Assembly: GCA_964361085.1 (NCBI GenBank)
Contig: CAYHZK010000001.1
Location: 1 to 34,206, forward strand
Reading direction: 5' to 3'
Source: an uncultured Planctomycetales bacterium
Lineage (GTDB): Bacteria > Omnitrophota > Gorgyraeia > Zapsychrales > JANLHA01
Length of the DNA: 34,206 nucleotides
Each line of letters starts with the position of its first letter. The stretch's first letter is position 1. Below, one piece after another: positions 1 to 34,206 of this stretch. The translations under genes and the position numbers were made by a program. The notes under the pieces are model-generated. The model was not told the origin of the DNA. It was given only the letters and a program-made list of their open reading frames with translations, and did no database searches.

Positions 1-2
1 AC

Positions 3-785
3 AGCCGTGTCATGGCCCTGGGCGCCGAGTATCTCGCGACGGGCCATTACGGCCGGATTGAGTATAACGCCGGCCAGGGCGGTTACGAATTGAGAAAGGC
101 TGTCGACGCCCGCAAGGATCAATCGTACTTTCTCTATAGTATGCGCAAGGAAACGCTCGACCGGGTGCTGTTTCCGCTCGGGGATCTGACCAAACCGCAG
201 GTCCGCGAGTTGGCCCGCCGTTACCGGCTCAACACCGCCGAAAAGCCGGAGAGCCAGGACATCTGCTTTGTGCCCGACGGGGGGTATCAGGAATTTTTGC
301 GTCAGCGGGTGGGAGAGGCGGCGTTCACGCCCGGCCCTTTCAAGAACGAACAGGGCGAAGTCGTCGGCGAACACAAGGGGATCGCGAATTACACCGTCGG
401 TCAGCGGGATAAACTGGGAATCGCGTTAGGGTCCCCGGTCTATGTTTACAAAATCGAAAAGGAAACCAACACGGTCTACGTGGGGCCGCTGGCGCGTTTG
501 TATTCCCGGGGGCTCGTGGCCCGGCAATTCAATCCGCTCTCGATGGACATCCCAAAAGAGACGATCACCGTCGAGGCCTGCATCCGCTACAACGCGCCGC
601 CGGTCAAGGCGCGATTGACGGCATTAGAGGCAGACGCGGTCCGCCTCGACTTCGACGAACCGCAAAAGTCCGTCACCCCGGGCCAGTCGGTCGTCTTTTA
701 CCGCGACGACGTCGTGTTAGGCGGAGCCGTCATCGAAGACCCCGTCCGCTGCGAGGCGGAAGAGGTGACCGAGGTACCAAAATAA
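3..785 (+). CDS. mnmA: tRNA-specific 2-thiouridylase MnmA, C-terminal part (5' end lies outside the window)
   Basis: The frame is open to the left window edge. 'LATGHYGRI', 'KDQSYFLY', 'FPLGDLTKPQVRELA' and 'ESQDICF' match the MnmA central and C-terminal domains. Confidence 0.85.
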   Translation, partial: SRVMALGAEYLATGHYGRIEYNAGQGGYELRKAVDARKDQSYFLYSMRKETLDRVLFPLGDLTKPQVRELARRYRLNTAEKPESQDICFVPDGGYQEFLRQRVGEAAFTPGPFKNEQGEVVGEHKGIANYTVGQRDKLGIALGSPVYVYKIEKETNTVYVGPLARLYSRGLVARQFNPLSMDIPKETITVEACIRYNAPPVKARLTALEADAVRLDFDEPQKSVTPGQSVVFYRDDVVLGGAVIEDPVRCEAEEVTEVPK

Positions 786-788
786 ATT

Positions 789-3071
789 ATGAGATTATCC
801 GACAACGAAAAACGGGATGCTATCAAGTTGATTCAGGAAGGCAGGCCTTTGCCTGAGAGGTACCGGTTTTTTTTGTTTGAGGATGACCGGGAGGTGGAAT
901 TGGTGTGGAACGGCAAGACGCAGGAGGTCTGCAATCTTGTGCTTCCGTTTCAGACCATCGAGCACATCGACGAGCCCCGCAGCGAGCGGATCAAAAAGGG
1001 CGAATACATCGGAGACCTGTTTGACCCCTCGGGCCGGCAGATCCGCGGCTGGACCAACAAGCTCATCTGGGGCGATAACAAGCTGATTCTTTCCTCGCTC
1101 AAGAACGGCCCCATGCGCCGGGAGATCGAAAAGCAGGGCGGGCTTAAGCTCATCTACATCGACCCGCCGTTTGACGTCGGCGCGGATTTCTCGATGAACG
1201 TTGAGATCGGCGACCCTTCGGCAGGCTCAGGGCAAGTGGAGTCTTTCACCAAAAAACCCTCCGTCATTGAAGAGGTCGCCTACCGCGACACCTGGGGCAA
1301 GGGCGCTGACAGCTTCATCGCGATGATCTACGAACGCCTCAAACTCATGCACGGCCTTTTGGCGGAGGATGGGAGTATTTATGTGCATTGTGATTGGCGT
1401 GTAAACAGTTATATAAAAAATGTCCTTGACGAAATTTTCGGCCCGGTATCTTTCTTAAACGAAATCATCTGGCAAAGAACGGGCGCTCATAATGATGCTG
1501 GCCGTTTTGGTGTTGTTCATGATTCAATCTTCTTTTACTCTAAAACAGAACAATATGTGTTCAACCCAGTATTTATCCCACTATCCGATGAACACTTAAA
1601 GACCCGTTTCAATCAAGTTGAGGAAAGTACAGGTAAACGATTCTTTGCTGGACCTATAACAGCACCGGGCTCCGGCCCTTCTCGAATTTTTAATGGTAAG
1701 AAACTTGCACCACCTAAAGGAAGACATTGGTCGTACTCACAAGAAGGTATCGATGATCTAGAAAAGAGAGGGATGATTTATTATTCAAGTACCGGAACAC
1801 CTTATCTTAAACAATACATGGATGAATACGCCGAACAAGGTAGGCGTGTTCAATCAATATGGGGTGATGTCCTCCCAAGTAAAACAGGTAATGAAGTTTT
1901 AGGCTATCCGACCCAAAAGCCTGAATCGCTGCTTGAACGTATTATTAAGGCCTCTTCCAACGAAGGCGACCTTGTTGCCGAATTCTTCTGCGGTTCGGGA
2001 ACGACGCTCGCCGTCGCCGAGAGGTTGGGGCGCAAATGGATCGGCTCGGACCTCGGGCGGTTCGCGATTCATACGTCCCGCAAGCGGTTGATTCAGGTCC
2101 AGCGGGACATGAAGAAGGACGGCAGGGATTTTCGCGCGTTTGAAATTTTGAACCTCGGCAAGTATGAGCGCGAACACTATGTCAATGCCGGCGATGGCGT
2201 CCGCGAAGAGGAGCGGCGGTATATTTTAAGCAACAAAGAACGGGAGTTTGTCTCTCTCATCCTGTTCGCTTACCATGCCCAGCCCGTGGACTCTTACAAT
2301 ATCTTCGTCGGCAAAAAGCGCGACCGTCTGGTCGCGGTTGGGCCCGTCAGCATGCCGGTTTCATCCGCGTTTGTGGACGAGGCCATCCGGGAAGCCCGCG
2401 TCAACGGGATCACCAAGTTTGATGTGCTGGGGTTTGATTATGAAATGGGTCTGGATTTTTCGGCGTTGAGCCGTCAGGGCGTTGATGTGCAGTTTAAGGT
2501 GATCCCGCGGGAAGTCTTTGACCGCCGCGCCGTTGAGAAGGGGCACGTTAAATTTTATGACGTGGCGTATATCGAGGTCAAGCCGGTCATCAAGGGAAAG
2601 GCAAACAATAAGACAGTCTCCGTTGAATTGTGCGACTTCAGCGTGTTTTATCATCAGGACAGCGTTGAGGAGACCGAAGGCGCGCTGAAAGAAGGCTCCA
2701 GCAAGATTGTGATTGAAAACGGACAGGTCATCAAAGTTTCGAAAGATAAAAAGACCTCCGTTGTGACGAAAGAAATTTTGACGAAAAAATGGACGGACTG
2801 GGTGGATTATTGGGCAGTCGATTTTGATTTTCAAAGCCGCAGGGAGATTGTCCGTTCGGTCGATCCCAGGACCGGCGAAGACAGGGAAGAATGGACCGGC
2901 GGTTATATCTTCGAAAACGAATGGCAGTCCTTCAGGACAAAAAAGGACAGAAAACTCGAACTGACCTCCGCCGAAAAAGAAGTCCCCAAAGGCCGCCGCA
3001 AAATCGCCATCAAGGTCGTCGACATCTTCGGCAACGATACGACGAAGGTGATTGAGGTGAATGTCGCGTGA
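789..3071 (+). CDS. mod: Type III restriction-modification methyltransferase (Mod subunit, beta-class N6A/N4C MTase)
   Basis: 760-aa ORF. N-terminus has 'VELVWNGK...LPFQTIE'. Motif IV 'LIYIDPPFDVGADF' lies upstream of 'GYPTQKPESLLERII' and motif I 'AEFFCGSGTTLAVAERLGRKWIGSD'. This IV...X-I order is typical of Type III Mod. C-terminal tail is 'WAVDFDF..NEWQSFRTKK..KVVDIFGNDT'. A res gene follows downstream. Confidence 0.85.
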   Translation: MRLSDNEKRDAIKLIQEGRPLPERYRFFLFEDDREVELVWNGKTQEVCNLVLPFQTIEHIDEPRSERIKKGEYIGDLFDPSGRQIRGWTNKLIWGDNKLILSSLKNGPMRREIEKQGGLKLIYIDPPFDVGADFSMNVEIGDPSAGSGQVESFTKKPSVIEEVAYRDTWGKGADSFIAMIYERLKLMHGLLAEDGSIYVHCDWRVNSYIKNVLDEIFGPVSFLNEIIWQRTGAHNDAGRFGVVHDSIFFYSKTEQYVFNPVFIPLSDEHLKTRFNQVEESTGKRFFAGPITAPGSGPSRIFNGKKLAPPKGRHWSYSQEGIDDLEKRGMIYYSSTGTPYLKQYMDEYAEQGRRVQSIWGDVLPSKTGNEVLGYPTQKPESLLERIIKASSNEGDLVAEFFCGSGTTLAVAERLGRKWIGSDLGRFAIHTSRKRLIQVQRDMKKDGRDFRAFEILNLGKYEREHYVNAGDGVREEERRYILSNKEREFVSLILFAYHAQPVDSYNIFVGKKRDRLVAVGPVSMPVSSAFVDEAIREARVNGITKFDVLGFDYEMGLDFSALSRQGVDVQFKVIPREVFDRRAVEKGHVKFYDVAYIEVKPVIKGKANNKTVSVELCDFSVFYHQDSVEETEGALKEGSSKIVIENGQVIKVSKDKKTSVVTKEILTKKWTDWVDYWAVDFDFQSRREIVRSVDPRTGEDREEWTGGYIFENEWQSFRTKKDRKLELTSAEKEVPKGRRKIAIKVVDIFGNDTTKVIEVNVA

Positions 3072-4687
3072 CGAAAACAACGCTCGAGCAGTTTGAGAAA
3101 TGGCTTTTAAAAAAAGAAGATGTTGCTTTGGAGTTTAAAGAGGCAAAAAACGGATTTGACGCCAGGCAGTCCCTGCCCGACTATTGCGCCGCGCTTGCCA
3201 ATGAGGGCGGAGGGAAATTGATTTTGGGTGTCGATGATAAGGGGACAGTGGTCGGCACCAAGGCTTTTGATGGCACGGTCAATAAACTATCTCATGAGCT
3301 TTTCACTAAGATAAAAATTCGTGTTGATGTGGAGGAGCTTGGTCATCCTCATGGAAGAGTCTTGATATTCCATGTTCCCGGACGCCTGCGGGGGCAGCGC
3401 GTGAGGTCCACGGGAAAATATCTGTATCCTATGCGCATGGGCGACTCATTAGCCGAGATGGATGATATAAAAACCAGGGAAATATTGAACGAAGATTCGG
3501 CTGATTTCACGGCAATGATCGTGCCGGGGCTGTCTTTTGACGGATTGGATGAGAAAGCGATAGAGCAGTTAAAACAAAAATGGGCTGATGAATCAAAGCG
3601 CAAAGATTATCTTTCCTTCGACGATAAAAAAGTATTGAGGAACATCGGGCTTATCCACGACCACGGCATCACGTATGCCGGGTTGATTTTGCTCGGTAAA
3701 TCCGAAGTCATCACTCGTTATCTGCCCGACGCGGAGATTATTTTTGAATGGAGAAATAACCCCAAACAAACGCATTATGATTTCAGAAAGAACTGGCGGG
3801 CGTCTTTTGCTGGCATCGATGATGAAATATGGAATACCATCAATGCGCGCAACCTTAGGATTCCTTTCCAGCAGGGATTTTTTCAAAGGGAAGTCTGGGC
3901 TTTCGACGAGAAGTCTATTCGCGAGGCTGTCCATAACGCCGTTATGCATCGAGATTATCTTATAAAAGGGAGGTCTATTTTTATAAAGGCGTCTCCGGAG
4001 GAATTTCATATTGAAAGCCCGGGAGGTTTTCCGCCCGGCATTACGCTGGAAAACGTTTTGCATAAGAAAGAATGGCGGAATCGAGTGCTGGCGGAGGCTT
4101 TTGAGAAAATTGGTTTGGCCGAGCGGTCCAGTCAGGGGCTGGATGACATTTTTGAAAAAGCCATTCGTGATGGCAAGGGACTCCCCGATCTTTCCAAAAG
4201 CGATTCCAGCACGGTTTGTTTGAGAATCCCAGCTCAGGTTAAGGATAAAGATTTCATTTTGTATCTTGAACGCATTACCAATGAACGTCAGGTTCATCTG
4301 TCGTTTGAGGAGATTTTTGAACTTGAGAAAATCAGAGAAAGTCAAAAAACAGGTAATATTGAGTTTAAGAACAAATTCTTGCAATTAGGCATCATTGAAC
4401 AGACAGGAAGAACGAAGGGTGCGCGATATATTCTTTCTCACAAATATTATGTTCATAAAGGGAAATCCGGTGTTTATACCCGATTGTTGGGGACATCCAG
4501 AGAATATAAAAAAGAGGTAATATTACAGCATTTACGAAAAAATGAGAAAGGGCTCGCTCGCGACTTTCAAGATATTTTTAATGAATTGCGGGCAACGGAT
4601 GTATCCAACCTTTTGCGAGAATTAAAGCAGGACGGGAAAATCGTTCATGAGGGGAGCAGGAAAACCGGCTATTGGCGGTTAAAATAA
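3068..4687 (+). CDS. AlbA_2 (Schlafen-like) / HATPase_c_4-like / C-terminal winged-helix protein (the 'divergent AAA / putative transcriptional regulator' family)
   Basis: 539-aa ORF. The only plausible start is GTG 3068, inside a GTGA overlap with the mod stop, with GAGGTG 8 nt upstream. N-terminus has 'VALEFKEAKNGF...GGGKLILGVDDKGTVVG' (AlbA_2-like). The middle has 'IREAVHNAVMHRDY...ESPGGFPPGIT...RNRVLAEAFEKIGLAERSSQGLDDI' (HATPase_c_4-like). The C-terminus 'LLRELKQDGKIVHEGSRKTGYWRL' is wHTH-like. GC is about 40% in sampled lines. Confidence 0.7.
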   Translation: MTKTTLEQFEKWLLKKEDVALEFKEAKNGFDARQSLPDYCAALANEGGGKLILGVDDKGTVVGTKAFDGTVNKLSHELFTKIKIRVDVEELGHPHGRVLIFHVPGRLRGQRVRSTGKYLYPMRMGDSLAEMDDIKTREILNEDSADFTAMIVPGLSFDGLDEKAIEQLKQKWADESKRKDYLSFDDKKVLRNIGLIHDHGITYAGLILLGKSEVITRYLPDAEIIFEWRNNPKQTHYDFRKNWRASFAGIDDEIWNTINARNLRIPFQQGFFQREVWAFDEKSIREAVHNAVMHRDYLIKGRSIFIKASPEEFHIESPGGFPPGITLENVLHKKEWRNRVLAEAFEKIGLAERSSQGLDDIFEKAIRDGKGLPDLSKSDSSTVCLRIPAQVKDKDFILYLERITNERQVHLSFEEIFELEKIRESQKTGNIEFKNKFLQLGIIEQTGRTKGARYILSHKYYVHKGKSGVYTRLLGTSREYKKEVILQHLRKNEKGLARDFQDIFNELRATDVSNLLRELKQDGKIVHEGSRKTGYWRLK

Positions 4688-4787
4688 ATTACATTTAAAA
4701 CTAAGCCGCTTTGCGTCTTCTATTTCCATAACATATTGTTATCCATAAAGTTGAGTTATATTTAATTACATTTAAATTACATTAAAT
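4687..4787. repeat. Repeat-dense AT-rich spacer between the AlbA_2-like gene and res
   Basis: 'AATTACATTTAAA' occurs at 4687-4699 and 4764-4776, and a degenerate third copy 'AATTACATTAAA' at 4775-4786 abuts the res ATG. A perfect palindrome ATAACA-TAT-TGTTAT lies at 4728-4742. 'TCCATAA' repeats at 4725-4731 and 4742-4748. Confidence 0.6.
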
Positions 4788-7476
4788 GGCTCTCCACAAA
4801 GATTTCCCCAAAGACAAATTTGCGATTTTAGACCCCGCGGTCCGCTGGTTTCCGGCGGATGAGGCGTTGCGCGAGCAGGGTTATGAGAAATTGCTGCCGC
4901 CTTTTGTGCCGGAATTGCGAAAACAGGTCAAGGCGTGGCGGGATAAGAATTACGAGGGCGCCGGTACAACGTCCCGGGCGCTTTTGAATTGGTGGTTTAA
5001 ATCAGAACATGTGGTTTACGGGGCGGATGGGAATGTCTTTCCGTTCCGCTATTATTTCGCCCAGCGCGAGGCCGTTGAGACCGTGATCTGGCTCTATGAT
5101 GTCGCGGGTGTGCGCAACCGGTATGATCTTCTGCCGTTTGACGCCCTGGGACGGGTCAGTCCCAATATGTTTGATGAAGACTGGCTGCGTTTGGTTATCA
5201 AAATGGCGACGGGGAGCGGCAAGACAAAGGTCATGAGCCTGCTGCTGGCGTGGTCGTATTTTCACAGGATGTATGAGCCGAAGTCGGAATTGTCCCGCAA
5301 TTTTCTTTTTGTCACGCCCAACATCATTGTTCTGGAACGCATTAAGACGGATTTTAACGGTTTAAAGATTTTTTATGAAGACCCTGTTTTGCCGGACAAC
5401 GGATACGAGGGCAGACACTGGGAAGATGATTTTCAGGTCACGCTGCACCTGCAGGATGATCTGACCGCCATTTCTCCGACGGGGAACATCTTTCTGACCA
5501 ACATCCACCGGGTCTACGAAGGGGACGTGAAGGAGCCGTCTTTTCAGGATGAGGATACGGCCGATTATTTTCTGGGGAAGAAGCCGGTCTCAAGGACGAA
5601 TGAGTCTCTTGTGGATTTGAGCGGCATGATCCGCGACATTGATGAGCTTACGGTCATCAACGACGAGGCGCACCATATTCATGATCCCAGGATGGCGTGG
5701 TTCAAATCGATTCAGGATATCCACAACAAGCTGCTGCAAAAGGGCCAACGGATCGCGCTGCAAATCGATTGCACCTCGACGCCGAAGCACAATAACGGCG
5801 GGATCTTTGTGCAGACGGTGGCGGATTACCCTCTGGTGGAGGCGATTCATCAAAATGTCGTCAAGACTCCCGTGCTGCCGGATCAGGCCAGCCGGGCGAA
5901 GCTGCAGGAAAAGCAGAGCGCCATTTTTACGGAGAGATATGAGGATTATATCAACTTGGGGATCGAAGAATGGCGCAAGACTTATCAGGAGCTTGAACCG
6001 ACGGGCAAAAAGGCGATTTTGTTTATCATGACGGATGATACAAAGAACTGCGACGAGGTTCAGGACTATTTGGAACGCCACTACGCCGACTTGAAAGGGA
6101 AAATCCTGACCATTCATACGAACAGAAGCGGGGACATTTCGGAAAAAGTCACAGGCAAGGACAAGGACGAGCTTGACCGGTTAAGAAAACAGGCGAATGA
6201 GATCGACGGATGGGAAAGTCCATATCAGGTGATCGTATCGGTTTTGATGCTCAAAGAAGGATGGGATGTCAAGAATGTGACCACGATTGTTGGGCTTCGT
6301 GCTTATGCGGCGGCCTCCAATATTTTGCCGGAACAGACGCTGGGACGCGGGCTGAGGAGAATGTTTTTTGGCCGGGACGATGTCCCTGAATACGTGAGTG
6401 TCATCGGAACGCCCGCGTTTATGGAGTTTGTCGAGTCGATCAAGGCGGAGGGCGTGGAGCTTGAAAGGCGGCCGATCGGGCCGGGGACCAAACCCGTTAC
6501 TCCAACCGTCATCGAGATCGATCACGGCAACCTAAAGAAAAATATCCAAAAGCTTGATATTGAACTTCCTGTTTTGACGCCGAGGATCCAGCGGGAATAC
6601 AAGAATCTGGCGGACTTGAACGTCTCCGGCTTTCGGCATGAAAAATTGAAAGTCAGACAATTCGGCGAACAGGAACAGCGGGAGATTGTCTTCCGGCATG
6701 TCGTCGAAGAGAAAATCCATCATACGACCATCCTGGAAAGCAATGTTGAACCGGATTATCAGAGCGTTGTCGGTTTTTTTGCCCAAGGCATCATGCGGGA
6801 GCTTCGCCTGTTTGGCTGTTATGACATTGTGTTCGGCAAGGTTAAGGAATTCATTCAGTCCCATCTGTTTGAGTCGCCGGTTGACCTGAATGATAAAAAT
6901 ATTTTACGCAACCTTTCCGAGATTGAAGTCACAAGAAAAATTATTCAGGCATTTAAAACGGGCATCAATGCCTTGACGGTCAGGGATGTCGGCGACGCGG
7001 AAATCAAGAATTTCATCAAGGTCAGCGACAGCCGTCCGTTTGTGGTGACCGACCGGGCCTATCTGGTTCCCAAAAAGAGCGCGTTCAACAGAATTGTGGG
7101 CGACAGCCAATTGGAGCTGGAGTTCGCGGATTTCTTAGAGCGGCTTGGCGACGGTGAAATCATTTCGTACGCGAAAAATTATCCTGAGATTCATTTTAAG
7201 ATTGATTACAAAAACGCCGACGGCACGATCGCCAATTATTACCCTGATTTTTTTGTGAAGGTGGATGAAAAGACGGTTTATATTGTCGAGCCCAAAGGGC
7301 GGGAGGATCTTGACGACCCGTTGAAGATCATGCGTCTGGTTCAGTGGTGCGAGGACGCGAACGGCCGTCAGAAGAAGATCGTTTATAAAATGCTTTACGT
7401 GAAACAGGAAGATTGGGAAAGATTGAGGCCCAGGAACTGGACCGACCTGATCGCCTCCGCGATCAGAAATGTATGA
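4786..7476 (+). CDS. res: Type III restriction enzyme Res subunit (SF2 helicase plus C-terminal PD-(D/E)xK-like nuclease)
   Basis: 896-aa ORF. Walker A 'MATGSGKTK', DEAH box 'VINDEAHHI', motif VI 'EQTLGRGLRR'. The C-terminal 'YYPDFFVKVDEKTVYIVEPKGRED' resembles a PD..(E)xK nuclease core. It lies next to mod. Confidence 0.85.
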   Translation: MALHKDFPKDKFAILDPAVRWFPADEALREQGYEKLLPPFVPELRKQVKAWRDKNYEGAGTTSRALLNWWFKSEHVVYGADGNVFPFRYYFAQREAVETVIWLYDVAGVRNRYDLLPFDALGRVSPNMFDEDWLRLVIKMATGSGKTKVMSLLLAWSYFHRMYEPKSELSRNFLFVTPNIIVLERIKTDFNGLKIFYEDPVLPDNGYEGRHWEDDFQVTLHLQDDLTAISPTGNIFLTNIHRVYEGDVKEPSFQDEDTADYFLGKKPVSRTNESLVDLSGMIRDIDELTVINDEAHHIHDPRMAWFKSIQDIHNKLLQKGQRIALQIDCTSTPKHNNGGIFVQTVADYPLVEAIHQNVVKTPVLPDQASRAKLQEKQSAIFTERYEDYINLGIEEWRKTYQELEPTGKKAILFIMTDDTKNCDEVQDYLERHYADLKGKILTIHTNRSGDISEKVTGKDKDELDRLRKQANEIDGWESPYQVIVSVLMLKEGWDVKNVTTIVGLRAYAAASNILPEQTLGRGLRRMFFGRDDVPEYVSVIGTPAFMEFVESIKAEGVELERRPIGPGTKPVTPTVIEIDHGNLKKNIQKLDIELPVLTPRIQREYKNLADLNVSGFRHEKLKVRQFGEQEQREIVFRHVVEEKIHHTTILESNVEPDYQSVVGFFAQGIMRELRLFGCYDIVFGKVKEFIQSHLFESPVDLNDKNILRNLSEIEVTRKIIQAFKTGINALTVRDVGDAEIKNFIKVSDSRPFVVTDRAYLVPKKSAFNRIVGDSQLELEFADFLERLGDGEIISYAKNYPEIHFKIDYKNADGTIANYYPDFFVKVDEKTVYIVEPKGREDLDDPLKIMRLVQWCEDANGRQKKIVYKMLYVKQEDWERLRPRNWTDLIASAIRNV

Positions 7477-7488
7477 AAGGACATCGTC

Positions 7489-8763
7489 ATGAACATCAGT
7501 CTGGACTTGCAGCACTTGAAAAGATTTGTCGAAAGAAAAGATTTGGACGCCCTGGCTCCCGCCGTCACAAAGGCGCATCAGGATTTGGAAAACCGCACCG
7601 GACCGGGGCAGGAGTTTACCGGATGGCTGGACCTGCCGGTAAAGACGTCCGACGTTTTTCTCAATGAGCTCAAAAAACTTGGCGAAGAGATCCGGGGGTC
7701 TTCCGACTGTCTGGTCTCCATCGGTATCGGCGGCTCCTATATCGGGATACGGGCCTCGCTGGAATTCCTGGTCTCCGATCAAAAACTTCCCATCTATTAC
7801 GCGGGTCACAATTTGAGTTCAACCTACCTTTACTATTTGTTGGAATCACTCAAGGATAAACGGATTACGGTCGTTGTCATTTCAAAATCCGGGACCACGA
7901 CGGAACCGGCCCTGGCGTTTCGCATCATCCAGCAGTTCATGAAGCAAAAATATTCCCCGGCGGAGGCAAGAAAAAGGATCATCTGCATCACCGACGAAAA
8001 GAAGGGCGCCCTGCGCGCGATGGCCGAAAGGGAAGGATATCGCGCTTACTCCATTCCTGACGACGTGGGCGGGCGGTTTTCGATCTTGACCGCGGTTGGA
8101 CTTCTGCCGCTGGCCATTGCCGGCATCGACATCCGCGCGATGATCGCGGGCGCGCGCAAGGCGCAGGAGCATTGTTCGGTCAACGATCTTGGGAAAAACA
8201 TCGCCTATCAGTACGCGGCCGCGCGGTATCTCCTTTATCAACAAGGGAAAGTGATTGAAATCCTGGCGACCTTTTATCAGAGGCTGGCCTTTGTCGAGGA
8301 GTGGTGGAAACAGCTTTTTGGCGAAAGCGAAGGCAAGGACAATAAGGGGATTTTCCCGGCCTCGGTCAATTTCACCGCCGATCTGCATTCGATGGGGCAA
8401 CTGATCCAGGAAGGGCAGAGGAATCTTTTTGAAACCTTTCTCCTGATCAAGGATTCCGGCAAGGCCTTGATTATTCCGGGAGAAGACCATGATCTGGATG
8501 GTTTCAACTGTGTGGCGGGCAAAGACTTGGATTATGTGAACAAACAGGCGTATCAGGCGACCGCCATGGCCCATTATGAAGGGGGGGTGCCGAACATGAG
8601 CATCACCTTAGAGAAGTTTGATGCGTATTCGCTGGGACAGTTATTCTATTTTTTCGAAAAGGCTGTGGCCATCACCGGTTATCTGATGGGAGTCAACCCT
8701 TTTAATCAGCCCGGGGTCGAGGCGTATAAGAGAAAGATGTTCGCTCTGTTGGGAAAACATTAA
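7489..8763 (+). CDS. pgi: Glucose-6-phosphate isomerase (short bacterial type)
   Basis: 424 aa. 'VVVISKSGTTTEP', 'GGRFSILTAVGLLP', 'LFGESEGK' and 'NPFNQPGVEAYK' are PGI signatures. Confidence 0.9.
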   Translation: MNISLDLQHLKRFVERKDLDALAPAVTKAHQDLENRTGPGQEFTGWLDLPVKTSDVFLNELKKLGEEIRGSSDCLVSIGIGGSYIGIRASLEFLVSDQKLPIYYAGHNLSSTYLYYLLESLKDKRITVVVISKSGTTTEPALAFRIIQQFMKQKYSPAEARKRIICITDEKKGALRAMAEREGYRAYSIPDDVGGRFSILTAVGLLPLAIAGIDIRAMIAGARKAQEHCSVNDLGKNIAYQYAAARYLLYQQGKVIEILATFYQRLAFVEEWWKQLFGESEGKDNKGIFPASVNFTADLHSMGQLIQEGQRNLFETFLLIKDSGKALIIPGEDHDLDGFNCVAGKDLDYVNKQAYQATAMAHYEGGVPNMSITLEKFDAYSLGQLFYFFEKAVAITGYLMGVNPFNQPGVEAYKRKMFALLGKH

Positions 8764-8766
8764 AAA

Positions 8767-8799
8767 ATAAGGACGATTCTTAAATCGAATCGTCCTTAT
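8767..8799 (+). terminator. Stem-loop after pgi (13-bp perfect stem)
   Basis: ATAAGGACGATTC (8767-8779) pairs with GAATCGTCCTTAT (8787-8799) around a 7-nt loop, starting 4 nt after the pgi stop. There is no clear U-tract. Confidence 0.45.
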
Positions 8800-8931
8800 A
8801 AGGTGATAGGCCTTGACTGCTTTCGCTATCTTCCTACCTCCTGAACTGGTTTAATTATGCCACCATCTCATCTGAAATGCAAGGGGTCATTTTAAAAATA
8901 TTGAATTTCTCCTCCGGTTCCCCGCTGGATT

Positions 8932-8940
8932 TGTGATAAT
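8932..8940 (+). promoter_or_regulatory. Extended -10 element (TG-n-GATAAT) placed for a leaderless transcript of the 8949 ORF
   Basis: TGtGATAAT lies at 8932-8940 and the hexamer ends 8 nt before ATG 8949. There is no Shine-Dalgarno upstream of that ATG and no convincing -35. Confidence 0.3.
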
Positions 8941-8948
8941 ATAAATCC

Positions 8949-9521
8949 ATGAAATTTGCTGTGCCTTCTCCCGCGAAGAAAAGCGATCCTAAACCGGCGG
9001 CCGCGCCTCCTTTGCAAGCTCCGTCGACCGGGAAAAAAGAAATCTTTGCCGGGGGGTTTTTTTTAGCGGCGTCTTTTGTGATGGCCGCGGCGGTTATTTA
9101 CTCATTGGTCAATGCCCAGGCCTCGTATCAAAAGGATGTGGCCGGGCTTAAAAAGAAGGTCAGCGTTTTGCATACGGAAAAAGATGTGGCCGAACGTAAA
9201 GCGGCCGCGCTCGCCGAGGTCGCCGGCAAGACGCTTTATCTTGAAAAGATTATCGCTGAAGCGCGGAAAATGTACGGAGATACCGAGCAGGTCCGCAAGG
9301 AAGGATCGTTGTGGATCGACCGCCGGAACGCAAATTTTATCGTCACCTTGGGGGCCTTGAACGGTATTGAGACGGACAGTGTGTTGAGCGTTTATGCCGG
9401 CGATGTCAAATTCGCGACGGTGAAGGTCGTGACCCCTCTGGATGTTGTGTCCTACGTTCAGCCCGTTGATAAAAAATTGATTCAGTTCACCCATGATTAT
9501 TATCGGGTGGTTGTGGAGTGA
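8949..9521 (+). CDS. Hypothetical membrane-anchored protein (Pro/Ala-rich N-terminus, one TM helix, coiled-coil, C-terminal beta-rich domain)
   Basis: 190-aa ORF. TM segment 'IFAGGFFLAASFVMAAAVIYSLV'. It lies directly upstream of tatA-tatC on the same strand. I recognise no family. Confidence 0.5.
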   Translation: MKFAVPSPAKKSDPKPAAAPPLQAPSTGKKEIFAGGFFLAASFVMAAAVIYSLVNAQASYQKDVAGLKKKVSVLHTEKDVAERKAAALAEVAGKTLYLEKIIAEARKMYGDTEQVRKEGSLWIDRRNANFIVTLGALNGIETDSVLSVYAGDVKFATVKVVTPLDVVSYVQPVDKKLIQFTHDYYRVVVE

Positions 9522-9539
9522 GAGATTGAGAGGGATGTG

Positions 9540-9716
9540 ATGGGAAGAATCGGTGTCATGGAAATTATTCTGATTGTCCTGGCGATATTGCTTTTGTTCG
9601 GCGCCCGGAGACTTCCTGAGATCGGCAGCGCCCTGGGAAAAGCGATCAAAGAATTCCGCAAGGCCTTTCGCGGCGGCGAAGACGACAAACCCTCCGAAAA
9701 AAAGAATGAAGATTGA
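9540..9716 (+). CDS. tatA: Twin-arginine translocase subunit TatA/E (58 aa, too short for the supplied ORF track)
   Basis: Hand translation gives 'MGRIGVMEIILIVLAILLLFGARRLPEIGSALGKAIKEFRKAFRGGEDDKPSEKKNED'. It has the TatA hallmark TM helix, 'LLFG..RLPE.G..LGK.I..FRK'. SD GAGGG lies upstream and tatC follows 12 nt downstream. Confidence 0.85.
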   Translation: MGRIGVMEIILIVLAILLLFGARRLPEIGSALGKAIKEFRKAFRGGEDDKPSEKKNED

Positions 9717-9728
9717 CAGGCCCGCAGA

Positions 9729-10433
9729 ATGCCTCCCGCTTCCCAGGAACGTTCCTTTTTTGCCCATCTCCATGAATTGCGCGGCAGGCTCCTCAAAGTG
9801 TTGGCCGCCCTTGCCCTCTGTTCCTGCGTCATGTATGCCTTCCTGGATCCTCTCTTGCGGTTTCTCCTGAAACCCGTCGGTCGTCTTGTTTTTACTTCTC
9901 CCGAAGAAGCCTTCAACGCCAGAATGATGCTCGCCGTCATGGGCGGGTTCCTGCTGGCGTTGCCGTATACCGTTTTCCAGATATGGCGTTTTGTTGCCTC
10001 CGCCTTAACGCCGCAAGAGAAAAAATACGTTAAGATTTTTGGGCCGCTGTCTTTGTGTTTTTTTATTTTCGGCGTGCTGTTTGGTTATTTTGTCATTTTG
10101 CCGGTCTCGTTCAATTTTTTGCTGGGATTTGCCTCGCCGTGGATGGTCCCGATGATCACGGTCGATAAATACATTTCTTTTGTCGGGACGATCATCTTCG
10201 CCTCCGGCGTCACGTTTGAGTTGCCTTTGATCATCGCCTTCTTAGCCAGGATCGGGATCGCGACACCGGAGTTTCTCCGGCAGAAACGCAGATACGCCAT
10301 TGTCTCGATTCTGATCGTGAGTGCCGTTTTAACGCCGCCGGATATGGTCAGCCAGCTCATTCTGGCGGCGCCGCTGATGGTGCTTTACGAACTGGGAATT
10401 ATTTTTTCGCGTTTTATGCTGAAGCGCGGGTAA
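9729..10433 (+). CDS. tatC: Twin-arginine translocase subunit TatC
   Basis: 234 aa and polytopic. The N-terminal 'SFFAHLHELRGRLLKVL' and the 'LTPPDMVSQ' loop are typical of TatC. Confidence 0.9.
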   Translation: MPPASQERSFFAHLHELRGRLLKVLAALALCSCVMYAFLDPLLRFLLKPVGRLVFTSPEEAFNARMMLAVMGGFLLALPYTVFQIWRFVASALTPQEKKYVKIFGPLSLCFFIFGVLFGYFVILPVSFNFLLGFASPWMVPMITVDKYISFVGTIIFASGVTFELPLIIAFLARIGIATPEFLRQKRRYAIVSILIVSAVLTPPDMVSQLILAAPLMVLYELGIIFSRFMLKRG

Positions 10434-10452
10434 GAATCCTTGAGAATTCCGT

Positions 10453-10480
10453 TTGAATTTGCAGGGAATTCGGCTATAAT
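10453..10480 (+). promoter_or_regulatory. Sigma70-like promoter for the 10548 ORF
   Basis: TTGAAT (10453-10458), 16-nt spacer, consensus TATAAT (10475-10480). GGAGG lies 7 nt before ATG 10548. Confidence 0.45.
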
Positions 10481-10547
10481 TTGCACGGCTAAAATTCTTT
10501 AGTCGTATTCCTCTTATGCGATTCGTATCAGGAACGGAGGATGTGCT

Positions 10548-10817
10548 ATGAAAATAGGAGATCTGCGCGAGTTGCTCAAAGACAAAAGGGTGATTGAGGA
10601 GATCAACCGGCACCTGTGGATCGAAAGTCAGAAGGCCGGGTATAGCATCGGAATCGAGCGCGCCACCGACGAGTGGCTGCGGCTTTATGCCGAGGGGTGG
10701 ATGAAGTATCATATGCCTGAGAAATATGTAACCATCCAGGCGAAAAAACGAAAAGAACAGGAACGGGTCAAGCGGGCGGAGAAGGTCAAGAAAGTTGCGG
10801 CGCGGGCAAAGAAATAA
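10548..10817 (+). CDS. Small hypothetical protein with a Lys/Arg-rich C-terminal tail
   Basis: 89-aa ORF with its own promoter, a strong SD and a downstream terminator. N-terminal 'INRHLWIESQKAGYSIGIERATDEWLRLYAEGW' looks like a conserved small domain that I cannot name. The tail is 'AKKRKEQERVKRAEKVKKVAARAKK'. Confidence 0.55.
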   Translation: MKIGDLRELLKDKRVIEEINRHLWIESQKAGYSIGIERATDEWLRLYAEGWMKYHMPEKYVTIQAKKRKEQERVKRAEKVKKVAARAKK

Positions 10818-10837
10818 ACAGATGTGACATGTTTTGT

Positions 10838-10869
10838 AAAAAGGGGAAGACCAAAATCTTCTCCTTTTT
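10838..10869. terminator. Bidirectional terminator between convergent genes
   Basis: AAAAAGGGGAAGA (10838-10850), loop CCAAAA, TCTTCTCCTTTTT (10857-10869). One mismatch. A-run on one side and T-run on the other. Confidence 0.55.
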
Positions 10870-13259
10870 TATTGCGATTCCGGCGAATTGCGCCGTGGTG
10901 CGTTGAATAGAATGAGAATGCCGGCAAGAGAAAATAATGTTATCGCGACACCGGCATAAAACGAGAGGGGAGCGAAGACGAATTTGATGCGGTGTTTCCC
11001 TTCAGGCACAAAGACGGATCGGATCAGATTGTTGGTTTGAAATATCTTTCCTGGTTTTCCGTTCAGAAAAACTTTCCAATCGGGATGATAGGCGTCGCTC
11101 AGGACGACCAACCCCGAGTGTTCCATATCGGCGTCGAGAATCACTTCATTCGGGGAATATTTGCTGATCTTCACCGTCGAGCGATCCGTCACGGGTTGCT
11201 GGCTCAGTTTGGCGGATATCCGGGGAATGCCGGCGTGATTGATGACAGCGCCTTCCCGGAGGGCCGGCGCTATCCGCTCCAGGAGGCGGAACGATTTTTC
11301 CGGATCAGGCTCGAAGATGGCCCGATGCACCACATAGGCCCGGGGCAGGGCTGTCTCGCGTTCGAAGATCATGACCTCCTTCGAGTAAATCGCTTTGAAC
11401 GTATCCATAAATCCGCCGAAGGCGTTGAGCATTTTCGCAAGGCGATCTTGATCCGGGGCGATGATGTAACGCACGTTGAGCATGTCTAAAATCGCGTTTC
11501 GTCTTCCTTCGATCGGGATCGCGCGCAAGGCGGGAGGACGCAGGTCATTGCGGAAATGATTTTCGATGACAAGGCGATTCACGAATTTGACGAACCGTTC
11601 CGGCACCAGACCTAAAAAATACCCCAGATCGTCGACGCCGAACCCGGTTGCGGTGTTCGGATAAAAGGCCCAGAACATCCCGTAGCTGCGGATGCGTTCC
11701 GGCGAGGACTTGAGGAATTCGATATAAGGGACTGGGGCGAAAGAATCGAACCTCCGTGGCCGTTCCCGGTGGATATAAAGAAAGAGTTCTCCGAAAATTG
11801 TCATCAGCAGGACAACTCCGATCACGCGGCGGGAGCAAAAATTTTTGTCGCGGCACCACAGGATGATTTGAAAAGTGATCAGGACACATAAGGCGAAGAG
11901 ACCGGCCTGAAGCGAGATGCGGAAGTCGGGGGAATTCCGCAGAATAAAAAGATGTCCCGCGACAAGGGACAGGAGGGCGACGGTGAAGATTAATCCTTTT
12001 TTAAAATTTTTCCGTTGCGCGAGGATCGCCCGGACCCCCATTCCCGCCAGAATCGCGATCGTCAGCGCCGCCAAGGGATGGGTATGAATCGCGTAGCGGC
12101 ATATATTAAATAAGGGAAGATAGCCCAGCCCATTGATCACGGGAATCCCGTATTCTTTGCCGATGATGATCAGCGCGACTGCGGCAAAAAAGTAGTTCAG
12201 TCCTTTTTTATGCGTGTTGAAAAGGCTTAAAAAAGCCAGCGCCAGAGGGAGTGTTCCCAGATATCCGCCCCACCATCCCGCGAAGGTCCATTGATACGTG
12301 AGCGATTCTTTTTGAAAAAAGTGCGGCAGCGCCAGTGTCAGGGCGCGGTCCCGTTGTTCTTCCATGAGAAGCCCCGTGCCTACAGGATGGCCATGCCAGA
12401 ATTCAAAAATAAGATTTTGCAGGAAGGGCAAAAGAACGACGGCGCCCGCGCCTATACCGAGAGCGTACGCGGCCAGAACTAATAAAAAGATTTTCTTGCC
12501 ATTCGCGGTTTTGCGTCGGGAGAAAACGCGGAACAAAAAAAACGCCATCCCGTAAGCGTTGACCAGAAAAATGTGTTCCGGGTGTCCTCCGAGCACCGTC
12601 AGTCCGACGGTTAAGGCGACCAGCGCGGTGTTGCGCGCTGAGGGATGCCGGATGAGCCGGTCCAGGGTCAAAAGCAAAAGCGGCGCTAAGATGTCGACGT
12701 TGGCGGTCCAGTATTGCAGAAGAACCATAGGACCGATGAGCATGAAAATGACGGCGGCGGCAAACGCCGGGATGTTTCCAAAATTCAGGCGCCGCATCAG
12801 CCAGAACGTGAACAGTCCGGCAAAAAAGAGACGGGTCAAAATCAAAATATCCCAGGCATAAATCGGCGGCAGAAGATAAAGGATGAGATTTAAGGGATAA
12901 AAGATTCCGACCTCGATCATCCCGATCAACGCGTAGCCGCATCCCTGATGCGGATTCCATAGCGGGAGAATTCCTTTCTTGAGATTTTGTTTGATGAATT
13001 CGTAAATGGGCTCCTCGGAGACGGGGGCGTCGGTGCCGTTGACGGGGATAAAACGCGGCTTGTTGTCTTCCTGCCCATAGACGCCGTAGGGCAAGGCCTG
13101 CGAGTTGGCGGTGGTGGCCTTGAACGTTTTGTTGAAAAAAACGACGTCGTAAAAAGCGACAGCGAGCAAGAGAAGAAGGGCGGAGCCAATATATAAATTT
13201 TTTCGGAAGGCGGGAGAAAACATTGACAATAGTATAATGAGCGCTGTCGTTGAGAGCAA
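10869..13259 (-). CDS. YfhO-like polytopic membrane protein (GT-C-type glycosyltransferase-like), with a C-terminal extracytoplasmic domain and a final TM helix
   Basis: 796-aa ORF with many TM segments. The C-terminal region 'LNVRYIIAP', 'ALPRAYVV', 'AYHPDWKVFLNGKPGKIFQTNNLIRSVFVPEGKHRIKFVFAP' resembles YfhO-family proteins. The start is TTG 13259 or ATG 13223, and neither has an SD. Confidence 0.65.
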   Translation of the reverse strand: MLSTTALIILLSMFSPAFRKNLYIGSALLLLLAVAFYDVVFFNKTFKATTANSQALPYGVYGQEDNKPRFIPVNGTDAPVSEEPIYEFIKQNLKKGILPLWNPHQGCGYALIGMIEVGIFYPLNLILYLLPPIYAWDILILTRLFFAGLFTFWLMRRLNFGNIPAFAAAVIFMLIGPMVLLQYWTANVDILAPLLLLTLDRLIRHPSARNTALVALTVGLTVLGGHPEHIFLVNAYGMAFFLFRVFSRRKTANGKKIFLLVLAAYALGIGAGAVVLLPFLQNLIFEFWHGHPVGTGLLMEEQRDRALTLALPHFFQKESLTYQWTFAGWWGGYLGTLPLALAFLSLFNTHKKGLNYFFAAVALIIIGKEYGIPVINGLGYLPLFNICRYAIHTHPLAALTIAILAGMGVRAILAQRKNFKKGLIFTVALLSLVAGHLFILRNSPDFRISLQAGLFALCVLITFQIILWCRDKNFCSRRVIGVVLLMTIFGELFLYIHRERPRRFDSFAPVPYIEFLKSSPERIRSYGMFWAFYPNTATGFGVDDLGYFLGLVPERFVKFVNRLVIENHFRNDLRPPALRAIPIEGRRNAILDMLNVRYIIAPDQDRLAKMLNAFGGFMDTFKAIYSKEVMIFERETALPRAYVVHRAIFEPDPEKSFRLLERIAPALREGAVINHAGIPRISAKLSQQPVTDRSTVKISKYSPNEVILDADMEHSGLVVLSDAYHPDWKVFLNGKPGKIFQTNNLIRSVFVPEGKHRIKFVFAPLSFYAGVAITLFSLAGILILFNAPRRNSPESQ

Positions 13260-13279
13260 GGGGCTTTTAAAAACTAAAA

Positions 13280-13301
13280 CCCCCCGGAGTGGTCCGAGGG
13301 G
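13280..13301 (-). terminator. Rho-independent-type terminator (minus strand) between the tiny Lys-rich ORF and the YfhO-like gene
   Basis: Minus-strand RNA reads CCCCUCGG-ACCACU-CCGGGGGG (8 bp including one G-U) followed by UUUUAGUUUUU. It ends about 17 nt before TTG 13259. Confidence 0.5.
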
Positions 13302-13326
13302 TTTATAGTAAATCTGAAACTGCGAG

Positions 13327-13377
13327 TTATTTTCTCTTCGCTGTTTTCTTCTTCGCTGTTTTCTTCTTTGTTGCCAT
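13327..13377 (-). CDS. Tiny Lys-rich ORF (16 aa: MATKKKTAKKKTAKRK), either a candidate leader peptide or a small basic peptide
   Basis: ATG at 13377 is preceded by AAAGGAGAG with 6-nt spacing. A 15-nt tandem repeat encodes KKKTA twice. It has its own promoter-like element upstream and a terminator downstream. Confidence 0.35.
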   Translation of the reverse strand: MATKKKTAKKKTAKRK

Positions 13378-13419
13378 CGTTCTCTCCTTTCATAAGAGAT
13401 TAATGATGTTAATGATTAA

Positions 13420-13447
13420 ATAATAACATAGGCCCTATCATATGCAA
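13420..13447 (-). promoter_or_regulatory. Sigma70-like promoter (minus strand) for the tiny ORF / YfhO-like transcript
   Basis: The minus strand reads TTGCAT (13447-13442), 16-nt spacer, TATTAT (13425-13420). Confidence 0.3.
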
Positions 13448-13473
13448 AAAATATTTTAAGAATTTTTATTTCA

Positions 13474-13502
13474 TTGTGTTAAAAGTTAGCGCGGGCTAAA
13501 AT
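13474..13502 (+). promoter_or_regulatory. Sigma70-like promoter for hemW
   Basis: TTGTGT (13474-13479), 17-nt spacer, TAAAAT (13497-13502), within an AT-rich divergent intergenic region. Confidence 0.35.
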
Positions 13503-13540
13503 ACAATTCCTAGACGGAGAAATGGAGGTTTTTTAAAAAT

Positions 13541-14644
13541 ATGTCGTCACTGTACATTCATATTCCTTTTTGCGAACGAAAATGTTTGTATTGCTCTTTT
13601 GTTGTTGCGGTCGGACAACAGCAGCGCGTTGATGATTATCTGGGATGCCTGGAACGTGAAGCGGAGCGTTATCAATGTTGTCCCGTTGAGACAATTTACA
13701 TCGGTGGCGGGACCCCAACTTTTCTGGATCCTCGACAGCTGGAACGTTTGTTCCGGTTGATCAAAACCCGGTTCTCTTATTCGCCGTCATCGGAAATCAC
13801 AGTTGAAGCGAACCCCGAAGGGATCACTTTCGAAAAAGCGGAAACGTTGCGTGGGTTAGGCGTCAATCGTGTCAGTCTCGGTGTGCAATCGTTTCATGAC
13901 CGGTATTTGAAATTTTTAGGACGGGCGCACGATTCCTTGAAAGCCATGACGGCGTTCAACGTGCTCCGGCAGGCCGGATTTAAAAACATCAACGTGGATC
14001 TTATGTATTCGTTCCCCGGACAGACGGTGAGCGAAATCCATGAGGACCTTGAAGTCCTCGTCGGTCTCGGCAGCGAACACGTTTCTTTGTACACATTGAC
14101 GATCGAAGAGAACAGCCGGTTTTTCGCGCAAAAAGTGCCGGAGCAGGAAGGACTCGCGCAGGGAGATCAGTATCAGTCGGTCGTTTCGTTTTTGGAAGAG
14201 TCGGGATGGCGGCGGTATGAGGTCAGCAATTTTGCCAAACCGGGATTTGAATCGGAGCATAACCGGAACTACTGGCGGGGCGGAAATTATGTCGGGCTGG
14301 GTGTGGGGGCGCACTCTCACCGCGACGGACGGCGAAGCTGGAATATCAGCCGCCTGCAAGATTTTATGACGAGGGTGAAGGACGGCCGCGGAGCCGAGGA
14401 GGGCGCTGAAGAGTTGACGCCGGCGCAACGGTTGCGGGAAGCCCTGGTTTTTGGGTTAAGGACGAGCGAGGGGGTTGATCTTCAGTCCCTCGAAGAGCGT
14501 TTTTGCTGTCGATTGGAAGAAGAAGAGGTGGAGAAGATTTCGGAATTTATTAAAAATGGTTTGTTGATTCAAGACGAACGGCTCCTTCAGGCGACGAAAG
14601 AGGGACGGCTCGCGCTTGATGCTATTTCCAGTTACTTGATATAA
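13541..14644 (+). CDS. hemW: Radical SAM heme chaperone HemW (HemN-like, oxygen-independent coproporphyrinogen oxidase family)
   Basis: 367 aa. 'SLYIHIPFCERKCLYCSF' is the CxxxCxxC radical-SAM motif, followed by 'IYIGGGTPT' and 'VNRVSLGVQSF'. The short length fits HemW rather than HemN. Confidence 0.85.
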   Translation: MSSLYIHIPFCERKCLYCSFVVAVGQQQRVDDYLGCLEREAERYQCCPVETIYIGGGTPTFLDPRQLERLFRLIKTRFSYSPSSEITVEANPEGITFEKAETLRGLGVNRVSLGVQSFHDRYLKFLGRAHDSLKAMTAFNVLRQAGFKNINVDLMYSFPGQTVSEIHEDLEVLVGLGSEHVSLYTLTIEENSRFFAQKVPEQEGLAQGDQYQSVVSFLEESGWRRYEVSNFAKPGFESEHNRNYWRGGNYVGLGVGAHSHRDGRRSWNISRLQDFMTRVKDGRGAEEGAEELTPAQRLREALVFGLRTSEGVDLQSLEERFCCRLEEEEVEKISEFIKNGLLIQDERLLQATKEGRLALDAISSYLI

Positions 14645-14649
14645 ATGAT

Positions 14650-15753
14650 TTATTTTCTTGGAAGTGTCAGCGCAAATTCAACGCCGTATTTTCGGGCGAT
14701 CATTTCGCTGTGACCAAAAAGTTGAAAAAGACAGCGCTCGATCAGGTCGCGGTATCTGCGGTTCATTTTGAGACGATGAAGGATTTTGAGCGAGCGTTCC
14801 AGGCGTTTTTTGATTTTAAGGAGGCTGTAGTGGAGGCTGCCGCTGGTGATGAAAATTTTGCGGATCGTCATAAGGTCGGCGTAGGTTTTGCGTGGTTTTG
14901 AAAAGGTCGTTAAAAATTTTTTTCGCATGTCTCCCTTCAATTGATCGTAGGCATGACAGACCAGAATCGTCTTTTTGGACTCCGCGAGATCGCTCAAAAT
15001 GGGTTTCCCGATATTTTTTTGCGTGTCGAAAATCCCGATCACGTCGTCTTGAATCTGGAAGGCCTGTCCGATCATCAGGCCAAGTTCCGAGAGCCCGTGG
15101 ATATCCTGGTTGTCGGCTCCGGCCAGAATGGCTCCAACGACCAGAGGGCAATCAAAGGTATAGCGTGCGGTTTTCAGCGTATAGTTCAAAAAGACATCGT
15201 CTTCCGTGATCCGGTTGAGTTTGTTGACCCCGTGCAGCGTATCCACGAATTCGCCCATTGCCGTAAAAACAGCGGTTTGGATGAAATATTTCAGAGCGCG
15301 TTCCTTGCGCTTGGGGTCTTCATGGATGGAAAGGAAGGCGTCGATCGCCAGGGCATAGACAATGTCGCCGGCGATAATGCTCAAGTCGCAGCCGAGTTTG
15401 TCCCGTTCTTTTGTTTTTGCGGCGTGACGCAAAAGCCGATGCAGGGTCGGTTTGCCGCGCCTTAGGTCGGAACGGTCGATGATATCGTCATGAATCAGCA
15501 TAAAATTATGCAAGAGCTCGATGCAGGTCGAGGCATAATAAATAGAAGGAGACATCCGCGAGGCGTCTTTGCGGTAACCTTTGTAACTTAGGGCCAGCAG
15601 AATGGGGCGGATCCGCTTGCCTTCGCGCAGAGAAAATTCCCGGATGCTGTTATAAAGGATAGGATCGACGAGGTGGAGCTTGTAATCAATTTTGATTTTG
15701 TCGAGGAAAAGTTCCAGACTTTTGTCGATTTGTTTCCGGATTTTGTCAAGCAT
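14650..15753 (-). CDS. Polyprenyl diphosphate synthase (trans-isoprenyl diphosphate synthase family; chain length undetermined)
   Basis: First Asp-rich motif 'LIHDDIIDRSDLRRGKPT' and second motif 'FQIQDDVIGIF'. The likely start is ATG 15753 ('MLDKIRKQ'), not the ORF-track start at 15789. Confidence 0.85.
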   Translation of the reverse strand: MLDKIRKQIDKSLELFLDKIKIDYKLHLVDPILYNSIREFSLREGKRIRPILLALSYKGYRKDASRMSPSIYYASTCIELLHNFMLIHDDIIDRSDLRRGKPTLHRLLRHAAKTKERDKLGCDLSIIAGDIVYALAIDAFLSIHEDPKRKERALKYFIQTAVFTAMGEFVDTLHGVNKLNRITEDDVFLNYTLKTARYTFDCPLVVGAILAGADNQDIHGLSELGLMIGQAFQIQDDVIGIFDTQKNIGKPILSDLAESKKTILVCHAYDQLKGDMRKKFLTTFSKPRKTYADLMTIRKIFITSGSLHYSLLKIKKRLERSLKILHRLKMNRRYRDLIERCLFQLFGHSEMIARKYGVEFALTLPRK

Positions 15754-15855
15754 GGCGGTTATCCTAACACACAAACAAAGGCCCTTCAATCAAAATACCG
15801 TTGCCCCGGCGTTTACGGGTATGCTAATATTGAAACAACGAAAAACCAGGAGCTG

Positions 15856-16509
15856 ATGATGAAAAAGTATATTTATAGTGTTGTGTTGAGTTCTATCGTT
15901 TTTCTGCTGCCGTCTGGTGCCGGCGCCGACACGATCCATCTTAAAACTGGCAAAAGTGTTGCGGGAACAATCACAGCGGAGGAACAACGCACGATCACCA
16001 TCACGGTTGACGGCAAACCGGTCACTTTTTATCGGGGAGAGATCAAAAGTATCGAAAGGGACAATCCTCCCCCGCAATCGCAGGACAAGATCTGGAGCCG
16101 ATTGTCGGAGTTGACCCGTGCCGGGATCGCTGACGAAAAACGGGAACTCATCAAACGTTTATTGGACGCCAACGGAACGCGGGAGAGTTTGACGAAGATT
16201 TTTTCTAAGATCATTGAGGATGCGGAGCCCGAATCCCAGGCGGGGCTGCGGGATTTGCTTCAGAGCGAAAAACTCATTGAGCAAATCCTTCCTGTTTATG
16301 AAAAACATTTTAGCGTCGAGGAAATTAAAGAACTGCTCGCCTTTTATCTGAGTCCCACGGGCCACAAAAATCTTCAATTGACGCCGCAGATTACAAATGA
16401 TGTCCTGGAGGCGACCGTCCAATACTTCAAGAGTCATGAGCACCTGTTTCCCCGGGTGGCTCCTGGGGCGAATCCCCCGCGGAAACCCTCAAATTTTTGG
16501 GGTCATTAA
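15856..16509 (+). CDS. Secreted DUF2059-like protein
   Basis: The start was moved to ATG 15856 (GGAG upstream), which gives the signal peptide 'MMKKYIYSVVLSSIVFLLPSGAGA'. The C-terminal 'ILPVYEKHFSVEEIKELLAFYLSPTGHKNLQ' resembles DUF2059. Confidence 0.65.
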   Translation: MMKKYIYSVVLSSIVFLLPSGAGADTIHLKTGKSVAGTITAEEQRTITITVDGKPVTFYRGEIKSIERDNPPPQSQDKIWSRLSELTRAGIADEKRELIKRLLDANGTRESLTKIFSKIIEDAEPESQAGLRDLLQSEKLIEQILPVYEKHFSVEEIKELLAFYLSPTGHKNLQLTPQITNDVLEATVQYFKSHEHLFPRVAPGANPPRKPSNFWGH

Positions 16510-16589
16510 CAGGCGTGAGAATCGCTGTAACCCAATGTTATTCATTAAGTTGCGATCAGATTTAGTGAGGCGCGATTTTTTAATTTTGT

Positions 16590-16618
16590 TTGACCGCTTC
16601 AAGTTATTCTGTTATATT
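16590..16618 (+). promoter_or_regulatory. Strong sigma70-like promoter of the purine operon
   Basis: TTGACC (16590-16595), 17-nt spacer, TATATT (16613-16618). The implied TSS is near 16625. Confidence 0.5.
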
Positions 16619-16624
16619 ACTCCG

Positions 16625-16788
16625 GTTAATTTGAGGAAAATTCCCCTCGGCTGCTAGGTCGCAGCCTCTCTGCTCATAAGGCAGGCTTCCGGGATAAATT
16701 CAAGCTGGTTGACGTCACCGCGGGGAATTGATCCTGAGAGATCTCAGGATTTTAAGGTGAGTCAAGCACTCATTCAAGGAGAGAGAGA
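16625..16788 (+). promoter_or_regulatory. About 165-nt structured 5' leader of purB (riboswitch/attenuator candidate, class unassigned)
   Basis: Closing helix AAUUCCCC (16639-16646) / GGGGAAUU (16722-16729). Inner hairpins at 16649-16666 and 16670-16684. Terminator-like hairpin 16731-16750 followed by UUU. SD AGGAGAGAGAGA lies before ATG 16789. Confidence 0.35.
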
Positions 16789-18084
16789 ATGATCGACCGC
16801 TATACGCTATCCAAAATGGGCAACATCTGGACCGATGAGCATAAATTTTCCATTATGCTCAAGATAGAGATTCTCGCCTGTGAGGCCATGTCGGAGCTGG
16901 GTCAAATCCCCAAGAAGTCCCTGGAAAAAATCAAAAAAAGCGCGAAATTCAATATCGAAGAAATCGCGAAGCTGGAAGAGCGCACCAAACACGATATCGT
17001 CGCCTTTATCAATAACGTCGGGCAGTATCTGGGGCCCGAGGCCCGGTATTTGCACATGGGCCTGACCTCCTCGGATCTTTTGGATACCACCTTATCGTTG
17101 CAGTGTGTTGAAGCCAGTGACATCCTCATCGCGGATCTGCGGAAATTTTTGACAGTCTTGAAGATCAAGGCCAAAAAATATAAGGATACCAACTGTATCG
17201 CCCGCACGCATGGGGTCCACGCCGAGCCGATCACCTTCGGTTTGAAACTGGCGGTCTGGTATGACGAAACAAAACGGAATCTGGAGCGTCTCGAGCAGGC
17301 CCGCGAGTGCATGCGCGTGGGGAAGCTTTCCGGCGCTGTCGGGACTTACGCGAATATCGATCCTTTCGTGGAAGAATACGTTTGCAAACAATTGGATCTG
17401 AAACCCGCCAATATCGCAACACAAATCATTCAGCGGGATATCCATTGTCAATTTGTGACAACCCTGGCCCTCGTCGGTTCTTCTCTTAACAAATTCGCCA
17501 CCGAAATTCGTCTTTTGCAGAAAACCGAGGTGCTTGAAGTCGAGGAACCGTTTTTCAAAGGCCAGATCGGGTCATCGGCCATGCCGCATAAGCGCAACCC
17601 GGTCACCTGCGAGCGGATTTCCGGTTTGTCCCGCCTTTTGCGCGCCAATGCTCAGGCGGCTTTTGAGAACATCAGCCTCTGGCACGAACGCGATATCAGC
17701 CACTCGTCGGTCGAGCGGATCATTTTGCCGGACAGCACCATCATCCTCAATTATATGCTGCACAAATTCATTCCCATCGTTGACGGCTTGCTGGTTTATC
17801 CCAAGCACATGATCGCCAGCCTGGGCAAAACGAATGGGCTTATTTATTCGCAGCGAGTCCTTTTGGAGTTGATGAAGAAAGGATTGACCCGCGAAGAGGC
17901 GTATGATGTCATCCAGCATTGCGCCATGCAGGTCTGGCAGGAAACCTCGGATTTCAAGGATGTCCTTTATCGTGACCGCAAGGTCAGGCGATATATGAAA
18001 CCCAGCGAGATCGACGCCTGTTTCGATATCAAATACTACACGCGGTACCGCGATTTTATTTTCAAGCGGGTGGGATTGAAATAA
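16789..18084 (+). CDS. purB: Adenylosuccinate lyase
   Basis: 431 aa. 'MIDRYTLSKMGNIWTDEHKF', 'GLTSSDLLDT' and 'GSSAMPHKRNP' are fumarate-lyase/PurB signatures. Confidence 0.93.
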   Translation: MIDRYTLSKMGNIWTDEHKFSIMLKIEILACEAMSELGQIPKKSLEKIKKSAKFNIEEIAKLEERTKHDIVAFINNVGQYLGPEARYLHMGLTSSDLLDTTLSLQCVEASDILIADLRKFLTVLKIKAKKYKDTNCIARTHGVHAEPITFGLKLAVWYDETKRNLERLEQARECMRVGKLSGAVGTYANIDPFVEEYVCKQLDLKPANIATQIIQRDIHCQFVTTLALVGSSLNKFATEIRLLQKTEVLEVEEPFFKGQIGSSAMPHKRNPVTCERISGLSRLLRANAQAAFENISLWHERDISHSSVERIILPDSTIILNYMLHKFIPIVDGLLVYPKHMIASLGKTNGLIYSQRVLLELMKKGLTREEAYDVIQHCAMQVWQETSDFKDVLYRDRKVRRYMKPSEIDACFDIKYYTRYRDFIFKRVGLK

Positions 18085-18104
18085 GATTAACGTTAAGACA
18101 GGAC

Positions 18105-18821
18105 ATGGATCGACTTATGGAAAAACGGGAAAAAATCTATGAAGGCAAGGCCAAAATCCTTTACGCGACCGATTCTCCGGATTACGTGATCCAGTATTTT
18201 AAGGACGATGCCACGGCGTTCAACGCGGCCAAGAAAGGCACGATCCATGATAAAGGGATCATCAATAACAAGATTTCAACCAGGATTTTTGAGTACCTGC
18301 AAGACAACGGGATCCCGACGCATTTTGAGAAGATATTGAGCGAGCGCGAGATGTTGACCAAACGGGTTGAGATTGTTCCGCTTGAGGTGATCATTCGCAA
18401 TACGGCGGCCGGGTCCTTGTGTCGTCTTTTGGGGATCGAAGAGGGGCGTCCTCTGGCGTCGCCTGTGCTGGAGTTGTGTTATAAGGAAGACAAACTCAAC
18501 GACCCTATGATCAACGAATATCATATCCGCGCCCTCAAGCTGGCCAGCGACGAGGATCTGGAAACCATCAAAAAATACGCTTTTAAGATCAACGACCTGA
18601 TGATCAAGTTCTTCGGTTCGTTGAATATCAATCTGATCGATTTCAAGTTGGAATTCGGAAAATTCAAGGGCAAGATCATCCTCGCTGATGAGATCTCGCC
18701 CGATACCTGTCGTTTATGGGACGCAAAAACCGGGCATAAGCTCGATAAGGATCGTTTCCGCCGGGATTTGGGAAACATCGAAGAAGCCTACCAGGAAGTG
18801 TTAAGCCGAGTTAGCAAGTAG
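18105..18821 (+). CDS. purC: SAICAR synthetase
   Basis: 'IYEGKAKILYAT', 'IPLEVIIRNTAAGS' and 'LADEISPDTCRLWD'. The start may instead be ATG 18117 ('MEKREKIYEGKAK'). Confidence 0.9.
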   Translation: MDRLMEKREKIYEGKAKILYATDSPDYVIQYFKDDATAFNAAKKGTIHDKGIINNKISTRIFEYLQDNGIPTHFEKILSEREMLTKRVEIVPLEVIIRNTAAGSLCRLLGIEEGRPLASPVLELCYKEDKLNDPMINEYHIRALKLASDEDLETIKKYAFKINDLMIKFFGSLNINLIDFKLEFGKFKGKIILADEISPDTCRLWDAKTGHKLDKDRFRRDLGNIEEAYQEVLSRVSK

Positions 18822-18851
18822 TCCCACAGTTTGCTCCCCGTTCTCAAATCT

Positions 18852-21755
18852 ATGCTTTGGCGCGCCGAGATAAAAGAAAAAGAAGGTGTTTTTGACGCCT
18901 TGGGAGAAGGCGTCAAAAAAGACATCGAGGATCTGGGTTTGGTCCGTGTCGACGCGGTCCGTGTCGTCCAGGTTTATCTTATCGAGGGCGAGATCAGCGA
19001 ACCGGCGATCGATCTCATCTGCTCGGAACTTCTGACCGATAAAATCACGCAAGACTACAGTTTTTCTTCCGCGGGATCCTGCCGTTTGAAATCCGGCGAC
19101 GGCGATCATGTCGTCGAGATTGCCTACAATCCCGGAGTCATGGATCCGGTGGAGGAATCAACCCTCAAGGGGATTCGCGATTTGGGAATCCCCGCTGTCG
19201 TTTCTGTCCGCACGGCCAGGCAGTACCATCTCAAAGGCCGGCTCTCGCCGGAACATTTTAAGCTCATCACGGAAAAGGTTCTCGCCAATAAGCTGATCCA
19301 GCATGTTGTCAAAGACTTCTCCCCGGGCGAACACAAAAAGGCCGGCGATAGCGGCCCTCGGGATGTCAGGGTTTTTTGGGTGGATCTTCTTAAGGCCTCG
19401 GACCGTCAGTTGATAACATTGAGTGCCAAGGGGCAGCTTTTCCTGAACCTCGCCGAGATGAAGACCATCCAGAAATATTTTCGCGCCCTGGGGCGCAACC
19501 CGACCGATTGCGAACTGGAGACGATTGCCCAGACCTGGAGCGAGCACTGTCATCACAAGACCTTCCGGGGCAACATCCGCTATCAGACGACGGAAAAGGG
19601 CAAAAAGAAAATCAGGCTGATCCGCAATCTTCTCAAATCGACGATCGCCAGGGCCACGTATGACGTCGACAAGTCCTGGTGCGTCTCGGTTTTTCATGAC
19701 AACGCCGGCATCATCAAATTTGATAAAGACCATCATGTTTGTTTCAAGGTCGAAACCCATAATCATCCGTCCGCCCTGGAGCCGTTTGGCGGGGCCAACA
19801 CCGGGATCGGCGGCGTGATCCGGGATATCCTGGGGACGGGGCTGGGGGCCAAACCGGTGTGCAACACGGATGTTTTTTGTTTCGCGCCGCCGACGATGTC
19901 GTCCGACCGGTTGCCGGCCGGCGCTCTTCATCCCAAACGGGTCATGAAGGGGGTTGTCAGCGGTGTCAGGGACTACGGAAACAAAATGGGAATCCCGACG
20001 GTGAACGGCGCGATCGTGTTTGACCCGGGGTTCGCGGGCAATCCGCTGGTGTATTGCGGGACGGTCGGGCTGATCCCCAGGGGCAAAGAAAAAAAACAGG
20101 TGCGCAGGGGAGATCTGGTTGTGGTTGCGGGAGGACGGACCGGCCGCGACGGGATCCATGGGGCGACGTTTTCTTCCGGCGAGTTGACCAGCGAGTCGGA
20201 GGTGGTCTCCTCCGGCGCCGTCCAGATCGGGCATCCCATTCAGGAAAAGAAAGTTTTAGACGCGCTTTTGAAGGCCCGCGATCTGGATCTTTATTCCGCC
20301 ATCACCGACTGCGGGGCCGGAGGGTTGTCGAGCGCCGTCGGAGAGATGGGGAAAGATGTGGGCGCGCGGATTGAGCTTTCGAAAGTGCCGCTCAAGTATC
20401 AGGGGCTGTCCTATGCCGAAATTTGGATTTCCGAGGCGCAGGAACGGATGGTCTTGTCTGTCCCGCCGCGGAAGGTTGATCAACTGCTTAAGGTTTTTGC
20501 CGACGAGAATGTCGAGGCCACCGTCATCGGCGAATTCGACGGCGGCAAGCGGCTTAAAATTTTTTATCACGAATGCCAGGTCTGTGATCTGGATATGAAA
20601 TTTTTGCATGAAGGGATTCCGCAGATCATCAAAGAAGCGGTCTGGGCCAGGCCGCGGCTTAAGAGTCCGCGTTTTTCCGTTTCAGAAAATCTCAACGAGG
20701 ATTTGCTCAACGTCCTTTCTCATTTTAACGTGTGCTCCAAAGAGTGGGTGGTCCGGCAGTACGATCACGAGGTCCAGGGCGGCAGCATCATCAAGCCTTT
20801 TGTCGGCGAACGCGGCGACGGGCCATCGGACGCGGCCGTCATTTTGCCTAAGCTGGGTTCGATGAAGGGGATTGCCGTTTCGAACGGAATCAATGTCCGT
20901 TTCGGCATGATCGATCCTTACTGGATGGCGGCCGGATGCATTGACGAGGCGATCCGCCAGATCATCGCCGTCGGGGGGAACTTAAAACAGATCGCCCTTC
21001 TCGATAATTTTTGCTGGGGCAATCCTGATAAGGCTGATCGGCTTGGGAGCCTTGTGCGTTGCGCCCAAGGTTGCTATGAGATTGCTGTCGGATACGGTGT
21101 CCCGTTTATCTCCGGCAAAGACAGTTTGTATAATGAATACACCCAGGGCAAAAAATCTCTGGCGATCCCCGGCACGATCCTCATTTCGGCCATCGGCGTT
21201 ATTGACGATGTGACGCGCTGTGTCACCATGGATTTTAAAGAGAGCGGAAACCTCATCTATGTGATCGGCGAGACCAGGGAAGAACTGGGCGGATCGATCT
21301 ATTGGGCGACCCGCGACGCGCTGGGGGACTCCGTCCCGCAGGTCGATGCTAAAAAAGGCGCAGAAATTTTTAACGCGGTCTCCCGGGCGGCCAAAAATGG
21401 TTTTGTGAAATCCCTGCATGATTGTTCGGAAGGCGGGCTTGGGGTCGCGCTGGCGGAGATGGCCTTTGCCGGCGGACGGGGCGTCACGGTCCGGTTGGAC
21501 CAGGCGCCCGGCGCGGCGAAACTGCGGAGGGACGATCATGTTTTGTTTTCGGAATCGCATTCGCGTTTTGTCGCCGAGGTCAGGCCGCGGGATCAGAAAC
21601 GTTTTGAGAAAATTTTAGCGGGATCCGCCTTTGGTCTTGTGGGGCGCGTTGAGGACAGTCCCGAGTTTGTGATCTATGGTCTGGATCATGCCGTTTGCGT
21701 CAATCTGCGCCGCGATGATTTGAGAGAGGCCTGGCGGGCGCCTCTGGCCTGGTGA
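18852..21755 (+). CDS. purL: FGAM synthase subunit fusion PurS-PurS-PurL (two tandem PurS-like modules fused to small-type PurL, no glutaminase domain)
   Basis: PurL core motifs 'TWSEHCHHKTF', 'VETHNHPSALEPFGGA' and 'VSNGINVRFG'. About 185 extra N-terminal residues form two PurS-like repeats (see findings). The start is ATG 18852 or TTG 18831. Confidence 0.88.
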   Translation: MLWRAEIKEKEGVFDALGEGVKKDIEDLGLVRVDAVRVVQVYLIEGEISEPAIDLICSELLTDKITQDYSFSSAGSCRLKSGDGDHVVEIAYNPGVMDPVEESTLKGIRDLGIPAVVSVRTARQYHLKGRLSPEHFKLITEKVLANKLIQHVVKDFSPGEHKKAGDSGPRDVRVFWVDLLKASDRQLITLSAKGQLFLNLAEMKTIQKYFRALGRNPTDCELETIAQTWSEHCHHKTFRGNIRYQTTEKGKKKIRLIRNLLKSTIARATYDVDKSWCVSVFHDNAGIIKFDKDHHVCFKVETHNHPSALEPFGGANTGIGGVIRDILGTGLGAKPVCNTDVFCFAPPTMSSDRLPAGALHPKRVMKGVVSGVRDYGNKMGIPTVNGAIVFDPGFAGNPLVYCGTVGLIPRGKEKKQVRRGDLVVVAGGRTGRDGIHGATFSSGELTSESEVVSSGAVQIGHPIQEKKVLDALLKARDLDLYSAITDCGAGGLSSAVGEMGKDVGARIELSKVPLKYQGLSYAEIWISEAQERMVLSVPPRKVDQLLKVFADENVEATVIGEFDGGKRLKIFYHECQVCDLDMKFLHEGIPQIIKEAVWARPRLKSPRFSVSENLNEDLLNVLSHFNVCSKEWVVRQYDHEVQGGSIIKPFVGERGDGPSDAAVILPKLGSMKGIAVSNGINVRFGMIDPYWMAAGCIDEAIRQIIAVGGNLKQIALLDNFCWGNPDKADRLGSLVRCAQGCYEIAVGYGVPFISGKDSLYNEYTQGKKSLAIPGTILISAIGVIDDVTRCVTMDFKESGNLIYVIGETREELGGSIYWATRDALGDSVPQVDAKKGAEIFNAVSRAAKNGFVKSLHDCSEGGLGVALAEMAFAGGRGVTVRLDQAPGAAKLRRDDHVLFSESHSRFVAEVRPRDQKRFEKILAGSAFGLVGRVEDSPEFVIYGLDHAVCVNLRRDDLREAWRAPLAW

Positions 21756-21788
21756 AGTTCAACGGACAATTCAAGGGAGCGATTGATT

Positions 21789-22463
21789 ATGGCTGTTAAA
21801 AGAAACAAGCCGCAGGAAGAATTTAAAAATCTGGAAGATCCCTGGCGGGTTTTTCGCATCATGTCGGAATTTGTCGACGGATTTGAAGAGTTGTCGCAGG
21901 TGGGCAATGCCGTGAGCATCTTCGGTTCGGCGCGGACCAAGAAGACCCATAAGTATTACCGTCTCGCGGAACAGACGGCGGCGCTTTTGTCCAGGGACGG
22001 ATTTACCGTGATCACCGGCGGCGGCCCGGGGATTATGGAGGCCGGCAACAAGGGAGCGACGAAAGCCGGGGGCGACTCCATCGGGCTTAACATCGACCTC
22101 CCCTTTGAACAGAAACCCAACCCTTACATCAAGACCCTCTTGAATTTTCATTATTTCTTTTGCCGCAAGGTCATGTTCGTCAAATACGCGAAGGCCTTCG
22201 TGATTTTTCCCGGCGGATACGGCACACTGGATGAACTCACGGAAAGTCTTACCCTCATCCAAACGCGGCGGATGGAGCGGTTTCCCGTCGTGCTGGTCGT
22301 GAGCGCGTACTGGAAGGGGTTCGTGGACTGGCTGCGCGACACCGTGGTCGCGGAAAAGAATATCGACCCAGAGGATCTGGATCTTTTTAAGATCGTCGAC
22401 ACGCCCGAGGAGGTCGTTAAAGTGATCCGTAATTTTTATTCGAAGAAAAACAATTCGCATTAG
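21789..22463 (+). CDS. LOG-family / TIGR00730-type Rossmann protein (nucleotide 5'-monophosphate nucleosidase or phosphoribohydrolase family)
   Basis: 'VITGGGPGIMEAGNKGA' and 'FPGGYGTLDELTE' are LOG hallmarks. ATG 21789 has GGGAG 9 nt upstream. The ORF-track start TTG 21783 is less likely. Confidence 0.8.
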   Translation: MAVKRNKPQEEFKNLEDPWRVFRIMSEFVDGFEELSQVGNAVSIFGSARTKKTHKYYRLAEQTAALLSRDGFTVITGGGPGIMEAGNKGATKAGGDSIGLNIDLPFEQKPNPYIKTLLNFHYFFCRKVMFVKYAKAFVIFPGGYGTLDELTESLTLIQTRRMERFPVVLVVSAYWKGFVDWLRDTVVAEKNIDPEDLDLFKIVDTPEEVVKVIRNFYSKKNNSH

Positions 22464-22484
22464 ACGCCAGGGTTACTTTTCAAA

Positions 22485-23288
22485 ATGACCAGCCAACCCC
22501 GAGTGATTGTCCTGCGGACCGCCGGAACGAACTGTGACGGAGAGACGGTTTTTGCGTTTGAACGCTGCGGCGCCGACGTATCGCTGGTCCACATCAACCG
22601 GGTTTTGAGCGGCGAGGTGAATCTTCGGGATTTTCATATTTTGGCGATCCCCGGTGGATTCAGTTATGGCGATGACATCATCTCCGGCCGGATCCTCGCC
22701 AATGAATTGCGCCTGCGGCTGGGGGAAAGCGTCCGGCGGTTTATCGACGACGGGAAATTGATCATCGGCATCTGCAACGGGTTTCAGGTTTTGACGCGCG
22801 CCGGGATCTTGCCGGGCCCGGACGACAATGAGACAATCGGTTTCAAGCAGAATGTGTCCTTGACGCACAATGATTCCGGAAAATTTGAGGACCGGTGGAT
22901 CCATTTGAAATTGTGCGGACGCTCGGTCTGGACCGAGGGCTTGAGCGAAAGGATTTATCTTCCCGTGGCGCACGCCGAAGGGAAATTTGTCCCGCGGGAT
23001 CAAGAATTGCTCGAGAAGATGAAGTCCCATGGTCAGGTGGTCCTTCGGTATTGTTCATCCGACGGCGGCACCCCTGTTTACCCGGACAATCCCAACGGCT
23101 CCGTGGATGATGTCGCCGGCGTCAGCGACAGGACCGGCCGCATCCTGGGGCTCATGCCTCACCCGGAACGGCACTTTCTTTTTATCCAGCATCCTTTCTG
23201 GACACGATTGCCGCGGGGGGAATCCGGCGATGGCGCCAGAATTTTTGAAAACGGCGTAAATTATATTAGGAAAAATTTTGTTTTGTGA
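22485..23288 (+). CDS. purQ: FGAM synthase glutamine amidotransferase subunit PurQ
   Basis: 'IPGGFSYGDD', nucleophile elbow 'GICNGFQVL' and 'MPHPER'. Confidence 0.9.
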   Translation: MTSQPRVIVLRTAGTNCDGETVFAFERCGADVSLVHINRVLSGEVNLRDFHILAIPGGFSYGDDIISGRILANELRLRLGESVRRFIDDGKLIIGICNGFQVLTRAGILPGPDDNETIGFKQNVSLTHNDSGKFEDRWIHLKLCGRSVWTEGLSERIYLPVAHAEGKFVPRDQELLEKMKSHGQVVLRYCSSDGGTPVYPDNPNGSVDDVAGVSDRTGRILGLMPHPERHFLFIQHPFWTRLPRGESGDGARIFENGVNYIRKNFVL

Positions 23289-23317
23289 AGTGCACCACGT
23301 GAAGCGTATTTGAAATT

Positions 23318-24319
23318 ATGAAAACGTTAACGTATAAATCCAGCGGGGTTGATATTGACAAGGCCAACGCCTTTGTCGGCGGCATTCAGGGGATGATGGC
23401 CGCGACGATGAGCAAATCGGTCTTGCAACGCAAGGGCGCCTTTGGCAGTTTGTTTGAGCTGAAGGGGGAATTTAAGAATCCGGTTTTGGTGTCTTCCACC
23501 GACGGTGTCGGGACCAAACTCCTGATCGCCAAGGCCGCGCGTAAACATGATACCGTGGGAATCGATCTCGTGGCGATGAATGTCAACGACATCCTTTGCT
23601 CCGGCGCCAGGCCGCTTTTTTTTCTTGATTACATCGCCTGCGGGAAGGTGAAGGTCGATGTTCTCAGCGAGGTTGTCAAAGGCATCGCCGAAGGATGCCG
23701 TCAGGCCGGCTGCAGTCTGGTGGGCGGCGAGACCGCCGAGATGCCGGGGTTATATAAGGAAGACGATTACGATCTGGCCGGTTTTACCGTGGGGGTTGTC
23801 GAAAAGTCCAGGATCATCGACGGCTCCAGGATCCGGGCGGGCGACCGGATGATCGGCCTGGCCTCGAGCGGGCTGCATTCCAACGGGTTTAGCCTGGCCC
23901 GCAAGGTTTTTTCGGCAAAAGAGCAGCAAGCCATGGCCGGGGAACTACTTCAACCCACGAGGATTTATGTCAAACCGGTTCTGGCGGTTTTGGAAAAATA
24001 CGCTGTCCATGGGATTGCCCACATCACGGGGGGCGCGTTTTATGAGAAATTGACGAAAATCCTTCCGCGGGGAAAATGCTTTGAGGTCGACCGGCAGTCC
24101 TGGCCGGCGCCGAATATATTTCAAAAAATTCAAAAAAAAGGTAAAATAAACGCCTCCGAGATGTTCCGCACCTTTAATATGGGGATCGGCATGGTGCTGG
24201 TGACCTCTCCCTCCGACGTGAAAGGGATTCAAGCGCTGCTGAGCCGGGTCGGGGTTGAATCCTTCGAAATCGGAGGCGTCGTTGCGGATCGGGAGCATAA
24301 GATTAAATTTTTTTCCTGA
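23318..24319 (+). CDS. purM: AIR synthetase
   Basis: 'YKSSGVDIDKAN', 'GAFGSLFEL', 'STDGVGTKL' and 'GGETAEMPG'. Confidence 0.92.
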   Translation: MKTLTYKSSGVDIDKANAFVGGIQGMMAATMSKSVLQRKGAFGSLFELKGEFKNPVLVSSTDGVGTKLLIAKAARKHDTVGIDLVAMNVNDILCSGARPLFFLDYIACGKVKVDVLSEVVKGIAEGCRQAGCSLVGGETAEMPGLYKEDDYDLAGFTVGVVEKSRIIDGSRIRAGDRMIGLASSGLHSNGFSLARKVFSAKEQQAMAGELLQPTRIYVKPVLAVLEKYAVHGIAHITGGAFYEKLTKILPRGKCFEVDRQSWPAPNIFQKIQKKGKINASEMFRTFNMGIGMVLVTSPSDVKGIQALLSRVGVESFEIGGVVADREHKIKFFS

Positions 24320-24331
24320 AGGTGAAAATAT

Positions 24332-25636
24332 ATGAAAGTCTTACTCGTGGGATCAGGCGGACGTGAGCACGTCCTCGCCTGGAAGATCAAAAAAAGTCCG
24401 CTGTTAACCGAACTTTATTGCGCGCCGGGCAACGCCGGGATCGCCGCCGTCGCCCAGTGCGTGGACATCAAAGCCGAAGATGTTCAGGGCCTGTTGCGTT
24501 TTGCCCGGGAGAAGGCGATTGACCTGACGATCGTCGGTCCCGAAGCCCCCCTGGTCGCGGGAATCGTGGATGCCTTTGAAACGGCGGGATTGAAGATTTT
24601 CGGCCCCACCAGGATCGCGGCGCAATTGGAAGGGAGCAAGGTCTTTGCTAAAGAGTTTATGCTGCGGCGCAATATCCCGACCGCAACCTTTATGACCTTC
24701 GACCGGATCGATGACGCCCGGGCGTTTTTGAATAATGCGCAGTTCCCTCTCGTCATCAAGGCCGATGGTCTGGCGTCGGGGAAAGGCGTCGTCATCTGCG
24801 CGACGCGGGATGAAGGGCTCGCCGCGGTTGACCAGATGATGGAGCAAAAAGTTTTTGCCGAGGCCGGCAGCAAGATCGTGGTTGAGGACTGCCTCGAGGG
24901 TGAGGAGGTTTCGATTCTGGCGATCAGCGACGGCGAGAATTTTGTTATTCTGGATTCGGCGCAGGATCACAAAAGAATTTTTGACGACGATCTGGGGCCT
25001 AACACCGGGGGGATGGGTGCTTATTCTCCCGCCCCGCTGGTGACGGCTGCGCTTCGCAAAAAAATCGAATCCCGGATCATCGAGCCGACGATCCGTGGGA
25101 TGCAAAGAGAAGGGACTCCCTTCAAAGGTGTCCTCTACGCCGGGCTCATGATCACCGACCAGGGCCCGCAGGTTCTGGAATACAATGTGCGTTTCGGCGA
25201 TCCGGAGGCGCAGGCGGTTTTGCCGCGCCTTAAGAATGATCTTCTGGACGTGATGCTGGCCGGCTGCGAAGGCCGGCTGAAAGACGTGGAGCTGACGTGG
25301 GACCAGCGCAGTTGTGTCTGTGTCGTCATGAGTTCGGGAGGCTATCCGGGGAAGTTCGAAACGGGATATGAAATCTCCGGTCTTTATTCCGCCCATGAAG
25401 AGACGGACACGTTTGTTTTTCATGCGGGGACAAAACAGGAGGGGCAGAAGGTCGTCACCGCCGGCGGACGCGTGCTGGGGGTGGTCAGTTTAGGCGAGGG
25501 GATCAAGACCGCGATCAACAAAGCGTACGCGGTGGTGGATCATATCAAATTTGAGCATTGCTTTTTCCGTCGGGATATCGGGGCCAGGGCCCTGCGGCGG
25601 TTGAATCAGAAACAACATTTCTCAACGTTGATTTAG
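24332..25636 (+). CDS. purD: GAR synthetase (phosphoribosylamine-glycine ligase)
   Basis: 'MKVLLVGSGGREHVLAWK', 'VIKADGLASGKGV', 'PNTGGMGAYSP' and 'VLEYNVRFGDPE'. Confidence 0.92.
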   Translation: MKVLLVGSGGREHVLAWKIKKSPLLTELYCAPGNAGIAAVAQCVDIKAEDVQGLLRFAREKAIDLTIVGPEAPLVAGIVDAFETAGLKIFGPTRIAAQLEGSKVFAKEFMLRRNIPTATFMTFDRIDDARAFLNNAQFPLVIKADGLASGKGVVICATRDEGLAAVDQMMEQKVFAEAGSKIVVEDCLEGEEVSILAISDGENFVILDSAQDHKRIFDDDLGPNTGGMGAYSPAPLVTAALRKKIESRIIEPTIRGMQREGTPFKGVLYAGLMITDQGPQVLEYNVRFGDPEAQAVLPRLKNDLLDVMLAGCEGRLKDVELTWDQRSCVCVVMSSGGYPGKFETGYEISGLYSAHEETDTFVFHAGTKQEGQKVVTAGGRVLGVVSLGEGIKTAINKAYAVVDHIKFEHCFFRRDIGARALRRLNQKQHFSTLI

Positions 25637-25644
25637 GAGCGCGC

Positions 25645-26118
25645 ATGGACAACATTCAAGTCGGTATCATGATGGGCAGCGCCTCGGACATGCCCGTGAT
25701 GGAAGAGGCCGCGAAGATTTTGAAAGAATTCGGCGTCGGGCACGAGCTGAAGGTCCTGTCCGCGCACCGGACCCCGAAGGAAACAGCGCAATATGCCGAG
25801 GAAGCCCGGGGCCGCGGGATCAAGGTTTTGATCTGCGGCGCGGGCGGTTCCGCCGCGCTGGCGGGGGTCGTCGCCGCGCATACGAGCCTGCCGGTCATCG
25901 GGGTTCCGGTTGAGTCCGTCCTCAATGGCCTGGATTCGCTTTTGTCGACGGTCCAGATGCCGCCGGGTGTTCCTGTCGCGGCCGTCGCGATCGGCAAACC
26001 CGGCGCCAAGAACGCCGCGCTTTTGGCGCTGCGCATCCTGGGGCTGTCGGATGACGGGATCTCCCGTAAACTCGCTGCGTACCAGGACGAGCAGCGCAAA
26101 AAGGTTTTGGAGTCATAA
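25645..26118 (+). CDS. purE: N5-CAIR mutase PurE (class I-type loop)
   Basis: The start was moved to ATG 25645 (AGGAG 6 nt upstream). 'VGIMMGSASDMPVM', 'VLSAHRTPKE' and 'LPVIGVPV'. Confidence 0.9.
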   Translation: MDNIQVGIMMGSASDMPVMEEAAKILKEFGVGHELKVLSAHRTPKETAQYAEEARGRGIKVLICGAGGSAALAGVVAAHTSLPVIGVPVESVLNGLDSLLSTVQMPPGVPVAAVAIGKPGAKNAALLALRILGLSDDGISRKLAAYQDEQRKKVLES

Positions 26119-26121
26119 TCC

Positions 26122-27186
26122 TTGAAAACCAAAGTGATCAAGGTCCATCCGGAGTTCCCTGAGCTAGACCGGATCAGCTATTGCGCCAATATCATCCGGC
26201 AGGGAGGTCTTGTCGTGTTTCCGACGGAAACCGTTTACGGGATCGCGGCGGATTTTAACAATGAAAAGGCGATGGCGCGTTTGAGGCAGGTCAAGCGCCG
26301 GGCGGAAGACAAACCCTTTTCGATCCACATCGCGCAAAAGGGGCTCCTCCCCAACTACACGCCGATCAACACGCCGGCGGTTTACAAACTGATCGATGAA
26401 TGCTGGCCGGGTCCTCTGACTGTCATCGTCCCGGATCACGACGAAAATAAAACAATCGGCATTCGCATCCCGCATCACGCGATTGCCTTGAAGCTCGTGC
26501 AGGAGTCCCAGTGCACGGTCGCGGCGCCCTCGGCGAATTTTGCCGGCAACCCGCCGCCGTCGAGCTGCGAGGAGGCCCTGCGGGATTTGGACGGGCTGGT
26601 CGATGTGGCCATCGACGGCGGGTCGGCGCAATTCGGACAGGCTTCGTCGGTCGTTGATTTCACCGGCCCTCAACCCGTCGTCCTGAGGCCGGGGCCGATT
26701 TCGCAGGAGGATGTCGACCGGATCACGCAAAAGAAGATCATCCTTTTTGTCTGCACGGGAAACAGCTGCCGTTCGGTGATGGCGGAATATCTTCTGAAAG
26801 ATATGCTCAAAGGGCGCGACGATGTTCAGATATTGTCGGCGGGCACGGGGGTTTTCTTTCATTCCTCGGCGAGCGCTGAGACCCTCGCCGTTCTTAAAAA
26901 AGAGGGGCTCGACGCCTCCGAGCATCAGTCGCAGCCGATCAACAGCATTCTGCTGCGCAAATCGGATTTGATTGTTGTGATGACGCGCGGCCACCGTCAG
27001 CAGGTTTTGGAACGCGTCCCCGCGGTTGAGCGCCGGGTTTATCAACTGAGGGAATTCATCCATGAGCGGGTCGGGTATGAAGGAGATTTGGATATCCCGG
27101 ACCCGATGGGCAAATCCGCCGAGGCTTATCAAGAATGCCTTCTTGTGATCAAAGAGGCGGTTTCGAAACTGGTCAACCTGATTTGA
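26122..27186 (+). CDS. tsaC: Fusion protein: threonylcarbamoyl-AMP synthase TsaC/YwlC (YrdC domain) plus a low-molecular-weight protein phosphatase (YwlE-like)
   Basis: N-terminal half has 'GGLVVFPTETVYGIAAD...VKRRAEDKPFSIHI'. C-terminal half has the P-loop 'LFVCTGNSCRSVMAE' (Cx5R-S) and the D-loop 'DIPDPMG'. The start is TTG 26122 or GTG 26134. Confidence 0.8.
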   Translation: MKTKVIKVHPEFPELDRISYCANIIRQGGLVVFPTETVYGIAADFNNEKAMARLRQVKRRAEDKPFSIHIAQKGLLPNYTPINTPAVYKLIDECWPGPLTVIVPDHDENKTIGIRIPHHAIALKLVQESQCTVAAPSANFAGNPPPSSCEEALRDLDGLVDVAIDGGSAQFGQASSVVDFTGPQPVVLRPGPISQEDVDRITQKKIILFVCTGNSCRSVMAEYLLKDMLKGRDDVQILSAGTGVFFHSSASAETLAVLKKEGLDASEHQSQPINSILLRKSDLIVVMTRGHRQQVLERVPAVERRVYQLREFIHERVGYEGDLDIPDPMGKSAEAYQECLLVIKEAVSKLVNLI

Positions 27187-27187
27187 T

Positions 27188-27646
27188 ATGAAAGTTTTTA
27201 TCGGCGCCGACCATCGCGGACTTGAACTGAAAAAACACACCATGGCCCTGCTGGAAACTCTGGGTCATCGTGTTGTTGATCTGGGCTCTTTTCACGACGG
27301 AGTCTCGTGCGATTATCCTAAGATTTCGTATAAAGTCGCCGCCGAAACGGCGAAATCCAAAAATGGTCGCGGCATCCTGATTTGCATGACCGGGATCGGG
27401 CATTGCATTGCCGCGAACAAAGTCCCCGGCGCTTATGCGGCGTTATGTTACAACAAGGACGCGGCGGTTTTGTCCCGGCAGCACAACAACGCGAATGTGC
27501 TCGTCCTCGGCGCTAAATTTGTCGGCGTAAACGACATGGATGAAATCGTCAAAGCCTGGTTGACGACAGAATTTGAAGGCGGCCGGCATCTGCGCCGGGT
27601 GAACCAGATCAAGGAGATCGAAAAGAAAGGTCTTGTGACATCATGA
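27188..27646 (+). CDS. rpiB: Ribose-5-phosphate isomerase B
   Basis: 152 aa. '[17 protein letters not shown]', '[17 protein letters not shown]' and '[13 protein letters not shown]'. Confidence 0.88.
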
Positions 27647-28884
27647 GCTCTCTTAAGACAACAGACCCGGATGTTTATCGAGCGATCCGCAACGAGCTGG
27701 AACGGCAGCGCAGCAATCTGGAATTGATCGCCTCGGAGAACATCGTTTCCGAAGCGGTGCTCGAGGCCCAGGGAAGTGTTTTGACGAACAAATACGCCGA
27801 AGGGTATCCGGGGCGGCGCTGGTACGGCGGCTGCGAGCACGTTGATGTCGTCGAGAACCTGGCCATCGAGCGGGCCAGGGAACTTTTTGGCGCCGAACAC
27901 GTCAATGTCCAGCCGCACTCAGGGTCGCAGGCCAACAACGCCGTGTACAATGTGGCCGTCAATCCGGGCGATACGGTCCTGGCGATGGACTTAGCCTGCG
28001 GCGGACATCTCACGCACGGGCACAAGATGAATTTTTCCGGAAAGAATTATCATGTCGTGACCTATAAAGTGAATCCGCAGACGGAGATGATCGATTATGC
28101 GGAGGTGGCGAGTCTTGCCAAGGAACACAAACCGAAAATGATTTTGGCCGGCGCCTCGGCGTATTCGCGCATCATTGATTTTAAAAAATTCCGCGAGATC
28201 TGCGACAGTGCGGGGGCCTGCCTTTTTGTGGATATGGCTCACATCGCCGGGCTCGTGGCCGCGGGACTGCACCCGAATCCCGTCCCTTACGCCGAGTTCG
28301 TGACCACGACGACCCATAAAACGTTGCGCGGCCCGCGGGGCGGGATGATCCTCTGCCGGGGCGAATTCGGCAAAAAGATCGACGCCAATGTCTTTCCCGG
28401 CATTCAGGGCGGGCCTCTCATGCACGTGATCGCGGGAAAGGCCGTGGCCTTCAAGGAGGCGCTGAGCCCGGATTTCAAACAGTACCAGGGACAGATCGTC
28501 AGGAATGCCAGGAGCCTTTCCGCGGCGCTGGCGAAACTGGGGTTCCGTATCGTCACCGGCGGGACCGATAATCATCTTTTCATGATGGACTTAAGGCCCA
28601 AGAACGTGACCGGCAAAGAGGCCTCCGAGATTTTGGATCACGTCCACATCACCGTGAACAAAAATTTGATCCCCTTTGATCCGGAGAGCCCCATGGTCAC
28701 GAGCGGGATTCGCATCGGCACGCCGTCTTTGACCACCCGGGGCATGAAGGAAGCGCAGATGGAACTTGTGGCTCAATGGATTGACCAGGCGATTGTGAAC
28801 CGGGACAATCCCGGGATATTGGAGAACGTTAAAGCGGAGGTCCTCAAGCTGACGCGGGAATTTCCGATCTATCGTGGATTATAA
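27643..28884 (+). CDS. glyA: Serine hydroxymethyltransferase
   Basis: 413 aa. '[10 protein letters not shown]', '[15 protein letters not shown]' and the PLP lysine motif '[15 protein letters not shown]'. ATGA start/stop overlap with rpiB. Confidence 0.95.
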
Positions 28885-28888
28885 GGTT

Positions 28889-29030
28889 CTTGAGTTCGGC
28901 AAATTTTCCCTTATAATTCCCCTCCCTCGACGGGAGGGGAAAGGGGAGGGTGAAGATTGAAGTTGCCGCCCCCACCGAACCTCCCCCGTCGAGGGGAAGG
29001 AAGAAAACTCAAGAAATTGCCGAACTCAAG
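28889..29030. repeat. 142-bp imperfect palindrome rich in G- and C-tracts (REP/MITE-like element, complex terminator or structured RNA)
   Basis: Outer arms CTTGAGTTCGGCAA (28889-28902) and TTGCCGAACTCAAG (29017-29030) pair perfectly over 14 bp. Inner 10-bp hairpin TTCCCCTCCC-TCGAC-GGGAGGGGAA lies at 28917-28941. GGGGAGG (28943-28949) can pair with CCTCCCC (28980-28986). A T6 run follows at 29035-29040. Confidence 0.6.
28932..28950 (+). other. Canonical G-quadruplex-forming motif G3-A-G4-AAA-G4-A-G3
   Basis: GGGAGGGGAAAGGGGAGGG read directly from the sequence. Its first two G-tracts form the 3' arm of the 28917-28941 hairpin. Confidence 0.5.
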
Positions 29031-29042
29031 TAAGGTTTTTTC

Positions 29043-29522
29043 ATGAAATGCCCGGCCTGCGGATACAAAGAGACCAAAGTTGTGGATTCACGGTTGAGCA
29101 CAGAGGGCCGGTCCATCCGCCGGCGCCGGGAATGCCTCAAATGCCGGAAGCGGTTCACCACGTATGAGCACATCGAGCAGGTTCCTCTCATGGTCATCAA
29201 GCGGGACAACCGCCGGCAACCTTTTGACCGGGGCAAGATCGTTTCCGGACTCGTTAAAGCCTGCGAAAAACGGCCGATCAGCGTCGACAAGATCGAAGAA
29301 ATCGCCGGCGAGGTCGAGCGGCTGATTCAGAAAAAATACGAGCGCGAGGTGAGTGCCGCCGCGATCGGCGAAATCATCATGGAAAAACTGGCCGCCCTGG
29401 ATGAGGTCGCCTACGTGCGGTTTGCCTCCGTCTACCGGCAATTTCGCGACGTCAATCAGTTCATGAGCGAGCTGAAATTGATTTTGGAGAAAGAAAAGTC
29501 GTTCGGGAAACATAAAGTATAG
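29043..29522 (+). CDS. nrdR: Transcriptional repressor NrdR (zinc ribbon plus ATP-cone)
   Basis: 'MKCPACGYKETKVVDSR...RRRRECLKCRKRFTTYE' followed by ATP-cone sequence 'KRDNRRQPFDRGKI'. Confidence 0.92.
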   Translation: MKCPACGYKETKVVDSRLSTEGRSIRRRRECLKCRKRFTTYEHIEQVPLMVIKRDNRRQPFDRGKIVSGLVKACEKRPISVDKIEEIAGEVERLIQKKYEREVSAAAIGEIIMEKLAALDEVAYVRFASVYRQFRDVNQFMSELKLILEKEKSFGKHKV

Positions 29523-29583
29523 GCAATGTGTGCCGGGGTGCCCTTAAGGAGGGGATCCGGCATATGCCCGCAGAGGAAGAATC

Positions 29584-29994
29584 ATGGTCCAGATGGAATT
29601 GAGCAAGATTATCATTGATGAAAAACGGCAGGATCAGATCATTGTCTTAAAGGAAAAGAACGGCAGCCGTCAGTTTCCGATTGTGATCGGCTTTCTGGAG
29701 GCCTCCAGCATCCAGATGAAACTCTCGGGTGTTGAGACGCCGCGGCCCTTGACGCACGATCTGCTGCTGTTGCTCGTCGAGGGGCTGGAGGCGAAACTCG
29801 AACAGGTCGTCATCGACAAGCTGGTCGCCAACACCTTTCACGCCAAATTGATCCTCAAAACAGCCGACGGCAAAACAAAGCGCATCGACGCCCGTCCGTC
29901 CGACGGCGTTGCCCTGGCGGTTCGCGCCAGGTCGCCCATTTTCGTGGAAGACGAGGTTTTAAAAAAGGCCTCGATGACCGATACCGTCGAGTGA
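29584..29994 (+). CDS. Bifunctional nuclease family protein (DUF151/BFN domain)
   Basis: 136 aa. 'ETPRPLTHDLLLLLVEGL' and 'IDARPSDGVALAVRARSPIFVEDEV' resemble the DUF151 family. Confidence 0.72.
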   Translation: MVQMELSKIIIDEKRQDQIIVLKEKNGSRQFPIVIGFLEASSIQMKLSGVETPRPLTHDLLLLLVEGLEAKLEQVVIDKLVANTFHAKLILKTADGKTKRIDARPSDGVALAVRARSPIFVEDEVLKKASMTDTVE

Positions 29995-31439
29995 CGCGCC
30001 TCCCGATGTCATTGCTGACCGATTATCCTCTGTTGAAAGCCATTCAGGAGCTCTCCCGGAAAAAGAAAGTCGCTGTTTATCTCGTCGGCGGATTTGTGCG
30101 CGACCAGGTTTTAGGGCGGGCGTGCCATGATTTCGATTTTGCCGTCGCCAAGGACGCCGTCGCCTTCGCCCGCCTTTTTGCCCGCCGCATCAAGGGGGCC
30201 TTTGTCCTGCTCGATCCGGAAAACGGCTGCGGCCGCGTCGCGAAAAAAACGGGGCGTGACGTTACGACCTTCGACTTCGCCGATTTCCGCGCCGCCACGC
30301 TGGAAAAAGATCTGCAGCACCGTGATTTTACGATCAACACCCTCGCGGTACGTCTGGACACTCTTAACGATCAGGATGAACTTCGCGACGTGATTCTGGA
30401 TCCCAAACAGGGACTGCGCGACCTGAAAAGCCGTCGCATCCGCATGGTTTCGGTCAAGGCCTTCCGCGAAGATCCGCTGCGGTTGCTGCGGGCGTACAGT
30501 CTGCGCGCCACACTCGATTTTTCCGTCGAACACACGACTCTCCGCCAGGTCAGGAAAGACCGGGATTTGATCGTCCGGGCCGCCGCCGAGCGGGTCCGGG
30601 ACGAGCTGTTTAAAATCCTGCAGTCCCCGCGCGCCGCCGGGAATATCAGGGCGATGGACAAGATGGGGCTTCTGGAGAAAATCATTCCGCAGATCGCGGT
30701 CATGTACGGCGTGCCCCAGGGCGGGTATCATCATCTCGACGTGTGGCCGCACTCTTTGGAAACACTGGCGCAGCTGGAAAAAGTTTTTAAGGAATTTGAT
30801 CGCGACGCGGAGATCAGCCGTTATCTTGACGAAGTTTTAGGCGGGACCAGGACCCGACGGGCGCTTCTGAAACTGGCGGCCCTTTTGCACGATATCGGCA
30901 AGCCCGAGACCCGGAAAAAAGAAGTCAACCGGATTTCCTTCCACGCCCACGAACAAGTCGGGAAACGGATTGTCCGGACGATCGCCAGGGCGCTTAAACT
31001 TTCCACCCGCGAGCGGATGAGCCTCGAAGACGTGGTTCACCGGCATCTGCGTCCGGGGTATCTTTCCAATTTCAAAAGTCCGAGCGAAAAAGCGGTCTTC
31101 CGCTATTTCCGCGACACCAAAGAGGAGGCGGCGAGTGTCGCCCTCCTCTCTCTGGCGGACCAGCGTTCGACGCGCGGGCCTTTGACGACGGAGGAGGATC
31201 AACGCCATCACGAAAAGATATGCCGTCATCTCGTCGATCGGTACTTTCAGAAGAAAAAGGAAAAACCGTTTGTCCGCCTCATCACGGGGGATACCCTGAT
31301 CAAAGAATTACGCTTACAACCTTCCCCGCTTTTTGGTAAAATCTTGTCGCAGGTTGAGGAGGCCCAGGCCGTGGGCAAGGTCAAGACGAAGGAGGACGCG
31401 GTGGATCTGGCTAAAAGTATCGTGAAGCGGGCCGCGTGA
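29991..31439 (+). CDS. cca: CCA-adding enzyme / poly(A) polymerase-family tRNA nucleotidyltransferase with HD domain
   Basis: 'VYLVGGFVRDQVLGR..HDFDF' is the NTase head. 'FREDPLRLLRA' follows. The HD region is 'HHLDVWPHS...LLHDIGKP'. GTG 29991 overlaps the upstream stop (GTGA). An alternative start is ATG 30006. Confidence 0.75.
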   Translation: MTRLPMSLLTDYPLLKAIQELSRKKKVAVYLVGGFVRDQVLGRACHDFDFAVAKDAVAFARLFARRIKGAFVLLDPENGCGRVAKKTGRDVTTFDFADFRAATLEKDLQHRDFTINTLAVRLDTLNDQDELRDVILDPKQGLRDLKSRRIRMVSVKAFREDPLRLLRAYSLRATLDFSVEHTTLRQVRKDRDLIVRAAAERVRDELFKILQSPRAAGNIRAMDKMGLLEKIIPQIAVMYGVPQGGYHHLDVWPHSLETLAQLEKVFKEFDRDAEISRYLDEVLGGTRTRRALLKLAALLHDIGKPETRKKEVNRISFHAHEQVGKRIVRTIARALKLSTRERMSLEDVVHRHLRPGYLSNFKSPSEKAVFRYFRDTKEEAASVALLSLADQRSTRGPLTTEEDQRHHEKICRHLVDRYFQKKKEKPFVRLITGDTLIKELRLQPSPLFGKILSQVEEAQAVGKVKTKEDAVDLAKSIVKRAA

Positions 31440-31465
31440 ATCGTGAAGCGAAAAAACGGTGAGAT

Positions 31466-32230
31466 ATGCAAATCAGGAATATAACCATAAAAGTCATTCC
31501 AGCCGACAGCTCCTCTCTTGACGTCGATGTCATCACCGAGGATTCCCTTTCTAAAGTCAATGAAGATTCTCTGCGCAAGGCCTATCGGAAGGCCTTGCAG
31601 AAGGCCGAAAAACTCAAATTAAAGAAAATCGTCCTTCCCGTTTTTGGCATTTCCGGGGGGCGCTTCCCGGTTGTGGGTGCCGCAAAAATCCTCGCCCAGG
31701 AAATTTTAAGATTCTGCCGCAATCATCCTGATGCCGTCGCAGAAATAACTGTCGCGGTCCCGGGACGAAAGAACTTTCAAATTGTCGAAAAACAGGTGCT
31801 GGGTTATCTCCGTCACGTGACCGAGGACATGGGGAAGGGCCCGTATGTGACCGTGGATATGATCATCGAACTGAAGGAAGGACTGATCCTGATTGAGCGG
31901 TCGAACCCGCCTTACGGCTGGGCCCTGCCCGGCGGGTTTGTGGACTACGGGGAGAATCTTGAGACGGCGGCCCGTCGGGAAGCCAGGGAAGAGACCCATC
32001 TGGAGCTTAAAAATTTACGGCAATTTCACGCCTACTCCGACCCGCGAAGAGACCCGCGTTTTCATACCGTCAGCATTGTCTTCGTCGGGGAGGGACAAGG
32101 CAGGCCGCGGTTTGGCGACGATGCCAAGGGTCTGCAGATCATTCCATATCAGGAGTTGTTGAAGCGGGATTATGCCTTTGACCATAAAAGAATTATCAAG
32201 GATTATTTAACGCAACGGCGGAGGGACTGA
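31466..32230 (+). CDS. Fusion of a shortened macro-like domain and a Nudix hydrolase (ADP-ribose pyrophosphatase-like)
   Basis: The C-terminal half has the Nudix box 'GGFVDYGENLETAARREAREETHLEL' and 'SDPRRDPRFHTVSIVF'. The N-terminal ~115 aa, 'LKKIVLPVFGISGGRFPVVGAAKILAQEI', resembles the C-terminal half of macro domains. Confidence 0.68.
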   Translation: MQIRNITIKVIPADSSSLDVDVITEDSLSKVNEDSLRKAYRKALQKAEKLKLKKIVLPVFGISGGRFPVVGAAKILAQEILRFCRNHPDAVAEITVAVPGRKNFQIVEKQVLGYLRHVTEDMGKGPYVTVDMIIELKEGLILIERSNPPYGWALPGGFVDYGENLETAARREAREETHLELKNLRQFHAYSDPRRDPRFHTVSIVFVGEGQGRPRFGDDAKGLQIIPYQELLKRDYAFDHKRIIKDYLTQRRRD

Positions 32231-32337
32231 TGGGTGAAAACTTTCCTGGCCTTAGTAACTCCTGGGGCGGGATTGTGACTGTTTTGGTCGTCATTGGCCT
32301 TTATCTTTTTATCCGTTTCCAGCAGGGGCGAAAATGA
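32230..32337 (+). CDS. Possible 35-aa single-TM micropeptide
   Basis: Hand translation gives 'MGENFPGLSNSWGGIVTVLVVIGLYLFIRFQQGRK'. The ATG overlaps the upstream TGA by 1 nt (TGATG). It has a hydrophobic core followed by a basic tail. Confidence 0.3.
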   Translation: MGENFPGLSNSWGGIVTVLVVIGLYLFIRFQQGRK

Positions 32338-32400
32338 TTTTTTGGAGCGAACAAGCCTCCCCGGCTTCCCTTTCAATCAATACCCGACGGAGGGGAAGGT

Positions 32401-33102
32401 ATGGAGCAGGAAATCTTAAGTCAATCGCCGATCCATGAATGGCCTGTCGAGGATCGTCCGCGGGAAAAATTATTCAGGCTGGGGGAATCCAGGCTTTCGA
32501 ACTCGGAATTGATGGCGATCTTGCTGCGAACGGGATGCCGGGGGGAAAGCGCCCTTGACCTGTCGCGGCGGATCATGCGGAAGTTCAAGACGTTCCGCAA
32601 TATGAGCCACACCGACAGCCGCGAATGGCAGGAGTTCAAGGGGGTGGGCTCAGCGAAAATGGCTCAGATCCGCGCGGCCCTGGAGATCGGGCGCCGGTTC
32701 CGCGAGGACGAAATCCGTGAAACACAACCGCAGATCAAATCCTCGCGCGAGATTGTCGACATTCTTATGCCGAGGATGCGGGACTTGAAGACGGAAATCT
32801 TTAAGGCCGTTTTTCTCAACTATCAGCACCGGATCATTGATATCCTCGACGTGGCCGAAGGGACGGTCAACCGCGCCAGCCCTTTTATCCGGGAGATTTT
32901 TCAGCAGGCCCTCCAGCGTTTTGCGGCGGCCCTGATCTGCGCGCATAACCATCCTTCCGGCGATTCAACGCCGAGCCCCGAGGATCGCCAGTTCACCCGC
33001 GATCTGCGCGAGGCGGGACGGATTTTGCAGGTCAGGCTTCTCGATCATCTGATCCTGGGCGATAACGTTTATTACAGTTTTGCCGAAGCCGGGGCGATGT
33101 AG
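32401..33102 (+). CDS. radC: RadC-family JAB/MPN domain protein
   Basis: N-terminal 'RPREKL...LSNSELMAILLRTG' (HhH region). The JAMM motif is 'AHNHPSGDSTPSPED'. Confidence 0.88.
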   Translation: MEQEILSQSPIHEWPVEDRPREKLFRLGESRLSNSELMAILLRTGCRGESALDLSRRIMRKFKTFRNMSHTDSREWQEFKGVGSAKMAQIRAALEIGRRFREDEIRETQPQIKSSREIVDILMPRMRDLKTEIFKAVFLNYQHRIIDILDVAEGTVNRASPFIREIFQQALQRFAAALICAHNHPSGDSTPSPEDRQFTRDLREAGRILQVRLLDHLILGDNVYYSFAEAGAM

Positions 33103-33209
33103 AAGAAACGGAAAGGGCCGTCCGGCCGTCATAAACGCAAGCGGCCGATTTCTGAAAAGTTTGAGTTTAAGATGTTCGCGAAAACAAGATTTTTCAGGGA
33201 GGACGAGCG

Positions 33210-33950
33210 ATGCCAAGCGCCGCAAATCAAAAAGGGAAGGTTGCCGTCGTTACCGGCGGTAACCGCGGAATCGGGTTTGAGATCTGTCGTCAGTTGGCCC
33301 ACAGGGGAGTTCTCGTTATTTTGACAAGCCGTGACGAAAAAAAAGGCCTCGCGGCCTGCGATGCCCTGCAGAAAGAAGAGCTGCCGGTCCGCTACCATCG
33401 GATTGATGTCGATCATGCCGCCAGCATCGAGGAGTTCGAACGGTTTTTGTCGAAACAATTCGGGCGATGCGATATCCTCGTCAATAACGCCGGGATTTTT
33501 CCCGATTCGCGGGACGCGATCCATGGCGGGCCGTCGAGCGTGCTGCGGGTTAAGACCGGCGCGATCAACAGGGCGATGACGACGAACGTCTATGGCCCTC
33601 TGCTGATGTCGCAGGCCCTGGTTCCCCTGATGAAAAAAAACAACTATGGCCGCGTTGTGAATATTTCGAGCGGTCTGGGACAGTTGAGCGATATGGGGTG
33701 CGGTTATCCGGCCTACCGGATTTCCAAGACAGCGATCAATGCCCTGACGAGAATGTTCGCCGGCGAGTTGAAAGACGACAACATTTTAGTCAACAGCATG
33801 TGTCCGGGGTGGGTCAAAACGGATATGGGCGGGCCGGATGCCCCCAGGGATGTTCAGGAAGGGGCCGACACCGCCGTGTGGCTGGCGACCCTTCCCGACA
33901 ACGGCCCCCGGGGAAAATTCTTTCGCGACCGTCAAGAAATCCCATGGTAA
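33210..33950 (+). CDS. Short-chain dehydrogenase/reductase (carbonyl-reductase-like SDR)
   Basis: 'VAVVTGGNRGIGFEI' (TGxxxGxG), 'NNAGI' and catalytic 'YRISK'. SD AGGGAGG lies upstream. Confidence 0.85.
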   Translation: MPSAANQKGKVAVVTGGNRGIGFEICRQLAHRGVLVILTSRDEKKGLAACDALQKEELPVRYHRIDVDHAASIEEFERFLSKQFGRCDILVNNAGIFPDSRDAIHGGPSSVLRVKTGAINRAMTTNVYGPLLMSQALVPLMKKNNYGRVVNISSGLGQLSDMGCGYPAYRISKTAINALTRMFAGELKDDNILVNSMCPGWVKTDMGGPDAPRDVQEGADTAVWLATLPDNGPRGKFFRDRQEIPW

Positions 33951-33980
33951 TGCTTTATTCTTCGCTATTCCTGTGTTACG

Positions 33981-34206
33981 ATGCCGTTATATAAAATCCA
34001 GAAAAAGGTTCTGAGTGTTGCCCCTCACGCCGTGCAGTTTCTAAACGGCCTGACATCAAACTCGCTGGACAAGCCTCAGAACGCGTTTTTGAATATTCAC
34101 GGCCGGATTATTGCGACCTTTGATCAGATCCGGATGAGCGATGATGAATTCTTGATCGTCATCGAGACGGCATACGTCGAGATGGTTTTGCATCATACCG
34201 AACGGT
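33981..34206 (+). CDS. YgfZ/CAF17-like folate-binding protein (GcvT-fold), N-terminal fragment running off the window
   Basis: Hand translation gives 'MPLYKIQKKVLSVAPHAVQFLNGLTSNSLDKPQNAFLNIHGRIIATFD...'. The 'FLNGLTSN' motif is typical of this family. The frame is open to the window end. Confidence 0.55.
   Translation, partial: MPLYKIQKKVLSVAPHAVQFLNGLTSNSLDKPQNAFLNIHGRIIATFDQIRMSDDEFLIVIETAYVEMVLHHTER

Follow-up and report, generated by a model that had tools for sequence, protein, structure and literature searches.

Schlafens are antiviral RNases in humans. A comparable placement of an RNase within a restriction-modification (R-M) operon is that of the anticodon nuclease PrrC, an ABC-type ATPase with a HEPN nuclease, which lies inside the Type Ic R-M locus EcoprrI, masked by the R-M complex and triggered by an anti-restriction peptide; RloC is comparable. 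PrrC was also the first antiviral tRNase (PMC13056530). Prokaryotic Schlafens are anti-phage tRNases (PMC13056530, PMC13462974) with the catalytic motif Ex4(E/D)xK, and HisKinase-HTH is their second commonest architecture (PMC13056530). Schlafen-GHKL-HTH proteins accounted for 19% of the prokaryotic Schlafen architectures in one survey, and a GHKL domain for 59% of Schlafen proteins. The SLFN and GHKL pair has been named 'Schlatpase' and dissected, ATP binding by GHKL driving the tetramerisation from which the SLFN nuclease is assembled (bioRxiv 10.64898/2026.05.29.728809). Slfn-ATPase-DNA-binding homologues were reported to be 'tightly associated' with R-M, BREX and type I CRISPR (PMC13462974), and Schlafen-HisK-wHTH proteins to be backup suicidal effectors in BREX loci, in at least 1017 taxa (PMC12839542). 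Out of seven Enterobacterales Schlafen systems tested, only the DUF262 and Ig-like fusions defended, and the HisKinase fusion or fusions tested therefore gave no defence against the phage panel (PMC13056530); in the literature searched, no Slfn-HisKinase(-HTH) protein was found for which an experiment had shown RNase activity or defence against phages. An earlier note on the DNA described here, made from the sequence alone, held that no function had been assigned to prokaryotic AlbA_2/HATPase_c_4 proteins, a view outdated by these papers (PMC13056530, PMC13462974, PMC12839542, bioRxiv 10.64898/2026.05.29.728809).

The window, i.e. the whole stretch of 34,206 nucleotides that was analysed, harbors a gene of this kind between the two genes of an R-M system:

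789-3071, + strand: mod, a Type III-like beta-class N6-adenine DNA methyltransferase of 760 aa, with DPPF (motif IV) before FxGxG (motif I)
3054-3059, + strand: GAGGTG, a Shine-Dalgarno-like hexamer within the conserved C-terminal ...EV codons of mod
3068-4687, + strand: the middle gene, encoding 539 aa with a prokaryotic Schlafen RNase domain, a GHKL ATPase and two winged helices ('Schlatpase-HTH' class)
4786-7476, + strand: res, a Type III-like protein of 896 aa, an ATPase of the SF2 helicase type that ends in a PD-(D/E)xK nuclease

All three ORFs are intact. Mod has the motif order DPPF followed by FFCGSGTT, as expected of a beta-class N6-adenine Type III Mod, and stops at 3071, both as the earlier note had read them. 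It was matched by Pfam N6_N4_Mtase (1.3e-42) and PADLOC MTase_III (1.8e-115), and its PDB sequence matches included the Type III Mods 6K0W (7e-16) and 4ZCF of EcoP15I (1e-13). Res was matched by Pfam ResIII (3.4e-14) and PADLOC REase_III (4e-23) and contains all of the previously listed motifs (KMATGSGKT, VINDEAHH, QTLGRGLRR and a C-terminal PD...EPK). The Walker A, DEAH and PD...ExK residues, the last being P820, D821, E835 and K837, are invariant in 16 Res orthologues, in keeping with an SF2 ATPase carrying a PD-(D/E)xK nuclease. The protein is here named Type III-like because it fell below the curated Type III endonuclease models, with 266 bits (5.9e-79) against a cutoff of 800 for the NCBIfam BPTD_3080 family and 19.7 bits against a cutoff of 564 for PRK15483, and because a PDB sequence search, EcoP15I Res included, gave no match. 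Altogether, mod and res form an intact Type III-like R-M cassette, which has three genes where Type III systems have two. Type III enzymes cleave DNA in an ATP-dependent manner and require two unmethylated sites in inverse orientation.

Within the middle protein, four regions were distinguished:

3116-3445, + strand: SLFN_AlbA_2 domain, residues 17-126 (Pfam PF04326, 3.2e-12)
3923-4210, + strand: GHKL (HATPase_c_4) ATP-binding region, from the ExxxN motif through ESPGG, WRNR and ERSSQG
4247-4450, + strand: winged helix 1, residues about 394-461, from AlphaFold models and Foldseek winged-helix matches
4499-4681, + strand: winged helix 2 (wHTH2), residues about 478-538, model pLDDT 80

By employing Pfam models, we recovered both the AlbA_2 N-terminus and the HATPase_c_4 core that the earlier note had proposed, whose quoted motifs could all be located, PF04326 (residues 17-126) scoring 47.4 bits against a gathering threshold of 25.3, and PF13749 (Pfam residues 301-381, 9.9e-12) 45.1 bits against 26. 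No other Pfam domain was found in the protein, which does not have the ABC-type ATPase and HEPN architecture of PrrC and RloC. The Ex4ExK motif reads E17-DVAL-E22-F-K24 (nt 3116-3139), and E17, E22 and K24 are invariant in 22 homologues, as are both residues of the ExxxN motif, E286 and N290 (nt 3923-3937). Foldseek and HMM matches were obtained to SLFN12, SLFN13, SLFN14, SLFN11 and SLFN5, and 3LMM (DIP2311) matched at full length (Foldseek 2e-19, HMM 9e-21). E286 and N290 match E314 and N318 of RzAgo, which coordinate Mg-ATP (bioRxiv 10.64898/2026.05.29.728809), by motif only, the 3D model of the GHKL region being poor; the full-length AlphaFold model is mediocre (pLDDT 66, pTM 0.35), with a badly modelled GHKL core. 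The C-terminal 155 residues, where a winged-helix-like tail had been suspected, are modelled as two tandem winged helices (pLDDT 80). Foldseek gave winged-helix matches to this model with probability 1.0 and weak E-values, the centromere-binding protein AspA among them. The predicted recognition helix of wHTH2 comprises residues 509-521 (nt 4592-4630) and includes R517.

The middle protein belongs to the published Schlafen-GHKL-HTH ('Schlatpase') class, whose members papers from 2026 link to R-M and BREX loci, where they are presumed to be backup RNases. It shares with the Slfn-HisKinase-HTH proteins the two Pfam domains above threshold, intact Ex4ExK and ExxxN motifs, a C-terminal HTH, a similar length (about 540 aa) and a solved homologue (PDB 3LMM), and differs in that its HTH consists of two tandem winged helices and its gene has a 3' repeat array. 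The BREX Schlafen-HisK-wHTH proteins (PMC12839542) and the R-M-associated Slfn-ATPase cluster 7 (PMC13462974) have the same domain architecture and are likewise embedded in operons of modification-based defence systems. In the window, however, the host is a Type III-like mod-res pair, and the gene is situated exactly at the mod-res junction, where it takes the coupling site. The 'R-M cluster' of the published surveys may be the same arrangement as that of the window; no paper combining a Schlafen with 'type III restriction' was found in the literature searched. With PrrC and RloC the locus has in common a (here predicted) RNase gene inside an R-M operon, an NTPase regulatory domain and, presumably, a latent translation-blocking role as backup once restriction has been defeated. 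The folds are unrelated, being GHKL and Schlafen in the window, the host of PrrC is Type I and not Type III-like, and masking and triggering by an anti-restriction peptide are established for PrrC only; the window protein is an analogue and not a homologue.

At the junction of mod and the middle gene, GAGGTG (3054-3059) is followed after 8 nt by the start codon GTG 3068-3070. The two ORFs share 4 nt (GTGA), which include the mod stop TGA 3069-3071. This GTG is the earliest in-frame start past an upstream stop, and homologues align from residue 1-4 onwards, so that the start at 3068, previously proposed together with the overlap and the hexamer, is correct. The identical junction, with 4-nt overlap and GAGGTG, recurs in four related loci (L158, L002, L041 and L044). 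Together with the location of the hexamer in the ...EV codons, this renders the suggested translational coupling to mod plausible, and we infer that the middle protein is co-translated with Mod. Two-gene relatives have the Mod-tail hexamer just upstream of the res ATG. The middle gene occupies the exact position of res in those relatives and therefore takes over the Shine-Dalgarno site in the Mod tail, which is lost to the res of the window; no Shine-Dalgarno sequence was found for res there. Co-location and coupling with mod are nonetheless no proof of a functional coupling to restriction.

The family of the middle protein comprised 2110 matches at E<=1e-5 (8000 candidates scored), and the best 120 of these were all at least 58% identical and spanned bacterial phyla. 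Genome loci with homologues 51-70% identical were found in many bacterial phyla and in archaeal Methanoperedens, and more distant homologues on plasmids and in phage or satellite records. Out of 77 loci (one per species), 27 had the Slfn gene beside an orthologous mod (51-68% identical), an orthologous res (53-67%) or both, or beside what remains of these genes, and 15 complete loci had the order mod-Slfn-res on one strand. Homologues beside mod or res, a count of which across genomes the earlier note had suggested, thus recur in many phyla; five further homologues that were looked up all adjoin a methyltransferase and/or ResIII gene, and four of the five lie among other defence genes (CBASS, BrxR, OLD-like, AbiE, nSTAND). 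The other 50 of the 77 loci had no orthologous mod or res adjoining. Two neighbors on either side of 47 stand-alone loci were mostly non-defence genes, and a scan of 129 neighbors (+/-2 genes only) against Pfam and PADLOC gave few defence matches, so a non-immune role is possible.

A survey from the Res side covered 50 informative relatives. Plain mod-res pairs, with the two genes 2-70 nt apart, made up 28 of these, while 21 had a mod-res gap of 330-1960 nt in which the inserted ORFs were unrelated cargo wherever scanned, namely NYN(+PLD), DUF3800, Fic, Bro-N, KilA-N, HTH_3-Peptidase_M78 with DUF4411, GIY-YIG and AAA_15/21. The remaining relative had a distant Slfn-HATPase_c_4 gene at the junction. 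The middle gene is absent from the closest Res relatives of the window, L084 (Res 85% and Mod 71% identical, mod-res gap of 5 nt) and L078 (Res 82%), and the two-gene form is the commonest, both of which agree with the earlier description of the gene as inserted between mod and res. Within this R-M family, the junction of mod and res is a hot spot at which optional accessory genes settle, and the Schlafen gene is a recurrent but optional add-on in both directions, i.e. the gene occurs without the R-M system and the R-M system without the gene.

As about 60% of the homologues are without this R-M system and most of the R-M relatives are without the gene, the designation 'functional third component' used in the earlier note is too strong; its suggestion of an effector that backs up restriction is close to the reading preferred below. 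A true third subunit, needed for restriction or modification, would fit the translational coupling with mod and the gene order conserved in the 15 complete loci. It is nevertheless highly improbable, considering that it is missing from L084, that 28 of the 50 informative relatives are two-gene, that 50 of 77 Slfn loci have no adjoining orthologous partner, and that the Slfn-linked Res sequences do not form one clade. In the NJ trees of Slfn and of Res, which are quick distance trees without support values, Slfn-linked and unlinked members were mixed, and neither tree supports a single origin of the three-gene cassette.

The stretch between the middle gene and res, which the earlier note had described as a repeat-rich AT spacer of 98 nt, was found to be of that length, AT-rich and occupied by direct repeats:

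4678-4699, + strand: repeat cluster A, GTTAAAATAAATTACATTTAAA, overlapping the stop codon TAA 4685-4687
4689-4698, + strand: core unit of cluster A, TTACATTTAA
4688-4785, + strand: the spacer, 98 nt, 23.5% GC
4755-4787, + strand: repeat cluster B, three units 10-11 nt apart at 4756-4765 (degenerate), 4766-4775 and 4777-4786

A 22-nt direct repeat (4678-4699 and 4755-4776, 86% identical) is followed by a further unit at 4773-4786, and the last unit of cluster B overlaps the A of the res ATG. The repeat unit is absent elsewhere in the 34-kb window, and there are no repeats upstream of mod or of the middle gene, either here or in the other loci. Two clusters of 10-11-nt direct repeats occur 3' of the Schlafen stop codon in R-M-linked and stand-alone loci alike, and the repeat-rich spacer therefore belongs to the Schlafen gene and not to res, which is new here. 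In most of the mod-Slfn-res loci where it could be placed, cluster B lies 0-25 nt upstream of the res ATG. Across loci, residue 517 tracks the repeat sequence, R517 going with ACAT and Q517 with TAGA; an ACAT core was found in 12 of 13 loci with R517 and in 2 of 36 with Q517 (p = 2e-7), a tracking that may partly reflect physical linkage, as coding region and repeats are less than 200 bp apart. Two loci, L019 and L022, are near-identical up to wHTH1 and differ in wHTH2 and in repeat type. The 3' module of wHTH2 and repeats recombines, and the DNA-binding tail appears to read the downstream repeats. No description of a Schlafen-GHKL-HTH 3' repeat array tracking wHTH2 was found in the literature searched.

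Several other identities of the spacer were considered and rejected. A consensus scan of 4688-4785 returned neither promoter nor terminator, and in spacers hand-aligned on cluster B the TTGA-like hexamers were inconsistently spaced, and no promoter is proposed. An RNA element was dismissed in view of a fold of 4670-4800 no better than shuffles (z = -0.52) and no Rfam match at the gathering threshold or E<=1; the window has no tRNA or tmRNA. In the Type III toxin-antitoxin (ToxIN-like) arrangement, the gene of an endoRNase toxin is preceded by tandem RNA repeats of about 34-36 nt, whereas the units here are 10-11 nt long, downstream and in two clusters, and the spacer has no significant RNA fold. 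Ends of a mobile element were discarded too, the repeat unit being restricted to the 3' end of the gene, with no recombinase nearby. There is an architectural likeness to operators of the iteron or centromere type, and to the winged-helix proteins that bind iterons. In plasmid R1, parC consists of 11-bp direct repeats in two clusters, one on either side of a promoter, and is bound by ParR. The window similarly has two helically phased clusters of about 11-bp direct repeats around an AT-rich core and a presumed winged-helix binder, with AspA among its Foldseek matches, but no partition or replication genes; the likeness is one of architecture only.

Another known arrangement with DNA-binding proteins in R-M operons is that of the C proteins. 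These are small HTH dimers of the Xre type, about 80-100 aa long, and the palindromic C-boxes to which they bind lie upstream of their own gene and of res. The earlier note had proposed a wHTH controller of res, and the middle protein could accordingly be thought of mainly as a C-protein-like regulator, with wHTH2 on the repeats setting when, or how much, Res is made in relation to Mod and with the Schlafen and ATPase domains serving in sensing or regulation. The likely binding sites are indeed immediately upstream of res, which in the window has lost the Mod-tail Shine-Dalgarno site, and both the tracking of the repeat core by residue 517 and the joint difference between L019 and L022 are as expected of such a regulator. 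The protein is however a multidomain, enzyme-like one of 539 aa and no small Xre-type HTH, and the repeats are direct instead of palindromic, 3' of the gene instead of upstream, and present also after stand-alone copies that have no downstream res. Furthermore, the spacer has no consensus promoter, the invariant nuclease and ATPase residues exceed what a regulator needs, 28 of 50 relatives work as plain mod-res pairs, and the other cargo at the junction (NYN, Fic, GIY-YIG and others) is not regulatory. We consider a primary controller role distinctly unlikely; control of res persists as a possible secondary effect, given repeats that abut the res ATG and track wHTH2.

The reading towards which we incline, by a modest degree, is that the middle protein is a latent RNase, providing a second, abortive-infection-type layer of defence beside restriction. 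By analogy with PrrC in EcoprrI and with the BREX backup effectors, the Schlafen at the mod-res junction would be a latent RNase, probably a tRNase, acting as a backup anti-phage layer. Its wHTH2 would bind the repeat array, and a tetramer looping the AT-rich spacer would match this array, which has about four units in two clusters 77 nt apart. Since the last unit of cluster B overlaps the res start codon, such binding probably also tunes res expression. The nuclease might be triggered when DNA binding is lost, when restriction fails, or by a phage product. A wider and more tentative proposal, which we rate as a possibility rather than an expectation, is that Schlafens with GHKL and two winged helices, as the commonest class of bacterial Schlafens, are generally held in check by their own co-evolving 3' iterons of 10-11 bp, which the recognition helix of the last winged helix would read, with an ATP-dependent tetramer parked on the two clusters. 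In Type III cassettes it would sit on the res start codon, tying Res output to whether a suicidal tRNase is armed, and the mod-res junction would be a general docking site for backup effectors. Schlafen-GHKL-HTH proteins are a large share of prokaryotic Schlafens, and this locus with its relatives offers a compact, naturally coupled three-gene cassette for asking if a Schlafen backs up restriction. Positions 4678-4787 are a candidate DNA ligand and R517 a candidate specificity residue, the predicted swap being to Q with TAGA-type repeats, while members of this R-M family that naturally have two genes only, or other cargo, are ready controls. The survey also shows the junction of a Type III-like operon to be a hot spot for defence genes, of use in mining for new abortive-infection genes.

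Lastly, the gene and its 3' repeats could form a mobile module, selfish or under selection of its own and possibly toxin-like, that lands in a permissive and well-expressed mod-res junction and is functionally unconnected to restriction. The interspersion of R-M-linked and stand-alone members in the tree, the spread of homologues across phyla and to Methanoperedens, plasmids and phage or satellite records, the recombining wHTH2-repeat module, the many unrelated cargo genes at the junction and a GC content consistently under that of neighboring DNA are all compatible with this. However, the gene is not bracketed by a recombinase, a transposase or terminal repeats, and its direct repeats are 3' only. 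The precise placement with a 4-nt overlap and the partner frequency of 27/77 point to selection on the combination, and the other cargo consists of typical defence and abortive-infection domains, which points to a functional theme. Such a passenger is in our judgment rather unlikely. As to GC, the contrast drawn in the earlier note holds in direction and was overstated in size: over whole genes the middle gene has 44.3%, mod 50.6% and res 50.5%, as opposed to 40% against 57%, and mod itself falls to 40% around 1400-1800. In related loci the GC content of the middle gene is on average about 4.5 points under that of mod, res and flanking DNA, being lower than in mod in 21/23 loci, than in res in 18/21 and than in flanking DNA in 64/74. 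As this deficit is seen in nearly all loci, stand-alone ones included, it is a property of the gene family and no sign of recent arrival in this genome, and was rejected as evidence for a recent insertion.

The cassette under study comprises the following features.

789-3071, plus strand: mod, called as an open reading frame (ORF)
3068-4687, plus strand: middle ORF of 539 aa with a GTG start, called as an ORF
4786-7476, plus strand: res, called as an ORF
3054-3059, plus strand: GAGGTG hexamer, 8 nt ahead of the GTG, which overlaps the mod stop codon as GTGA
4688-4785, plus strand: spacer of 98 nt with 23.5% GC
4678-4699 and 4755-4776, plus strand: the two copies of a 22-nt direct repeat, found in the sequence
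4773-4786, plus strand: extra repeat unit reaching into the res ATG

The positions of the three ORFs, the GTGA overlap with its preceding hexamer and the repeat-rich AT spacer agree with what the earlier note had reported, and every one of the peptide motifs quoted there was found. The GC contrast that it described was too large: over its full length the middle gene has 44.3% GC, as compared to 50.6% in mod and 50.5% in res. Furthermore, mod contains a GC dip of its own (~40%, window positions 1400-1800) between motif IV and motif I, and since this is where the target-recognition domain would be expected, the specificity region of mod may have been exchanged. The 6.7-kb cassette lies on one strand, squeezed between mnmA (ending at 785) and pgi (starting at 7489) with gaps of 3 nt and 12 nt, and neither attachment-site-like repeats nor a recombinase were found in its vicinity (783-791 and 7474-7491). 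The remainder of the window holds housekeeping genes, i.e. purine synthesis genes, glyA, hemN and the gene for the CCA-adding enzyme. One of these, a purL-like FGAM synthase gene (18831-21755), has an N-terminal PurS domain fused in a single 974-aa ORF.

Mod was identified as a beta-class N6-adenine methyltransferase, with Type III as its top PADLOC model (1.8e-115) and matches to the solved Type III Mods 6K0W and EcoP15I. Res displays SF2 helicase motifs and a C-terminal PD...ExK nuclease, invariant across 16 orthologues, and matches Pfam ResIII and PADLOC REase_III. Because it scored below the cutoffs of the curated NCBIfam models, and a PDB sequence search with it returned no relative, the restriction-modification (R-M) system is, judging from sequence, best named Type III-like.

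In the middle protein, both domains proposed in the earlier note, SLFN_AlbA_2 (residues 17-126) and HATPase_c_4 (residues 301-381), scored above the Pfam gathering thresholds. The Ex4ExK motif (E17, E22, K24) is complete and, like the GHKL ExxxN motif (E286, N290), invariant in 22 homologues. The full-length AlphaFold model was mediocre (pLDDT 66), and matched the uncharacterised full-length homologue 3LMM (E = 2e-19) together with the nuclease domains of human and rat Schlafens. Modelled separately (pLDDT 80), residues 385-539 formed two winged helices in tandem, hereafter wHTH1 and wHTH2.

That prokaryotic AlbA_2/HATPase_c_4 proteins have no assigned function, as previously stated, has been superseded (PMC13056530, PMC13462974, PMC12839542). 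Prokaryotic Schlafens are anti-phage tRNases with an Ex4(E/D)xK site, whose commonest architectures are Slfn-HisKinase (34%) and Slfn-HisKinase-HTH (19%), and among seven systems tested only DUF262 and Ig-like fusions gave defence (PMC13056530). A tight association with R-M, BREX and type I CRISPR has been reported for Slfn-ATPase(-DNA-binding) homologues (PMC13462974), and the SLFN+GHKL pair was named 'Schlatpase' in a 2026 preprint. Exactly the architecture of the middle protein, i.e. a Schlafen with a minimal HisK and a wHTH, is found inside the BREX loci of at least 1017 taxa, where the proteins were termed backup suicidal effectors (PMC12839542). The middle protein hence belongs to a recently described kind, and Schlafens inside modification-based defence operons are already published for BREX and, generically, for R-M. 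In the literature searched, Schlafen was found together with 'type III restriction' in no paper. What is added here is how the gene is arranged at a Type III-like junction and how often this occurs, the mod-res junction as a cargo hot spot, the take-over of the coupling site in the Mod tail, and an array of 3' repeats tracking wHTH2.

The family is both sizeable and remarkably well conserved: 8000 candidates scored gave 2110 matches at E<=1e-5, and among the best 120 of these the identity is never below 58% and the length lies within 504-606 aa. By scanning one genome per species, we obtained 77 Slfn loci (L001-L077), distributed over Desulfobacterota, Nitrospirota, Planctomycetota, Omnitrophota, Patescibacteria, Actinomycetota, Spirochaetes, Elusimicrobia and the archaeal Methanoperedens. 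The cross-genome count proposed in the earlier note gave 27 out of 77 loci adjoining orthologues of mod (51-68% identical), of res (53-67% identical) or of both, or remnants of these genes, including 15 complete loci with the order mod-Slfn-res and the strand as in the window. Distant mod or res relatives, differently ordered, occur in six more. Five further homologues were looked up in their assemblies. Four of them have a methyltransferase gene on one side and a large gene on the downstream side, which encodes ResIII in three cases, while the last one has just the downstream ResIII. Other defence genes, i.e. CBASS, BrxR, OLD-like, AbiE and nSTAND, surround four of the five.

Additional genes beside Slfn encode an AAA_21/SMC-like protein (L035) and a DUF488 protein (L015 and L064). 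In the complete genome of Ca. Jettenia (L160, CP091278, 1-12434), an Mtase-(127 aa)-Slfn-ResIII cassette adjoins a BrxR-like WYL regulator and a CBASS operon (SMODS, SAVED, Cap2-like), and this is a clear defence island. Besides their main Slfn gene, L003 (9346-11061) and L067 (9609-11090) carry a further, distant homologue of the middle protein (23-26% identical, BLASTP) a few kb downstream. On Acidovorax carolinensis plasmids (H1-H3), other distant homologues (29% identical, annotated 'ATP-binding protein') overlap with, or lie directly beside, the gene for a Type I restriction S-subunit, in keeping with proteins of this class being generally embedded in R-M loci.

In 47 loci no mod- or res-family gene was found among the called neighbors (+/-2 genes scanned), which were diverse and mostly non-defence, and R-M-linked and stand-alone members are intermixed in an NJ tree of Slfn. 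From the other side, a scan of metagenomes with a Res profile gave 80 loci (L078-L157), 50 of them informative. The plain two-gene form, with mod and res 2-70 nt apart, was found in 28 of these, while in 21 the gap was 330-1960 nt. Where scanned, such inserts consisted of other same-strand genes, namely NYN(+PLD), DUF3800, Fic, Bro-N, KilA-N, HTH_3-Peptidase_M78 with DUF4411, GIY-YIG and AAA_15/21 ATPases, and most of this cargo carries domains typical of abortive infection or toxins. A distant Slfn-HATPase_c_4 gene was found between mod and res once (L087), and a Slfn gene of the window type in none of the 50, including the closest Res relatives L084 (85%) and L078 (82%). Neither do the Slfn-linked Res sequences form one clade. 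The junction between mod and res in this R-M family is therefore a hot spot at which accessory genes are optional, the Slfn gene being one option.

This optionality in both directions, the gene without R-M and R-M without the gene, contradicts an obligate third subunit, which we regard as highly improbable. The observation made in the earlier note is confirmed, and its interpretation is supported in part. The reading that we favor, with moderate confidence, is an accessory, latent Schlafen RNase at a Type III-like R-M junction, which would be co-expressed with Mod and provide a second defence layer of the abortive-infection type. In its logic this resembles the BREX-embedded Schlafens, and also PrrC in the EcoprrI locus, although the fold is different. 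That the gene is purely a hitch-hiker, functionally unconnected to restriction, appears unlikely.

Co-expression with Mod is suggested by the junction itself. The Mod C-terminus is conserved (...DIFGNDT.K.(I/V)EV), and its E-V codons read GAGGTG or GAGGTT (window 3040-3071; upstream of res in L079, L084 and L093), GAGGTG being Shine-Dalgarno-like. In two-gene relatives this hexamer is situated directly upstream of the res ATG, while in the window and in four Slfn loci (L158, L002, L041 and L044) it precedes the Slfn start, with a 4-nt overlap between this start and the mod stop; in other loci the gap amounts to a few bases. The Mod tail serves as a Shine-Dalgarno-like site for whichever gene comes next, res in two-gene loci and otherwise the cargo, and the Slfn insert thus takes over the coupling site. 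Translational coupling of the Slfn gene to mod can reasonably be inferred. Owing to the insert, res lies 1.7 kb further downstream, and the AT-rich spacer ahead of it lacks a Shine-Dalgarno sequence.

The repeat-rich spacer, in turn, belongs with the Schlafen gene. Most Slfn-GHKL-wHTH homologues, embedded or stand-alone (L001-L077 and the window), share a 3' architecture consisting of one to several tandem 10-11-nt direct repeats overlapping or abutting the stop codon, ~50-60 nt of AT-rich DNA, and a second cluster of the same unit, usually 70-77 nt past the first. In 24 of 73 Slfn loci, both zones share an exact repeat of 11 nt or more; the corresponding counts were 2 of 332 for other gene ends and 4 of 1460 for shuffles (p = 1e-16). 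The units lie on a single strand and were found nowhere else in the Slfn loci or the window; the distant Slfn-GHKL gene of L087 is followed by a version of its own. No consensus promoter or terminator, significant RNA fold or Rfam match was found in the spacer.

The unit is TTACATTTAA in the window and e.g. TAAATCTATT, TTCTAGACCAT, TTAGATGAA or AATTAGTTAAT in other loci, and its core tracks residue 517 in the wHTH2 recognition helix SN(L/I)L(R/Q)EL(K/R) (residues 509-521). With R517, at least two ACAT occur within 130 nt past the stop in 12 of 13 loci; with Q517 this holds for only 2 of 36, and TAGA/TTAG/TCTA prevail (p = 2e-7 and 1e-4). The Slfn proteins of L019 and L022 are near-identical through wHTH1 and differ in wHTH2 and in the repeat type downstream (TACAT vs TTAGTTAAT), suggesting that the 3' module was exchanged by recombination, and loci are grouped by repeat type better in a wHTH2 tree than in an N-terminal one. 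Linkage contributes to the pattern, as the coding region and the repeats are adjacent. That it centers on a single residue across several clades points to a probable direct recognition of the repeats by wHTH2.

The last winged helix would accordingly bind the gene's own array, which in the window holds some four units, split between two clusters at a distance of 77 nt, the last unit overlapping the res ATG, where binding could also tune res. A primary role as controller is nevertheless quite improbable, considering that like repeats are present where there is no res and that the catalytic sites are invariant. For the accessory RNase favored here, the wHTH2-tracking array offers a directly testable handle on the regulation of an abundant, uncharacterised Schlafen class. 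A second set of the AATTAGTTAAT unit, with a like spacing of ~76 nt, was found in L076, 5.6 kb upstream of a fragmented Slfn gene, and may be the relic of another Slfn copy.
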